A model generated the notes under the pieces. It was not told the DNA's origin. It was given only the letters and a program-made list of their open reading frames with translations, and made no database searches. Below, piece after piece: positions 1-64,000 of a stretch of DNA of 64,000 nucleotides. Numbering within the stretch: position 1 is the stretch's first letter; every line of letters begins with the position of its first letter. The position numbers and the translations under genes were made by a program. The DNA is taken from positions 19,497 to 83,496 of the forward strand of contig JAFZEA010000002.1 in the NCBI GenBank assembly GCA_017560905.1, written 5' to 3'. Origin of the DNA: Clostridia bacterium. GTDB lineage: Bacteria; Bacillota; Clostridia; Oscillospirales; QAKW01.

Positions 1-66
1 CCAATTAACTAATATAACATATTTTTTTAGGAATTTCTACATTTTTTTAAAAATAAACAGAAAATC

Positions 67-798
67 TCAAAAATACTCACTTTTTTCCATCAGATAGTTC
101 CATACGGCATCCTTGTCCGTTCTGTCAAGCTCCAGATAATTCTTGCCGCCCGCCTCGGAAATATCCTGCAAATAATGGGCATCGGAGTCATAGAGGAAAA
201 GACAGTCTTTTAGTTGCGGATGCGTTTGGATAAAATCGGCAGGAGCGTTTTTGGACAACTCAAAAATGCGGTATCCCAACGACAGATCGATAAATCCAAA
301 CACAGAAAGCATACTCTTGGTGCTTTTATCGATATGGGCAGGTATGGCGATACCGTTATAATTTGCAATCAAAGACGGCAGTGCATCGGCAGTAATGGTG
401 GTAGCGTTGATCAAATAACGCTCCTCCTCGCCGATGACCTGATCCTGTTCATCCATGAACTGCTGCTTGCCAAAAATATCCACTCGGTTTTTAATCGGCG
501 GCAAAGCAGGTGTGACCACTTCCCTGTCAAAACGGCGGGCATCCTCCAAATCTTTGAACAGACAAAGAATGTGAATTTCCTCCGCTGTTTCCAGCTCCAT
601 CGCCGCCAAGGCAATGATGCCTGCCTCCTCGGCCACCTTCAAAAAAGCATCTGCATTTCCGCAGGTATTGTGATCGGACAGGGCGATGGCCTCCAGTCCG
701 CCGAGAATGGACATATTGACGATATTATTAGGTGTCATATCGTCATCGCCGCAAGGCGACAGACAAGAGTGCATATGAAAATCGTAGTATACTCTCAC
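67..798 (-). CDS. PHP-domain metal-dependent phosphoesterase (last visible gene of hydrogenase-associated regulatory operon)
   Basis: 243-aa ORF with DFHMHSxLSPCG and LSDHNT motifs of the PHP fold. Its start overlaps the stop of the upstream DRTGG gene by 4 nt. Confidence 0.8.
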   Translation of the reverse strand: MRVYYDFHMHSCLSPCGDDDMTPNNIVNMSILGGLEAIALSDHNTCGNADAFLKVAEEAGIIALAAMELETAEEIHILCLFKDLEDARRFDREVVTPALPPIKNRVDIFGKQQFMDEQDQVIGEEERYLINATTITADALPSLIANYNGIAIPAHIDKSTKSMLSVFGFIDLSLGYRIFELSKNAPADFIQTHPQLKDCLFLYDSDAHYLQDISEAGGKNYLELDRTDKDAVWNYLMEKSEYF

Positions 799-1121
799 AG
801 CACTTTACCGATAGCAAGACAAGTTTCATAGGTCGGCTTGCTGCTGGAAAGGATGCTGACACCTTGATCCCGGGCTTTCTGTAGAGTGACCTCGTCAGGT
901 GTCACGCTCTCGCACAGTACCACGCAAGGAAGTTCCGCCATTACGGACACCGCAATAACGTTGACATTTGTCATCACGGTCACCAGTGCGGCGCCCTCCT
1001 CTGCTCTGCCGATGACCCAAGAAAGCAGGTCGCAGGCATACGCTCCTTTGATCGGAGCGGTCTCATCGGCGATATGTATCGGTGTAAAGCCGCAAGCGGC
1101 GGCCAATTCTGTAACGGTCAT
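795..1121 (-). CDS. DRTGG-domain protein
   Basis: 108-aa ORF with the CDLLSWV...VTVMTNVNVIAV pattern of small DRTGG proteins. Translationally coupled to the PHP gene. Confidence 0.65.
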   Translation of the reverse strand: MTVTELAAACGFTPIHIADETAPIKGAYACDLLSWVIGRAEEGAALVTVMTNVNVIAVSVMAELPCVVLCESVTPDEVTLQKARDQGVSILSSSKPTYETCLAIGKVL

Positions 1122-1131
1122 AATAACCTCT

Positions 1132-2400
1132 CTATTCGGTAAGATTTTCCATGATATTTTTTAACTTATTGCGCATAACGAATACGCAGTCAGCCTCTTT
1201 GGCATTGCCTGCCGCCACATCCTCCGCAAAGGCGTGGCAGGAAGGAGAGCCGCAAGCGGCACAGTCGATGCCGGGTAATATACTCTCTATACGCTGGATC
1301 TCGATGATCTTTTCCATTGCTTTTTTGCGGTCGGTATCAAGAACCATAATGGGAGCAGAGTCCTCTTTTTCGTCCCAGTCAAAGCTGTTTTCTTCCAGCC
1401 CGTAATCAGACAGCTTGCCGCCGGCAACGGGCAGATATTTTCTCAGTTGCCGTACCTTGGTGCGGGCGATAAAGGGATTCTCCATCGTCAGACAGCCACC
1501 CACGCATCCCGAAGGACAGGCGCCAAGTTCCACAAAATCAAGATCGGTCAGCTTTTCGTCTTCGATACTCTCAAGTATCTGTATAACGTTTTCAATAGAA
1601 TCTGCCGCCAGATATTTGGAGCGCAGAAGCGCTGTGGCTTCACCGCCGGTATAAGACCAGGAAATGCCCGTCAGACCACAGCTTTGCATGGACGGCGGAT
1701 TTTTGATCTTGCCCATAACGGACAGAAGATGCTTATAGATATCACTGATGGCCAGCACACCGTCAATGGTGATCTCACGAGTGCCGATAGGATTTTTGGC
1801 AGCGGTCACCTTGGCCGGACAGGGGGATATGAAGAAAATGCCGATTTCCTCGGGCTTGTATCCCGTCTTTTCCACCGCTTGTTTACGAGCGATCTTGGCC
1901 GCCACCTCTACGGGGGCGTTGACCTCCAGCAAATGATTCATAAGCTCGGGAAAGCGCACCTTGATCATACGAACGACAGCAGGGCAAGCTGTGGAGATCA
2001 ACGGTTTCGAGAAATCGTTTTTCTGCATTTTTTTACGGGTGATCTCGCTGACCAGTTCAGCGGCTTTTGCCACCTCAAAAATGTCGTCAAAGCCCAGCTC
2101 CAAAAGGCCTGCCAATATGTAATCAATATCATTGAGATTATTGAACTGACCGTACAGTGCAGGCGCGGGACTGGCCACAGTATAACGGTATTTTTTCAGC
2201 TCATCGAGGTGATCGTATATTGCTCTTTTTGCGTGATTGGGACAAACGCGGATACATTCGCCGCAATCAATACAACGCTCCGCAATAATATGCGCCTTGC
2301 CCTGCTTGACACGAATGGCCTCCGTGGGGCAACGCTTAACACAGTTAATGCATCCCTTACACTTGTCCTCATTCAGCGTAACAGAATGAAAATATTTCAT
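1132..2400 (-). CDS. [FeFe]-hydrogenase-like iron-sulfur protein (putative sensory/regulatory, not a standard catalytic HydA)
   Basis: 422 aa. Two N-terminal CxxCxxCxxxCP ferredoxin motifs. H-domain-like motifs TACP (for TSCCP), PCPAK and ELGACPSGCVGG. Extra C-terminal CAACGSPSC...C cysteine cluster. Confidence 0.8.
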   Translation of the reverse strand: MKYFHSVTLNEDKCKGCINCVKRCPTEAIRVKQGKAHIIAERCIDCGECIRVCPNHAKRAIYDHLDELKKYRYTVASPAPALYGQFNNLNDIDYILAGLLELGFDDIFEVAKAAELVSEITRKKMQKNDFSKPLISTACPAVVRMIKVRFPELMNHLLEVNAPVEVAAKIARKQAVEKTGYKPEEIGIFFISPCPAKVTAAKNPIGTREITIDGVLAISDIYKHLLSVMGKIKNPPSMQSCGLTGISWSYTGGEATALLRSKYLAADSIENVIQILESIEDEKLTDLDFVELGACPSGCVGGCLTMENPFIARTKVRQLRKYLPVAGGKLSDYGLEENSFDWDEKEDSAPIMVLDTDRKKAMEKIIEIQRIESILPGIDCAACGSPSCHAFAEDVAAGNAKEADCVFVMRNKLKNIMENLTE

Positions 2401-2409
2401 TATAAACTC

Positions 2410-2829
2410 CTAACAATTTATGGTGATCGTCAAAGTCGTACCGACACCGAGTTCGGTTTCGATCTCAAGATCGTCGGAATATTTCTTGATATTGGGCAAA
2501 CCCATACCGGCGCCAAAACCGAGAGAACGCACGTCGTCAGGCGCGGTGGAATACCCTTCCTGCATCGCCAGATCGATGTTAGGAATACCCGGTCCCTTAT
2601 CCGCCAATACAATGACAATCTTATCCGGGCAAATTTCCACATCTACCGTGCCTCCGTGGGCGTGAATGACCATATTGATCTCCGCCTCATACATCGCAAT
2701 CGCCACGCGGCGCACGGTATCTCCCGGAAAACCCATTTTTTTAAGGGTGGTTTTTACGGCGGTGGAGGCTTCTCCGGCAGAAACAAAATTCTCCCCGTCT
2801 ACATTAAAAGAAAGTTTGATCGGTTCCAT
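2410..2829 (-). CDS. GHKL/HATPase_c anti-sigma-factor-like Ser/Thr kinase
   Basis: 139 aa, the size of RsbW/SpoIIAB. N-box-like YEAEINMVIHA and G-boxes DKGPGI and GFGAGMGL. Confidence 0.75.
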   Translation of the reverse strand: MEPIKLSFNVDGENFVSAGEASTAVKTTLKKMGFPGDTVRRVAIAMYEAEINMVIHAHGGTVDVEICPDKIVIVLADKGPGIPNIDLAMQEGYSTAPDDVRSLGFGAGMGLPNIKKYSDDLEIETELGVGTTLTITINC

Positions 2830-3183
2830 TTACTGTTCACTGCCCTCCGTATAAAGTCCGGCATTATACAGTTTGCCGCAAGCCTGATACATACGGTTTT
2901 CCGTACTCATCAGCACAATGCCGCTCTGTCCTGCCAGTTCTATGGTATTGGCATCCGGCACCTTGCCGCGAACAAAAACAATACATTTCATATCCATCAT
3001 CATAGCTGTACGCACCGTTTGTAAATTGAGCAGACCTGTCAGCAATACCGCCTGATCTTTGACAAAAGCCAATACATCGCTCATCATATCCGAGCCGCAG
3101 GCTGACGACACTTCCTGATCAAGGTGTTCCTGACCGCAATGTACTTTTGCATCTAAAAGTTGCTGAATTTCGCTGATTTTCAC
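2830..3183 (-). CDS. DRTGG-domain protein (first gene of operon)
   Basis: 117 aa, GSDMMSDVLAF...LLTGLLNLQTVRTA pattern. Its stop abuts the start of the kinase-like gene. Confidence 0.7.
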   Translation of the reverse strand: MKISEIQQLLDAKVHCGQEHLDQEVSSACGSDMMSDVLAFVKDQAVLLTGLLNLQTVRTAMMMDMKCIVFVRGKVPDANTIELAGQSGIVLMSTENRMYQACGKLYNAGLYTEGSEQ

Positions 3184-3266
3184 GGTATTATCTCCTTAAT
3201 GTTTTTTGTTTGATTTAATTGTAGCATATTATGTATAATGTTTCAAGATTTTATTCAATTTAATTA

Positions 3267-3294
3267 TTGACATAGAAGCCAAAAGTGATATAAT
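3267..3294 (+). promoter_or_regulatory. sigma-A type promoter for serC-serA
   Basis: TTGACA (3267..3272), 16-nt spacer, TGaTATAAT extended -10 (3286..3294), about 35 nt upstream of the serC ATG. Confidence 0.5.
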
Positions 3295-3328
3295 ACAGTT
3301 AACATTTATAAATGAAAGGTGTTTAGTA

Positions 3329-4408
3329 ATGAGAGTTTACAATTTTTCCGCCGGCCCCTCTGTGTTGCCGGAAGCCGTTTTGAAAAGAGCACAGGATGAA
3401 ATGCTTTGCTATAAGAACAGTGGTCAGTCCGTCATGGAAATGAGTCACCGATCTAAGGAGTACGGCGAGATTATTGCCTCCGCCGAGGCACTGCTCAGAA
3501 AGATTATGAACATTCCCGAAAATTATAAAGTCCTCTTTTTGCAGGGCGGTGCCTCCAGCCAGTTTGCTATGGTTCCCCTCAATCTGATGACCAAGAATAA
3601 AAAGGCTGATTATGTTGTAACCGGCGCCTGGGCAAAAAAAGCCTACAAGGAAGCCTGCCGTTACGGCGAATGCAGAGTGGTCGCCTCTTCCGAAGACAAG
3701 ACCTTCAGCTATATTCCCGAACTTGATGCTTCCACTTTTGACAAGGATGCCGATTTCTTCCACATCTGTATGAACAACACCATCTACGGCACCAAGTTCC
3801 CCCGTCTGCCCGAAACCGGTGACGTTCCGCTGGTAGCCGATATGTCTTCTTGCATCCTCAGTGAGCCTGTAGACGTTTCCAAGTTCGGTGTTATCTATGC
3901 AGGCGCACAGAAAAATATGGCTCCCGCAGGTCTGACCGTAGTTATCATCCGTGAAGATCTGATCGGCGAACCACAGGACATCACCCCCACCATGTTCCGC
4001 TACAGCACCCACGCTGAGAACGATTCCATGTTCAATACTCCTCCCTGCTACTGCATTTATGTACTGGGTCTGGTACTGGAGTGGCTGGACTCTCTGGGCG
4101 GTCTGGAAGAGATGAAAAAGATTAACGAAAAGAAAGCTGCTATGCTTTATGATTATCTCGACTCCTCCGCTATGTTCAGTGCTACCGTACAGGGTGACAG
4201 TCGTTCTCTGATGAACATTCCCTTTGTTACCGGTGATGCGGATCTCGACAAAAAGTTTATTGCCGCCGCTACAGCCGCCGGTTTTGTCAACCTCAAGGGT
4301 CACCGTTCGGTAGGCGGTATGCGTGCCAGCATCTACAATGCTATGCCCGTAGAAGGTGTGGAAGCCCTGGTTGAATTCATGAAGAAATTTGAAAAGGAAA
4401 ATGCATAA
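3329..4408 (+). CDS. serC: phosphoserine aminotransferase
   Basis: 359 aa with a full-length class-V aminotransferase SerC pattern (FSAGPS..., HRSKEY, GGASSQF). Stop overlaps the serA ATG. Confidence 0.95.
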   Translation: MRVYNFSAGPSVLPEAVLKRAQDEMLCYKNSGQSVMEMSHRSKEYGEIIASAEALLRKIMNIPENYKVLFLQGGASSQFAMVPLNLMTKNKKADYVVTGAWAKKAYKEACRYGECRVVASSEDKTFSYIPELDASTFDKDADFFHICMNNTIYGTKFPRLPETGDVPLVADMSSCILSEPVDVSKFGVIYAGAQKNMAPAGLTVVIIREDLIGEPQDITPTMFRYSTHAENDSMFNTPPCYCIYVLGLVLEWLDSLGGLEEMKKINEKKAAMLYDYLDSSAMFSATVQGDSRSLMNIPFVTGDADLDKKFIAAATAAGFVNLKGHRSVGGMRASIYNAMPVEGVEALVEFMKKFEKENA

Positions 4409-5556
4409 TGAATATTCTGACTTTAAATAAGATCTCCAAAATCGGCACCGATCGTCTGACGGCCGATTATACCGTAGGCGATGACGTACAGAACCCCGAA
4501 GGTATTCTGGTACGCAGCGCCGCCATGCACGACTATGTTATGCCCGACAGCCTGTTGGCTATTGCCAGAGCAGGCGCCGGTGTTAACAACATTCCTGTAG
4601 ATGCTTGCGCACAAAAGGGTATTGTAGTTTTCAACACTCCCGGTGCCAATGCCAACGCCGTTAAAGAGCTTGCCATTGCCGCTTTGCTGCTCGGCTCCCG
4701 TGATATCGTTGGCGGTGTAAAGTGGGCAGAAGGCCTGACCGGCGACGATGTTGCAAAGCAAGTCGAAAAGGGCAAGAGCCAGTTTGTCGGTCCCGAAATC
4801 ACAGGTAAAAAGTTGGGTGTTATCGGTCTGGGTGCCATCGGTGTTATGGTCGCTAATGCTGCCGTGGCACTGGGTATGAAGGTATACGGTCAGGACCCCT
4901 ATCTGTCCATTAAATCCGCTTGGAATCTGTCCAACAACGTACAGATGGCCACACTGGCAGAGATCTACACCGAGTGTGACTACATCAGCATTCACGCTCC
5001 CCTCACCCCCGATACCAAAGAGTTTATCAACAAAACCAGTATCGCACTGATGAAGGACGGTGTCCGCATTCTCAACCTCGCCCGCGGCGGTCTTGTCAAC
5101 AATGCCGATATGGCACAGGCGCTGGAAGACGGCAAAGTTGCCAAGTACGTCACCGACTTCCCCGATGCCGAAACACTTAAGATGAAAAACGTCGTTTGCA
5201 TCCCCCATTTGGGTGCCTCCACTCCCGAGAGCGAGGACAACTGCGCTGTTATGGCAGTTGACCAAATCAAAGAGTATCTGGAGCACGGCAACATCATCAA
5301 CTCCGTCAACTTCCCCAACACCGAGATGGCGCGCAGCGGCAAAACCAGAATCTGCATCATTCACAAAAACATTCCCGCCATTCTCTCCAACATCTCTGCC
5401 GAGATTGCTTCTGAAAATATCAACATTGAAAATATGATCAATAAATCCAAAGGTGACTTTGCTTACACCATCGTAGACTGCAACAGCGATGTAAACGACG
5501 TCAATGTTCAGAACATCAGCGCCATCGAGGGTGTTATTCGCGTAAGAATCCTGTAA
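4408..5556 (+). CDS. serA: D-3-phosphoglycerate dehydrogenase
   Basis: 382 aa. NAD fold GVIGLGAIG, 2-hydroxyacid dehydrogenase core, C-terminal ACT-like domain. Coupled to serC. Confidence 0.93.
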   Translation: MNILTLNKISKIGTDRLTADYTVGDDVQNPEGILVRSAAMHDYVMPDSLLAIARAGAGVNNIPVDACAQKGIVVFNTPGANANAVKELAIAALLLGSRDIVGGVKWAEGLTGDDVAKQVEKGKSQFVGPEITGKKLGVIGLGAIGVMVANAAVALGMKVYGQDPYLSIKSAWNLSNNVQMATLAEIYTECDYISIHAPLTPDTKEFINKTSIALMKDGVRILNLARGGLVNNADMAQALEDGKVAKYVTDFPDAETLKMKNVVCIPHLGASTPESEDNCAVMAVDQIKEYLEHGNIINSVNFPNTEMARSGKTRICIIHKNIPAILSNISAEIASENINIENMINKSKGDFAYTIVDCNSDVNDVNVQNISAIEGVIRVRIL

Positions 5557-5600
5557 ATCAAACGCAAAAAGCCGCTCGACAAATTAACAAAAATATAAGG

Positions 5601-5640
5601 AAAATACCATATTTCACTCAAAATATGGTATTTTTCTATT
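5601..5640 (+). terminator. AT-rich hairpin, probable serA terminator (member of a recurrent hairpin, see 58151)
   Basis: aaaataccatattt / aaatatggtatttt form a 14-bp stem with a 6-nt loop, followed by tctatttt. Confidence 0.45.
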
Positions 5641-5698
5641 TTGAAAACCTTTTGCTGCCTGAAAACATTTTTTCTTTCCCCTGAAAAGGCGCTGTCTT

Positions 5699-5727
5699 TT
5701 CACATTTCTCTCTTTGCATAATATAAT
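5699..5727 (+). promoter_or_regulatory. candidate promoter of mecA-like gene
   Basis: TTCACA, 17 nt, TATAAT (5722..5727). Confidence 0.4.
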
Positions 5728-5752
5728 GAAAGAGTAAGTGGGGTATGAAAAT

Positions 5753-6304
5753 ATGATCATCAAAAAGATCTCTGATGACCAAGTCAAGGTGCTTATTGAA
5801 TCCACCGATGTCAACCGATATCGCATTCCCTATCACAAACTGAGTCTGCAGGACGACGAAAGCATGGATTTTTTGTATCACCTGCTTTTTTTAATCTTCG
5901 AAGAAACGGGTGTATCCTTTCTTGAAAATGCGGTCACGGTAGAAGCCAGGCTTGCTACGGGCGGCAACTATTTTATCACCTTCACACGAAGCGAAGACGA
6001 GGAAGGAATGCTCCTGCAAAAAGAAGAGCAAAGCGAAGCATTGTATATATTCTCCCCTGAACATATCGAAGATATTGCGGGATTTGTCACCGCCTTGCGG
6101 CGTATGCCGACACTTCCCTCCCGCTGTGCACTCTACAAATGGAACCGCGAATATTATATACTGCTCGAATATCCCGATGAGCCGTTTAAAAGCAACGCGC
6201 TTACACAGCTCAACGAATATGCCTCTCTTTGCAGAGATTCCTCGTTGCTGGAAGGCATACTCTGTGAACGAGGGCAACTCATTTGTCCTGCATTACCGCT
6301 TTAA
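5753..6304 (+). CDS. mecA: MecA-like adaptor protein
   Basis: The N-terminus MIIKKISDDQVKVLIESTDV... resembles MecA/competence negative regulator adaptors. ATG 5753 is preferred over GTG 5738. Confidence 0.7.
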   Translation: MIIKKISDDQVKVLIESTDVNRYRIPYHKLSLQDDESMDFLYHLLFLIFEETGVSFLENAVTVEARLATGGNYFITFTRSEDEEGMLLQKEEQSEALYIFSPEHIEDIAGFVTALRRMPTLPSRCALYKWNREYYILLEYPDEPFKSNALTQLNEYASLCRDSSLLEGILCERGQLICPALPL

Positions 6305-6368
6305 AAACTGTGAATAAATACATTTCTTTCGGCAACACTATAGACAAATCACAAAAAGGAGTGTACGT

Positions 6369-6590
6369 ATGAACAAGTTATCTTTGGTGCTTATCATCAT
6401 CGGAGCCATTAACTGGGGTCTGGTAGGATTGTTTAACTTTGATCTGGTCGGATTCATTTTCGGCGGAACCGATTCCTTGATCAGTCGCATCATTTTTACC
6501 GTAGTAGGACTTGCCGGCTTGTGGGCGATTTCAATTTTGTTTCAGAAGATTGTTCCGGCCAACCACCGAAGCATTGAATCAGACGATTAA
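6369..6590 (+). CDS. DUF378-family small membrane protein
   Basis: 73 aa, IGAINWGLVGLFNFDLV signature, two TM helices, RBS aaaggag. Confidence 0.75.
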   Translation: MNKLSLVLIIIGAINWGLVGLFNFDLVGFIFGGTDSLISRIIFTVVGLAGLWAISILFQKIVPANHRSIESDD

Positions 6591-6607
6591 TTTCCCCTAT
6601 AAGCCTT

Positions 6608-6644
6608 CATTTTGCGGAAAAATACTGTATTTTTCCGCAAAATG
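6608..6644. terminator. hairpin after DUF378 gene (weak/bidirectional terminator candidate)
   Basis: cattttgcggaaaaat / atttttccgcaaaatg form a 16-bp stem. There is no clean downstream T-run on the + strand. Confidence 0.35.
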
Positions 6645-6667
6645 AACTAAAAATATTAAAAAATGTA

Positions 6668-6697
6668 TTGACATTGTGCATTTTATTTTAATATAAT
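6668..6697 (+). promoter_or_regulatory. candidate sigma-A promoter
   Basis: TTGACA (6668..6673), 18 nt, TATAAT (6692..6697). Confidence 0.45.
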
Positions 6698-6730
6698 ATA
6701 ATTACATATAAAAATAGGGGGTTACATAAA

Positions 6731-6952
6731 ATGGCAGATTTCACTTATGAAGTCAAGGAAACCTTTGGTACATTGATTGAGGGTCCTAACGGTTGGGCAA
6801 AAGAACTCAAGCTCATCAGCTGGGCCGGCCGCGATCCCAAGTACGATATTCGCGATTGGTCTCCCGACGGAACCAAAATGAACAAAGGTCTCACCTTTAC
6901 AAAAGAAGAGATCGTTGCACTGCGCGACTTACTCAATTCCATCGAACTTTAA
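6731..6952 (+). CDS. YdbC/PC4-like small ssDNA-binding protein
   Basis: 73 aa. The pattern ...GWAKELKLISWAGRDPKYDIRDWSPDG... matches the bacterial PC4-like (YdbC) family from memory. Confidence 0.65.
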   Translation: MADFTYEVKETFGTLIEGPNGWAKELKLISWAGRDPKYDIRDWSPDGTKMNKGLTFTKEEIVALRDLLNSIEL

Positions 6953-6959
6953 AACCTTT

Positions 6960-6988
6960 GAGGGAAACTTAAGTTTCCCTCATTTTTT
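6960..6988 (+). terminator. intrinsic terminator
   Basis: gagggaaac / gtttccctc stem followed by TTTTTT. Confidence 0.7.
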
Positions 6989-7003
6989 CTGGAGGAATAT
7001 ACA

Positions 7004-8380
7004 ATGCAACGCGAAAAATTCACCTCCCGCCTCGGCTTCATTCTGATCTCTGCGGGTTGCGCCATAGGACTTGGTAATGTTTGGCGTTTTCCTTATATCG
7101 TGGGCCAGTACGGCGGAGCTACTTTTATTCTGATTTACTTACTGTTTTTGTTGATTTTCGGCCTTCCCATCATGACGATGGAATTTTCCGTAGGCCGCGG
7201 CAGTCAAAAAAGTATTATGACCTCTTTTGCGGTGCTGGAGCCCAAGGGCACCAAATGGCACGCTTTCGGCTGGGTAGGTCTGATCGGCAACTATCTTCTG
7301 ATGATGTTTTACACCACAGTCAGCGGTTGGATGTTTGCCTATGTGGTCAAGATGATCAAGGGCAACTTTTCGGGCCTTGAACCCACAGCCATCAGCGCAC
7401 AGTTTTCAGAACTCACCGCCAATCCTTGGATTATGGCAGGCTATATGCTGCTGGTCGTCGTAGTGGGATTTTTGATCTGTTCACTGGGCCTTGAAAAGGG
7501 TGTGGAACGAATCACAAAGGTTATGATGCTGGCACTGCTCGGTATCATCGTCATACTTGCCGTGCGCGCCGTCACTTTGCCCGGTGCCGCAGAGGGCATC
7601 AAGTATTACCTGCTCCCCAACCTCGACGGTATCAAAGAGCACGGCTGGGGCGAGGTCATTTTCGCCGCACTGGGACAAGCCTTCTTTACGCTGTCCATCG
7701 GCATGGGCAGTATGGCCATTTTCGGCAGCTATATCGGCAAAAATCGCCGTCTGATGGGAGAATCGATATCCGTAGCCGCGCTGGACACCTTTGTGGCATT
7801 TATGGCCGGCATGATCATCATTCCCGCCTGCTTTGCCTACGGTATCAATCCCAGCTCCGGTCCCGGACTGGTATTTGAAACCTTGCCCAATATTTTCAAC
7901 GCTATGCCTATGGGACGTTTGTGGGGCGCACTGTTCTTTGTATTCATGGTCTTTGCCGCCATGTCCACCGTTATCGCCGTATTCGAAAACATTATCTCCT
8001 GCGGTTGCGACAAATGGGGCTGGAGCCGCAAAAAATCCTGCCTGATCAACGGCGTGCTGATTCTTGTGCTCTCTCTTCCCTGCGTGTTGGGATTCAACGT
8101 ATGGTCAAATTTTGCACCTCTTGGAGAAGGCACCAACATCATGGATCTGGAAGACTTTATTATCAGCAACAATATTTTGCCGCTGGGATGTGTGGTTTAT
8201 GTACTGTTCTGCACTCTCAGTAAAAAAGGTTGGGGATACAAGAAATTCATCAACGAAGCCAACTCCGGAACGGGCGCCAAGTTCCCCACCGGCCAATGGA
8301 TGTACATCTATGCCAAATGGATCCTGCCAGTTTTGCTCATCATTTTCTGGGCGCAGGGTATTATTTCCAAATTCTTTTAA
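7004..8380 (+). CDS. sodium-dependent transporter, SNF (neurotransmitter:sodium symporter) family
   Basis: 458 aa, about 11-12 TM helices, GLGNVWRFPY signature. Confidence 0.9.
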   Translation: MQREKFTSRLGFILISAGCAIGLGNVWRFPYIVGQYGGATFILIYLLFLLIFGLPIMTMEFSVGRGSQKSIMTSFAVLEPKGTKWHAFGWVGLIGNYLLMMFYTTVSGWMFAYVVKMIKGNFSGLEPTAISAQFSELTANPWIMAGYMLLVVVVGFLICSLGLEKGVERITKVMMLALLGIIVILAVRAVTLPGAAEGIKYYLLPNLDGIKEHGWGEVIFAALGQAFFTLSIGMGSMAIFGSYIGKNRRLMGESISVAALDTFVAFMAGMIIIPACFAYGINPSSGPGLVFETLPNIFNAMPMGRLWGALFFVFMVFAAMSTVIAVFENIISCGCDKWGWSRKKSCLINGVLILVLSLPCVLGFNVWSNFAPLGEGTNIMDLEDFIISNNILPLGCVVYVLFCTLSKKGWGYKKFINEANSGTGAKFPTGQWMYIYAKWILPVLLIIFWAQGIISKFF

Positions 8381-8413
8381 AATACACTCCGGATTTTTCC
8401 GGAGTGTATTTTA

Positions 8414-8441
8414 TTGACAAACAAAAACTGCGTGATATAAT
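8414..8441 (+). promoter_or_regulatory. sigma-A promoter of the THF riboswitch-folT unit
   Basis: TTGACA (8414..8419), 16 nt, TATAAT (8436..8441), 9 nt before the riboswitch. Confidence 0.55.
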
Positions 8442-8450
8442 AATATTGAA

Positions 8451-8550
8451 GCAGAGTAGACGGACAGGCGTTAAGTGGTTTTGGGACGGGGAGTTGCCCG
8501 AAACACGAAAAGTTTTTTGAACTTGCGGTTTGTCCATCGCATCCCGCTGC
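8451..8550 (+). promoter_or_regulatory. THF (tetrahydrofolate) riboswitch, folT motif
   Basis: GCAGAGTAGACGGACAGGCGTTAAGTG ... GCGGTTTGTCCATCGCATCCCGCTGC matches the conserved THF-I core and P1/P2 pairing as remembered from the Eubacterium siraeum crystal construct. It lies directly upstream of folT. Confidence 0.85.
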
Positions 8551-8605
8551 GTTGTATAGTGGATCTCTACAACCAACGGAAATCATAAAAAAGGAGGAGT
8601 CTACT

Positions 8606-9151
8606 ATGCAAAAGTTTTTTAAAAAATTCTCAGAGTCTGTCAAACAGCTGCGAAATGTCAGAACGCTCACGATCGGCGGTCTGCTGATTGCCCTGTATGT
8701 TTTACTGGGTACATTTGTGCACTTTTATCCCAGCGATTCTATCAAGATCAGTTTTGAATTTATCATTCTGGCGGCGGCCGGCTTTTTGTGCGGCCCCGTA
8801 ATGGCTATGTTGGTGGGCGGTGTCGGCGACATACTGGCCTGGCTTGTGCATCCGCACGGTGCACTCATCCCCGGCATTACGATCGCCACGGCGCTGGCAG
8901 GAATGTTATTCGGTCTGTTTTTTTACAAAGAGCGCATTGCCCTGCCCCGTTGCATTACGGCCGCCATTGCCGAAACCGTAGTCATAGAACTGCTGCTCAA
9001 GGTAGCGGTGCTGGCCTCGTTTTACAGTACGACATTTTGGGCGATGCTGATTACGAGAGTGCCTGTCGAGTTGATTATGACAGTCATTATGTGCTTTTTC
9101 AATTTTGCATTTCTTAAAATGATAAAGCCCATCAAAAAAAGGTTAAACTAA
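8606..9151 (+). CDS. folT: folate-family ECF transporter S component
   Basis: 181 aa, 5-6 TM helices, strong RBS aaaggagg. Family pattern plus the THF riboswitch upstream. Confidence 0.85.
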   Translation: MQKFFKKFSESVKQLRNVRTLTIGGLLIALYVLLGTFVHFYPSDSIKISFEFIILAAAGFLCGPVMAMLVGGVGDILAWLVHPHGALIPGITIATALAGMLFGLFFYKERIALPRCITAAIAETVVIELLLKVAVLASFYSTTFWAMLITRVPVELIMTVIMCFFNFAFLKMIKPIKKRLN

Positions 9152-9154
9152 ATG

Positions 9155-9380
9155 AAAAAGGAAGTTGCATTTCGTCAACAAAACTCCGTCGGCGCACGTG
9201 GGTACGGTAGGAGATTTGTTGGCAAAAAACAGAGAAAAGCCTTGCAGAGCATGGCTTCCCCAGAAAAATCAAATGTTAATGTTGGGATTTGGATCGGAGT
9301 TTGTGACTTTAGTAAGTATGAACTCTTTTCTTTTATTTTCTCTTCTTCTCTGTGGTGAAACTACTTTTTTGACAGTCTGA
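9155..9380 (+). repeat. dispersed ~225-nt structured element, copy 1 (candidate ncRNA / miniature mobile element)
   Basis: Aligns end to end with 13822..14046. The 15-bp stem 9173..9187/9210..9224 is compensatorily different from copy 2. Lies between the folT stop and its terminator. Confidence 0.7.
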
Positions 9381-9410
9381 AAAAGGTGCTGCCTTGGGCA
9401 GCACCTTTTT
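9380..9410. terminator. intrinsic (bidirectional) terminator
   Basis: aaaaaggtgctgcc / ggcagcaccttttt. Confidence 0.8.
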
Positions 9411-9445
9411 GATTTGATTTGCATATAATATTACGGTGATTTTTT

Positions 9446-9679
9446 ATGAACTATACATTTCGAGAACTGCGCAAAAAGGAAATTATTGATCTGTGTGACG
9501 GTGCCCGTCTGGGTTTTGCAGAAGATCTGGTCATCGACGGTTGCGGTAACATACTGTGTGTCACCGTCCCGCCCAGCGGCTTTCACTTCCCTTTCGGCAA
9601 GGGTGAATGTCTGCAGATTCCTTGGAAAAACATTCAGCGCATCACAACAGAAACCATCTGGGTCAAGCTCAATCCGTAA
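9446..9679 (+). CDS. ylmC: YlmC/YmxH-family sporulation protein (PRC-barrel)
   Basis: 77 aa, ELRKKEIIDLCDGARLGFAEDLVID pattern. Confidence 0.8.
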   Translation: MNYTFRELRKKEIIDLCDGARLGFAEDLVIDGCGNILCVTVPPSGFHFPFGKGECLQIPWKNIQRITTETIWVKLNP

Positions 9680-10652
9680 TCTTATTTTTCAAAAATTCAT
9701 GCCAACGCGTCGCGGCGGCATCGAGGTCGTAGCGCCAATACCACACGCCGTTATATATGCCGCCGTCAGGATTATCCGCCTTATCGGGCAGTACACATTC
9801 ACGAATGTTCCAATCGCAACGCGCCGCATCCAGCATAGCCTCCGTCAACTCGCCGATGCTGAGGGTGGTTTCCAATCGCGGCAAAAATTCACGCAACAAT
9901 TTGGGATATTCAAATATGTTTTTCTCCAGCAATTTATCCATCAATCTCTGAATGACCACTCGCTGACGGCCGGAGCGCGCCGCTTCATTATCAATATTAC
10001 GAATACGGCCGTAGGCTGTCACCTGCAGTCCCGTAAGATGCACAAAGCCCGACTGTGTGAGCCTTTCACTGCCGCCCATAGATACCACAAGCGAATTGAT
10101 ATTGTTGCGCTCCGCCTCGGTGATCTCCATATCCAATCCTCCGACAGCGTCCACAAGCATAGCCACGTCAGAAAAATCCAGCACCAGATATTCCGATATA
10201 TTCATATCAAAGTTACTGTTGATGGTATTGAGCATCAGTTCTGCTCCGCCGTAGGCATAGGCGTGGTTGATCTTATCGTGTCCGTGTCCTTGGACGGCAA
10301 CATAGCTGTCACGGAGAATGGAGGTCAGCTTGATCTGCTGATTTTGCATATCCACCGTAAAGATCATAACACTGTCTGCACGACCTACATAGCTCTCATA
10401 AGTGTCTACGCCGAATACTGCTACGTGAAACAGATCGTTTTTAGGTGCATCTTCGGACAAGCTGATCTTTTCTGTGTTGATCTCCACGACCTGTGACTCA
10501 AATTCACCGAACGTATAGTAGTACAAGCCTACCGCAGAGGCGATCAGTATCAAAGCAATGGCGCCCACCGCAATTCCGAAAATTTGCCAGAAGCGGCGAA
10601 TGCTTTTTTTGTTTTTTCTTTTTTTCTTAGTTTTCATTTGATTATTGCTCAT
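9669..10652 (-). CDS. LytR-CpsA-Psr (LCP) family cell-wall glycopolymer ligase
   Basis: 327 aa. Basic N-terminus plus TM, RADSVMIFTVD...LTSILRDSYV...INHAYAYGG motifs. Confidence 0.85.
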   Translation of the reverse strand: MSNNQMKTKKKRKNKKSIRRFWQIFGIAVGAIALILIASAVGLYYYTFGEFESQVVEINTEKISLSEDAPKNDLFHVAVFGVDTYESYVGRADSVMIFTVDMQNQQIKLTSILRDSYVAVQGHGHDKINHAYAYGGAELMLNTINSNFDMNISEYLVLDFSDVAMLVDAVGGLDMEITEAERNNINSLVVSMGGSERLTQSGFVHLTGLQVTAYGRIRNIDNEAARSGRQRVVIQRLMDKLLEKNIFEYPKLLREFLPRLETTLSIGELTEAMLDAARCDWNIRECVLPDKADNPDGGIYNGVWYWRYDLDAAATRWHEFLKNKITD

Positions 10653-12123
10653 TTACATAATCAACAAAACGCATAAAAGCATCTTGATCTTTATATACAC
10701 CGCCATGCTCCAGCACCCTACAAAATACCTTGCCGATCTCATTTTGCAAAATTTCATCAATATTTTCTTCGGTAATACTCTCATAGCAAGGCAAGAATTC
10801 CTCAACCCAAGCTTTGTGCTTTTCAAGTTCACCGTGAATGGGCTTACCATTTAAGATGGCATCTTTGAGTTGTGCCATTTCATCCTTGAGTCGTGCAGGC
10901 AGTACCGCCAGACCCATAACCTCGATAAGACCGATATTTTCTTTTTTGATGTGGTGCAACTCAGCGTGGGGATGGTACAAACCAAATGGATGCTCCTCGG
11001 TGGTCAGATTGTTGCGAAGTACCAGATCCAGTTCAAAGTCCTCTCCTCGTCTGCGGGCAATGGGAGTGATGGTATTATGAGGTACGCCGTCTGTTTCGGC
11101 AAAGATGACCGACGCTTCATCGGTGTAACCTCGCCAGGCTCCAAGGATTTTATCCGCCAGGTCGACCAGCACGTCTTTATCCGCAGAGCGAAGGCGCAGT
11201 ACGCTCATAGGCCACTTGACAATACTCGCTTTGACCTGCCCAAAGCCCTTAAACTCCACTTGTTTTGCAATAGGAGCACGCTCCATGGCGAATTCAAAGT
11301 GTCCGCCCTGAAAATGATCGTGGGTCAATATAGAGCCACCCACAATGGGCAGGTCGGCGTTGGAGCCCAGAAAATAGTGCGGAAAGATTGTCGTAAACTG
11401 CAACAGTCTTTCAAAAGTCTTGCGGCTGATTTTCATAGGTGTATGCTCACCGCACAGCACAATGCAGTGCTCATTGTAATAAACATAGGGAGAATACTGC
11501 AAAAACCACTCTTCCCCACTCAGGTCCAACGGAATGATACGGTGATTCTGTCGGGCGGCGGCATTCATTCTGCCGGCATAGCCCTCGTTTTCCTTGCAAA
11601 GAGCGCATTTGGGATAATTACTGGACTTGCTGTTGAGTGCGGCGGCGATCGCCTTGGGATCTTTTTCGGGTTTGGAAAGATTGATGGTAATATCCAGATC
11701 GCCATACGGTGTGGCGGTCTGCCACTTCACATCTTTACAGATGCGGTAGCGGCGAATGTAGTCACTGTCCTGACTGAAAGCATAATAATTATCGGTAGCC
11801 AGCACAGGATCCTCGGCATAATCTGCCCAAAATCCTGCGATCACTTGGCTGGGGCGAGGCATAAGAAGTCCCATCAGTTTTGCATCAAACAGATCACGCT
11901 CGGTCTGACTCTCTGCATCAATGAGTCCCTTTTTAGCAGCAAAATCAAGCAAGTCGCCCAATATTTCCTCCAGAGGTCTCTCCAAAGCTTTTCTGTCGGG
12001 AGAAAAGTCCGACATTCCCAGAGCAGAGAGCAAACTGTTTGTCACAAAAATTTCATCCTCAGCACGCAACAGATTACAGCTGACACCATAATCCACCAAA
12101 TCTAAAATGGCATTATCAACCAT
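10642..12123 (-). CDS. galT: UDP-glucose--hexose-1-phosphate uridylyltransferase (type 2 GalT)
   Basis: 493 aa from MVDNAILDL, typical of the Firmicute long-form GalT. The ORF-track start 12183 has no RBS. Confidence 0.88.
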   Translation of the reverse strand: MVDNAILDLVDYGVSCNLLRAEDEIFVTNSLLSALGMSDFSPDRKALERPLEEILGDLLDFAAKKGLIDAESQTERDLFDAKLMGLLMPRPSQVIAGFWADYAEDPVLATDNYYAFSQDSDYIRRYRICKDVKWQTATPYGDLDITINLSKPEKDPKAIAAALNSKSSNYPKCALCKENEGYAGRMNAAARQNHRIIPLDLSGEEWFLQYSPYVYYNEHCIVLCGEHTPMKISRKTFERLLQFTTIFPHYFLGSNADLPIVGGSILTHDHFQGGHFEFAMERAPIAKQVEFKGFGQVKASIVKWPMSVLRLRSADKDVLVDLADKILGAWRGYTDEASVIFAETDGVPHNTITPIARRRGEDFELDLVLRNNLTTEEHPFGLYHPHAELHHIKKENIGLIEVMGLAVLPARLKDEMAQLKDAILNGKPIHGELEKHKAWVEEFLPCYESITEENIDEILQNEIGKVFCRVLEHGGVYKDQDAFMRFVDYVNEQ

Positions 12124-12167
12124 TTGACTCACCTCACTTGTATAGTTAATATTTATTATACATAACC

Positions 12168-12196
12168 TTGACGAAAAATGCAAGATATGATATCAT
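12168..12196 (+). promoter_or_regulatory. candidate sigma-A promoter
   Basis: TTGACG, 17 nt, TATCAT. RBS ggagg lies before ATG 12222. Confidence 0.45.
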
Positions 12197-12221
12197 TACC
12201 CATAAGTTTGGAGGCATAAAA

Positions 12222-13127
12222 ATGAACAAGCAGAAACTTAAAGGTAATCTGATGATGCTGTTGACCGCATTGATCTGGGGCACTGCCTTTGTCGCACAAA
12301 GCAGCGCTATGGACAGTGTAGATCCCTTTTCATTTATGGCGGCGCGCAATTTGTTGGGTGCCATAGTACTGATACCCGTAATATTAATATTTTCTGACAA
12401 AAAAGCAAAGTCCGATCAAAAAAATACATGGATCGGCGGTGTCGTTTGCGGCGCAATACTGTTTGTAGCCTCGGCACTTCAGCAGTACGGTCTGGTCTAC
12501 ACCACCACAGCCAAGGCAGGATTTATTACAACACTCTATGTGGTACTTGTTCCGCTGGCCGGCCTGTTTCTGGGCAAAAAAGTAATGCCGGTGGTATGGA
12601 TCAGTGTGTTGCTGAGCGTGGTCGGTTTTTATTTCTTGTGCATCAACGAAAACTTTACTCTGGCACCGGGAGATCTGTTGGTCTTGCTGTGCGCCGTAGC
12701 CTTTACGGTGCATATTATGGTGATAGATCACTTTTCCCCCAAGGCAGACGGCATCAAGATGTCCTGTATACAGTTTTTGGTCTGCGGTTTGCTGAGTCTG
12801 CTGTTCTCTTTGATTTGCGGCCCGGCAAGTCCGCAGGCACTGCTGTCAGCGTGGATACCCATTCTTTACACGGGTATTCTGTCCAGCGGCGTAGCCTATA
12901 CCCTGCAGATCTTGGCGCAGAAATTCACCGACGCTGTGATGGTCAGCCTGATCGGTTCGTTGGAAGCGGTGTTCGCCACGCTTTTCGGTTTCCTTTTCTG
13001 GAAGATCGGCTACATAGACAACGGAAATGTAACACTGCAACAGTTGGGCGGTTGTGCTCTTGTATTTGCCGCCGTTATTCTGGTACAGCTTCCCCTCAAA
13101 AAAGGTGAAAAATATGAAACTTCTTAA
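12222..13127 (+). CDS. DMT-superfamily (EamA) transporter
   Basis: About 10 TM helices with two EamA-like halves. Start at MNKQKLKG behind an RBS. Confidence 0.8.
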   Translation: MNKQKLKGNLMMLLTALIWGTAFVAQSSAMDSVDPFSFMAARNLLGAIVLIPVILIFSDKKAKSDQKNTWIGGVVCGAILFVASALQQYGLVYTTTAKAGFITTLYVVLVPLAGLFLGKKVMPVVWISVLLSVVGFYFLCINENFTLAPGDLLVLLCAVAFTVHIMVIDHFSPKADGIKMSCIQFLVCGLLSLLFSLICGPASPQALLSAWIPILYTGILSSGVAYTLQILAQKFTDAVMVSLIGSLEAVFATLFGFLFWKIGYIDNGNVTLQQLGGCALVFAAVILVQLPLKKGEKYETS

Positions 13128-13767
13128 ACACATTGTATTCATTTTGCTGACAGCGGCATCCGTGGCGCTGTATCTGTTTTTCGATTTCAAGATAGTGTTC
13201 TTTACGATTTCGGCACTGCTTGTCAATACCGCCTGCACAAAACTACAGTATCACATCACCTACAAAAATGCCTGCATGTATTCCTTTAAAAAATACCCGA
13301 TCGGCTTTATGGCACTGCCGCCGTACATCCTGTGCTTTGGCAACATTGCGGCCCTGCAGAAAAGTAATATTCCGGAATACTCCAATCCTCTTTATCATGA
13401 AAACTTGTTTAAATGGTGCTACACATGGGGCTCACTGCTGATGCTGATCACACTGTTTTTGTGGGTGGGTATGCTTGCCATGAATCTCTTCGGTTCGCTA
13501 AAATACGGCTACTACGGCATCAATATCCTATCTGCCGTAGGTTTAGGTGCCTGCCTGTATGTTGCAACCGATATCTTCGCTATGGGAACACGGTACAGTA
13601 CGATATTTATGGTATTGACCATACTCTATGAGATATTGTTTGTACTGCTGTGGTTTTATCTGAGAAAGAAAAATATCCAACCCGTCAACCGTGCCTTCTT
13701 TGCGCTGGCCGATCAAGACGAGCTTTTATGGAGAAAAAAACTAAAAGATAAGCGATGGAGAGACTAA
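13114..13767 (+). CDS. hypothetical polytopic membrane protein
   Basis: 217 aa from MKLLKH (RBS aaggtga), 5-6 hydrophobic helices. No family recognised. Confidence 0.5.
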   Translation: MKLLKHIVFILLTAASVALYLFFDFKIVFFTISALLVNTACTKLQYHITYKNACMYSFKKYPIGFMALPPYILCFGNIAALQKSNIPEYSNPLYHENLFKWCYTWGSLLMLITLFLWVGMLAMNLFGSLKYGYYGINILSAVGLGACLYVATDIFAMGTRYSTIFMVLTILYEILFVLLWFYLRKKNIQPVNRAFFALADQDELLWRKKLKDKRWRD

Positions 13768-13780
13768 CTCTCCATCGCTT
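13750..13780 (+). repeat. 31-bp direct repeat, left copy (terminator-type hairpin overlapping CDS end)
   Basis: aagcgatggagagactaactctccatcgctt, identical to 14047..14077. Confidence 0.95.
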
Positions 13781-13812
13781 CAGCGTGTCAAAGAACCCTC
13801 TTTGACGCGCTG
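13781..13812. repeat. 14-bp-stem hairpin adjoining element copy 2
   Basis: cagcgtgtcaaaga-accc-tctttgacgcgctg (one G-U pair). Confidence 0.6.
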
Positions 13813-13821
13813 GAGGTTGTC

Positions 13822-14046
13822 AAAAAGGAAGTTGCATTTCGCCGATGCGGTCTCGTCGGCGTACGTGGGTACGGTAGAGGTCGCATCGGCGGAAAACAGA
13901 GAAAAGCCTTGCAGAGCAAGGCTTCCCCAAACGATACTTTTGTCATGAATTGATTTTGGAAAGAATTGAGATTTTGTATATAGTACAAACTTGTTTTCTT
14001 TTATTTTGTTATTTCTCTGTGGTGAAACGACTTTTTTGACAGTCTG
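13822..14046 (+). repeat. dispersed ~225-nt structured element, copy 2
   Basis: Same architecture as 9155..9380, with stem 13840..13854/13877..13891. Confidence 0.7.
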
Positions 14047-14077
14047 AAGCGATGGAGAGACTAACTCTCCATCGCTT
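14047..14077. terminator. 31-bp direct repeat, right copy; functional bidirectional terminator between the 13114 gene and mnmA
   Basis: gcgatggagag / ctctccatcgc stem followed by TTTTATTTT. Abuts the mnmA stop. Confidence 0.8.
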
Positions 14078-15136
14078 TTATTTTATAATTCCGCCGCCCA
14101 ACACGGTATCTCCGTCATAGAATACCGCACTCTGCCCTGCGGCGGGGCGCTTTTGCGGAGTGTCAAACAGCACTGTAATCCCATCCGACTCCGGTATCAG
14201 CGTAGCCTGCACAGGGGGAGCCTGATATCTGGTGACGACCTCGGCTCGCAGTGCAGAAACAGGTGGTTGTATGGCGATCCAGTTGACCTCTCCCACACAG
14301 ATGCGCTCGATCAGCAGTGCTTCACGAGGGGCAACAACGATCTCATTTTTTTGCAAATTCTTTTCGATCACATAACCCGGCTGCGGCAATGCCAACCCCA
14401 GTCCGCGGCGTTGGCCCACGGTATAACCGATCAGCCCTTTATGCCGCCCCAGTACATTGCCTTCGAGATCTACAAAGTCGCCCTCGGGATAGTCCTTTCC
14501 CGTATATCGGGAAATAAAATCAGCATACGCCCCGTCGGGCACAAAACAGATGTCCTGACTGTCGGGACGAAGTGCATTGTCAAATCCTCGCTCCGCCGCC
14601 AAAGCCCGCACCTGCTCCTTGCTCTCGATCTCACCCAATGGAAAACAGGTGTGTGCCAGTTGCTCCTGAGAGAGAAAATACAACACGTAGCTCTGATCTT
14701 TGCGCTTATCCTTTGCCCGTTGCAACAGATAACGCTCGCCGTCAAAGGTCACACGAGCATAATGCCCCGTTACGACCTTGTCACAGCCCAACTCTTTGAC
14801 ACGTTGGTACAGACGGCCAAACTTCATATGGCGGTTACACTCAATACAGGGGTTGGGCGTTTGCCCCGCTTCATAACTGCGAACAAAAGGCTCTACCACC
14901 GTACGGACAAATTCATCCGAGCAATCCACTGCTTCAAACGCCATCCCGAGCCGCCGAGCGACCGCAGCGGCGTCAGCGGCATCCTGCGGTGAACCGCACT
15001 TTTCTCCGTAGATTTCCTTGCTTTCGGGGTGCAGTTTCATAGTGATGCCCACACCCTCGTAACCCGACTCGAGCATCAGCGCGGCGGCCACCGAGCTGTC
15101 CACGCCGCCACTCATAGCGATCAACGCTTTTTTCAC
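14078..15136 (-). CDS. mnmA: tRNA 2-thiouridine(34) synthase
   Basis: 352 aa, PP-loop AMSGGVDSS, CxxC region NPCIECN. Confidence 0.95.
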   Translation of the reverse strand: MKKALIAMSGGVDSSVAAALMLESGYEGVGITMKLHPESKEIYGEKCGSPQDAADAAAVARRLGMAFEAVDCSDEFVRTVVEPFVRSYEAGQTPNPCIECNRHMKFGRLYQRVKELGCDKVVTGHYARVTFDGERYLLQRAKDKRKDQSYVLYFLSQEQLAHTCFPLGEIESKEQVRALAAERGFDNALRPDSQDICFVPDGAYADFISRYTGKDYPEGDFVDLEGNVLGRHKGLIGYTVGQRRGLGLALPQPGYVIEKNLQKNEIVVAPREALLIERICVGEVNWIAIQPPVSALRAEVVTRYQAPPVQATLIPESDGITVLFDTPQKRPAAGQSAVFYDGDTVLGGGIIK

Positions 15137-15598
15137 TTAAAATTCCTCTTCCAGCGCAATGATCTTATTGACACGGTTGAGATGTCTTACACCCTCTTCG
15201 GTCTCGCCGTCAAAGGGAGCCTTCATAAAGGCATCCAGCACACGAATCATAATTTCCTCACCGATAACACGGGCGCCCATACACAAAACGTTGGCATTGT
15301 TATGACGGCGGGTCATCTCTGCTGAAAAAGTATCCGAGCAGACCGAGGCACGCACGCCTTTTACTTTGTTGGCGGCGATGCTCATACCGATACCGGTACC
15401 GCAGATCAGTACACCAAGTTTGCTTTTGCCCTCGGCCACATCGTGTGCCACCTCTTTGGCGCCGTCTACGTAATCAAACCAAAAAGCGCTGCCGTCCTCG
15501 GGCAGAGCCACACGGTACTCTACACCATTTTCCTTAAAGTACTCGCAGCACTTTGCCACGTATTCCACGCCGGCTTTATCACATGCAATAGTAATCAT
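15137..15598 (-). CDS. rpiB: ribose-5-phosphate isomerase B
   Basis: 153 aa, ICGTGIGMSIAANK motif. Confidence 0.92.
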   Translation of the reverse strand: MITIACDKAGVEYVAKCCEYFKENGVEYRVALPEDGSAFWFDYVDGAKEVAHDVAEGKSKLGVLICGTGIGMSIAANKVKGVRASVCSDTFSAEMTRRHNNANVLCMGARVIGEEIMIRVLDAFMKAPFDGETEEGVRHLNRVNKIIALEEEF

Positions 15599-16281
15599 TG
15601 TTCTTTTCCTCCAAGTTTTATATTTCTTTCTCTTTCCGCTTGCGACAAACGCAGATATCGAAGTCCGAGTTCGACCGCGGAAACGGGGTCGATGTTTTGT
15701 GTGGCTTTTGCCACACTGATGCCGAGAATGAGAGGATGGGCAGGCTTTTGCACCTGTTGAGCTACATCCTCGCTTAAAAGATAGGCACCGTCACCCGGCA
15801 CGTAGACCTTCTTTCCTTGATCAAGATAAGACAATATCTCATTTTCAAGCTGCTCTACCGCGATGGCACGATCCTCGGTAATTTGGCTAATCTTGCCCTC
15901 TTGTACAGCAAAGGTCGCCGTATATGTCTGCTGTCGACGGGCATCCATCATCGGAATGACCACACCCTCACAATCGATACAATTATAGGCCAGTGCCGAA
16001 AGCGTCGGCACCGGATAGCAGGGCTTGTCCCCCGCCAGACCCTTGACCAGTGCACAGCCGATGCGCAGTCCCGTAAATGAACCCGGACCGTTTGTCACGG
16101 CAAAGGCATCAATCTCATCAATGCTTTTCCCCGCTTTTTTAAGCGTTGCATCCACCAGCGGAAGCAGTGTTTCGGAATGGGTAAAACCGCTGTTTTCAAA
16201 CCCTTCGGCAAGTAGTATTTCCCCATCAGTGACAGCAACCGCCGCACTCTTGGCCGAGGCATCCACACTTAATAATATCAT
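15595..16281 (-). CDS. tsaB: tRNA t6A biosynthesis protein TsaB
   Basis: 228 aa with the N-terminal ILLSVDASAKSAAVAV pattern. Overlaps tsaE and rpiB by 4 nt. Confidence 0.88.
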   Translation of the reverse strand: MILLSVDASAKSAAVAVTDGEILLAEGFENSGFTHSETLLPLVDATLKKAGKSIDEIDAFAVTNGPGSFTGLRIGCALVKGLAGDKPCYPVPTLSALAYNCIDCEGVVIPMMDARRQQTYTATFAVQEGKISQITEDRAIAVEQLENEILSYLDQGKKVYVPGDGAYLLSEDVAQQVQKPAHPLILGISVAKATQNIDPVSAVELGLRYLRLSQAERERNIKLGGKEQ

Positions 16282-16706
16282 ATCTGTTCTCCCATCCGTT
16301 CTATGGTAATTACACGGCTCGCTTCACTCTCGCCGTGTTCTATATTGAGTCGGATATATTGTCTGGGCAGTTCTTCTTGGATATTTTCGCTCCATTCGAT
16401 GAGAAGCACACCCTGTCCCAAATAGTCGTAATATCCCGTGGAATAAAGTTCTTCATAATCGCTCACCCGATACATATCAAAATGATAGATAGGAAGGCGA
16501 CCCGAGTACTCGTGCACCATAGCAAAGGTGGGACTGGTCACCTCGTCCCGACTACCCAGTGCCTCGCAGAGAAAACGGCTGAAGGTCGTCTTGCCCGCGC
16601 CCAGTCCTCCAAAGTATGCAATTACAACAGGACCGCTGATCTGTGCCGCCAGCTGCTCGGCAACCGTCTTGGTTTCGGCAAGCGAATTTACCTCAAATCG
16701 TTCCAT
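16278..16706 (-). CDS. tsaE: tRNA t6A biosynthesis ATPase TsaE
   Basis: 142 aa, P-loop GGLGAGKTTF, SPTFAMVHEY. Confidence 0.9.
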   Translation of the reverse strand: MERFEVNSLAETKTVAEQLAAQISGPVVIAYFGGLGAGKTTFSRFLCEALGSRDEVTSPTFAMVHEYSGRLPIYHFDMYRVSDYEELYSTGYYDYLGQGVLLIEWSENIQEELPRQYIRLNIEHGESEASRVITIERMGEQI

Positions 16707-16772
16707 TTTCTCACCTCCGTTTCATATTCTAACATAAAAACACAAAAAATAATATACTTTTTAATATTTTTA

Positions 16773-16800
16773 TTGAGAAAATTATTTTTTTTGATATAAT
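16773..16800 (+). promoter_or_regulatory. candidate promoter with extended -10
   Basis: TTGAGA, 16 nt, TGaTATAAT. Confidence 0.4.
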
Positions 16801-16834
16801 AGATGTATATGATCATTTAAAAGGAGGGATATCG

Positions 16835-18007
16835 GTGCGCACCGTTTCCGCATTTTTTTTCAAAATCAAAGACCTGATATCCCAGATGGACGGAATGCTG
16901 GCGGCACTGGTCGCATTGTGCTGCGGCTACGGTCTGTTGCTGATCACCACAGCGACCCACAGCTTCGGCACGATCAAAAACGTCATCGTGCACGGCGGCG
17001 GTATTATGCTTGGAATCGTTGCCATTTTTGTCATCGTTATGGTGGACGTGGAAAATCTTTCCGCATTTTCAAAATTCCTATATCCGTTAGCGGTGGTTAT
17101 GATGATCGCCACACTGATATTGGGTACCGAGCGAATGGGTAACAAAAACTGGATCATTTTGGGTCCCGTCAGCATCCAACCCTCGGAGTTTGTAAAAATC
17201 ATATTCATCATTACCTTTGCCACCCATCTCAAAAAGGTGCAAAACTATATCAATCACCCCAAAGCGCTCTTTCCCCTGCTGCTCCACTTCGCTTTGTTGT
17301 TGGGACTGGTGCTGATGCAGGGCGATCTGGGTACGGCACTGGTTTATATCTTTATTTGTCTTATGATGCTGGTAGCAGCAGGACTGCACTGGCTGTACTT
17401 TACCGTGGGCGGTATCATTGGTGTGGCGGCACTCCCCTTTATTTTCGAATATCTGCTTAAAGATTATCAGAAACTGCGTATCCTTGCGGTATATGATCCC
17501 TCCATTGACCCGCTGGGTTACGGCTACCACACCCTGCAGAGTAAGATCACGCTCGGCAGCGGCGGCGTATCGGGCTACGGCCTGTTCCAAGGGGTGCAGA
17601 CACAGTACAGCATTTTGCCCGAAAAGCAAACCGACTTTATCTTTTCGGTCGCAGGAGAAGAATTGGGCTTTTTCGGTGTATCCATTATTATTTTGCTTCT
17701 GGTACTGCTCCTCATCCGCATTATGTACATCGCAAAAAATGCGACCGACAATTTCGGTTGCTACGTAACCATGGGTGTGGCCGCCATGTTCTTTTTCCAG
17801 GCGGCGGAAAACATCGGAATGTGCATCGGTCTTTTGCCTGTCATCGGCATCACCCTGCCCTTTTTCAGCTACGGAGGCTCCTCCATACTAACGTGTCTTA
17901 TGGGCATAGGGCTGGTAATGAGTGTTAATTCCAAACGCAAGATCACGGGTATTTTCCAAGGGCGCCATTCGGAAAGTCTGATCTATTCCACCTACCGTTC
18001 AAGATAG
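16835..18007 (+). CDS. FtsW/RodA/SpoVE-family peptidoglycan glycosyltransferase
   Basis: 390 aa, GTG start behind aaaaggaggg, about 10 TM helices, SEFVKI and LPFFSYGGSS motifs. Confidence 0.9.
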   Translation: MRTVSAFFFKIKDLISQMDGMLAALVALCCGYGLLLITTATHSFGTIKNVIVHGGGIMLGIVAIFVIVMVDVENLSAFSKFLYPLAVVMMIATLILGTERMGNKNWIILGPVSIQPSEFVKIIFIITFATHLKKVQNYINHPKALFPLLLHFALLLGLVLMQGDLGTALVYIFICLMMLVAAGLHWLYFTVGGIIGVAALPFIFEYLLKDYQKLRILAVYDPSIDPLGYGYHTLQSKITLGSGGVSGYGLFQGVQTQYSILPEKQTDFIFSVAGEELGFFGVSIIILLLVLLLIRIMYIAKNATDNFGCYVTMGVAAMFFFQAAENIGMCIGLLPVIGITLPFFSYGGSSILTCLMGIGLVMSVNSKRKITGIFQGRHSESLIYSTYRSR

Positions 18008-18036
18008 AAATCTTCCTAATATAAAGCATTTGAAAG

Positions 18037-18071
18037 CGGAGACACTTCATAAAGAAGTTGTCTCCGTTTTT
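18037..18071 (+). terminator. intrinsic terminator
   Basis: cggagacacttc / gaagttgtctccg followed by TTTTT. Confidence 0.7.
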
Positions 18072-18180
18072 GCTTGTTTTCAATTTTTAATCAGCGATTT
18101 TTTGACTGAATTTCCTATATCTACACACTTTATTTCTGCATCACACGGGTACAATAAAGTCAGAAAGGAGGTGTGAAAAA

Positions 18181-18366
18181 ATGAACAACAGAAACAACAA
18201 TCAGAACAGCTATTCCAACAATAGCTTCAACAACAATTCCAATAACAATTCTAACAACAATTCCAACAATCAGAACAACAATCAAAACAAGAATCAGAAT
18301 AGAAATCAGAACAAAAATTCTCTGAGCGATCTGAATAACAGAAAAAACGAGCAAAACTATCGCTAA
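18181..18366 (+). CDS. Asn/Gln-rich 61-codon ORF with strong RBS; probable frameshifted 5' part of spoIVB
   Basis: AAGGAGG lies 9 nt upstream of the ATG. The ORF overlaps the spoIVB frame (open from 18339) by 28 nt in the -1 relationship. Confidence 0.5.
   Translation: MNNRNNNQNSYSNNSFNNNSNNNSNNNSNNQNNNQNKNQNRNQNKNSLSDLNNRKNEQNYR
18184..18335 (+). repeat. degenerate 12-nt (4-codon) tandem repeat encoding the Asn-rich tract
   Basis: Consecutive units aacaacaattcc / aataacaattct / aacaacaattcc / aacaatcagaac / aacaatcaaaac / aagaatcagaat ... Confidence 0.7.
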
Positions 18367-18434
18367 AACTGTTTTTACAGGCGACGGCAATTATCCTGAT
18401 AGGACTGAGCTTATCTATCGGCATACTCTATCAG

Positions 18435-19571
18435 GTGCTGCCCTCGCAAATCACCGTATTCTCCGATGAAAAAATCGTATCGGACAGTAAGCTGTATACG
18501 CTGAGCGGAACCGAGGAAAATGACACCGTAATCGTCGGGCGATCTTCCTCGGGATATTCATCCGGAAAATATACGGCGAAATTCAAAATACTCGGTCTGC
18601 TTCCCATCAAAACGGTAACGATCGACGTTATCACCAAACAACAAATATCTCTGGGCGGTCAAACCTTCGGGGTGCGACTCTATACTCAGGGTGTGATGGT
18701 GGTGGGATGCGGAGACTTCCTGTCAGAAGGTAAAAGTATCAATCCGGCATACAAGGCGGGCATTCGTATCGGCGACCGGCTGATCTCTGCCGACGGCGTG
18801 CAGCTGACGTCCAACGAACAGTTGCAAGAGCTTGTGGCCGGACGCAGTAGTCCCATCGTGTTTGAGGTGGTACGGAAAAATCTCACTTTTACTGCCAGTG
18901 TCACTCCTATTATACCCGACGGAGAACACAAATACCGCCTCGGGTTATGGGTGCGTGACTCGACAGCAGGTCTGGGTACCGTCACCTATTATAACCATAC
19001 CACCGATACCGTAGGCGGACTGGGACATTCCATCGCCGATATCGATACCGGTGATTTGATGCCCTCAGCGGAGGGCTCGCTGGCCAAAGCTAAGATCACC
19101 GAGATCATCCCCGGCGAAAAAGGTACGGCGGGACAATTGGCAGGCTCATTTTTGAATGAAGATCTGGGCAAACTCATTGCCAACACCGATCAAGGCATAT
19201 TTGCAGAATGTACTCTCGAGGAATTTGAACGCTTGCCCACCGTAGAAATCGCCCTCAAAAATGAGGTAGAGATCGGTGCGGCGCAGATCTACACGCAACT
19301 GGATAACAAACAGCCCCGATACTATGATATCGAAATTGAAAAGATCCACAACAATCTGGAAGAAAACAAAAATATGGTCATTCGGGTAACCGACCCCGAA
19401 CTGCTTGAGCGTACCGGCGGCATCGTACAAGGTATGAGCGGCTCCCCTATCGTTCAAAACGGAAAGCTTATCGGCGCTGTGACCCACGTATTTCTCGATG
19501 ATCCCACCTGCGGATACGCCATCTTTATCGAAAAGATGCTGATAACGGAAAATGAACTGACACAAGAATAA
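18435..19571 (+). CDS. spoIVB: SpoIVB peptidase (S55), protease body; frame is open from 18339 and encodes the signal anchor upstream of the listed GTG
   Basis: PDZ region, GLGHSI and GMSGSPIV catalytic motifs. No RBS before GTG 18435. Confidence 0.85.
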   Translation: MLPSQITVFSDEKIVSDSKLYTLSGTEENDTVIVGRSSSGYSSGKYTAKFKILGLLPIKTVTIDVITKQQISLGGQTFGVRLYTQGVMVVGCGDFLSEGKSINPAYKAGIRIGDRLISADGVQLTSNEQLQELVAGRSSPIVFEVVRKNLTFTASVTPIIPDGEHKYRLGLWVRDSTAGLGTVTYYNHTTDTVGGLGHSIADIDTGDLMPSAEGSLAKAKITEIIPGEKGTAGQLAGSFLNEDLGKLIANTDQGIFAECTLEEFERLPTVEIALKNEVEIGAAQIYTQLDNKQPRYYDIEIEKIHNNLEENKNMVIRVTDPELLERTGGIVQGMSGSPIVQNGKLIGAVTHVFLDDPTCGYAIFIEKMLITENELTQE

Positions 19572-19577
19572 CCAAGT

Positions 19578-19618
19578 AAAAAAGATGTTTGCCACTATTT
19601 TGGGCAAACATCTTTTTT
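19578..19618. terminator. bidirectional intrinsic terminator
   Basis: aaaaagatgtttgcc / ggcaaacatcttttt. Confidence 0.8.
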
Positions 19619-19698
19619 AAAGCTTTATAAAAGATGAAAAAAGGAGGCGATGTCCTTTATCGACATATCATAGTATGTTTTAATTCCATAACATCATC

Positions 19699-20210
19699 CT
19701 ATTTTTCTTCAGCGTTTTGTGAGCGGTAATATGCAGGTGACACGCCGTAATGTTTTTTAAATTCCCGGGAAAAGTGGCAGGGTTCAAAATAACCGCACAT
19801 CAACGCAATTTCGCTGACACTGAATTGTCCGCTTTCCAGCAGACGCTTTGCGTGTTCCATTCTGAGCTTTATGATATACTCTTTGGGGCTGAGTGAAAAT
19901 TTGTCCATAAACAGCCGACGAAAGTATGCCTCACTGATGCCGCAAAGACGGGCCATATCTTTTACCGACAGGTCATTACTTGTAAAATCCCGATTGATCG
20001 TATCAACGGCAGGCTGTATAAGCAGTTCTTTACCGCTTGGCATATAGGTGCGCTGCTGTTCTTTTTGAATCTTAATGATAATATCATAAATATTTTTTCT
20101 TATAACTATATCTGTTTTTTCATTCCAGGCGGCAAGGGCATCCTTGAAATTCTTTAAAACAGATTCGTGGTTTCTGAATTTTATATCAAACGGCTTTTCG
20201 TCCGTTTCAA
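19699..20210 (-). pseudogene. 5'-truncated AraC-family regulator (C-terminal HTH part only)
   Basis: The frame is open without a start back to the intron fragment. The HTH_AraC region (GISEAYFRRLF...FSREFKKHYGVSP) is intact and the sensor domain is missing. Confidence 0.7.
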
Positions 20211-20371
20211 GTATGCCTTATATGCAGTTTCTGTTCGTCAGACCGAGGTTTTGCCTCCGACTTCCTTCAGACTCCACCTCACGATGGACACCCTTGTCTT
20301 TGGCTAACAGTTCCTACTGCCAAGCCTGTAGCGGACTTTCACCGCCAAGTTATAACGCGTGCCGAGCGCAC
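20211..20371 (-). mobile_element. group II intron (class C-like) 5' fragment, domain I only
   Basis: The minus strand reads GTGCGCTCGGCACGCG...GGTGAAAGTCCG...GTTAGCCAAAGACAAGGGTGTCC...GTCTGAAGGAAGTCGGAGGCAAA...GGTCTGACGAACAGAAACTGCATATAAGGC. From memory this closely parallels the Oceanobacillus iheyensis IIC intron. It starts 6 nt after a terminator hairpin. Confidence 0.75.
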
Positions 20372-20376
20372 AGTAT

Positions 20377-20406
20377 AAGAAGGACTACCGCATTGGCAGT
20401 CCTTCT
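20377..20406 (-). terminator. terminator hairpin of the AraC gene (intron insertion target)
   Basis: gaaggact / agtccttc stem, then TTATACT and the intron 5' GTGCG. Confidence 0.6.
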
Positions 20407-20409
20407 CTA

Positions 20410-21204
20410 TTAGCGAAATGTTGAGGGGGCGGCGTGATAATAGGCTTTAAATTCGCGGTTAAAATGAGTCTGTGTCTCGTAGCCGCAATTGGATGCGATC
20501 TCGGTGATAGACAGATCGGTAAATCGAACAAGCTTCATCCCATAGTTTAGTTTGAGCTTTCGAACATAGTCCTTATAACTGACCCCTACACTTTTCTTAA
20601 AGAGTCTGCAAAAGTAATTGGGATCGTAAGAGTACATTTGCGCAACCTTGGCCATGGGTGGATTTTCTCTAAAATGGGAATTCAGATACATAACAGCATG
20701 CTGGATGTTGCTCGATCCGTAATGGGATGTAGAAGACGGCTTGCAATTATTCAGAAACATGATAATCAAGCACTCCAGGATCTTTCTGTCATAATCCTTG
20801 GCCTGGCGGGTTCCTTTCAGGGTGCCAAGCAGTTGACATAGAGATTCTATATTTGCAAGCGTTGGCTCATCCACATAGATGACCTGGGTGTGCTGCATCA
20901 TGAATTGATTGAGCAATTCCGGGCTGATACTGCCTTCTTTAAACTGGATGTTAATGAGGTTCATTTGTTCGCAATGCCGGTATTCGTGAAAATCCATCGG
21001 CGACATAAAGCATACCATGCCGCGCATAATGGGAAATTCCACGCCATTGCAGAACATAGCGCCGCTGCCTTGTTGGACGATATCAAACTCAAAGCAGTCA
21101 TGCCAGTGAAGAGAAATATTGGCAAGGGTATCTCCATGCTTTTTATATTCTTTTGTGAACTGGCTCCCATCGGTGATCTGGGAGGCTACCATACGTGTTT
21201 TCAT
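20410..21204 (-). CDS. AraC-family transcriptional regulator (cupin sensor + HTH)
   Basis: 264 aa. N-terminal cupin-like HWHDCFEF, C-terminal double HTH (...TQTHFNREFKAYY). Confidence 0.85.
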   Translation of the reverse strand: MKTRMVASQITDGSQFTKEYKKHGDTLANISLHWHDCFEFDIVQQGSGAMFCNGVEFPIMRGMVCFMSPMDFHEYRHCEQMNLINIQFKEGSISPELLNQFMMQHTQVIYVDEPTLANIESLCQLLGTLKGTRQAKDYDRKILECLIIMFLNNCKPSSTSHYGSSNIQHAVMYLNSHFRENPPMAKVAQMYSYDPNYFCRLFKKSVGVSYKDYVRKLKLNYGMKLVRFTDLSITEIASNCGYETQTHFNREFKAYYHAAPSTFR

Positions 21205-21231
21205 ATTATAACTATAGCAATAATAAAGATA

Positions 21232-21264
21232 AAAGTCAAATCACGCATAACAATAAAGTCAAAT
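21232..21264. promoter_or_regulatory. direct repeat aaagtcaaat x2 (23-bp register), candidate AraC operator
   Basis: Copies at 21232..21241 and 21255..21264, in the divergent AraC / pgm-manA intergenic region. Confidence 0.3.
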
Positions 21265-21338
21265 TTCGCAAATGAAAGGTGTATTTTGGTAAAGAAGATG
21301 AGCCACATATTTTGTAGAATAAACATGAGGTGAATTCT

Positions 21339-22964
21339 ATGCAAGAAAAAATCCGGCATTGGCTGCAAAATGCAGATTCGCGAACAATTGCTGAATTGCA
21401 GAATTTGAGCGAATGCGAACGGTATGACCGTTTTTATAAGAATATTGAATTTGGCACCGGCGGTATGCGTGGACTGATCGGTGCCGGCACCAATCGGATT
21501 AACCGGTATACGATAGCAAAAGCAACTGCCGGATATGCGGCACATATCAAAGAATGTGGCGCAAGTCAACGCGGTATTGTTGTTGCTTATGATAATCGTA
21601 GGTGCAGTCGGTTGTTTGCCGAAGTCACGGTCGGCGTGCTTGCGGCACAAGGGATAAAAAGTTACTTATTTGAAGATCTGCGAACGACACCGGAATTGTC
21701 CTTTGCCGTCCGCGAGTTGGGTGCTTTTGGCGGGGTGGTGATAACGGCGTCGCATAACCCTCCCGAATATAACGGCTATAAACTTTATGACGAAACAGGG
21801 TGTCAGCTTGTTCCGTCGGCCGTTGCGCCGATCCTTACCCATATCGAGCAGATCAATGATGCGTTGACAGTACCGGTTCTGACATTGGCAGAGGCCGGTG
21901 AGCTTGTGGAAATTGTCGGGGCTGAGATCGATGCGGCCTATTATGATCGGGTGCTATCCCTACAATTTGATCCAGGTATCCCCAAGGACATCAGAGTTGT
22001 TTATTCGCCGCAACACGGCACCGGAAATGTTCCGGTTCGGCATGTGTTAAAGGCAGCGGGTTTTCATGTAACTCCGGTAGAGATGCAGTGCATGCCTGAT
22101 CCGGACTTCTCCCACACGAAAAATCCAAATCCGGAAATGCCGGAGGCCTATGAGGCGGCCATCGAGCAGATGAAGCAGATGGGTGCCGATCTGGCGATTG
22201 CCACCGATCCGGACTGTGATCGGCTTGGGGTTGTTGTTCATGCGAATGATCGTGCTGAGCTATTGAGCGGCAATCAATCCGGAGCTATCCTGTTTTATTA
22301 CCTCCTTCAACGGAGAAAAGAGCGGGGGACTCTGCCGCAAAACGGCGTTATGTTTACCACGGTCGTTACCTCAAATCTGGGAGATAAAATAGCCGCCGAT
22401 TTTGGCGTAAGTGTTGAAAAGACCTTGACCGGGTTCAAGTTCATTGGAGAGAAAATCCGTCAACACGAGATGGCGGGAGATAAGACATTTCTCTTTGGCT
22501 ATGAAGAAAGCTACGGTTGTTTGATCGGTGATTTTGTTCGGGATAAGGATGCGGTGCAGGCTGCATTGATGCTCTGTGAAGCGGCAGACTATTATAAAAA
22601 ACAAGGAAAAACGCTGCTGGATGTATTGAATGAGATTTACGACAGGTACGGCGTTTATACCGATCATCTCTCCTCGGTAACGTTGAAAGGAGAAAGCGGT
22701 GCCGAAAGAATCGCCGCGATCATGGCTGATTTGCGTGCGCATCCGGTCAAAGAGATCGCCGGATTGCGGATACGGGAGATCATTGACTTCAAAGAGCCGC
22801 CGCAGGGATTTCCGGTTTCGGATGTTCTGCTATATCGGTTTGAAAACGGCAGTTTTGTTGCTGTTCGCCCAAGCGGTACGGAGCCGAAATGCAAGTTTTA
22901 TTATTGTGTTTGCGGAGAGGGGCTGGATGCGCTCAAAGAGTATTTTGGGGGTGTCTGCCGATGA
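21339..22964 (+). CDS. phospho-sugar mutase (phosphoglucomutase/phosphomannomutase family)
   Basis: 541 aa, active-site TASHNPPEYNGYK, RBS GAGGTG 6 nt before ATG 21339. Confidence 0.9.
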   Translation: MQEKIRHWLQNADSRTIAELQNLSECERYDRFYKNIEFGTGGMRGLIGAGTNRINRYTIAKATAGYAAHIKECGASQRGIVVAYDNRRCSRLFAEVTVGVLAAQGIKSYLFEDLRTTPELSFAVRELGAFGGVVITASHNPPEYNGYKLYDETGCQLVPSAVAPILTHIEQINDALTVPVLTLAEAGELVEIVGAEIDAAYYDRVLSLQFDPGIPKDIRVVYSPQHGTGNVPVRHVLKAAGFHVTPVEMQCMPDPDFSHTKNPNPEMPEAYEAAIEQMKQMGADLAIATDPDCDRLGVVVHANDRAELLSGNQSGAILFYYLLQRRKERGTLPQNGVMFTTVVTSNLGDKIAADFGVSVEKTLTGFKFIGEKIRQHEMAGDKTFLFGYEESYGCLIGDFVRDKDAVQAALMLCEAADYYKKQGKTLLDVLNEIYDRYGVYTDHLSSVTLKGESGAERIAAIMADLRAHPVKEIAGLRIREIIDFKEPPQGFPVSDVLLYRFENGSFVAVRPSGTEPKCKFYYCVCGEGLDALKEYFGGVCR

Positions 22965-23821
22965 AACCGAAGATGTTGCAACCGATCCTAAAGGATTATC
23001 TTTGGGGCGGTACGCGCTTAAAAGAGGAATATGGGTTTGTAACCGATAAATCGATTGCGGCAGAGGCATGGATGTTATCCAGTCATCGGGATGGCAGAAA
23101 TCTGGAAGAGGATGTGCCGATCCTGATTAAGTTGATCGATGCAAGAGATAAGCTGTCGGTGCAGGTGCATCCGGACAACGACTATGCCTTGCGCGTTGAA
23201 GGCGAGCCAGGGAAGACCGAGATGTGGTATATCGTCGATCATGAGCCGGGAGCGCAGCTTATTTACGGTTTCAAAAGAAAGTTATCCAGAGAAGAGTTTG
23301 AATGCCGGATACGGGATAATACCCTGGATGAGGTTATGAACTACGTGCCGGTGCACAAGGGGGATGTGTTTTTTATCCCCGCCGGAACGCTTCACGCCAT
23401 TGGCGCCGGCATCTTGATCGCCGAGATTCAGCAAAATTCCAATACAACCTATCGCGTATCCGATTACGGCCGGCTGGGCGCTGATGGCAAGCCGCGTCCA
23501 TTACACGTCGAGAAGGCACTCGACGTCACAAAAACAGAACCGCCCACCGTTCCTTATGGACAGATCGGTAATACGATCAATTATCCGTTCGGCACGGTGC
23601 GTCAGTTGGCCAACTGTGAGTATTTTACGGTAGACCACATAACATTGCACGGTCTATACCAACCGCAAACGGAAAATTTTGTTCATCTGCTTGTTCTTGA
23701 CGGCGAGATCACTGTTGGGGATATTAAGGCTGCCAAGGGTGGAAGTATTTATATTCCAGCCGGCTTTTCTGTAAGTATAGCAGGCCATGCTCAACTGCTC
23801 TGCAGTACCCAAAAATCATAA
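22961..23821 (+). CDS. manA: mannose-6-phosphate isomerase, class I
   Basis: The start MKPKMLQPILKDYLWGG overlaps the pgm stop (ATGA). Motifs LSVQVHPD and KTEMWY. Confidence 0.88.
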   Translation: MKPKMLQPILKDYLWGGTRLKEEYGFVTDKSIAAEAWMLSSHRDGRNLEEDVPILIKLIDARDKLSVQVHPDNDYALRVEGEPGKTEMWYIVDHEPGAQLIYGFKRKLSREEFECRIRDNTLDEVMNYVPVHKGDVFFIPAGTLHAIGAGILIAEIQQNSNTTYRVSDYGRLGADGKPRPLHVEKALDVTKTEPPTVPYGQIGNTINYPFGTVRQLANCEYFTVDHITLHGLYQPQTENFVHLLVLDGEITVGDIKAAKGGSIYIPAGFSVSIAGHAQLLCSTQKS

Positions 23822-23971
23822 GAAACAGTGGTGGTCTCCCCCACGTACAGTGTGGCGACGATGCCCGTGGCAACGCTGAGCGGCGTACTGGTCTTTAAAG
23901 AAAGGCTCAGCAAAATACAATGGATCGCATTTATAGCCATCATAGCGGCACTGGTTTTACTGAACATATAA
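23822..23971 (+). pseudogene. C-terminal fragment of a DMT/EamA-type transporter
   Basis: A start-less frame encodes ...LSGVLVFKERLSKIQWIAFIAIIAALVLLNI*, paralogous to the C-terminus of the 24140..24988 product (...IYKEKLSVMQYIGALLGLASIILLNI*). Confidence 0.65.
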
Positions 23972-23986
23972 AAATATCCACCCATG

Positions 23987-24020
23987 AGGCACACTTTGTA
24001 AGGAGGTGTGCCTCAGTTTT
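23987..24020 (+). terminator. intrinsic terminator
   Basis: gaggcacac / gtgtgcctc followed by aGTTTT. Confidence 0.65.
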
Positions 24021-24139
24021 ATTGGTGCCTTTAGGCGTGGAAATAAATAATAGTGCAAGTAAGTCCGACTACGGAACACTTGCACTATTAAAGTATATAT
24101 GCTAATATGTGTATACTAAAGAAAAGGAAGTTTCTTGTG

Positions 24140-24988
24140 ATGAATGTATTAATGCTCCTTTGCGTCATTATGTGCTTGTCGTGGCAAAATATCAGCCGAA
24201 AGGCCTACAACCAAAAGGTCATAAACGGTGCTTTCAGTTTTAATCTCATCAGCATTTTGTCGGCAGCCTTATTTTTCGCTTTGCTCAGTATACCCAAATT
24301 TTCTTTTTCAAAAGATTTTATAATCTATGCTGTGCTGTTTGCACTGTCCTACGGTATGGCTATGATATTCTCATTTTTGGCCATTGCCGAGGGATCACTG
24401 GCGCTTACCGCCCTGATCGTTTCCTATTCTTTGATTTTGCCCTCGCTCTACGGTATTCTTTTTCTGAATGAAAGTATATCTCTTTTTTTGATCTTGGGTC
24501 TGTGCCTGCTGATCATATCCTTACTGCTCATCAACATCAACCGTAATACAGCAACAAAAATCACGCTCAAGTGGTTGATATTCGTTGTTCTGGCCTTTTT
24601 GGGCAACGGTCTTTGCTCGATATTTCAAAAAATGCAGCAAGTCCACTGTGACGGCTTATACAAAAATGAGTTTATGCTGTTGTCGCTGACCATATCCGCC
24701 GCCATTATGCTGCCGGCCGTACTGATAAAAAAAGAAAAATTCGCCACACATTTCAAACGTAGCGGTGGGTACGCCATTCTGTGCGGACTGGCCAACGGCA
24801 TTGTCAATTTGTTCGTACTCATTCTTTCCGGTCGTATGTCCGTGTCGGTCATGTTTCCCATCGTTTCCGCAGGCGGCATCATACTATCCTTTATCGTTTC
24901 GCTGTTGATCTACAAAGAAAAACTCTCTGTTATGCAATACATAGGCGCCCTTTTGGGACTTGCCTCCATCATTTTGCTGAATATATAA
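24140..24988 (+). CDS. DMT-superfamily (EamA-like) transporter
   Basis: About 10 TM helices. ATG 24140 lies behind aaggaag; the ORF-track ATG 24107 lacks an RBS. Confidence 0.75.
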   Translation: MNVLMLLCVIMCLSWQNISRKAYNQKVINGAFSFNLISILSAALFFALLSIPKFSFSKDFIIYAVLFALSYGMAMIFSFLAIAEGSLALTALIVSYSLILPSLYGILFLNESISLFLILGLCLLIISLLLININRNTATKITLKWLIFVVLAFLGNGLCSIFQKMQQVHCDGLYKNEFMLLSLTISAAIMLPAVLIKKEKFATHFKRSGGYAILCGLANGIVNLFVLILSGRMSVSVMFPIVSAGGIILSFIVSLLIYKEKLSVMQYIGALLGLASIILLNI

Positions 24989-25044
24989 ATTTTACTTGTA
25001 TCCTCTCTGAAAATTTGGTATGATAAATACAAGGGAGTGATCAA

Positions 25045-25383
25045 ATGAATATTTTAGAACAGATCATAGAAGCAGTATTACCTTATATCATTGCCGTACT
25101 GGAGATGATGGGCATACTGGTGGTCGCATGGAGTGCACTGAGCGCTTTTTGGGAATATATTCAAAACAGTTTTATGCACAAAAAACTGGATATACAGTTT
25201 CATCTGGCAAACGGGCTGGCAACCGCACTGGAATTTAAGATGGCAGCAGAGATCCTCAAGACCGTATTGGTCAGAGATCTAAAAGAGCTGTTGGTGCTGG
25301 GCGCGGTCATACTGCTCAGAGCCCTACTCAGCGTTCTCATTCACTTTGAAATGAAGCACGCCGAAAACGATGATGAAGACTAA
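25045..25383 (+). CDS. DUF1622-family membrane protein
   Basis: 112 aa, pattern ...VLEMMGILVVAWSALSAFWEYI...ALEFKMAAEILKT. Confidence 0.7.
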   Translation: MNILEQIIEAVLPYIIAVLEMMGILVVAWSALSAFWEYIQNSFMHKKLDIQFHLANGLATALEFKMAAEILKTVLVRDLKELLVLGAVILLRALLSVLIHFEMKHAENDDED

Positions 25384-25412
25384 AAACCGCCGACTTTGAA
25401 GTCGGCGGTTTT
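25383..25412. terminator. bidirectional intrinsic terminator
   Basis: aaaaccgccgac / gtcggcggtttt. Confidence 0.85.
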
Positions 25413-25413
25413 A

Positions 25414-25998
25414 TTATTTTGTTTCTTCTAAGTAGTAACTGGCTTCCATATCGGCGACAGAGAGGGCGAAAGCAAGGGGGTACATTTCAAATGCTTTGCC
25501 GACGTTTCTCGGATCGTCGGTGGTGGAAAAGCCCATATGATAGCGGATAGCGAATGCCTCCTCACGGGTCAGCTTCATAAAGCCGCTGATGATGTACACA
25601 CTCTTTTCTCCGTGTCCGTAGGGCAGGTTATCGTCAAACTCAAAGTAAGGTACCTTGATCCACTGGCCTGCCTCGTTTTTGGTATTGCGATAGGAGGTCT
25701 TGTAACAGTTCATTTTGCACAGATCGTGCAAAAGCGAAACGATCGCAATGCTCTCATCGCTGTACTCATTTGAAAAGAGTTTTTTGGTATAGGGACGCTC
25801 AAGGTATTCCTTAAGATTATGATAAACATTAATACTGTGTTCACACAGACCGCCCTCGTAGTTGCCGTGAAAACGGGTGGAGGCAGGGGCGGTAAAAAAG
25901 TCAGAGCCGGCGGAAAGCATATAGCTGAGCAGCTCCTCGGCGCCATCCCTTTTAATGTACTTTCTGTAAATCTCGCAAAATTGTTCGGGGAAGCCCAT
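25414..25998 (-). CDS. HD-domain phosphohydrolase
   Basis: 194 aa, H...HD (LLHDLCK) metal motif. Confidence 0.7.
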   Translation of the reverse strand: MGFPEQFCEIYRKYIKRDGAEELLSYMLSAGSDFFTAPASTRFHGNYEGGLCEHSINVYHNLKEYLERPYTKKLFSNEYSDESIAIVSLLHDLCKMNCYKTSYRNTKNEAGQWIKVPYFEFDDNLPYGHGEKSVYIISGFMKLTREEAFAIRYHMGFSTTDDPRNVGKAFEMYPLAFALSVADMEASYYLEETK

Positions 25999-26010
25999 AG
26001 CGCATCTCCT

Positions 26011-27146
26011 TTATTTATTAAATACAGATTTCATCTTATCGGAGAAGCTCTTGCGTTTCTCCATATTTTTATCCCCCAAAGACTCGCCCAATTCCTTAAA
26101 CAGTTTCTTTTGCTTTTTGTCAAGGCTCTTGGGGATCTCCACCTCAAAGGTCACGTACAGATCGCCCTTGAAGGAGGTGCGGAACTGCGGAAAACCTTTA
26201 CCGCGGAAGCGCATGGTCATACCGGGCTGAACACCCTCGGAAAGCTTGTGCTCTCTGGGGCCATCCAGTGTGGGAATCTCCACCTTACAGCCAAGTGCCG
26301 CCTCGCTGATACTGAGGGGTACGGTGCAGTACAAATCATTACCCTGCCGTTTAAAGATCTTGTGCGGCAAAATATTGACCACTACATAAACATCGCCGTC
26401 GGGACCGCCGTTTTTACCTGCGTTGCCACGGCCGCGAATGGGCAAAGCCTGACCGTATTCCACGCCCGCAGGGATGGTGACGATCAACTTTTTGTTCACA
26501 ACATTGACACCACCCGAACAGTCGGGACACGGTGTTTTGATGCGCTTACCCTTACCGCCGCAAGAAGGACAAGGACGCTGACTCTGCATATTGCCGAGGA
26601 TGGTGCGCTGCACCGTAGTGACAACACCGCGTCCGCCGCACTGAGAGCAGGTTTCCATCTCGGTACCGTTTTTGGCACCGGTACCGCTGCAGGACTTACA
26701 GGCTTCTTTTTTACGGAAAGTGATTTCTTTTTCACAGCCGAATGCGGCTTCCTCAAAGGTAATGGTCACCGAAACCTCGATGTCCTCACCTTTTATAGGG
26801 GCGTTGGCACGGCTTCTGCCGCCGCCAAAGCCACCGCCGAAAAAGCTCTCGAATATATCGCCCATACCGTCAAAGCCGGAGAATCCGCCAAAGCCGCCGC
26901 CACCTGCTCCGAAGGAGGGATCAAAAGCAGCGTGACCAAACTGGTCATACTTTGCCCTTTTCTCCGCATCGGACAGTACCTCGTGCGCTTCGCTGATCTC
27001 CTTAAACTTTGCCTCGGCAGCAGTATCACCCGGATTGAGATCCGGGTGATACTGCTTGGCAAGCTTACGGTAGGCTTTTTTTATTTCATCCTCACTTGCT
27101 CCTTTGCTGAGCCCGAGGACTTCATAATAATCTCTTTTGTCAGCCA

Positions 27147-27147
<1 letters not shown>
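26011..27147 (-). CDS. dnaJ: molecular chaperone DnaJ
   Basis: J domain with HPD, G/F region, four CxxCxGxG zinc motifs. Confidence 0.97.
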
Positions 27148-28967
<1,820 letters not shown>

Positions 28968-28996
28968 AATTTATTCCTCCAATTATTATACAAAAT

Positions 28997-29536
28997 TTAG
29001 TTCGCTACCTTGACGGCGGCGTGACGAACGATCTGTCCGTCTTTATAAACATACCCTTTTTGCAGTATCTCAGCCAGAGAACTTTCGGGCAAGTTTTCAT
29101 CTTCAACGTGCATAACGGCTGCGTGTCGATTGGGATCAAACTCATCCCCCACTTCACCGAACTGTGTTACACCCATATTTTGCAATTCTTGCAGCATCTG
29201 GGTCATAATCATTGACACACCCTCTTTGAGAGGACTGTCCTCTGCGGTTGATGCAAGCGCTCTTTCCAGATTGTCGATGACCGGCAACATACACTTTGCC
29301 GCATAGACTATGCCGTCACCGTATCTGGCATCCTTTTCCTTCTGGGTGCGCTTACGGTAGTTGTCATATTCAGCCAGAGTGCGAAGCATCTGATCTTTTT
29401 GTGCCGCCAGTTCTTCTCTCAATGCGGCGATTTCTTTATCCTGTTTGGTGGTTTTAGCTTTTTTGGCTTTTTCCTTTTTGGGAGCTTGCTGCTCGGTTTG
29501 TTCGGTGGAGTTCACCGTCTTTTGCTCTTCCGTCAT
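28997..29536 (-). CDS. grpE: nucleotide exchange factor GrpE
   Basis: 179 aa, LRTLAEYDNYRKR motif, positioned between hrcA and dnaK. Confidence 0.95.
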   Translation of the reverse strand: MTEEQKTVNSTEQTEQQAPKKEKAKKAKTTKQDKEIAALREELAAQKDQMLRTLAEYDNYRKRTQKEKDARYGDGIVYAAKCMLPVIDNLERALASTAEDSPLKEGVSMIMTQMLQELQNMGVTQFGEVGDEFDPNRHAAVMHVEDENLPESSLAEILQKGYVYKDGQIVRHAAVKVAN

Positions 29537-29545
29537 AAAGACCTC

Positions 29546-30583
29546 CTACATATAATGTTCTTTCAGAAACTTTTCAATACAGCGGGCGAAATAATCCACC
29601 TGCGAAGCGCCTTTTCCGTAGTCCATACGCGTGGGTCCGAAAATAGACAGCGCACCCAACGTACCCAGATCGTCACCGTATTTACGGATGACCAGGCCCA
29701 TATCTCCCAACGTTTCGTCGCCGATCTCGTCACCGATCTCACTGCCGATCTTGATATGTACGCCGTCACTGTCACCGCTGGTGAGTATATGACAGAGCAT
29801 ATCCTCACGGCTGAGGAAAGACATAATATTCTGCGCTTTATGAATTTCGTAAAACTCAGGATGGGAGAGCATATGGCTCTGTCCACTGACGATGACCTTC
29901 GGTCGTTTGATACTGTGTACGATGTTTTTGACCATCCCCACCAGAAACTCCCAGTTTTTCTGCTTGATGCTGAGCAGTTTCTCCAATTCGTCAAAATCCG
30001 CATCCGACAGTTGTGTGATGGCGGCTTGCTGAACATAATGGCCCAGCGTATCATTGAGGTCCTGAATGTCTTCATCCGTTGCCAGAAAGTAAAGTCGGCA
30101 AAAGCTGTTTTTGACCTTACCGCTTTTGGTGATGACAACCAGATTAATCATATCGTCTGCAGTCTTGATGACCTCCATACGCATAATACGGTCACTGTCA
30201 TTCTGCTGTACGACGGCGGCCGAGGTATAGCCGGTGATGCGAGAAAACATTGTGATGGCTTCTTTGAGAAAGTCATCGGCGGTGGCATTGATGGAGCTGA
30301 CCGCTGCTACCAACGCTTCCGTCGTTTTCATATCAAGACTGGGCAACTCCAAGAGATGGTCCACGTAAAAGCGGTATCCCGCTTCGGTGGGTACCCGTCC
30401 TGCCGAAGTATGCGGCTGATGCAGATACCCCTTCTTTTCAAGGTAAGCCAAATCGTTACGTATCGTGGCGGAGGAAACGTCCAAGCCTTCTTTTTGAAGA
30501 ATATATTTACTGGAAACCGGTTCACCGTTTTCGATATAACTCTCAACTACTGTCTTGAGTATCGCTTGTTGTCTTGGTTTCAC
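29546..30583 (-). CDS. hrcA: heat-inducible transcription repressor HrcA
   Basis: GTG start behind AAGGAGGA. The longer ORF-track start (30649) would run through the CIRCE operator and the -10 box. Confidence 0.92.
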   Translation of the reverse strand: MKPRQQAILKTVVESYIENGEPVSSKYILQKEGLDVSSATIRNDLAYLEKKGYLHQPHTSAGRVPTEAGYRFYVDHLLELPSLDMKTTEALVAAVSSINATADDFLKEAITMFSRITGYTSAAVVQQNDSDRIMRMEVIKTADDMINLVVITKSGKVKNSFCRLYFLATDEDIQDLNDTLGHYVQQAAITQLSDADFDELEKLLSIKQKNWEFLVGMVKNIVHSIKRPKVIVSGQSHMLSHPEFYEIHKAQNIMSFLSREDMLCHILTSGDSDGVHIKIGSEIGDEIGDETLGDMGLVIRKYGDDLGTLGALSIFGPTRMDYGKGASQVDYFARCIEKFLKEHYM

Positions 30584-30608
30584 TGTGGGACATCCTCCTT
30601 TTTTGGAC

Positions 30609-30635
30609 TTTAGCACTCTTTGTGTTCGAGTGCTA
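30609..30635. promoter_or_regulatory. CIRCE operator (HrcA binding site) of the hrcA-grpE-dnaK-dnaJ operon
   Basis: TTAGCACTC-N9-GAGTGCTAA, a perfect consensus. Confidence 0.95.
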
Positions 30636-30640
30636 ATTTT

Positions 30641-30668
30641 ATTATACACACTTTTAATTTTAAGTCAA
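30641..30668 (-). promoter_or_regulatory. sigma-A promoter of the hrcA operon
   Basis: On the minus strand: TTGACT, 16 nt, TATAAT, immediately upstream of CIRCE. Confidence 0.6.
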
Positions 30669-30748
30669 TAGATTTTCATAATTTTTTTGCATTTCAAATT
30701 CCTTGACAGATGTGTTATAATATTCATAATACTATATGAGGTACAAAG

Positions 30749-30942
30749 ATGAACATTTTATGGATCGGAAACAGTTTTACTTACGTTAATGATCTGCCTG
30801 CTATGTTTGACGCACTGCCAAAAGCGAGTGCAAGGAAATCTACACCGACTCGGTCACCAAGGGCGGCTGGTATCTGAGCCGTCACGCTGACCCCGAAAGC
30901 GCACAGATCATCAAAAATATGGTAGCAAAAATCGGAGAATAA
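30749..30942 (+). pseudogene. frameshifted, truncated SGNH/DUF4886-like hydrolase remnant
   Basis: MNILWIGNSFTYVNDLPAMFDAL... continues in another frame as ...KEIYTDSVTKGGWYLSRHADPES..., then stops. Only about 65 codons remain. Confidence 0.55.
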
Positions 30943-30943
30943 T

Positions 30944-32695
30944 ATGCAGCTTGCAAAAACGCCCCTGCCCATGACACGGGCAGAACTGAACGAATTGAAT
31001 ATCGGACAACCCGACTTTATCATCGTCAGCGGTGATGCCTACATCGACCATCCCTCTTTCGGTACCGCCATCATCGGCCGGGTATTGGAGAGAGCGGGTT
31101 TCTCGGTGGGTGTAATCGCCCAGCCCGACTCGAAAAGTAAAGCAGACTTTACCCGACTCGGTGAACCGAAACTTGCTTTTTTGGTTAACGGCGGCAACAT
31201 AGATTCCATGGTAGCCAACTACACCGTGGCCAAGCGCCGCCGCGATTACGATTATTATACCCCGAAGGGGCAGGTCGGCAAACGTCCCGACCGCGCCGTA
31301 ATCGTCTACTGTAACAAACTCAGAGAATTTTACGGCAACAAGCCCATTATTATCGGCGGTATTGAAGCCTCTTTGCGACGGTTTGCCCACTACGATTATT
31401 GGGACAATAAAATCCGAAGAAGCATTCTGGCAGACAGCGGCGCCGACATACTGTGCTACGGTATGGGCGAGCGCTCCATCGTGCGGTTGGCGCAACTGTT
31501 GGAGCGAGGTATCCCCGTCAAAAAAATCAGAGATGTGGCCGGCACCGCCGTATTTACCGAACGGGACTATGTTCCGAAAAAAGAGCATATTTTTCTCCCT
31601 GCATTTAAAGAAATAAAGGAAGATAAGTTAAAGTATGCCGAGTCCTTTAAACTGCAGTATCAAAACTGCGATTCGGTCGGCGGCAAAATACTGTGCGAAG
31701 CATATGATGAGGGTCTGCTGGTGCAAAATCCGCCTGCCCCGCCGCTCAGCACAAAAGAACTGGACGAGCTGGCCGAAATAGCATATACACGAAAGCCGCA
31801 CCCCTGCTATGGAAAAAGCGGTGTTCCTGCGCTGACGGAGGTAGAGTTTTCCGTTACGCACAACAGAGGATGCTTTGGCGGATGCGCCTTTTGTGCCATT
31901 GCCTATCATCAGGGCAGAGCGGTCACCTCGCGCAGTATTGACTCGGTGGTAAAAGAAGTGGAGTTTCTCACCACGCTCCCCGATTTTAAAGGCTATATTC
32001 ACGACATCGGCGGTCCTACCGCCAATTTTCGTGCCGGTCCCTGCAAGGCGGTGGCAAGCGGTGAAAAAGGTGTATGCGCCACACGGCGTTGTCTGACACC
32101 CAAGCCTTGTCCCAACCTTATGGTAGACCACAACGAATATATTGAATTGCTCAAAAAAGCCGCCGCAGTCAAAGGCGTTAAAAAAGTATTCGTTCGCAGC
32201 GGCATCCGACACGACTATGTTTTGGCAGACAAAGCAAGCGGTGACAGATTTATTACCCAACTTGCCAGAGAGCACACCTCCGGGCAACTGCGCACCGCAC
32301 CCGAACATATCTGCCCCGAAGTATTGACGCTGATGGGAAAACCGCCCTACGAGGTATACGAAAAGTTCGTAGCCAAGTTTAATGCCGCAAGTAAAAAGGC
32401 AGGACAAGAGCAATACGTCCTGCCCTACCTGATGTCCTCTCATCCCGGCTCCACTATGCGCAGTGCCGAAAAGTTATCAGCCTATATTAAAAAGAACAGC
32501 GTGCGCTCTGAGCAGGTACAGGATTTTTATCCCACACCGGGCACGGCGGCTACCGTGATGTATTATACGGGGATCGATCCTTTCAGCGGCAAAAAAGTAT
32601 ACGTTGCCACCTCTCCCGAAGAAAAACGGGCGCAACGCGCTCTGCTGAACACCGGTCGTCGCCATAATAAGAACAGGAGTAAGAACAAGAGATGA
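30944..32695 (+). CDS. ygiQ: YgiQ-family radical SAM protein (UPF0313)
   Basis: 583 aa. N-terminal PDFIIVSGDAYIDHPSFG, radical SAM CFGGCAFC. Confidence 0.9.
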   Translation: MQLAKTPLPMTRAELNELNIGQPDFIIVSGDAYIDHPSFGTAIIGRVLERAGFSVGVIAQPDSKSKADFTRLGEPKLAFLVNGGNIDSMVANYTVAKRRRDYDYYTPKGQVGKRPDRAVIVYCNKLREFYGNKPIIIGGIEASLRRFAHYDYWDNKIRRSILADSGADILCYGMGERSIVRLAQLLERGIPVKKIRDVAGTAVFTERDYVPKKEHIFLPAFKEIKEDKLKYAESFKLQYQNCDSVGGKILCEAYDEGLLVQNPPAPPLSTKELDELAEIAYTRKPHPCYGKSGVPALTEVEFSVTHNRGCFGGCAFCAIAYHQGRAVTSRSIDSVVKEVEFLTTLPDFKGYIHDIGGPTANFRAGPCKAVASGEKGVCATRRCLTPKPCPNLMVDHNEYIELLKKAAAVKGVKKVFVRSGIRHDYVLADKASGDRFITQLAREHTSGQLRTAPEHICPEVLTLMGKPPYEVYEKFVAKFNAASKKAGQEQYVLPYLMSSHPGSTMRSAEKLSAYIKKNSVRSEQVQDFYPTPGTAATVMYYTGIDPFSGKKVYVATSPEEKRAQRALLNTGRRHNKNRSKNKR

Positions 32696-32938
32696 CAACC
32701 AACACACTATGCAGCTGTGGTAAGATTCATACCGACATTGTAAAAAAATCATTCTGAAAAAAGGTGCCGTAGCAGACCTTCCCGAATGTCTGCAGGAGAT
32801 GGGCGTACAAAAGGCCTTTTGCTGGCTGACCGCAACACCTATGGTGTGGCGGGCGATAAAATCGAGGCCCTGCTGCATCAAAACAGCATCGCCGTATCAA
32901 AATACATATTCCCCGAAGAGCAGCAGGCAGTGCCGTAA
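32692..32938 (+). pseudogene. frameshifted N-terminal remnant of an iron-containing alcohol / glycerol-1-phosphate dehydrogenase-family gene
   Basis: MTTNTLCSCGKIHTDIVKK / IILKKGAVADLPECLQEMGVQKAF / LADRNTYGVAGDKIEALLHQNSIAVSKYIFPEE is spread over three frames (one shift is at an A7 run) and then truncated. Confidence 0.55.
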
Positions 32939-32990
32939 TGCACTAAGATAAATAGGTTCTCTCCCGATTGTTCTGGGATCTTGGAATTGA

Positions 32991-33026
32991 AAAAACGGTG
33001 TTTGTCCCAAGACAAACACCGTTTTT
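32991..33026. terminator. bidirectional intrinsic terminator
   Basis: aaaaacggtgtttgtc-ccaa-gacaaacaccgttttt. Confidence 0.85.
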
Positions 33027-33033
33027 ATGTAAT

Positions 33034-33609
33034 TTACTGAGCTCGAAACGTTACGCTATCGTCTGTCATAGAATCGACAATGGCCAGACTCTCCACGCGG
33101 TAGCCCTCGGCACGCAGTGCATCACCGCCGCCCTGAAAGCCCTTTTCAATAGCAGTAGAAATGCCTGCCACCGTTGCACCCGACTGTCCCACAATATCGA
33201 TCAGTCCGCGCAAAGCATTGCCTCTTGCCAAAAAATCGTCCACGATCAGCACACGGTCATCGGCAGAAAGAAATTCCTTGGCGATTACCGCCACGTACTG
33301 ATTTTGGTGGGTGTAGGAATAGATCATCGAAGTATACACGTCCCCTGCAATATTGGTAGACTGATTCTTTTTGGCAAATACGGCAGGAATGTGCATATGC
33401 GCCGCCGCCGCAATGGCGATGGCAATGCCGGAAGCCTCAATGGTCACGATCTTGGTAATATTATCATTTGCGAACAGACGGGCGATCTCCTCGCCGATCT
33501 TCATAAGAAAATCAGCATCCAGCTGATGATTGAGAAAATTGCTGACCTTCAGAATGTTGCCGGGGTATACGGCACCGTCGGTAAGTATCTTTTGTTCCAG
33601 TTCTTTCAT
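33034..33609 (-). CDS. xpt: xanthine phosphoribosyltransferase
   Basis: 191 aa from MKELEQKIL behind GGAGG. PRPP motif VLIVDDFLARG. Confidence 0.9.
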   Translation of the reverse strand: MKELEQKILTDGAVYPGNILKVSNFLNHQLDADFLMKIGEEIARLFANDNITKIVTIEASGIAIAIAAAAHMHIPAVFAKKNQSTNIAGDVYTSMIYSYTHQNQYVAVIAKEFLSADDRVLIVDDFLARGNALRGLIDIVGQSGATVAGISTAIEKGFQGGGDALRAEGYRVESLAIVDSMTDDSVTFRAQ

Positions 33610-33680
33610 AGTGTTCCTCCCGGTTGTTCTATTAATAGAATAGTACCACAAAATCTGACAATTTGTCAATTGAGAAAAAG

Positions 33681-33704
33681 AAAAGGGCGGATCTCCGCCC
33701 TTTT
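33681..33704 (-). terminator. intrinsic terminator after hemW
   Basis: gggcgg-agat-ccgccc followed by TTTTCTTTTTCTC on the minus strand. Confidence 0.7.
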
Positions 33705-34764
33705 ATATTAGTTCTGCAATAATGGTGTTGGACAGCATAAAGCCCCGATCGTTAAGAACAAATCGGTCGCCTTGTATTGTTCCCAAGCCCATGGAAACAA
33801 AGTGCTCCGCCTTACTTTTATCTACAAGACCCAGCGGCACCCCGCTGTCGGTACGAAGTCCCAACATAATTTGCTCTTCCCGAATGTCGCTCTCCGAAAG
33901 CTGTTCAACCTCGTCAAAAGAAAAATCCTTTTTATCTATAAATTCAGATATATCCTCTGCAAAACTACAACGTTTTTCTCCCAGCTTACTGTGGGCAGAG
34001 ATTCCCAGACCCAGATAGTCCTCTCTGGTCCAGTAGCCACTGTTGTGCAAGGCTCTTTTGTCGGGGCGGCAGAAATTTGAAATTTCGTAGTGAACAAAAC
34101 CCGCTTGTTTGGTAAGTCTGAGCAGTGTGTCATACATTTCCATCTGCTGCTCTTCATCGGGAAAAGAAAACTCGTCCTGTCTTTCAAACAGTTCTGTCCC
34201 CTCCTCCAGTTGGAGATTGTAGCAAGACAGATGAGTAATGCCTGCATCCAGCAAGGTGCTGACACTGTTACTAAAGCTCTTCGGCGTTTGCTCCGGCAGA
34301 GCGTAAATGAGGTCGGCGCTGATATTATCAAACCCGTGGACTTTGGCAAGCTTCAGTGCCGACAGGGCCTTATCTGCGGTATGCAGTCTGCCGACGGCTG
34401 AGAGCTCTCTGTCACTGAGGCTCTGCACCCCAAAGGACAGACGGTTGACGCCTCCCGCTTTGAGCTGCCGAAGCAACTGCGACGTGGTGCTTTCGGGGTT
34501 GAGTTCCACCGTAAATTCCTCTACAGTATCGGTATACGGCAAAAGTACACCAAGTAACTTTTCCCACAAATCAAGCGGCAACACGCCGGGCGTGCCGCCG
34601 CCGATATAAATGGTTCTGAGCGTTTTATCTTGCAAATGATGTCCGATCAGCGCAATCAGTCGGTCTACATACCGACGCATTGTTTCATAAGAATGAACTC
34701 CCGAACAAAAGGCACAATATCTGCACTTCTGCTTGCAGAAAGGCAGATGGATATAGAGCATCAT
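33703..34764 (-). CDS. hemW: radical SAM heme chaperone HemW (HemN-like)
   Basis: 353 aa, [17 protein letters not shown] motif. 4-nt overlap with lepA. Confidence 0.9.
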
Positions 34765-36566
34765 GAGTCAAGCTTGAGGACCGCCATAAATGCCTCTTGC
34801 GGTACCTCTACGCTGCCCAACTGGCGCATACGCTTTTTACCCTCTTTTTGCTTTTCGAGCAGTTTCTTTTTACGGGTGATGTCACCGCCGTAACATTTGG
34901 CCAGAACGTCTTTGCGCAAGGCCTTAACCGTTTCACGGGCAATGATCTTGCTGCCCACCGCCGCCTGAATGGGAATCTCAAACATTTGTCTGGGAATATG
35001 TTCTTTGAGTTTTTCAGCCATTTTACGACCACGGGTATAAGCGTTGTCGGTAAACACAATAAAGGACAGCGCGTCCACTACCTCACCGTTAAGCAAAATA
35101 TCAAGCTTAACCAGCTTACTGGGACGATAATCCGCCAGCTCATAGTCAAAAGAAGCATAACCGCGGGTACGGGATTTGAGCGCATCAAAGAAGTCGTAGA
35201 TGATCTCGTTGAGAGGCAACTCATAGTGGATGCTCACACGGTCGGTGTCCAGATACGTCATATTAATATACACTCCGCGCCGCTGTTGACACAACTCCAT
35301 AATGGTACCCACGTATTCCTCGGGAGTGATAATATCTGCCTTAACAAAAGGCTCGCTGGCCTCCACAATCTTGGCAGGGTCGGGATAGTTGGTGGGGTTG
35401 TCTACCTCAATTTCCTCGCCGCCCGCCAACTTAACTTTATAAATAACGGAAGGCGCGGTGGTGATGATATCGATCAAAAACTCACGCTCAATGCGTTCTT
35501 GAATGATCTCCATATGAAGCAATCCCAAAAAGCCGCAACGAAAACCAAAGCCCAGTGCGCCCGACGTTTCGGGTTCATAGAGCAGAGCTGCATCGTTGAG
35601 TTCCAGCTTAGCCAACGCTTCTTTGAGGTCTTCGTAACGGGCACCGTCGGCAGGATAAATGCCGCAGAACACCATAGGATTTGCCTTTTTGTAGCCCTCC
35701 AGAGGGGTGTCGGCGGGACGATGATTCAGCGTGACGGTATCACCAACACGGGTTTCGGATATACTCTTGATGCTGGCGGTAAAATAACCTACCTCACCTG
35801 CAGTTAAGGTATTCGTCTTTTCGCCGCCGAATACACGCAGGTATCCGACCTCCACCACGTCAAAGACCGCTCCCGTGGACATCAGGCGCACCTGATCTCC
35901 CACCGACAGCTTACCGTCCACAATACGGATGTAGACGATAACACCTTTATAACTATCATATATACTGTCAAAAATCAGCGCTTTGAGCGGTGCGGACTGG
36001 TCACCGTCGGGGGCAGGAATCTTTTCAATGACCGCCTCCAAAATATCGTGAATATTCTCACCCGTCTTAGCAGATACGCGAGGCGCATCCTCGGCGGGTA
36101 TACCGATAATATCCTCGATCTCACGGATAACTCGTTCAGGGCTGGCACTGGGCAGATCGATCTTGTTGACGACCGGCACGATTTCCAGATCGTGTTCAAG
36201 GGCCAGATATGTATTGGCCAGTGTCTGCGCTTCGATACCCTGCGATGCATCCACCACCAATACAGCACCCTCACAAGATGCCAACGAACGGGACACCTCG
36301 TAGTTAAAGTCCACGTGTCCGGGCGTGTCGATCAGATTGAGGGCATACTGCTCTCCGTTATCGGCGGTATAGTCCATACGTACCGCACGTGATTTGATGG
36401 TGATTCCTCTCTCCTTTTCCAGATCCATATTGTCCAGCATCTGTTCGCTGACGTCACGGCTGTCCACCGCCTTACACTCCTCCAGCAAGCGGTCGGCAAT
36501 CGTGGATTTGCCGTGGTCAATATGTGCCACAATGGAAAAATTGCGAATATGTTTTTGATCCGGCAC
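34761..36566 (-). CDS. lepA: translation elongation factor 4
   Basis: 601 aa, [17 protein letters not shown]. Confidence 0.97.
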
Positions 36567-36567
36567 T

Positions 36568-36771
36568 TCAAAATCTCCTTAACGTAAATTCTCGATTGAG
36601 TAAAGTAATGCGATAATAGTCTTCGTCAGCGGTCACCGAAAGCAAAACATTGTCTTCCAGATATCCGCCAACCTTTTTGCTGCCCCTGTCTGCCTCGGAC
36701 ACCCCCCAACAAACGGCAAACATCACGATCATAACAAACAGGTGAAGCTGTATCAGTTTCCATTTTTTCAT
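36568..36771 (-). CDS. small membrane-anchored hypothetical protein
   Basis: 67 aa with a single N-terminal TM helix. Directly upstream of lepA. Confidence 0.4.
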
Positions 36772-36810
36772 ATTTTCACCCCACTATAGTGTGGGCGAAA
36801 ATACGGGAAA

Positions 36811-37539
36811 TTATTTGGAAAGCTGTTCTCTTAAATATGCGGGGCGATTGGTGATCAGTGAGGTAACACCCGCCTCGGCCAAAGCCTTGGCATCCTCGGG
36901 ATCATCCACTGTCCAAACGTTGACCTGCCAACCGCTCTCCAGCGCCTTACGGCAGAGGTCCTGCCCATTAAAGCATTTGATGCCGGGATGGATGGCAAAT
37001 ACGCCAAGATTTTTCATATACTCATAGGCGTTATAGGGCGAATGACTGTACAGCGTCGCAATCTTGGCAGAAGGATCGTACTCTTTGAGTCGGCGCAGCA
37101 TCTCGTGGTCAAAGGATGAGTAAATGATCTTATCATTCAGATCAAACTCACGAACCATATCGGATACCGCTTTTTCCAGACCGTCTACCTTTTCTCCTCT
37201 GTTTTTCAGTTCAATATTAAGAAGCAAACCACTCTCTTTGATCAACTCCAGAACTTGACTGAGCAGCGGAATCTTTTCTCCTGCAAACTGCTCACCCTTG
37301 AATACACCGAAATCCAGTTTCAACAACTCTTCCAGTGTGCAATCCTCAATATTGCCCTCACCGTTTGAAGTTCGATTTACGTCGTCATCGTGGCAAACGA
37401 TCAGGTGACCATCCTTGGTAAATTGTACATCAATTTCAATACCGTCCGCCCCCTGCTCGATCGCCTTACGAAAGGCAAGCATAGTATTTTCGGGATAATC
37501 AAAGCTGGCACCTCTGTGCGCATAAATCAGTTGTTTCAT
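36811..37539 (-). CDS. glycerophosphodiester phosphodiesterase
   Basis: 242 aa, AHRGAS...ENT and GADGIEIDVQ motifs. Confidence 0.9.
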   Translation of the reverse strand: MKQLIYAHRGASFDYPENTMLAFRKAIEQGADGIEIDVQFTKDGHLIVCHDDDVNRTSNGEGNIEDCTLEELLKLDFGVFKGEQFAGEKIPLLSQVLELIKESGLLLNIELKNRGEKVDGLEKAVSDMVREFDLNDKIIYSSFDHEMLRRLKEYDPSAKIATLYSHSPYNAYEYMKNLGVFAIHPGIKCFNGQDLCRKALESGWQVNVWTVDDPEDAKALAEAGVTSLITNRPAYLREQLSK

Positions 37540-37542
37540 CGT

Positions 37543-38349
37543 TTATTCCCCCGTAATTTCTTCGATTTCCGATTGCTTGGCAGGGTCAGGTTGATACTTT
37601 GCACATTCTATGGAAAGCATTACCGCCAATCCCCAAAAGACCAGATCGGCAACAGCCTCGGCCGTTGAGAGAACATTAAAGCCGCTGACATATACCATAT
37701 CAAGCACCGATGACACAGGCGCCAATATGCCGATGGATACGCCCATCATCAGGCAAAAGCTTACCTTTGTCATTTTTTCATTAAACTGCATAAACAGTTT
37801 GGTAATGGCAATTACCGTAACGATTCCGGCACACTGCCCCAATACTGCTATCACCGTTTCCGAAGCCTTAATCTCCTTAAAGGTGGCAAAAAACTGTCGG
37901 ATAATACGGGCGCAGGGATAGAGCAACGCAAACATTGCCATAATATTAAACATCGGTACACTTGAACGATCGCAACGAACGGCCAGCAAAATATAGTACA
38001 ACGCCGCTCCCAAAGTCAGCGCACACAGCCAATCCTTCTGCAAAAACAGTATCACGCTGAGTACGGCCAAAGTAAGCGCATACAGTATCGCCGTAAACCC
38101 CACGGTTCTGCGGCGGCCTATGTTAACCTCGGCAGGATAACGGTTGTCCTTTACAAAAAACACACTGAGCGCAGCAATAACAAACACGACCATACAAGCG
38201 TACAATGAATAAGACAGCACCATCTGCATCAAACTGTCCACAACAAAAAAGCCGTCCTTATCCATAGCAAACATATACTGCATCGCTCGCAGCAGTATAA
38301 ACAATCCACCCGCAATGAGGGCAACCGTATTTCCAAGTTTGATCTTCAT
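37543..38349 (-). CDS. hypothetical polytopic membrane protein
   Basis: About 7-8 TM helices with no recognised family. Start uncertain (38349 or 38382). Confidence 0.5.
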   Translation of the reverse strand: MKIKLGNTVALIAGGLFILLRAMQYMFAMDKDGFFVVDSLMQMVLSYSLYACMVVFVIAALSVFFVKDNRYPAEVNIGRRRTVGFTAILYALTLAVLSVILFLQKDWLCALTLGAALYYILLAVRCDRSSVPMFNIMAMFALLYPCARIIRQFFATFKEIKASETVIAVLGQCAGIVTVIAITKLFMQFNEKMTKVSFCLMMGVSIGILAPVSSVLDMVYVSGFNVLSTAEAVADLVFWGLAVMLSIECAKYQPDPAKQSEIEEITGE

Positions 38350-38408
38350 ATTATATCTCCAATAAAATAAAAAGTGCAACAATAAAATACTGCTGCACTT
38401 TTATGTGA

Positions 38409-38579
38409 TTACTCTTCTACGATAGCTTCTACCGGGCACTGATCAGCGCAAGCGCCGCAATCCAGGCAGGTGTCAGCATTAATTTCGAACTTCTCACCTG
38501 CATCAGTGATCGCCTCAACGGGACACTGGCTGGCGCAAGCACCGCAAGCAATGCATTCATCTGTAATTTTGTATGCCAT
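38409..38579 (-). CDS. 2x[4Fe-4S] clostridial-type ferredoxin (not in the ORF track, 56 aa)
   Basis: MAYKITDECIACGACASQCPVEAI...CLDCGACADQCPVEAIVEE, with RBS aaaaggagg. Confidence 0.9.
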   Translation of the reverse strand: MAYKITDECIACGACASQCPVEAITDAGEKFEINADTCLDCGACADQCPVEAIVEE

Positions 38580-38656
38580 AATAGTTACACCTCCTTTTAA
38601 GTTGTAACTATCATATCATATCAAAACTGAGTTTTGCAAGTATTTTATGAAAATGT

Positions 38657-39529
38657 TTAATTTTTTTTCGAATTTTTGGGATTTTTTGTTACAGGTGCTT
38701 CCTTTTTGTCTTTTTTTGCCGCACGAAGTAAAGTGACGTCGCTGACGGGAAATACCTTAAACGAGATATCCTCGCCCTTGATAAATTTAACCTTAAGCTC
38801 GCCCTTAAGCACATAGGCATCCGCCACGACACCCTCACCGTCGGGTGTTTTGACAAAACTACCGGGGGCCGGCGTTTCCTGCCAATAAGATTCATATGCG
38901 CTCTGCTCAAATCCCAGACAGCACATCAGTCTGCCGCAGGGACCGGAGATCTTGAGCGGATTGGGAGAAAGTCCCTGCTCCTTGGCCATCTTGATATTGA
39001 CAGGGTGAAAATCACCAAGAAAGCCGTGACAGCAAAACTCTCTGCCGCATATACCAAGTCCGCCCAGAATTTTACTCTCATCTCTGACACCGATCTGGCG
39101 CAATTCAATGCGGGTCTTGAACACACCTGCAAGCTCCTTGACCAGATCACGGAAATCCACTCTGCCCTCAGCGGTAAAGTAAAACAATATCTTACTTCTG
39201 TCAAAGGTGTATTCAACGTCTACCAGAGCCATCTCCAGTTTTTGACGGCGGATACGCTCTTGACAAACGTTAAATGCTTTTTTCTCTTTCTGGCGGTTTT
39301 CCTCAACTCTCTGCATATCCTCGTCGGTAGCAGGGCGAATGACTTTTTTGAGCGGTGCGGTCACCTCTTCGTCAGACACCTGACGGTTGGCAATAACAAC
39401 GTCACCGCACTCCACGCCACGGGAGGTTTCCACAATGCAGTGATCTCCCAGTTTAAATATATATTCAGCAGGGTCAAAGTAGTATACTTTTCCCGCTGTC
39501 TTAAAACGGACTCCAACTATGGTTTTCAA
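38657..39529 (-). CDS. ricT: PSP1-domain protein (YaaT/RicT-like stage 0 sporulation protein)
   Basis: 290 aa, GVRFKTAGKVYYFD and CGRLMCCL motifs. Follows holB as in Bacilli/Clostridia. Confidence 0.85.
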   Translation of the reverse strand: MKTIVGVRFKTAGKVYYFDPAEYIFKLGDHCIVETSRGVECGDVVIANRQVSDEEVTAPLKKVIRPATDEDMQRVEENRQKEKKAFNVCQERIRRQKLEMALVDVEYTFDRSKILFYFTAEGRVDFRDLVKELAGVFKTRIELRQIGVRDESKILGGLGICGREFCCHGFLGDFHPVNIKMAKEQGLSPNPLKISGPCGRLMCCLGFEQSAYESYWQETPAPGSFVKTPDGEGVVADAYVLKGELKVKFIKGEDISFKVFPVSDVTLLRAAKKDKKEAPVTKNPKNSKKN

Positions 39530-39547
39530 ATCGGTTCCTCCTTAATT

Positions 39548-40522
39548 TTAAATACAATTTGTTCTGACCAGTGTGACCAGCCGCATTTCAAGCAGCAATA
39601 TACTGATGGACTGTGTGACCTGTACAGCCAGTTGCTGCAAGCCCTCTATCGTACGAAGCAGCCCGTCGGCACGAATGCGGACAAAATACCCCGCAAGAGA
39701 TGCAATGCTGTCAGCAAACACCAGTTCTGCCGTGGGTGCAGTCTTGTATACTGCAATATCTCGGAAATAGAGCGCCAACGTTTTGATAAACTCGGCAAAC
39801 TCCTCTTTGTCTGCGGCCAGTTTATGACTGATGGCGGCCATATCGTAAGCCGTTCCCGTCAGAAGGGCTCTGGAAAACGCTTCACAGTTTGCAATGCGCT
39901 CCTTAAGTTTGCCCTCTTTGATAAGACTGAGCGCTTGCCCCGGGTTGCCGCCCGCCGCGCCAAGCGCCGTACGGATCAGATCGTCGGGTGCCTGCGCCTG
40001 CTCTCTGAGCCAGGATAGGCTTTGCTCGGTGGAGGGCAGCTCCAGCGCCAAACGGATAACACGGGAAAGAACGGTGGCCAGCATACGACTCTCATCACTG
40101 CACAGCAACAGAAATACCACAAATGCAGGCGGCTCCTCCAAAATTTTAAGAAAGGCATCCTGCGCCGCAGGACTCATTTTTTCCGCTTCTTCCAATACAT
40201 AGATCTTTTTACGGCCTTCGTTGGGATAGACCAGCGCATCCTTACGGATTTCACGAATCTGATCCACTGAATAAGTACCGTTTTTATTATCACCGCGCAA
40301 ACGGATGAGGTCCGGGTGTATCCCCTTTTCCACTTTCTGACAGCAGACACATTGCTCACAACCGCCTTCGGGACACATCAGCATAGTACTGATGATATCC
40401 GCCAGCGTTTTTTTGCCGCTGCCGACGGCGCCGCAGATCAGATAGGCGTGTGCCGCCTTATCCTCCCGTACCGCGGTCCGGATCTGCGCAATCAGATGCT
40501 GATTGCCGAGTAATTGCTTCAT
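39548..40522 (-). CDS. holB: DNA polymerase III delta' subunit
   Basis: 324 aa, HAYLICGAVGSGKKT, zinc module CxxCxxC. Confidence 0.88.
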   Translation of the reverse strand: MKQLLGNQHLIAQIRTAVREDKAAHAYLICGAVGSGKKTLADIISTMLMCPEGGCEQCVCCQKVEKGIHPDLIRLRGDNKNGTYSVDQIREIRKDALVYPNEGRKKIYVLEEAEKMSPAAQDAFLKILEEPPAFVVFLLLCSDESRMLATVLSRVIRLALELPSTEQSLSWLREQAQAPDDLIRTALGAAGGNPGQALSLIKEGKLKERIANCEAFSRALLTGTAYDMAAISHKLAADKEEFAEFIKTLALYFRDIAVYKTAPTAELVFADSIASLAGYFVRIRADGLLRTIEGLQQLAVQVTQSISILLLEMRLVTLVRTNCI

Positions 40523-40533
40523 ATCATCTATCC

Positions 40534-41616
40534 TTATTCATAGCATCGCTCCACGTGGTCAGCCACGTAAAGCGGAGAAATGGGTACGATTACCTCGTCA
40601 CCGATGTGAGCCTCGATATCCGTTACGTCTATCATCATATGGGTCATTGCCACACGTCCGATTACCGGCACGCTTTTACCGTTGACGCTAACGCGCATAC
40701 GGTTGTCCTTTCGGAGCATCATTTTAAATATCCTAAGCCCATAGCGGCAAAAGTCACGAAAGCGGAAGGCATCATAGTCTTTGGCCAGTTGAATACCATC
40801 TGCCGTGCCCACGGCCAATACTGCCACTTTGGTATCACGGGTAAGGTTGTACACCTTGCCGTAGCCGATATTCTGCCCCTTGGGCAGAGTGCGGATATCG
40901 ACGATCTCGGTGACAAAGTTACCCACTCTTTTCAGCGGTAAGCGGGTGGACACCGGCAATCTGCCGCAAAGCGCAGAGCCGATGCGCACGGCTCCCAGAT
41001 GAAACTTTTTATCTCTGAGGGCGGCAGAGGAATTGGCAATATGGCAAAGCGGAATCTGTGCACCGGCGGATCTGAGCACCTCTACAGCAAGACTGAACTT
41101 GTCCAACTGCTCATCGGCAAAAGGATCATTGTAGAAAAATGCGGCACCGAGATGGGAAAAAAGAGCTTCCACCTTGACATTTTTAAGTGAAAATACAGCG
41201 AGCATATCCTCGGTTTGATGGGGCAAAAATCCAAATCGGCCAAACCCCGTATCTATAGCGATATGCAGATGCGCAGTCAAACCCAACTGACCGGCAATTC
41301 GATCAGCGCACTCGGCCTGTTCCAAAGAATCCACCGCAAAGTGCCACTTCTTTTCTATCATACGGCGCAGTTCTTTCTCACCGTGATAGCAGGTCAGCAC
41401 CCAAAGTGTACTGTCGGTCTGCAGTGCCTCGGCCTCCTCGATGCGGGAGAGCGCAAAGGTATCAGCGCCAGCATCCTCCAAAGCGGACAATACTCGCTGT
41501 GCGCCCAGACCGTAAGCATTTGCTTTAAGCATCGGCACCGTCAGCGCACCGGTATGAGTGGCCAGCGTCTGCCAGTTGTATACAACATCCTGAATTTTGA
41601 TCTTATAGCAAGTCAT
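40534..41616 (-). CDS. divergent alanine-racemase-family PLP enzyme
   Basis: 360 aa. PLP-lysine context LKANAYGLG, DTGFGRFG, IANS, GYG...VGTADG. Has an atypical about 35-aa insertion before the C-terminal barrel. Confidence 0.75.
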   Translation of the reverse strand: MTCYKIKIQDVVYNWQTLATHTGALTVPMLKANAYGLGAQRVLSALEDAGADTFALSRIEEAEALQTDSTLWVLTCYHGEKELRRMIEKKWHFAVDSLEQAECADRIAGQLGLTAHLHIAIDTGFGRFGFLPHQTEDMLAVFSLKNVKVEALFSHLGAAFFYNDPFADEQLDKFSLAVEVLRSAGAQIPLCHIANSSAALRDKKFHLGAVRIGSALCGRLPVSTRLPLKRVGNFVTEIVDIRTLPKGQNIGYGKVYNLTRDTKVAVLAVGTADGIQLAKDYDAFRFRDFCRYGLRIFKMMLRKDNRMRVSVNGKSVPVIGRVAMTHMMIDVTDIEAHIGDEVIVPISPLYVADHVERCYE

Positions 41617-41620
41617 AGTA

Positions 41621-42688
41621 TCACTTCTTATTTTTGAGTTTGAAGAGAACGTGATTGAGTTTGCGATACGCCTTCTGTCCCTTTTCCGCCAAAAACATCA
41701 TTGTGGAATCAAAGACCAGATTGAGTTCACCGCAAAACTCGGTAAATTCTCCGTTAAAGTCTTTTTTGAACCGATAGAGACCGTACAGCGGATTGTCCTC
41801 GCTCAGATCTCCGGATACGCCACGGAAATCATATACGTCCGCCCCTCTCTCGACAGCCCACTGAATCATGGAATACTGCAGAAGATAATTGGGCATCAGA
41901 TCACGGTGCGAATTGGAAGACGCACCGTAAAGATACCACACCTTATTACCGTAACCGATGGCCAGTGTTCCTGCGATGGCTTCCCCCTCGGCGTTGTAGG
42001 CCATATAAAGACGAGCGGCATCACCCAGACATTCCATCAGACGACGGAAATATTCCTCTGTACGGATAACGAAATTATCACGGATACCCGTTTCCAGCAT
42101 AATGGTATAGAAATCGTGCAAAGCGCTTGCATCCGCCACCTTTACGGTAACACCTCTTCGGGTGGCCAACCGTACCTTACGACGGTGGCTCTGGGTAAAG
42201 GTCATCAGAATCTCCTCGTCACTGCGTCCCTCTAAGTAAAGACGGAACACGTACCGGGGCTGAATGCCCTCAAAGTTCTTGGTATCCTTGGGCAGTTTAC
42301 AGCCCAGATCCTTCATAATCCCAAGATATTCCAGATCGTCACTCTTGACATCTGTGTCCATTTTGAGGGCATAGGCCTTATGCTGTTTGGCCAGTTCCTT
42401 TGCGCCGTCCAGCAGGGTTTTAAGCACCGCTTTGTCATGCACGTCGCAGACAGGTCCGCGAGGCGCATACAGTACGCTGGTGGGAAGCATGGGCATCTTT
42501 CGGATGAGCACCGACATAATACCGTTGATCTTTCCCTCGGCATCACGGGAAATGATACCCGCAAATTTCCATTCTTTTTTCAGCTTGCCCCAACCGACAC
42601 TCTGGGAAAAATGTCCCTTGGGACAGTTTTGGTTAAAGGCTTCATATTCTGCGACCGCCGCTGCGTTGTTCAAATCCAGAAGTTCCAT
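41621..42688 (-). CDS. FemAB-family peptidoglycan aminoacyltransferase
   Basis: 355 aa, FxQSxxW (FSQSVGWGKLK) and YLYGAS...YLLQ motifs. Confidence 0.85.
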   Translation of the reverse strand: MELLDLNNAAAVAEYEAFNQNCPKGHFSQSVGWGKLKKEWKFAGIISRDAEGKINGIMSVLIRKMPMLPTSVLYAPRGPVCDVHDKAVLKTLLDGAKELAKQHKAYALKMDTDVKSDDLEYLGIMKDLGCKLPKDTKNFEGIQPRYVFRLYLEGRSDEEILMTFTQSHRRKVRLATRRGVTVKVADASALHDFYTIMLETGIRDNFVIRTEEYFRRLMECLGDAARLYMAYNAEGEAIAGTLAIGYGNKVWYLYGASSNSHRDLMPNYLLQYSMIQWAVERGADVYDFRGVSGDLSEDNPLYGLYRFKKDFNGEFTEFCGELNLVFDSTMMFLAEKGQKAYRKLNHVLFKLKNKK

Positions 42689-42869
42689 ACTACACTCCTA
42701 AAATATATTATAATCATACATTGTTATTATACATTTTTTATATAGAGTTGTCCACCCTTTTTTATTTTTGGAAAAAATATATTATTATTTTTTTAAAAAA
42801 GTTATTCCTTTTTGCAAAAATATGGTGTATAATACTGTTAAAATGAATAGGACAAAGGAGGTAAGAAAT

Positions 42870-43061
42870 ATGATTACAAAAGACACCATTATCGGTGATG
42901 TTCTGGATCAGCATCCCGACACCGCACCTTTCTTCTTGGAGATCGGTATGCATTGTCTGGGTTGTCCTTCCGCCAGAGGTGAAACCATCGAGCAAGCCTG
43001 TGCCGTACACGGTCAGGACGTTGATGCCCTGCTGGAGAAGATCAACGGTTTTCTCGCCTAA
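42870..43061 (+). CDS. DUF1858 / hybrid-cluster-protein-associated redox disulfide protein
   Basis: 63 aa, MHCLGCP motif, RBS aaaggagg. Confidence 0.75.
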   Translation: MITKDTIIGDVLDQHPDTAPFFLEIGMHCLGCPSARGETIEQACAVHGQDVDALLEKINGFLA

Positions 43062-43068
43062 GAAACCA

Positions 43069-43098
43069 AAAAAGCCGAGTGTATACTCGGCTTTTTTA
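43069..43098 (+). terminator. intrinsic terminator
   Basis: aaaaaagccgagt / actcggctttttt. Confidence 0.85.
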
Positions 43099-43114
43099 GT
43101 AAGGATTTTAATAT

Positions 43115-43786
43115 ATGGAACTGACCAATCGACTGAAAAGTGTATACAGCTTGTTGCCCGAGGACTGCATTATGATTGACGTGGGCACCGACCATTGCTA
43201 CCTGCCCATCTATGCCATATTAAACGAAAAAGTGAAGCGTGCCTATGCCGCCGACGTTCGACAAGGCCCCTTGCAAAACGGTAAGGAAAATGCCGCCGTT
43301 TACGGTTGTAGTGAGCGCATCACCGCTCTGCTGTCCGACGGATTGCAGGCTCTGAGCGAGGCGCAGCAGCAGGATATTGATACCGTGGTATGCGCAGGTA
43401 TGGGCGGCACACTGATCCAAAACATCATTGCCGCTGCACCGTTTTTAAAAAATAAAAACAAAACGCTTATTCTGCAACCGCAAAAAGCGATCTTCGAACT
43501 CAAGGAATATCTGGCCGCGCAAGGCTTTGAAATTCAAAAAGAGGTACTGAGCAAAGAAGGAAACAAAATGTATCAATGTATGCTGGTACGGTTTTCGGGC
43601 AAGGTACATACGCCACCCAATCCCTTTGCACTGCTGAAAAGCGATGTATTGTTTGACGAGTATGCCGCCCGTGAAAAGCGGCGGATGCAACGCCAAAAAA
43701 GCGGTATGGAGCAAGGCGGAATTCCCGATAAAGAACGCTACCATCAAGTATGCAAGCACTTGAAAGAATTGGAGGAAATGCTATGA
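43115..43786 (+). CDS. trmK: tRNA (adenine22-N1)-methyltransferase
   Basis: 223 aa, DVGTDHCYLP motif. ATGA overlap with the nif3 gene. Confidence 0.85.
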   Translation: MELTNRLKSVYSLLPEDCIMIDVGTDHCYLPIYAILNEKVKRAYAADVRQGPLQNGKENAAVYGCSERITALLSDGLQALSEAQQQDIDTVVCAGMGGTLIQNIIAAAPFLKNKNKTLILQPQKAIFELKEYLAAQGFEIQKEVLSKEGNKMYQCMLVRFSGKVHTPPNPFALLKSDVLFDEYAAREKRRMQRQKSGMEQGGIPDKERYHQVCKHLKELEEML

Positions 43787-44550
43787 GAGTCAAAGACGTA
43801 TATAATCTCATCGACCGCTATGCGCCCTTTGCCATCGCAGAGGAGTGGGACAATGCGGGCTTTTTGATGGGACACAAAGATGCCGAGGTCACCAAAATAC
43901 TGGTGACGTTGGATGCCGACTTCTGTGCTATGGAACACGCCGTAAAAGAAGGCTGCAATCTCATCATTTCCCACCACCCTTTTATCTTTGATACTGAAAA
44001 GCAGATCACAGACCGCAGCGGACAAGGCAGAAAAATACTGTATGCTCTGGAAAACCATCTGAACATCATCTCCGCCCACACCAATCTTGACAGTTGTGAG
44101 GGCGGCATCAACGATACACTGGCCGCACTGCTCGGACTGAACGTTACCGAAAAGTTCATCCCCACCCGTGAGGGCGGTATGTTGGGGCGCATCGGCACCC
44201 ACAGTTTTGCCTCTTTGGATCAATTTCTGAGCCACGCGGCAAGCGTACTCAACGTTACGCCCCGTTACCGAATGGTCAATGCTTCGTTTAAAAAGATCGC
44301 CGTGGTCAGCGGCAGCGGCTCATCTTGTATGAAAGATGCACTGGCGGCAGGCGTCGATACACTGGTCACCGGTGACTGCAGATACTCTGCCTATATAGAG
44401 GCGGCGGAAATTGGCCTTAATCTTATAGATCTCGGTCACTTTGAAACCGAGCAGATCATCGTACCCGTACTGGCCGAATATCTGAGAAGCCACGCACTGA
44501 CCGTCACTGAGCATATTATTCCCACTCCCATCTGCACTTCGGAGGCATAA
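43783..44550 (+). CDS. Nif3-like dinuclear metal centre protein
   Basis: MRVKDVYNLID...EEWDNAGF...ISHHP pattern. Confidence 0.88.
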   Translation: MRVKDVYNLIDRYAPFAIAEEWDNAGFLMGHKDAEVTKILVTLDADFCAMEHAVKEGCNLIISHHPFIFDTEKQITDRSGQGRKILYALENHLNIISAHTNLDSCEGGINDTLAALLGLNVTEKFIPTREGGMLGRIGTHSFASLDQFLSHAASVLNVTPRYRMVNASFKKIAVVSGSGSSCMKDALAAGVDTLVTGDCRYSAYIEAAEIGLNLIDLGHFETEQIIVPVLAEYLRSHALTVTEHIIPTPICTSEA

Positions 44551-44553
44551 AAT

Positions 44554-46317
44554 ATGGCACTTGACGCTTGTTTTCTACGCTTTACGGCCGCTTCTCTGCA
44601 AGAGCAACTGGCAGGAAGCGTGATCGATAAAATCTATCAGCCCTCCAAAGAGGAGGTCGTGCTCCATCTGCGAGGACGGGAAAAGCACAAACTGATGATT
44701 TCTTCCTCCCCCAATGCCGCCCGTATCCATCTGACCGATCAATCGGTAGAAAATCCGAAGGTCCCCCCTGCTTTTTGTATGGTGCTGAGAAAACATCTGA
44801 GCGGAGCACGGGTCATCAAAATTTACACACCTGCCTTTGAGCGAGTGATATTTATTGAGTTTGAGGGAAAAAACGACTTTTTTGAACCGGAAACGAAAAT
44901 TCTTTTGCTGGAAATTATGGGTCGCACCTCCAACATCATACTGCTGGATGCAAAGCACAAAATCATCAACGCCATCAAGCACGTAGATTTTACTATGACA
45001 CGGCACAGAGAGATCCTGCCGGGGCTGGCCTATGAAATGCCGCCGACGCAGGACAAGATCTCCTTTTTACAAGCAAGCGACAAAGACAAAGACTGCTTGT
45101 TTGCCAAGGTAGAGGCCAGAGTGAGCGATGCGATACTGGACACCTATGCAGGCATCTCTCCCGTGGTGGCCAGAGAAATTGCCTACCGTGCAATTCACAC
45201 GACCGACAAGCGCATCAGTGAGCTGTCCACTCCGCAAAAAAATAAGTTGATTGACGAGATCCTCTCTCTGCGACAAACCGTGGAAAACGGAGCCTTTGCA
45301 GGAAGTCTCATCCGTCGCCGCGACAACGGCAAAATGACAGACTTTTCTTTTTTGCCGCTGGAGCAGTATGGCTCTGCGGCGGAGGTAATGGACTTTGACA
45401 CCCCCGGCGCACTGCTGGAGGAATATTATACCAAATCCGCCAATCTTCACCGAATCAAGCAAAAAGCGCTGGATCTGAGCAATTTTCTCACCCGAACCGC
45501 CGCCCGCATCACTCGTACTATGACGGTACGGCAAAAGGAGCTGGCCGACAGTGAAAGCGCAGACAAATACCAGATATACGGTCAGATCATTCAAGCCAAT
45601 CTCTACCAAATCAAAAAAGGTGACCGTGTACTGAAAGCGCCCAATTTTTTTGAGGAGGATATGCCGGAGATCACCATTGCTCTCCAACCCGACAAATCCC
45701 CCATACAAAATGCGCAAAGTTATTTTAAGAAATATTCCAAAGCCAAAAACGGCCGTCGCATTATCGCACAGCTCATCGAGCAGGACAAAAAGGAACTCGA
45801 ATACATCAATTCCGTTTTTGTATCGCTGTGCGATGCGGAAAGCGAGGAAGATCTGGAACAGATCCGTGCGGAATTGGTCGAGGGACACTATCTCAACCCC
45901 CGTGGCCCCAAGAGTAAAAAGGCCGTGCTGTCCCACCCACGCGAATTTGTCACCGACGACGGTTACACCGTGTATGTGGGCAAGAGCAATCTGCAAAACG
46001 ATTATCTGACCGTACGCCTCAGCCGTAAAAATGATATATGGCTGCACACCAAGGGCATTCACGGCTCACACACCTTACTGGTCGCAGGCGGCAAAACGTT
46101 GGAGGAAATTCCCGATACAGCACTGCTACAGGCCGCCGCCCTTGCCGCCTATTACTCCAAGGGCAAGGAAAGCAGCAAAGTGGAAGTAGACTACTGCCCC
46201 GTACAAAACGTTAAAAAGCCTGCGGGTGCCAAGCCCGGTATGGTCATATACGAAAACTATTATACTCTGCTGGTCGCCCCCGACGAGGCACTGGCGGAAA
46301 GGATACGAAAAAAATGA
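44554..46317 (+). CDS. rqcH: ribosome quality control factor RqcH (NFACT / FbpA family)
   Basis: 587 aa. N-terminal NFACT-N, coiled coil, and a C-terminal NFACT-R-like domain (GIHGSH). Confidence 0.88.
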   Translation: MALDACFLRFTAASLQEQLAGSVIDKIYQPSKEEVVLHLRGREKHKLMISSSPNAARIHLTDQSVENPKVPPAFCMVLRKHLSGARVIKIYTPAFERVIFIEFEGKNDFFEPETKILLLEIMGRTSNIILLDAKHKIINAIKHVDFTMTRHREILPGLAYEMPPTQDKISFLQASDKDKDCLFAKVEARVSDAILDTYAGISPVVAREIAYRAIHTTDKRISELSTPQKNKLIDEILSLRQTVENGAFAGSLIRRRDNGKMTDFSFLPLEQYGSAAEVMDFDTPGALLEEYYTKSANLHRIKQKALDLSNFLTRTAARITRTMTVRQKELADSESADKYQIYGQIIQANLYQIKKGDRVLKAPNFFEEDMPEITIALQPDKSPIQNAQSYFKKYSKAKNGRRIIAQLIEQDKKELEYINSVFVSLCDAESEEDLEQIRAELVEGHYLNPRGPKSKKAVLSHPREFVTDDGYTVYVGKSNLQNDYLTVRLSRKNDIWLHTKGIHGSHTLLVAGGKTLEEIPDTALLQAAALAAYYSKGKESSKVEVDYCPVQNVKKPAGAKPGMVIYENYYTLLVAPDEALAERIRKK

Positions 46318-46880
46318 TCGGATACGATTTTGACGAAACCATCTATAACGGCGACTCTACCAGAGATTTTGTCTTTTACTGTTTAAAACGTCAGCCCTCT
46401 CTGGTGCGTTTTGTTCCCCGTTGGGGATGGAACGCCCTGCTGTGGAAGGTCTTCCGCACCAAGAGCAAGACACAGTTTAAGGAAAAACTGTACAGCTTTT
46501 TCACGGGAATCAAAGACATAGATGCCTTCGTAGCAGATTTCTGGCAAGTACATTTTAAAAACATCAAGCCCTGGTACTACGAGCAGCAAAGAGAAGACGA
46601 TATCATCATCTCCGCTTCCCCCGAATTTCTGCTCCGTCCCGCCATCGACAGATTGGGAATTCGGTATTTCCTTGCCTCCCGTGTGGACAAAAAGACGGGC
46701 AAGTATACGGGTGAAAACTGTTGGGGTGAAGAAAAAGTTTGCCGATTCAGACAACTGCTACCCGAGGCCGAGATCGAAAGCTTTTATTCCGACTCCCGTT
46801 CGGACACGCCTATGGCACGCCTTGCCACCGGCACCTCTTATCTTGTCTACGGCGACAAGCGGGTGCCCTGGGATCTGTAA
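46314..46880 (+). CDS. HAD-IB family hydrolase
   Basis: 188 aa, DFDETI motif I and a YSDSxSD motif. Confidence 0.75.
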   Translation: MIGYDFDETIYNGDSTRDFVFYCLKRQPSLVRFVPRWGWNALLWKVFRTKSKTQFKEKLYSFFTGIKDIDAFVADFWQVHFKNIKPWYYEQQREDDIIISASPEFLLRPAIDRLGIRYFLASRVDKKTGKYTGENCWGEEKVCRFRQLLPEAEIESFYSDSRSDTPMARLATGTSYLVYGDKRVPWDL

Positions 46881-46936
46881 AAAAACAATGGGGCTGTCTC
46901 ACTAACAAAAAGTGAGGCAGTCCCATTGTTTATATT

Positions 46937-48571
46937 TTATCTGTCCAGAGTCCAGGGGGCGATGTTACCTTCACCGTCTTCGTTGGTGCCGATAAACTTT
47001 ACTGAGCCGTTGGGGCGAATGGCTACGGTAAAATTCCAACCGCTGACCACACCGATGATATCTTGAAGTTCAGATACCTCGGTCTGCCCCTTATCGTTTT
47101 TGCCCGTGGCAATGAGAGTACCGTCGGTTTTAAGACCTACGGTAAATTCGTTACCTGCGGTCACGGCAACAATGTCCGTCCAATCAGAAACATCGCAGGC
47201 TTTGTTTTTATTGCGGCCTGCGGCAACCACGGTGCCGTCTGCCTTAACTCCTAAAGCGTGAGAGTTGCCTGCGGTAATGTAAATAATATCCGTCCAGTCG
47301 GAGACATCGCACTGACCGTACTCGTTATTACCGGCGGCCACTACGGTGCCGTCTTCTTTCAGCCCCAGGACAAAATCCTCACCCACGGCAATTTCCGTAA
47401 TGCCGCTCCAGGATTTGAGACTGCACTGACCATAATCATTTTTACCGGTGGCCACGACTGTACCGTCACTCACAAGACCGACACTAAATCCGTTGCCTGC
47501 ACCAATGCGAATGATGTTCATCCAGTTGACTACGTCGCAGGCACCCGTCTTTTTGTTGCCCACGGCCATAACCGTGCCGCTGTAGTGCAGACCCAAAGAA
47601 TGATCTTTGCCCGCCGATACGGCGCGAATGGCATTCCACTTATCGGTCATCATTGCGCCGTCCAGCGCATAGCCGACACCGACCACCTTACCCAGTCTGT
47701 TATTCTTGATAAGATGGCGTTCACCGCCGGAGATAGAGGTTTCGGCGCAAAGTTTACGGGAGATATCCACCATCACTTCTTCCGAATTACCATAACCGCC
47801 CAATGCGCTTAACTCGTCATAAGCCTCATAATAGCGGTCTAGTTCAAGATAGGCTTGCGCTTCGGCATAGCTGCGGGAGGGTATCGCCCAAAAAACAACG
47901 AATAAGGCAATCATCAGCGTCAGCACACCGATGCTGCCAAAAATACTGCACCATTTGATAATCTTGCGGCGTTTATGTAATTTTTGTTGCTCATCCGCCA
48001 GCTTTTCAAGGCGTTCTTTTTCTGCGCGTTCGGCATCGTCAATGTTGGCCTGCACGGTGGCCTCACCGTCACGATGGTTATATACCCACTTTCTTTTTTT
48101 GCGGCATTTGCCGCATTCGGTGCGGGCAATATCGTTAATCTGACCACAACCACAGCGCCAATAATGCTCGGTAAAGCAAGGTTGACAGACAAGCTCTGCG
48201 CCCGCCCATGCTTTACTGAACTCGTCAAAATCTTCCATTTGGGTATCAACGGGTTGAGCAGGCAATACCGCCTCACCCGTATTCTCCGCCTTATTCTTCC
48301 AACACACACCGTCTTTGGCGGTGACAGTAGCCAAATAATACTCACCGGGGTGCGCGGCAACCGCCACACTGCAAACCTTACATTCCCCTGCGGCAATGGT
48401 CTCGGAAACGGTATATTCCTTGCCGTCTGCCCACAAGGTAAACTCGGTAATATCTATCCAAGCTACGTTGCGCAGACAAAGCTTCCACGCACCGTCAAAT
48501 TCATCCCACTCCGTCCACAGCGGGCAAGCAGGCAAAAAATATTCGTTGATTCTCCGATTATTTTCAGACAT
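46937..48571 (-). CDS. single-pass membrane protein with cytoplasmic zinc-ribbon and extracytoplasmic RCC1-like beta-propeller repeats
   Basis: 544 aa. CxxC...CGC...CGKC zinc ribbon, one TM helix, then about 6-7 units of roughly 37 aa of the type DGTVVAxGxNxYGQCDVSDWTDI. Lies 13 nt downstream of rpoD. Confidence 0.8.
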   Translation of the reverse strand: MSENNRRINEYFLPACPLWTEWDEFDGAWKLCLRNVAWIDITEFTLWADGKEYTVSETIAAGECKVCSVAVAAHPGEYYLATVTAKDGVCWKNKAENTGEAVLPAQPVDTQMEDFDEFSKAWAGAELVCQPCFTEHYWRCGCGQINDIARTECGKCRKKRKWVYNHRDGEATVQANIDDAERAEKERLEKLADEQQKLHKRRKIIKWCSIFGSIGVLTLMIALFVVFWAIPSRSYAEAQAYLELDRYYEAYDELSALGGYGNSEEVMVDISRKLCAETSISGGERHLIKNNRLGKVVGVGYALDGAMMTDKWNAIRAVSAGKDHSLGLHYSGTVMAVGNKKTGACDVVNWMNIIRIGAGNGFSVGLVSDGTVVATGKNDYGQCSLKSWSGITEIAVGEDFVLGLKEDGTVVAAGNNEYGQCDVSDWTDIIYITAGNSHALGVKADGTVVAAGRNKNKACDVSDWTDIVAVTAGNEFTVGLKTDGTLIATGKNDKGQTEVSELQDIIGVVSGWNFTVAIRPNGSVKFIGTNEDGEGNIAPWTLDR

Positions 48572-48584
48572 AACAGTTCCTCAC

Positions 48585-49760
48585 TTACATTTCTATAAAG
48601 TCTTTAAGTTTCTTGGATCGTGAGGGATGGCGAAGTTTGCGCAGTGCCTTGCTCTCAATCTGACGGATACGCTCACGAGTAACATTGAATTCCTTACCCA
48701 CTTCCTCCAGTGTACGCTGTCTGCCATCGACAAGTCCGAAACGAAGCTCCAGCACCTTGGCCTCTCTTTCGTGGAGTGTACTGAGCACTTCCCGGAGTTG
48801 TTCCTTAAGCATAATGTGCGCGGTGGCTTCCACGGGAGCGGGGATATCCTCATCAGGAATAAAGTCGCCCAGATGGCTGTCCTCCTCTTCGCCGATCGGC
48901 GTTTCAAGAGATACGGGGTCGAGTGCGATCTTCATAATCTCTCTGACCTTATCTTCGGGATAGCCCATTTCTTTGGCGATTTCTTCACTGGTGGGATCAC
49001 GACCCAGCTCCTGCACCAACTGTCGGGACACACGCATTACACGGTTAATGGTTTCCACCATATGCACGGGAATACGGATGGTTCTGGCCTGATCGGCAAT
49101 GGCACGGGTGATGGCCTGACGAATCCACCAAGTGGCGTAGGTAGAAAACTTATATCCCTTTTCGTAGTCAAACTTCTCAACTGCCTTGATCAGACCCAGA
49201 TTGCCCTCCTGAATGAGATCAAGGAACTGCATTCCGCGACCCACATAACGCTTGGCAATGGATACCACCAGACGAAGGTTGGCCTCGGCCAGACGACTTT
49301 TGGCGCGCTTGCCCGCATTGATTTTCTTTTGAAGGAACGCCTTTTCTTCCTCGTCCTCGGCTTCGGCAATCATTTCCTCTGCCTTGGCGCCCTCCATCAT
49401 CTTTTTGGCAAGCTCGATCTCTTCATCTCCCGAAAGCAACTGTACTTTACCGATTTCTTTAAGGTAGACCTTTACGGGATCGTCTACTACGCCGTAGTCT
49501 GCTACAATGTCTGCCACTGCGCCGTCATCATCGGGAGAGGCATCGATTTCGTCAACGTTCAGCGATGCAAGATCCTCCAAAGTATCGTCAACGATCTCAA
49601 CACCTGCTTCTTCCAGAGCATCGTAAAAAGGCTCCATCTCTTCAGGTTCCAGAGTTACGTCATCCAGAGCCTGCAAAATTTCCTTGTTGGACAAAGAACC
49701 CTTCTGTTTACCGGTTTCAAGCAGATCCCGGAGTACCTTCCTTTCAATAACTGCTGCCAT
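48585..49760 (-). CDS. rpoD: RNA polymerase primary sigma factor
   Basis: 391 aa, regions 1.2-4.2 ([12 protein letters not shown], region 4 HTH). Confidence 0.97.
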
Positions 49761-49766
49761 AATTTT

Positions 49767-51503
49767 CTAACTCCTTTTTGATTTCAGCATATTTTTGATT
49801 TGCTCGGGGCTTTGGCCGCCGATCTTTTTTTCTTGTTCTTCCTTGAGGGTGCGGATGTAATCCCCCATTTGTTTTATAACGTCCTCGCCCACCGTAACGG
49901 TGTTGAGTATCTGCATGATTTTTGCAACCTCTGCACCCTCAAAGTGTACACTCAGAACGTTCTCCGGAGAAACGCCTTCTCCGATTTTTTGTATAAAGAA
50001 TTCATAAACCCTGCGGTTAAACTTCGTAACAAATTCCTGCGGCGGCAACTGTTCTGTCAGCCAAGCCACCTTATCCGGTGAGTGCGCCAGCAGCGCGATC
50101 AATCCCTCTTCCGCTTTAGCGGCGCGCAGATTCTGTGCCCGTTCCGGGTTGACGCGATCCTGTGTCTTAAATCCGGACGCTTCTTTTTGAAAGATCTGCT
50201 CTTTGGTCTGGCGGACGTAGCGCTTACGCGCCCTCTCCACCTCCATGCGGATGGTCTCCTTGGAAATATCCGTTTGCTTGGCGAGTGTACCGCAGAACAG
50301 TTCTCGCTCGATATCCGAGGAGATCTGCGCCAACAGCCGCACCGCTTGCCGCACGTATTCGGTCCGTCCCGCCACCTCACCCAGATCATGCTCTTTACTG
50401 AGTTTTTCCAGAGCATACTGCGTGGGATTTTTAGAGCCGGAGATCAGCATAGCAAATCGCTCTTTCCCGTACTGTTTTATAAACTCATCGGGATCCTTGG
50501 CGCCCTGCATTTGCAAGATGCGTACCGACACACCCAACTCTTCCAGATAGTCTATGGCTTTGTCCGTCGCCTTGATTCCCGCTTTGTCCATATCAAAGGC
50601 CACCACCACTTTGGCGGCGTATTTTGCAAGCATTCTTGCCTGCTCCTTGGTAAACGCAGTACCCAGCGGTGCCACCGCACCGTCAAATCCCGCCTGATGA
50701 AGACTGACCACGTCCAGATTGCCCTCTACCAAAATGATGGTACCGTCGGTATTGGCTTTGGCAAAATTGAGGCCGAAGACCGTCTGGCTTTTTTTATAAA
50801 GCAGTGTTTCGGGAGAATTCATATATTTCGGTTTGCTGTCGTCCAGCACACGTCCCGAAAATGCCACTACATTGCCGCGCACGTCAATAACGGGAAACAT
50901 CACGCGGTTACGAAATTTATCATAGTATTTTCCGTTTTTTTGCGAACGGATCAAAAGACCCGCCTCGAAAGCCTCCTCATCTTTAAACCCTGCGGCACGC
51001 AGATGGTCTCTGAGATCGGTAAAGCTTTCCGCGGCATACCCCAGTCCAAAACGGGTAATGGTGGACATACTCAAGCCACGACCGAGAAAATACTGCAGTC
51101 CCTGCGGCTGTTTTTCGTCCCTGAGATTGGCAAAAAAGCGGCGCGCCGCCAGCTTGTTCATTTCGATTTGTCGGGCACGTTTGCGGGTCTGCTCGTCCCC
51201 TTTTTCGTCCTCAGGCAATGGCAAATGACATCTTTGCGCCAGAAGTGCCACTGCATCCACATAACTGAGATGTTCCGTGTTCATAATAAAGGTGATGACG
51301 TCACCGCCTGCACCACAACCGAAACAATAGTAGGACGAAGTATCGGGAAAGACGGTAAAAGAGCCCGTCTTTTCACTGTGAAAAGGACACAGACCGTTGA
51401 GGCGACTGCCCGCCCGTTTGAGAGAAACATACTGAGATATGGTATCCACAATATCACTTCTTGCCTTCAGCTCGGTGATAAATTGATCGTCAAATTTGGG
51501 CAT
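49767..51503 (-). CDS. dnaG: DNA primase
   Basis: Start MPKFDDQF behind GGGAGGG. Zinc finger CPFHSEKTGSF, TOPRIM EGNLDV. Confidence 0.95.
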   Translation of the reverse strand: MPKFDDQFITELKARSDIVDTISQYVSLKRAGSRLNGLCPFHSEKTGSFTVFPDTSSYYCFGCGAGGDVITFIMNTEHLSYVDAVALLAQRCHLPLPEDEKGDEQTRKRARQIEMNKLAARRFFANLRDEKQPQGLQYFLGRGLSMSTITRFGLGYAAESFTDLRDHLRAAGFKDEEAFEAGLLIRSQKNGKYYDKFRNRVMFPVIDVRGNVVAFSGRVLDDSKPKYMNSPETLLYKKSQTVFGLNFAKANTDGTIILVEGNLDVVSLHQAGFDGAVAPLGTAFTKEQARMLAKYAAKVVVAFDMDKAGIKATDKAIDYLEELGVSVRILQMQGAKDPDEFIKQYGKERFAMLISGSKNPTQYALEKLSKEHDLGEVAGRTEYVRQAVRLLAQISSDIERELFCGTLAKQTDISKETIRMEVERARKRYVRQTKEQIFQKEASGFKTQDRVNPERAQNLRAAKAEEGLIALLAHSPDKVAWLTEQLPPQEFVTKFNRRVYEFFIQKIGEGVSPENVLSVHFEGAEVAKIMQILNTVTVGEDVIKQMGDYIRTLKEEQEKKIGGQSPEQIKNMLKSKRS

Positions 51504-51507
51504 AGCG

Positions 51508-52497
51508 TTATCCCTCCCAACTCTTGGGGATGAAGAGCTGCTTGTACAGCCCGACGCTGTATACGTCACTCATACCGGCTATATAGTCGCACACAGCTCT
51601 CTCTTTACCCTCTGTCTGCAAAATTTCTGCATATTCTTCGGGTATTTTATCGGTATGCTCCATAAAATAATGAAACAGCCCTGCGATCATCAGCTGTGCT
51701 TTGGTTTCCTCTTTCTTGGCACGGGAGCCGAAATACACCTTATCAAATAAAAAGGTGCGAAGTTCGTTCATTGCCTCCAGTACAACGGGATCCATCACAA
51801 TATCATTTTTCCCCGTACTGGCGGAAAGAATACCGATGATCATTGTATTGATGCGCTGAGAAGGATTATTTCCAAGTATTTTCGAGGTGGAGGGCGGCAG
51901 GTCTTCCAGTCGGATAATGCCGCCGCGAATGGCATCGTCAATATCGTGATTGACGTAGGCAATCCTGTCGGCAATGCGCACGATGCGCCCCTCCAATGTT
52001 TCGGACAGACCATCGCCCGTGTGGTGCCGTATACCGTCAAGAACCTCGTGGGTCAGATTGAGCTTTTCGATCTTTGCGCAAGTGCGCACACTTTGCTCGT
52101 TGTGAGAAAATTCAAAAGAGCATATCTGATTTAATATTCTCTCTCCCGCATGTCCGAACGGTGTGTGTCCCAGATCGTGTCCCAGCGCAATGGCTTCGGT
52201 AAGGTCTTCGTTGAGCTGTAAGGCGCGGGCCAGATCTCTTGAAATCTGGCTGACCTCCAACGTATGGATCAGTCTGGTACGATAGTGGTCGCCCTGCGGA
52301 CTGAGAAATACCTGTGTTTTATGCTTCAGACGGCGAAATGCCTTACTGTGTATAATTCTGTCACGATCTCTGCAAAAACAGGTTCGCATCGGACAAGGCT
52401 CAAGTGGCTCCGCCCGTCCCCGACTGTCCGCCGAACAAAAGGCATTGGGACCAAGGTGTTCTTTTTCCCAAAGTTCTCTGCGTTGTCTGTAAACCAC
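51508..52497 (-). CDS. dgt: dGTP triphosphohydrolase-like HD-domain protein
   Basis: GTG start 7 nt after AAAGGAGG. HD motif GHDLGHTPFGH. Confidence 0.85.
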   Translation of the reverse strand: MVYRQRRELWEKEHLGPNAFCSADSRGRAEPLEPCPMRTCFCRDRDRIIHSKAFRRLKHKTQVFLSPQGDHYRTRLIHTLEVSQISRDLARALQLNEDLTEAIALGHDLGHTPFGHAGERILNQICSFEFSHNEQSVRTCAKIEKLNLTHEVLDGIRHHTGDGLSETLEGRIVRIADRIAYVNHDIDDAIRGGIIRLEDLPPSTSKILGNNPSQRINTMIIGILSASTGKNDIVMDPVVLEAMNELRTFLFDKVYFGSRAKKEETKAQLMIAGLFHYFMEHTDKIPEEYAEILQTEGKERAVCDYIAGMSDVYSVGLYKQLFIPKSWEG

Positions 52498-52600
52498 AAC
52501 TTCGCCTCCTTTGCAAAATATCTTATCATATAACTTATACACTGTATTTTGTAAAAATCCTTTGAAAAATGTATTTTTTTATTTTTTTCCACATTTTTGC

Positions 52601-52629
52601 TTGACAAACAACAATCCTATTGTTAAAAT
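52601..52629 (+). promoter_or_regulatory. sigma-A promoter of tRNA-Lys
   Basis: TTGACA, 17 nt, TAAAAT. Confidence 0.55.
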
Positions 52630-52657
52630 ATATAGGCGCGTGTTTATAACTGCATAT

Positions 52658-52733
52658 GACCCAGTAGCTCAGCTGGCAGAGCACATGACTTTTAATCATG
52701 GTGTCCGGAGTTCGATTCTCCGCTGGGTCACCA
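52658..52733 (+). tRNA. tRNA-Lys (anticodon UUU), CCA encoded
   Basis: Acceptor GACCCAG/CTGGGTC, anticodon loop CTTTTAA, T arm CGGAG-TTCGATT-CTCCG, 76 nt. Confidence 0.93.
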
Positions 52734-52737
52734 AATA

Positions 52738-52766
52738 AAAAAGACAACCAACGGTTGTCTTTTTTT
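52738..52766 (+). terminator. intrinsic terminator after tRNA-Lys
   Basis: aagacaacc / ggttgtctt followed by TTTTTT. Confidence 0.8.
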
Positions 52767-52886
52767 ATTTGCAGATTTTCGCCAAGAACTTCGGACACCT
52801 TGTCCATACATCGGCGGTTGCCCTGTAAGGGGCGAGCCGATGCGGACATCGGGTAGGAGCGTAGCGACCGCGAGCGTCAGCGGCGC

Positions 52887-52907
52887 GTCCGGAGTTCGAT
52901 TCTCCGC
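52887..52907 (+). repeat. 21-nt duplicate of the tRNA-Lys 3' part (T arm), att-like remnant
   Basis: gtccggagttcgattctccgc is identical to 52703..52723. No matching acceptor or 5' half is present. Confidence 0.85.
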
Positions 52908-52958
52908 ATGGAAATTAAAACCAAGTCAGCAAACAAGTGATACTGACCGTGCGTCCCA

Positions 52959-52987
52959 TTGACACACCTTTTTGTTTTTGCTATACT
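52959..52987 (+). promoter_or_regulatory. candidate sigma-A promoter
   Basis: TTGACA, 17 nt, TATACT. Confidence 0.5.
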
Positions 52988-53022
52988 TTTTACTATAATA
53001 AATTTCAAGGAGAAAACTTGAT

Positions 53023-55086
53023 ATGAATAAAAAAACAACTGTACTTCTGGGCGTGTTTACCGTCTGCTTTGCGGTGGTGCTGACGGTGGCCTTTTGCCTG
53101 CCGGAAATTTTGTTTGCAAATTTTAAGGCAACTCTGACAGATGCAGACGCTCTGGACAAAGCGCTGCCAAATCTTGCCTACAGCCTTGATCATACGGCTT
53201 TTGCGCAGTATCAACAGCTTGAACAGACCGACGTCAAAGACGAGCTGTTTGCCGCTGTAAAGGACAGTAAAAACGCCGCCGCTTTCTCGGAAAAGTTTAC
53301 TCAGATCATAAGTGATGCCTATTGGCAAGGATACGATTATCATATTTCCGTCCAAACCAATCTGGGCGGCAGACGGGGTACTCTTCGGGTGAACGGAGAG
53401 AACATTCCCGAAACTGCCTTTGCCATTTTGAATTACGGTGATCACACCGAAACGGTTACCGTAAGAAACGGTACGGGATATTATAACATTTACGGCAAGG
53501 ATGCTAAAGAGATTACCTATTATCTGGCGCAAGATAAAGCAGGTAAAGCCGCTCTGACCGCAGTCAACACCGTGACAGTCAATGAACTGTACTTGCCGCA
53601 GATCGCAATAACGGAGCTGTCTAACGAGCATACCACCACATATTATTCCGATATCGTCAACAGCAAAAAGCAGCACTCCGGTAAAACCGAGCAAAAGTTT
53701 CAGTACATAGAGCTTTATAACTATTCCGATACCGAGGTAGATCTGAAAGACTACACTTTTGTTTACTGCGACGATAAGGGGGAACATTCCTTTGAATGGA
53801 TCACCGAAAAGAATGGTTCATTGATCATCCGCCCCCAAGAGGTATACGTCATCGGTGTCTATGCCGCCGACAGCGCCATTGCCGGCTATCACTATGACAC
53901 CGACTCGCAGCTCAGCGAATATTGGCAAGCTTTTAACGCTTTTTACAATACCGATATTCCCGTCACCAACCGCACGCTTATTGCCTGCGTTGCCTCGGGT
54001 AAAGCAAGCACTCTGCTTGACGGCATCGACCATCTGGAGCGGAGCAAAAATGAAGACGTTACGGTAAGCGCCAAGCTTATCAAAGACGGCCGTACGCTTT
54101 GCTCGGTCTCCCTGCCCGATGATATGCCGTCCAATAGCTACGCATATCAGTTTTTGCCCGGCAGTACCGAGCAACAAGAACTTTTGTTTGTCACAGGTTG
54201 CTTCCCCGGCAAGCTGCTGACTGAGCAAAATCTTGAATTTTGTGAGAGCCCTGCCCCCGAAAACACCAATAAGATCAAGGCGGTTTCCTACAACATTTTG
54301 GCAACCGACGACAACCCCGGCAACGCTACGGTAGAGCAAAGAAGTCACCTGTTTTACCGATTTATCGAAGAGGAACAGCCCGATACCATAGGTCTGCAGG
54401 AAGTCAACTTCCGCTGGGTCGCTACCCTGCCCGAAAATATGGAGGCTCTTGGCTATGCGGAGGTACAGGGTATCTCCGGCAGCGGTCACACGTATACCAA
54501 CGTTTCCACCAGCAATCAGTGGGATCTGCTGAACCCCATTTACTACAAGACCAATACGTTTGAACTGCTCGACAGCGGTCACAGCTTTCTGACCTCCGAC
54601 GGCACAATGGACTCGGATCAATGGGACAGCGTTAATATGAAGCGCACGCTGACGTGGGTGGTGCTGAAGGATAAAACCGACGGCGAAGTTTACATTCACG
54701 TAAACACACACTTTGTTCTCTCCGGCAAGGTTGCCAGAGTGGAACAGGCACGACGGATGTATCAAACAGCCGCCGAGCTGCAAAAGAAATACGGCGGCAG
54801 TATCATCATCACGGGAGACCACAATATGGCCGAGGGCAGCGAGCCGTACCAGACCTATCTCAACGGCGGTGTTGCGGTCGATGCCAAATATCAGACCACT
54901 GACCATAACTCCATCGGCACCTATACCAATTTTGATACCCAATATAACGAAAAGTACTGTGTTCCCATTGACTTTTGCTTTGTCAGCCCCGATGTTACGG
55001 TAGACTCCTACAGAGTGTTTAACGGCAAATATCCTGACGGCACCATCAGCGACCACAGCGCTGTCATTGTAGAACTATACAGATAA
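53023..55086 (+). CDS. secreted lamin-tail-domain + endonuclease/exonuclease/phosphatase (EEP) family protein
   Basis: 687 aa. Signal anchor, LTD-like segment (FQYIELYNYSDTEVDLKDY), C-terminal EEP (SYNIL..., IGLQEV, SDHSAV). Confidence 0.75.
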   Translation: MNKKTTVLLGVFTVCFAVVLTVAFCLPEILFANFKATLTDADALDKALPNLAYSLDHTAFAQYQQLEQTDVKDELFAAVKDSKNAAAFSEKFTQIISDAYWQGYDYHISVQTNLGGRRGTLRVNGENIPETAFAILNYGDHTETVTVRNGTGYYNIYGKDAKEITYYLAQDKAGKAALTAVNTVTVNELYLPQIAITELSNEHTTTYYSDIVNSKKQHSGKTEQKFQYIELYNYSDTEVDLKDYTFVYCDDKGEHSFEWITEKNGSLIIRPQEVYVIGVYAADSAIAGYHYDTDSQLSEYWQAFNAFYNTDIPVTNRTLIACVASGKASTLLDGIDHLERSKNEDVTVSAKLIKDGRTLCSVSLPDDMPSNSYAYQFLPGSTEQQELLFVTGCFPGKLLTEQNLEFCESPAPENTNKIKAVSYNILATDDNPGNATVEQRSHLFYRFIEEEQPDTIGLQEVNFRWVATLPENMEALGYAEVQGISGSGHTYTNVSTSNQWDLLNPIYYKTNTFELLDSGHSFLTSDGTMDSDQWDSVNMKRTLTWVVLKDKTDGEVYIHVNTHFVLSGKVARVEQARRMYQTAAELQKKYGGSIIITGDHNMAEGSEPYQTYLNGGVAVDAKYQTTDHNSIGTYTNFDTQYNEKYCVPIDFCFVSPDVTVDSYRVFNGKYPDGTISDHSAVIVELYR

Positions 55087-55133
55087 ACAAAAATGCGTGG
55101 ATCACTCCACGCATTTTTGTTTATCTGTATAGT
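55074..55133. terminator. 28-bp perfect inverted repeat (4-nt loop) acting as bidirectional terminator and containing both convergent stop codons
   Basis: actatacagataaacaaaaatgcgtgga-tcac-tccacgcatttttgtttatctgtatagt. Confidence 0.85.
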
Positions 55134-55936
55134 GTTTCTCCCGCCTTGATACAGAAGGTTTCGCCCTTTTCATAGGCCCACAGATCGATGGCGGTGGGAT
55201 TATGAATGATCTTTTTATCGGTGCTTACCTCAAGTTGCTCATAGGCTTTGACATAATCATAGATCTCTATGTTGGTAGCATACCAGATCTCTTCGTGTCC
55301 GCCCATTCTCTCAGCGAAGCGCTCGATAACATCCCAGTTGTCCTTGTCGTCAAATTCATAACTGTGTCCCCAAAGGTAAAAGAGCTTGATATTACCGATT
55401 TTACAGGGCTCCATAAATTTGTCACAAAGCTCCCAAAGTTTTTCATCCCGATGGTGGCAGGTGGGACCCAGCGCCAACCAGTTGGTGGGCAACTTAAAAG
55501 AATGGGTAGCTTTGACAATACGGGAATACGCAATACCGCACTTAGACAATACCTCTATGACCTCGTCGCTGTATGTACCAAAGGGATATGCCATTCCTCG
55601 AACAATGGTACCAAAGGTCTTTTCAAGATAAGCTCTGTCCTCCATAACCTCGGTGATGATCTCCGGTGTTTTTAACTTTTCAAGACGATAGTGGGATACA
55701 GTGTGCACCGCCACCTCATGACCGGAATCGGTATACAGTTCTTTGGCTTCCGAAGCTTTAAGTTTTCCGTAAAATCGTTCCCTCACGGTGTCCTCGGGAA
55801 TAAAGCAACCCGAATTGAGATTAAAAGTACACTTAAGTCCGTATTGATCCAAAATTTTCATCAGACGGATGTCCTGTACCACACCGTCATCGTAGCTGAG
55901 CGTGAGCGCTCTGTCCCTGCCGCCTTTAAATTTCAT
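55121..55936 (-). CDS. polysaccharide deacetylase (CE4) family protein
   Basis: LTLSYDDG, HTVSH motifs. Confidence 0.85.
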   Translation of the reverse strand: MKFKGGRDRALTLSYDDGVVQDIRLMKILDQYGLKCTFNLNSGCFIPEDTVRERFYGKLKASEAKELYTDSGHEVAVHTVSHYRLEKLKTPEIITEVMEDRAYLEKTFGTIVRGMAYPFGTYSDEVIEVLSKCGIAYSRIVKATHSFKLPTNWLALGPTCHHRDEKLWELCDKFMEPCKIGNIKLFYLWGHSYEFDDKDNWDVIERFAERMGGHEEIWYATNIEIYDYVKAYEQLEVSTDKKIIHNPTAIDLWAYEKGETFCIKAGETLYR

Positions 55937-56005
55937 ATACATAAAAAATCCCCCCTTTCATTACATTTTCAGTTTGCCACAAATACACTTCTTTGTCAAT
56001 CGATA

Positions 56006-56035
56006 TTGACATCACACTTAAAAAAATCGTATAAT
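56006..56035 (+). promoter_or_regulatory. candidate promoter overlapped by an operator-like palindrome
   Basis: TTGACA, 18 nt, TATAAT. The palindrome tgtcaat-cgat-attgaca (55994..56011) covers the -35 box. Confidence 0.4.
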
Positions 56036-56198
56036 AAATAAAGTTACATATTGATGAGGAAAAGGAAATGTTAAAATTTTTTTGAATATAAATTTCTACA
56101 GGAATCAAATTGTTTTAATCCCGTCATTTCTTTCTCTTTGAAAACATTACCGAAGAAAATATCTCTGGTACCGTCGTATGCAGAGGAAAGGATACTTT

Positions 56199-56600
56199 AT
56201 GAAAAAAAATTTGAAAAGCATAATCGCTCTGGCGGTCTGTATTGTAGCCTTGCTGTGGCTCATTCTCACGGTATTTGTACAAACGACCGTGTCGGAAATT
56301 GTTTCTTTTGAACTTGTCGAAAGCAAGACTGTCGAAGACATTTATAAGATCACATACGCTTATCAGCGGGACGGACAGACACTGCAGGGCTCTTACAAAA
56401 CCGCCTACAATAAGGAAAATATTCCTCTGGTGGGTGAACAAGGTGTGTGCCATTATCTCAAGTTTCCACCCTACAGTGTCTCAAACGGAGATGCTCCTAC
56501 TCCCGTGACACCACTGGTTTTGTTGGCCATCGGTGCAATCATTTACGTAGGTAAACTCCCCAAATTTTTAAAGAAAAAGGAGAAAAGCAATGAATCCTAA
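56199..56600 (+). CDS. DUF3592-like membrane protein
   Basis: 133 aa with N- and C-terminal TM helices flanking a small beta domain. Confidence 0.5.
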   Translation: MKKNLKSIIALAVCIVALLWLILTVFVQTTVSEIVSFELVESKTVEDIYKITYAYQRDGQTLQGSYKTAYNKENIPLVGEQGVCHYLKFPPYSVSNGDAPTPVTPLVLLAIGAIIYVGKLPKFLKKKEKSNES

Positions 56601-58092
56601 CCGCAGCAGCGGCGTACTGCTTCCCATATTTTCTCTGCCCGGCGACTTTGGCTGCGGTGATTTCGGCAAAGGCGCCTATGCCTTTATTGATCTGCTTAAA
56701 GCGTGTGGCTTTCATTATTGGCAGGTGTTGCCCTTTACCCGTACCGACGATTGCAACTCCCCCTATAAAAGTGATTCTGCTTTTGCAGGCAACTGCAATT
56801 TTATCGATCTCTACGACTTGCAGAAGATGGGTCTTTTGCAGGACATTGAAATCAAGGCACAGCTTGGCACCCCTGACTGGCGTGTTAGCTACGATTGGCT
56901 GAACAAAACCCGTAAACCTTTACTTCAAAAAGCATTTTCCAGAGCAGATGCCGCACTGAAAGCCGACATTGCCGCCTTTGCGCAAACGCAGGACTGGCTG
57001 AGCGACTACGCTCTTTATATGGTGCTCAAAGACAAGTTTGACTGTGAATGGATGCACTGGGAGGACAAGGCGCTGCGGGACTATGAGCCGCAAGCGATTA
57101 AGACCGCCTGTGAAACCTACCAAGCGCAAATGGAATACTACTTTTTTGAGCAGTATATCTTTAGCCGTCAATGGGAAAAAGTCAAAGCATACGCACACCA
57201 AAATGAAGTGTATATCATCGGCGATATGCCCATCTATGTTTCTTTTGAAAGTGCTGATTGTTGGAGCAAACGTTCTTTATTTGATCTGGACGAGAAGGGT
57301 TCCCCTGCGAGCGTGGCAGGTGTGCCGCCCGACTATTTCAGCAAGACGGGTCAAAAATGGGGCAACCCGCTGTACAACTGGTCGGAAATGAGAAAAGACA
57401 GCTATCAGTGGTGGAAGCAACGCCTTCATCACACACTGAAAATGGTGGACAAAGTGCGCATTGACCATTTTCGCGCCTTCAGCGCCTACTGGGCAGTGCC
57501 TGCCGAAGCGGAGTTTGCCACAGAGGGCAAATGGGTCGACGGTGAAGGAATGAAATTCTTTGATGAAATATTCAAAACCGTTTCCAAGGAAGCCATCATT
57601 GCAGAAGATTTAGGAATTCAGGATGCGGCGCTGACCACTCTGCTGAAAGACAGTGCCTTACCCGGTATGCGTGTTTTGCAATTTGGATTTCTAAACTACG
57701 ATGACGATATGCACCTGCCTCACAACTATCCGCACAATATGGTCTGCTATACGGGCACCCACGACAACAAGCCGCTGTTGGCCTATTTGTGGGAGTTGAC
57801 ACCGGAGCAACGTGCCTACTGTCTGCGCTACTGCGGGTTTCAAGGGGAAGACTGGAAGAGCGGCGGCGCATACAACAAAGCCATTCGTGCTATCCTCAAA
57901 ACGCTTTGGAAGAGTCACTCTATGCTGGTGATATCTCCCATTCAGGATCTGCTGGGATATGGCGGCGACACTACCATGAATCAGCCCGGTACATCAAAGG
58001 GCAACTGGTCCTTCCGCATGACACCGGAGGCTATTCACGCCATAGACATTACATATTTAAAAAATCTCAACGACCTTTACAAAAGATCGTAG
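56590..58092 (+). CDS. malQ: 4-alpha-glucanotransferase (amylomaltase)
   Basis: 500 aa, GVLLPIFSLPG, RIDHFRAF, GTHDN motifs. Confidence 0.95.
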   Translation: MNPNRSSGVLLPIFSLPGDFGCGDFGKGAYAFIDLLKACGFHYWQVLPFTRTDDCNSPYKSDSAFAGNCNFIDLYDLQKMGLLQDIEIKAQLGTPDWRVSYDWLNKTRKPLLQKAFSRADAALKADIAAFAQTQDWLSDYALYMVLKDKFDCEWMHWEDKALRDYEPQAIKTACETYQAQMEYYFFEQYIFSRQWEKVKAYAHQNEVYIIGDMPIYVSFESADCWSKRSLFDLDEKGSPASVAGVPPDYFSKTGQKWGNPLYNWSEMRKDSYQWWKQRLHHTLKMVDKVRIDHFRAFSAYWAVPAEAEFATEGKWVDGEGMKFFDEIFKTVSKEAIIAEDLGIQDAALTTLLKDSALPGMRVLQFGFLNYDDDMHLPHNYPHNMVCYTGTHDNKPLLAYLWELTPEQRAYCLRYCGFQGEDWKSGGAYNKAIRAILKTLWKSHSMLVISPIQDLLGYGGDTTMNQPGTSKGNWSFRMTPEAIHAIDITYLKNLNDLYKRS

Positions 58093-58150
58093 TTTGGGAC
58101 TGTAAAAACAGTCCTGAACACAAAAGGCAAGGACAACCAAACAGAAAAGA

Positions 58151-58194
58151 AAAATACCATATTTCGCTCGAAATATTGGTATTTTTCTTTTTTT
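58151..58194 (+). terminator. AT-rich hairpin, second copy of the 5601 hairpin
   Basis: aaaataccatatttcg-ctc-gaaatattggtatttt followed by TCTTTTTTT. Confidence 0.5.
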
Positions 58195-58248
58195 AATATG
58201 CCTGCCGGATACAAACATCTGTTCCTATTCCCCTTTTTATTGTCAAAA

Positions 58249-58275
58249 TTAGCACTCTATTTGTGAGAGTGCTAA
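58249..58275. promoter_or_regulatory. CIRCE operator upstream of clpB
   Basis: TTAGCACTC-N9-GAGTGCTAA, a perfect consensus, 95 nt before the clpB ATG. Confidence 0.9.
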
Positions 58276-58370
58276 GAATTAACAGTTTGTTCATAGTTCG
58301 TTCACACTTTTTGGCATTTTATCGTGTAGAATACAGACAGAAAGTTGATTTGAAAAGGAGTGTGATCTTG

Positions 58371-60959
58371 ATGAACGCACAAAAATTTACTCAAAAATCT
58401 ATGGAAGCATTGCAAAGTGCGCAGCGTCTTGCCGCGGAATACAGCGCCGCCGCCATCGAACAGGAGCATCTGTTGGTCGCATTGCTTACGCAGGAAAACG
58501 GACTCATCTCCGAACTGATCACCAAGCTGACCGGAGCTGCAGAACAGTTTACCGCAGAAGCCGTCAGACAAATGGAAAGTCTACCCAAGGTCAGCGGCTC
58601 TGCCAACAACACCTATGTTTCTCAGCTTGCCGAAAAAACGCTCAGCCAAAGCGAAAAGCTATCTGAAAATATGAGGGACGAATACGTTTCTGTCGAGCAT
58701 ATATTTCTGGCACTCTTTGAAACCGCAGGTCAAAACATCAAAAAACTGTTTGTTACCTACGCCATTGACAAGCAGGATATTCTCTCTGCCCTGCAACAGG
58801 TGCGCGGCAGTCAGCGCGTTACCTCCGACAATCCCGAGAGCACCTATGATGCGCTGAAAAAATACGGCACCGATCTGGTGGAAAAAGCCAGAGGCAAGAC
58901 CGTAGACCCCGTCATCGGCAGGGATAGCGAGATTCGAAATGTTATCCGCATTCTCTCCCGTAAAACCAAAAACAATCCCGTACTCATCGGTGAGCCGGGT
59001 GTGGGCAAAACTGCCATTGCAGAAGGGCTTGCACAGCGCATCGTCAAGGGTGACGTCCCCGCTTCTCTCAAGGATAAAACGGTATTTTCGCTGGATATGG
59101 GTGCTCTTATCGCCGGTGCAAAATATCGGGGTGAATTTGAAGAGCGACTCAAAGCTGTGCTTTCGGAAATTAAACAATCCGATGGCAGGATCATTTTGTT
59201 CATCGACGAGCTGCACACCATCGTAGGCGCAGGTAAGAGCGACGGTGCTATGGATGCAGGCAATCTGCTCAAGCCCATGCTTGCCAGAGGTGAGCTGCAC
59301 TGTATCGGCGCCACCACACTGGACGAATACCGCCAGTACATTGAAAAAGATGCGGCACTGGAACGCAGATTTCAGCCCGTATTGGTAGAAGAACCGACGG
59401 TGGAGGATACCGTATCCATTTTGCGCGGACTAAAAGAGCGCTACGAGGTATACCACGGTGTCAAGATCCAGGACAATGCCATCATTGCCGCCACTACCCT
59501 CTCCGACCGCTATATTACCGATCGCTTTTTGCCCGACAAAGCCATTGACCTGATCGACGAAGCCTGCGCTATGATTCGTACAGACCTTGACTCGATGCCC
59601 GGTGAGCTGGATCTCATCCGCCGCAAGATCATTCAGTTTGAAATCGAAGAGGCTGCGCTGAAAAAAGATCAGGATGCCATCACGGCAGAGCGGCTGAAAG
59701 CCCTGCAAAAAGAACTGGCAGAGCTTAGAGAGGACTTTACCGCCAAAAAGGCTACCTGGGAAAACGAAAGGAACGCCATTGAAAAGATCCAGTCACTGCG
59801 CGCTGAGATAGAGCAGGTCGGCAGAGAAATCGAGCAAGCAGAAGAAGCCTATGATCTCAGCCGCGCCGCCGAGCTCAAATACGGCCGTCTGCCCAAACTC
59901 AGAGAAGAACTGAGTGCTCTGGAAGAACAAGCCGAAAAGACCAAAAACGGAACCTCTTTGCTTCGTGACAGAGTCACAGAAGAAGAGATCGCCTTGATCG
60001 TCGAGCGATGGACGGGTATTCCCGTAGCCAAGCTTATGGAGGGCGAGCGCGAAAAATTATTGCATCTGGATGACATTCTGCACAAGAGGGTCGTGGGGCA
60101 GAACGATGCAGTCAACAAGGTGTGTGAAGCCATTTTGCGTTCAAGAGCAGGCATCAGCGATCCTCACCGCCCCATCGGATCCTTTTTGTTCTTAGGTCCC
60201 ACGGGTGTGGGCAAGACTGAGCTTGCAAAAGCGCTGGCCGAGGCGCTGTTTGACGACGAGCACAACATCGTGCGCATTGATATGAGCGAATATATGGAAA
60301 AGTTTTCCGTGTCCCGTCTTATCGGCGCACCGCCCGGATACGTAGGATACGAGGAGGGTGGACAGCTCAGTGAAGCCGTACGCCGCCGTCCCTATTCCGT
60401 GGTACTCTTTGACGAGATCGAAAAAGCCCATCCTGACGTCTTTAACATTCTTTTGCAGGTGCTGGACGACGGACGGATCACCGATTCTCAAGGGCGCACC
60501 GTCGACTTTAAAAACACCATTCTCATTATGACCTCCAACCTTGGCTCAGAGTATCTCCTGGAGGGCACCGACGAAAACGGTTACATCGTCGAAAGCGCCG
60601 TTGCGCAGGCGGAAGCATTGCTCAAGCGCTCTTTTCGTCCTGAATTTCTCAACCGTCTGGATGAGATCGTGTACTATAAGCCGCTGAGCAAAAAGGATAT
60701 CACGGCCATTATGGAACTGATGCTTGGGGATGTCAACCGCCGTCTGGCAGACAAACAGCTTTGCTGTCGTCTGTCCCCTGCCGCTAAGGACTTTATCATC
60801 GAAAACGGCTATGATCCTCTGTACGGCGCCAGACCGCTCAGACGCTTTCTACAAGCGCACGTCGAAACCGCACTGGCCAAAAAAATGATCGCCGAGGATC
60901 TGTTGCCCGGCACCACCCTGACCATAGATGCAGAAAACGGTAAACTTTTTATAAAATAG
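58371..60959 (+). CDS. clpB: ATP-dependent chaperone ClpB
   Basis: 862 aa from [10 protein letters not shown] (RBS aaaggag). Two AAA+ modules ([16 protein letters not shown]) and a long M-domain coiled coil. The ORF-track start 58263 lies inside CIRCE. Confidence 0.96.
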
Positions 60960-60970
60960 AATACCAAAGA

Positions 60971-61012
60971 AAAAAGTGCTGTAAAAAACAGTTGTTTTTT
61001 ACAGCACTTTTT
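60971..61012. terminator. bidirectional terminator (20-bp arms)
   Basis: aaaaagtgctgtaaaaaaca-gt-tgttttttacagcacttttt. Confidence 0.85.
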
Positions 61013-62892
61013 TATTTTTTAAAGTGGCGGCAGGTATTTGCCATACACAAGGCAAATATGCGCAGTGCCGTTTCTGCCAGTGCAATCACCCACAGCGGCA
61101 TCCAGCCGACAAGCAGCAGTATGGTCAGCAGTACCTTAAGTCCTGCCGTAACCGCGGGAATAACGATCATATGACGGTGCAGTTTATAAGAGAGTATAAA
61201 ACTGTGCAACACACCGATGGGATCGTCGGAAAGGACCATAATATCCGCCGTGGTACCGCCAATATCATCTTCCAGTGTTTTCATCGAAAAGGAAATATCC
61301 GCCGCTTGGAGGCATCCTTTATCAACATCGTCACCGACGTAGGCTATGTAACTGCCGTGTCTTCCCTTACGGGCATTACGTGCTACCGCCTGCTCTTTGC
61401 CTGCCACATCCAACTGAGCAAACACACGGTGCAGACCCAATGTAGCCCCCACGTTTTCCGCATTATGTTTTTTATCACCTGTGATCAGGTCCAGAGAATG
61501 CAGTCCCAGCGCAAACAGTCCGTTGGTGGTTTCTGTGGAGGTATTTTTAAGCGGGTCGTGCAAGATAACGCAACCGATATACGTATCTTCCACACCGACA
61601 AAGCAGATCATACCCTGTCCGTGATACGGCAACACCTGAATGCCTGCACGTGTCATAAGCAGATCGTTACCCACAAAAATACGCTGTCCATCCACCACGG
61701 CACATACGCCCTCACCCGGAATTTCCATTTGATGTTCGGGCTTTGGCAGGTCGACAACTCCCGCCTCACGCACAATGGCCTTGGCAATCAAATGATTACT
61801 GATCTGTTCGCCGCAAGCCGCATAATAAAGCAGTTGTTCCTTGGTATATTCATTATGAGGCACCACTTCATCCACGATAAAGGTGCGCTGTGTGAGAATA
61901 CCTGTTTTGGAAAAGATCATATCGGTAATGCGGCGAAGGAGCATCAGCTGACGGCAATTCTGCACCAAAACACCCTCACGACAAAGGGCGGTGAGCGCCA
62001 CGAAAAACAGCAATCTGATCGTTTCGGCAATGTCGGTAAAAGCGCTGAGCATCAGTATTCCCGCTCCGCGGTACAGCGCCGTTGTCCAAGGCAATGCGCC
62101 GAACAACGGTACAAACAAACCGACAATCACCGCCAATACAAGCCACGCAATACGAACAAACGGCAAAAATCGGGCAAACAATTTTTGCATGGCGGCGGGG
62201 CGTGTCAGGGCCGTTTGAGATAAAGCGTGTATCTTTTGCGCCAGACACTGCGGTCCTGCCGCAACTACCTTAACACTAACCGTCTGTCCATGATTGACAC
62301 CGCCGCAATAAACTCGGCTGTCCTTGGCAAAAGGCACCGTTCTGTGATGGTGCACAAAATTGGAATAATCCACCGAGCCCTCACCGCTGAGAACGATACC
62401 GTCAGCGGGAAAAATTTCACCGGAATATACTTCAATCTGCGCACCTGCCGCCAGCTGTGCTACAGGCACGGCAGCGAGTCGATCACCTGTGCGCACTCTT
62501 GCCCGAAGGCCGCCAAGTGCCTCATAATATTCCGCTTCCTCCAGAAGACTTGCAGCAAAATGTCTTTTGAACCAAAAGCCTGCCGCCAGTATAATGAGCA
62601 TCAGTACGCTTTCCAGCATATATCCTGTCGACAACGCAATAATGCCCGCCAGTGCTACGGCAGTCCGAGCAGTTGGCTTTTTGTCAATTATCTCTGCCAG
62701 TGCGCCCCAAATCACTTCCCATATGGCCGCCGACCAAGCGATCAGGCACAGCCAAAGCCTATGGTCGGGCAAGCAAAGCGCCGTTAAAAGAAGTACCGCC
62801 GACAAAGCAAGCGTAACGGGTCTGACCCAACGGCGCCAAGGCTGTTCACTGTCAAACAACAATTTGATTTGATTTACTTTTTTCAGTTCCAC
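61012..62892 (-). CDS. P1B-type ATPase homologue with degenerate catalytic motifs (probable pseudo-ATPase)
   Basis: 626 aa, intact ORF. It keeps the fold landmarks (GEIFPADG, ITGD, VGDD) but reads SKTGI for DKTGT and has no TGES, no CPC and no HMA domain. Confidence 0.7.
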   Translation of the reverse strand: MELKKVNQIKLLFDSEQPWRRWVRPVTLALSAVLLLTALCLPDHRLWLCLIAWSAAIWEVIWGALAEIIDKKPTARTAVALAGIIALSTGYMLESVLMLIILAAGFWFKRHFAASLLEEAEYYEALGGLRARVRTGDRLAAVPVAQLAAGAQIEVYSGEIFPADGIVLSGEGSVDYSNFVHHHRTVPFAKDSRVYCGGVNHGQTVSVKVVAAGPQCLAQKIHALSQTALTRPAAMQKLFARFLPFVRIAWLVLAVIVGLFVPLFGALPWTTALYRGAGILMLSAFTDIAETIRLLFFVALTALCREGVLVQNCRQLMLLRRITDMIFSKTGILTQRTFIVDEVVPHNEYTKEQLLYYAACGEQISNHLIAKAIVREAGVVDLPKPEHQMEIPGEGVCAVVDGQRIFVGNDLLMTRAGIQVLPYHGQGMICFVGVEDTYIGCVILHDPLKNTSTETTNGLFALGLHSLDLITGDKKHNAENVGATLGLHRVFAQLDVAGKEQAVARNARKGRHGSYIAYVGDDVDKGCLQAADISFSMKTLEDDIGGTTADIMVLSDDPIGVLHSFILSYKLHRHMIVIPAVTAGLKVLLTILLLVGWMPLWVIALAETALRIFALCMANTCRHFKK

Positions 62893-62951
62893 TCTTTTTC
62901 CTCTTCCGTAAAAAATCCTTGCAAGTCGGAGACTTGCAAGGATTTAAAAAC

Positions 62952-64000
62952 TTATTTTTTCTTGAAGAAATCAAAAACGTCATCCAAGTCAAAGTCGTCG
63001 CCGCCTTCCTCTGCAGCAGGCTCTTCAGCGGGAGCGGGAGCTGCAAAGACGTCGGTCTGCGGCTCTACGGGAGTGGCCGCAGGTGCAGAAAACAGATCGG
63101 CAGGCTCAGCAGGAGCAGCTTCTACTGCATCCAACTTGAGTGCGGGCTTTTTCTGTTGGAAACCGGTGGCAATTACGGTTACGATCATCTTGTCTTCCAG
63201 ATCGTTGTTGAGCGCCACACCCCAGATGATGTTGGCATTGGGATCAGCAGCCTCAATGACCTTATGAGAAGCGGTATCCACTTCGTCCAGACCGATATCG
63301 GGAGAAGCTGTGATATTGATGATGACACCGGTAGCACCGGCAATGGTGGTTTCGAGCAGGGGGCTGGAAATAGCAGCAGCAGCAGCAAGCTCAGCCTTAT
63401 CCTTACCGTTGGCGCGGCCGACACCCATATGAGCGTTGCCCGCATCCTTCATGATCTTGCTGACGTCAGCAAAGTCGAGGTTGATGAGTGCGCTGGTCAA
63501 AATCAGATCGGAAATGCTCTGTACACCCTGGCGCAGTACTTCATCGGCAATCTGGAAAGCGTTGAGCAGTGTGATCTTTTCCTGAGATACTTCCTTGAGC
63601 TTCTCGTTGGGAATAACGATCAAAGAGTCAACCTTCTCACGCAGTTTGGCAATACCTGCCTCAGCGTTTTTCATCTTGAACTTGCCTTCGAAATTGAAAG
63701 GCTTGGTAACAATAGCTACGGTGAGAATGCCCATATTCTTGGCAATCTCCGCCACTACGGGTGCAGAACCCGTACCGGTGCCGCCGCCCATACCGGCAGT
63801 GATGAATACCATATCGGTACCCTGCAACAGTTGTTCAAACTCTTCCTTGCTTTCTGTAGCAGACTTTTCACCTACGCTGGGATCGCTGCCTGCGCCCAGA
63901 CCCTTGGTCATTTTTTGACCCATCTGGATTTTGTGCTCGGCACGAGAGCTGTTGATGACCTGCAGATCGGTGTTGGCCGCTACAAACTCAACGCCCTGTA
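62952..64000 (-). CDS. ftsZ: cell division protein FtsZ (5' end beyond window)
   Basis: GGGTGTGSAPV tubulin signature. The frame stays open to the window edge (...GVEFVAANTDLQVIN...). Acidic/Pro-Ala-rich C-terminal linker and DDFDLDDVFDFFKKK tail. Confidence 0.95.
   Translation of the reverse strand, partial: QGVEFVAANTDLQVINSSRAEHKIQMGQKMTKGLGAGSDPSVGEKSATESKEEFEQLLQGTDMVFITAGMGGGTGTGSAPVVAEIAKNMGILTVAIVTKPFNFEGKFKMKNAEAGIAKLREKVDSLIVIPNEKLKEVSQEKITLLNAFQIADEVLRQGVQSISDLILTSALINLDFADVSKIMKDAGNAHMGVGRANGKDKAELAAAAAISSPLLETTIAGATGVIINITASPDIGLDEVDTASHKVIEAADPNANIIWGVALNNDLEDKMIVTVIATGFQQKKPALKLDAVEAAPAEPADLFSAPAATPVEPQTDVFAAPAPAEEPAAEEGGDDFDLDDVFDFFKKK

Follow-up and report, generated by a model that had tools for sequence, protein, structure and literature searches.

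Two intergenic segments of about 225 nt, lying on the same contig of a Clostridia genome, pose the question of what kind of element rewrites the sequence of a long stem and still keeps its pairing. The 64,000-nucleotide stretch that carries both, which is referred to here as the window, had been given a preliminary description from its letters alone, in which the pair was taken as a candidate for either a structured RNA not yet described or a mobile element of miniature size. That proposal is supported by the homologues, the covariation, the lack of an Rfam match and the insertion signature reported below. The element is a terminator-duplicating, structured miniature transposon, which combines two known kinds: MITEs with RNA structure and insertion sequences that choose their target by structure.

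Two copies in the window

Pairwise alignment of 9155..9379 with 13822..14046 runs end to end with both segments on the + strand, as had been described. Each of the conserved blocks occurs exactly twice in the 64-kb window (chance expectation 0), and a covariance model of the P2 stem-loop, R1, run without filters, finds two sites only, confirming these as the sole copies in the window. The + strand scores of R1 are listed in Table 1; on the − strand the two sites score 15.7 and 12.5 bits. Folding energies on the + strand deviate from those of shuffled sequences by z = −4.5 for copy 1 and z = −10.7 for copy 2 (13781-14082, with the downstream terminator included), and copy 2 by itself reaches −110.8 kcal/mol.

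Direct reading of the stem arms (9173-9187 with 9210-9224 in copy 1, 13840-13854 with 13877-13891 in copy 2) confirmed the stem changes given in the preliminary description: seven of the 15 pairs carry two-sided, pair-preserving changes (positions 5, 7, 8, 9, 10, 13 and 14), and two more carry one-sided changes compatible with G-U pairing (positions 3 and 12). The stem of copy 1 contains a single internal A·A mismatch, and the enclosed 22-nt apical segment differs between the copies at one base, again as claimed. The preserved pairing thus stands, whereas the reported stem length of 15 bp does not, the helix being 18 pairs long (9170-9187 with 9210-9227 in copy 1).

The limits of the element also had to be redrawn. 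Its 3′ end lies at 9379 and 14046, and the true 5′ end of the unit lies at 13781, adding a 32-nt hairpin, H0, that is present in copy 2 and missing in copy 1; the complete unit is therefore 13781..14046, and copy 1 is 5′-truncated (Table 1). Copy 1 has no upstream copy of the palindrome and no H0, and with most of the P1 5′ strand it has lost half of the closing helix. It retains P2 (with the apical segment at 9188-9209), P3 (9229-9236 with 9346-9353), P3a (9239-9255) and the P1 3′ strand (9364-9379), and about 83 nt are missing from its 5′ side in comparison with the syntenic full-length element of a related locus, L087. Copy 2 is an intact insertion, and copy 1 is a 5′-deleted relic that is now part of the folT 3′ UTR. 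Since no terminator separates the two, the sequence predicts that copy 1 is co-transcribed with folT.

Table 1. Features of the two family-A copies and of the terminator palindromes beside them (window coordinates)
Feature	Position	Strand	Evidence or remark
Host terminator palindrome, upstream copy (AAGCGATGGAGAGACTAACTCTCCATCGCTT)	13750..13780	+	Perfect 31-bp direct repeat with 14047-14077
Copy 2, complete family-A element, 266 nt	13781..14046	+	Full-length alignment with 48 other elements; termini CAGCGTGTC.../...GACAGTCTG
H0 of copy 2, 14-bp arms, one G-T mismatch (cagcgtgtcaaaga/tctttgacgcgctg)	13781..13812	+	In nearly all full-length copies
P1 5′ strand, copy 2 (aggttgtcaaaaagg)	13814..13828	+	Pairs with 14031-14046; MFE folds
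P2 module, copy 2	13837..13894	+	18-bp variable stem, 13837-13854 with 13877-13894; R1 86.4 bits
Conserved apical segment in P2, copy 2 (GTCGGCGTACGTGGGTACGGTA, inner hairpin CGTAC/GTACG)	13855-13876	+	
P3 5′ strand, copy 2 (acagagaa)	13896..13903	+	Pairs with 14013-14020 (ttctctgt)
P3a hairpin, gccttgc/gcaaggc, directly after the P3 5′ strand	13906-13922	+	
3′ block, copy 2: P3 3′ strand, P1b 3′ strand (ggtgaaac), P1 3′ strand	14013..14046	+	Ends ...cttttttgacagtctg
Duplicated terminator palindrome, downstream copy	14047..14077	+	Followed by a T-tract and the convergent mnmA stop
Copy 1, 5′-truncated family-A element in the folT 3′ UTR	9155..9379	+	Alignment to copy 2; R1 72.3 bits
Single terminator palindrome directly 3′ of copy 1 (AAAAAGGTGCTGCCTTGGGCAGCACCTTTTT)	9380..9410	+	Now the folT terminator

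Architecture and fold of the complete unit

A complete unit of this family, designated family A, measures about 230-310 nt, opens with the first nucleotides CAGCG and the perfect 5′ hairpin H0 (CAGCGTGTC...GACACGCTG), and closes with the 3′ end ...TTTTTTGACAGTCTG. The general layout is 5′-CAGCGTGTC-(H0 hairpin)-...-GACAGTCTG-3′ with imperfectly inverted termini: the 5′ terminal repeat reads CAGCGTGTC[A/G]A..., and the 3′ end, when reverse-complemented, reads CAGACTGTC[A/G]A.... The 5′ arm of H0 is an inverted repeat of the element 3′ end, in copy 2 the P1 3′ strand closes in the terminal inverted repeat ...cttttttgacagtctg, and the two element ends co-vary between subfamilies. The H0 consensus, CAGCGTGTC[A/G]A..loop..T[C/T]GACACGCTG followed by GCAGACTGCAAAAAAGG, is found in nearly all listed copies. 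The element has no coding capacity; reading frames across the 230-310 nt are short and unconserved between copies.

The fold was examined by mapping the MFE structure of one member onto an alignment of 49 sequences. The mapped structure comprises 74 pairs in seven helices (H0, P1, P1b, P2, the apical hairpin, P3 and P3a). Over the 49 sequences, 89.1% of the cells are paired, compared with 38-44% when the partners are slid, and two-sided changes are seen in 51 of the 74 pairs. At 0.347, the covariation score exceeds that of the slid controls (0.07-0.09) and is reached by none of 500 shuffles. Two-sided changes affect 11 of the 14 pairs of H0 (helix 1) and 11 of the 15 pairs of P1 (helix 2), the latter containing many G-U pairs. 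The same test bears out two pairings that had been suggested by eye, that of acagagaa with ttctctgt, which is P3 (two-sided changes in 5 of 8 pairs), and the local hairpin gccttgc/gcaaggc, which is P3a (6 of 9 pairs). On the − strand, P3a together with a T-rich tract looks like a terminator.

The long stem of P2 is variable. Each of its 18 pairs carries two-sided changes among 72 P2 modules, and in almost every lineage it is rewritten with its complementarity kept. The covariation of P2 and of six further helices supports the suggestion that selection acts on structure rather than on protein. In divergent metagenomic members the apical hairpin, elsewhere invariant, covaries as well (CGUAU/AUACG) and its tetraloop varies, around a constant core GUCGGCGUAC...GUACG. 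The idea that the variable stem might act as a target guide, in the manner of a bridge RNA or omega RNA, was rejected, as copies with the same stem lie at unrelated palindromes.

The evidence for the folded strand had been called contradictory, a judgement that the family overturns. Across P1, P1b and P2, G-U pairs outnumber A-C combinations by 168 to 27, and in 29 independent P2 lineages by 51 to 8, an excess which identifies the + strand as the folded or exposed one. The C in the apical hairpin of copy 1 is a rare variant, the pair concerned being U-A in 69 of the 72 family members. H0 shows no such strand asymmetry (14 vs. 18), consistent with a site that is read as duplex DNA. The + strand fold of the interior consists of the closing helix P1/P1b, the variable P2 with its conserved loop, and a P3/P3a domain, all kept by compensatory change, and this fold is under selection.

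No conserved internal promoter of the sigma-70 type was found across the inspected subfamilies; TTGACA occurs in H0 and at the 3′ end with no matching −10. For this reason, transcription of the element would probably depend on read-through from neighbouring genes.

Insertion at terminator palindromes

The preliminary description had placed both copies between a stop codon and an intrinsic terminator. Copy 2 turned out to be bracketed by the two copies of a perfect direct repeat, each of which is a complete terminator palindrome (Table 1). The upstream palindrome overlaps the stop codon (13765-13767) of the gene at 13114..13767 and is terminator-like on the − strand.

A survey of the flanks of 56 full-length elements showed that this arrangement is the rule. 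The flanking palindromes are duplicated in about 45 of the 56, the termini are precise, and the junctions lie 0-2 nt from the palindrome feet on both sides. At 28 loci the two palindromes are identical and in the same orientation; at five the arms are identical and the loop is reverse-complemented; at seven the loops differ by a few bases. Two different palindromes flank the element at another seven loci, one locus has a self-complementary loop and is hence uninformative, and a simple hairpin finder returned none at the remaining eight, where the flank is imperfect or truncated. No target sequence is conserved, long duplications being the common feature, and the length of the repeat (22-34 bp) tracks the size of the palindrome, so that it is set by structure rather than by a fixed stagger.

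Orthologous sites give the before and after of such insertions. In the window, the gap between the convergent genes 58263..60959 and 61012..62892 contains one palindrome (60970-61013). At the orthologous site in L004, a subfamily-1 element lies between two copies of the palindrome, and in L084 a subfamily-2 element lies between two copies in the opposite orientation. The loci of the window copies themselves, which had been suggested for comparison among relatives, behave similarly: L087 carries a full-length element at its folT-ylmC site, and L069 carries an inverted element at mnmA. Insertions thus recur at the same terminators in either orientation, and orthologous empty sites hold one palindrome. 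Contigs of the same strain, recognised by an identical FolT, membrane protein or MnmA, all carry the element, with both window copies always present and no empty site among them; presence and absence differ between relatives, and no polymorphism within the species was seen among these contigs.

Elements at informative sites, between tandem genes, run with the neighbouring genes in 10 cases and against them in 6. An apparent bias of 85-90% along the terminator direction was rejected, as most targets are bidirectional terminators between convergent genes. The absence of an orientation bias fits a symmetric attack on a symmetric target. The duplicated flanks and the filled and empty sites are taken to establish that the element is non-autonomous and mobile, inserting at the feet of terminator palindromes, which it duplicates.

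The recurrence at particular sites bears on a different explanation, in which the element would be a host-beneficial small RNA or 3′-UTR module (a stabiliser, an insulator or a protein sponge) maintained by host selection, its mobile features being secondary. The fold and the loop are conserved across diverged subfamilies, the element occupies the folT-ylmC site in two genera, copy 1 would necessarily share a transcript with folT, and the terminator-like look of P3a on the − strand would suit such a role. However, copies lie at unrelated loci in both orientations, vary in presence between relatives and have no promoter. Moreover, the same ends occur with quite different interiors (see below), so that spread is a property of the ends and not of an RNA cargo. 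A host module is accordingly regarded as the least probable of the explanations considered here.

A superfamily with exchangeable interiors

The search for homologues in genomes and metagenomes, proposed with the preliminary description, found them in abundance. A scan of a genome collection with the apical 21-mer gave at least 111 genomic loci. Among the matches listed, the hosts are Oscillospiraceae, Acutalibacteraceae and other Clostridia MAGs, the sources are human, mouse, goat and buffalo gut, single MAGs carry several copies, and contig ends account for many of the matches. The Rfam search, likewise proposed, matched no described family: no match fell over the element either in the window at the gathering score or in 8900-14300 at E ≤ 10, and 17 related loci (families A and B and other H0 elements) gave none. 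A phage or plasmid origin was rejected after blastn against phage and plasmid collections and two pattern scans of viral contigs returned no match. In full-text literature searches, no published description of the element was found, and only the analogies to IS1272 and bcr1 emerged.

The ends and the interior can be separated. A metagenome scan for H0 alone gave 120 loci, and R1 detected the P2 module in 16 of the first 100. The H0 loci without P2 are other small elements with unrelated interiors, which have in common H0 and the ...TTTTCGACAGTCT end and measure about 125-131, 193-206 or 215-224 nt between H0 and the 3′ end. For the shortest class, about six loci could be read on both flanks (L126, L129, L135, L149, L212 and L240), and these too have duplicated palindromes. 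P2 and its apical motif are found, conversely, in a further family, B, whose ends differ (GGGGGTGGCTCA/TGAGCCAGCCCC) and which shows no palindrome duplication. Because H0 and the 3′ end accompany unrelated interiors and P2 recurs in family B, the ends look like a transposition module and the interiors look exchangeable. Family A, to which the window copies belong, is one part of a superfamily of non-coding insertions of small size that occur in multiple copies in Clostridia of the gut and rumen.

A possible mechanism of mobility

The explanation favoured here, to which a probability of about 0.6 is assigned, is a non-autonomous transposon that integrates at terminator palindromes by a structure-specific, IS1272-like route and that needs a single-stranded form of its + strand. 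A trans-acting transposase, most likely of the DDE type and choosing its targets by structure as IS1272 does, would bind the shared ends and recognise the target palindrome by shape, not by sequence. Paired strand transfers at the two 5′ feet of the palindrome would then be followed by gap filling, which would duplicate it. The single-stranded + form, either a read-through transcript or an ssDNA intermediate, would be needed for persistence or spread of the element, and the conserved loop may serve as a docking site for a trans-acting factor.

The transposase is hypothetical, as the 240 loci searched, 1.7 Mb in all, gave no element that combines these ends with an ORF. The search for such an autonomous partner took in 3′ ends lying well downstream of P2 or H0, H0 arms split by 0.7-4 kb, inspection of the ORFs of L172, L175, L226 and L230, and clustering of all ORFs of at least 200 aa; over the 240 loci it yielded housekeeping genes and tandem elements only. 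Phage, plasmid and viral collections likewise contained no autonomous element with these ends, and no IS1182-type gene is linked to the element in the loci examined.

Several observations weaken the favoured explanation. Cut-or-copy transposition by a DDE enzyme gives no reason for the long-range helices, the G-U asymmetry or the conserved loop, and IS1272 itself deletes the hairpin rather than duplicating it. Simple gap filling does not predict the five loci with a reverse-complemented loop. In addition, a search of 1.7 Mb for excision footprints, which would appear as tandem palindromes lacking the element, found none. An alternative that addresses the fold directly treats it as machinery rather than cargo: the element would represent an undescribed type of bacterial transposon that requires a folded, single-stranded + form, RNA or DNA, in order to move, with the P2 loop recruiting a mobilising or host factor, donor ends and targets being read as hairpin feet, and the enzyme possibly of a new type. 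Transposition would then match structure to structure and copy terminators in their entirety. This alternative is considered unlikely, if worth keeping in mind.

A single-stranded intermediate is also the basis of a further proposal, transposition of ssDNA by an HUH (Y1) enzyme in the style of IS200/IS605 PATEs or REPIN/RAYT systems, in which H0 and the P1 hairpin would be read on the + strand and insertion would take place beside hairpins of the lagging-strand template. H0 is indeed a REP-like perfect palindrome at the extreme end of the element, both boundaries are hairpin feet, the folded or exposed strand is the + strand, and, as with REPINs, no transposase lies inside the elements. On the other hand, the known systems use a short, sequence-specific target and give no target duplication, whereas here a duplication of 22-34 bp occurs with no target consensus; H0 lacks strand asymmetry, and the termini are inverted repeats. 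Such a mechanism therefore appears very improbable.

Mobility through RNA was weighed in the same way. In a bacterial counterpart of SINEs, the + transcript would be the intermediate, and a reverse transcriptase would read the P2 loop and copy the RNA into nicks at the palindrome feet, the stagger of which would create the long duplication. Selection of the whole element for a + strand fold with G-U excess would be explained; P2 recurs in two families with different ends, much as SINEs share the recognition motif of a LINE; copy 1 and a few other copies are 5′-truncated; and class C group II introns, a fragment of one of which lies in the window, also home to terminator hairpins. However, the element has two precise ends, each the inverted repeat of the other, with neither an A-tail nor 3′ heterogeneity, and their occurrence on P2-less elements implies that P2 is not the determinant of mobility. 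Furthermore, orientation is random with respect to transcription, no copy has an RT gene nearby, the duplication extends symmetrically around the palindrome, and the 5′ truncations are rare and deletion-like. RNA-mediated mobility is thus held to be quite unlikely.

Comparison with known mobile elements

The closest analogue of the favoured DNA-transposon explanation is found in the IS1182 family, for which direct repeats of 0-60 bp are recorded in ISfinder. Its member IS1272/TnSha1 of Staphylococcus selects intrinsic-terminator or inverted-repeat hairpins by their structure and without primary-sequence specificity, inserting in either orientation and more than once at the same terminator, and its left end can bear tandem copies of the terminal repeat (PMC4923244, PMC5678879). 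IS1272 removes part or all of the stem-loop and makes no target duplication (PMC4923244). Duplication of the entire stem-loop was modelled by Wan et al. as the result of an attack on the 5′ feet (PMC5678879, Fig 13 pathway b). Like IS1272, the present element has a hairpin target without sequence consensus that is hit in both orientations and recurrently. Unlike IS1272, which is autonomous, encodes a 548-aa transposase and deletes the stem-loop, the element is non-coding and duplicates the whole palindrome.

Bacterial MITEs are often co-transcribed and fold as RNA, have short fixed duplications (e.g., TA), and have a known cognate IS. Like MITEs such as Correia/NEMIS, RUP and ERIC, the element is non-autonomous, multi-copy and intergenic and has terminal inverted repeats. 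However, a MITE folds by the pairing of its two halves, whereas this element has independent, covarying internal helices. Its duplication, a whole palindrome of 22-34 bp, is present but atypical for a MITE, and no cognate autonomous IS was found in the 240 loci (1.7 Mb) or in the viral, phage and plasmid collections. For RNA structure, the nearest case is bcr1 of the Bacillus cereus group, a mobile, transcribed, non-coding repeat of about 155 bp whose RNA structure is kept by compensatory changes (PMC3184786). It differs in its 5-bp duplication, in having no terminator targeting and in showing no sequence similarity, and the fold of the present element is larger, comprises several helices and includes a conserved loop.

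REPINs/RAYTs and IS200/IS605 PATEs resemble the element in being bounded by hairpins, non-coding and mobilised by an enzyme encoded elsewhere, with recognition of a single-strand hairpin at the centre of the process. They have no terminal inverted repeats and no target duplication and use a sequence-specific target, and the element is the opposite on all three counts. Class C group II introns share homing to terminator stem-loops, with the intron inserted just 3′, and depend on RNA structure, but they are ribozymes of at least 600 nt with domains D1-D6, usually with an RT ORF, and insert in one orientation without target duplication. Identity with such an intron was rejected, as the Rfam intron models miss the element and its 5′ end is CAGCG rather than GUGYG; the only match of these models in the window is the class C group II intron fragment at 20104-20288.

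A resemblance of mechanism only exists to spacer integration by Cas1-Cas2 and to casposons, in which staggered attacks at the borders duplicate an often palindromic unit of about 30 bp. The CRISPR repeat is a sequence-specific, leader-adjacent target that receives inserts of about 30 bp, casposons are several kb long with duplications of 14-15 bp, and no cas1 context was found for the element.

Consequences for genomes and for transposition chemistry

The points that set this element apart are the duplication of a whole terminator, the modular folded interiors and the missing enzyme. If the favoured explanation is right, gut Clostridia harbour a large, uncatalogued superfamily of miniature elements that read terminators by shape and duplicate them, and the elements exemplify a chemistry of transposition, in which the 5′ feet of a palindrome are attacked, known previously only as a model for IS1272. 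The covarying interior, whose loop is common to families with different ends, is a candidate for a new protein-binding RNA or ssDNA module, and with its enzyme in hand the element could be developed into a tool for insertion at terminators. For the host, the elements add or reshape 3′ UTRs, as with folT here, and create tandem terminators. They also break metagenome assemblies, as is seen from the many contigs that end inside them.

Occupied terminator sites

The window contains a lone bidirectional terminator palindrome with convergent genes on either side, which serves as an empty-site comparison. Its orthologues at L004 and L084 are both filled, each by an insertion lying between two copies of the palindrome. 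The two insertions differ in subfamily and are opposite in orientation; they are independent events at an orthologous terminator. In the element flanks of five loci (L004, L023, L045, L048 and L072), the palindrome arms are identical and the loops are reverse-complementary between the copies, i.e., in a flip/flop relation, and near-flipped loops occur at L105, L111 and L087. Such flipping of the loop is unexpected under simple gap filling.

Composite and related elements

Tandem and nested arrangements were also found, in two of which (L109 and L230) a pair of elements carries an additional copy of the same palindrome in between. At L088, a second body without the 5′-terminal hairpin H0 is fused directly to the first, and at L230 and L010 an additional hairpin module of ~55 nt lies next to P2, the variable stem with its 22-nt apical segment.

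The metagenome scan for H0 (L121–L240) yielded several further small non-coding elements that share the family-A H0 hairpin and the 3′ end ...TTTTCGACAGTCT, with hairpin-rich interiors unrelated to family A. Flanks were inspected for members of the shortest class, L126, L135 and L149 among them, and in these the target palindrome is duplicated as well. No Rfam match was obtained for the H0-sharing elements among the 17 loci searched, a set that also covered families A and B.

A second repeat family, B, is ~260 nt long and contains the family-A stem and 22-nt apical motif, but its ends, GGGGGTGGCTCA and TGAGCCAGCCCC, differ from those of family A. Family B loci are flanked by A-rich sequence on the 5′ side and T-rich sequence on the 3′ side; the terminator duplication is absent from them, and a target duplication is not obvious.

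Coordinates of features and loci
Feature	Location	Strand	Remarks
Lone terminator palindrome	window 60970-61013
Tandem/nested arrangements	L109 1-600; L230 5830-6730; L088 2128-2559
H0-sharing elements (examples)	L126 5840-6030; L135 1930-2130; L149 7470-7660; L220 1441-1670
Family B	L003, L005, L008, L011, L013, L015, L019, L025, L033, L035, L039, L046, L050, L054, L056, L060, L065, L076, L098, L099, L108
THF riboswitch	window 8450-8551	+	87 bits; immediately 5′ of folT
P3a hairpin, then TTTTCTCTGTTTTCC	window 13900-13928; equivalent in copy 1	-	terminator-like score
N run within copy 2	L117 ~3410-3420
Gut-1 RNA	L021 3457-3528		Rfam RF01706, 64.7 bits
Terminator hairpin	window 20375-20405
Group II intron 5′ fragment	window 20104-20288	-	Rfam group-II-D1D4-3, 70.9 bits

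Neighbouring features

Since a THF riboswitch adjoins folT, the transporter gene in whose 3′ UTR copy 1 lies is under riboswitch control. Through its internal hairpin P3a and the tract that follows, the element could, judging from sequence, halt antisense read-through out of a convergent gene. In one same-strain contig (L117), copy 2 is interrupted by an N run and the intergenic region is 15 nt shorter, which probably reflects misassembly of the repeat. The Gut-1 RNA at L021 adjoins a tRNA; a family-A element lies 2 kb away, but the RNA has no relation to the structured mobile element. The group II intron fragment starts with GTGCG a few bases past a terminator hairpin, a class-C-like position, and ends abruptly at ~200 nt, where an AraC-type HTH gene fragment comes next.
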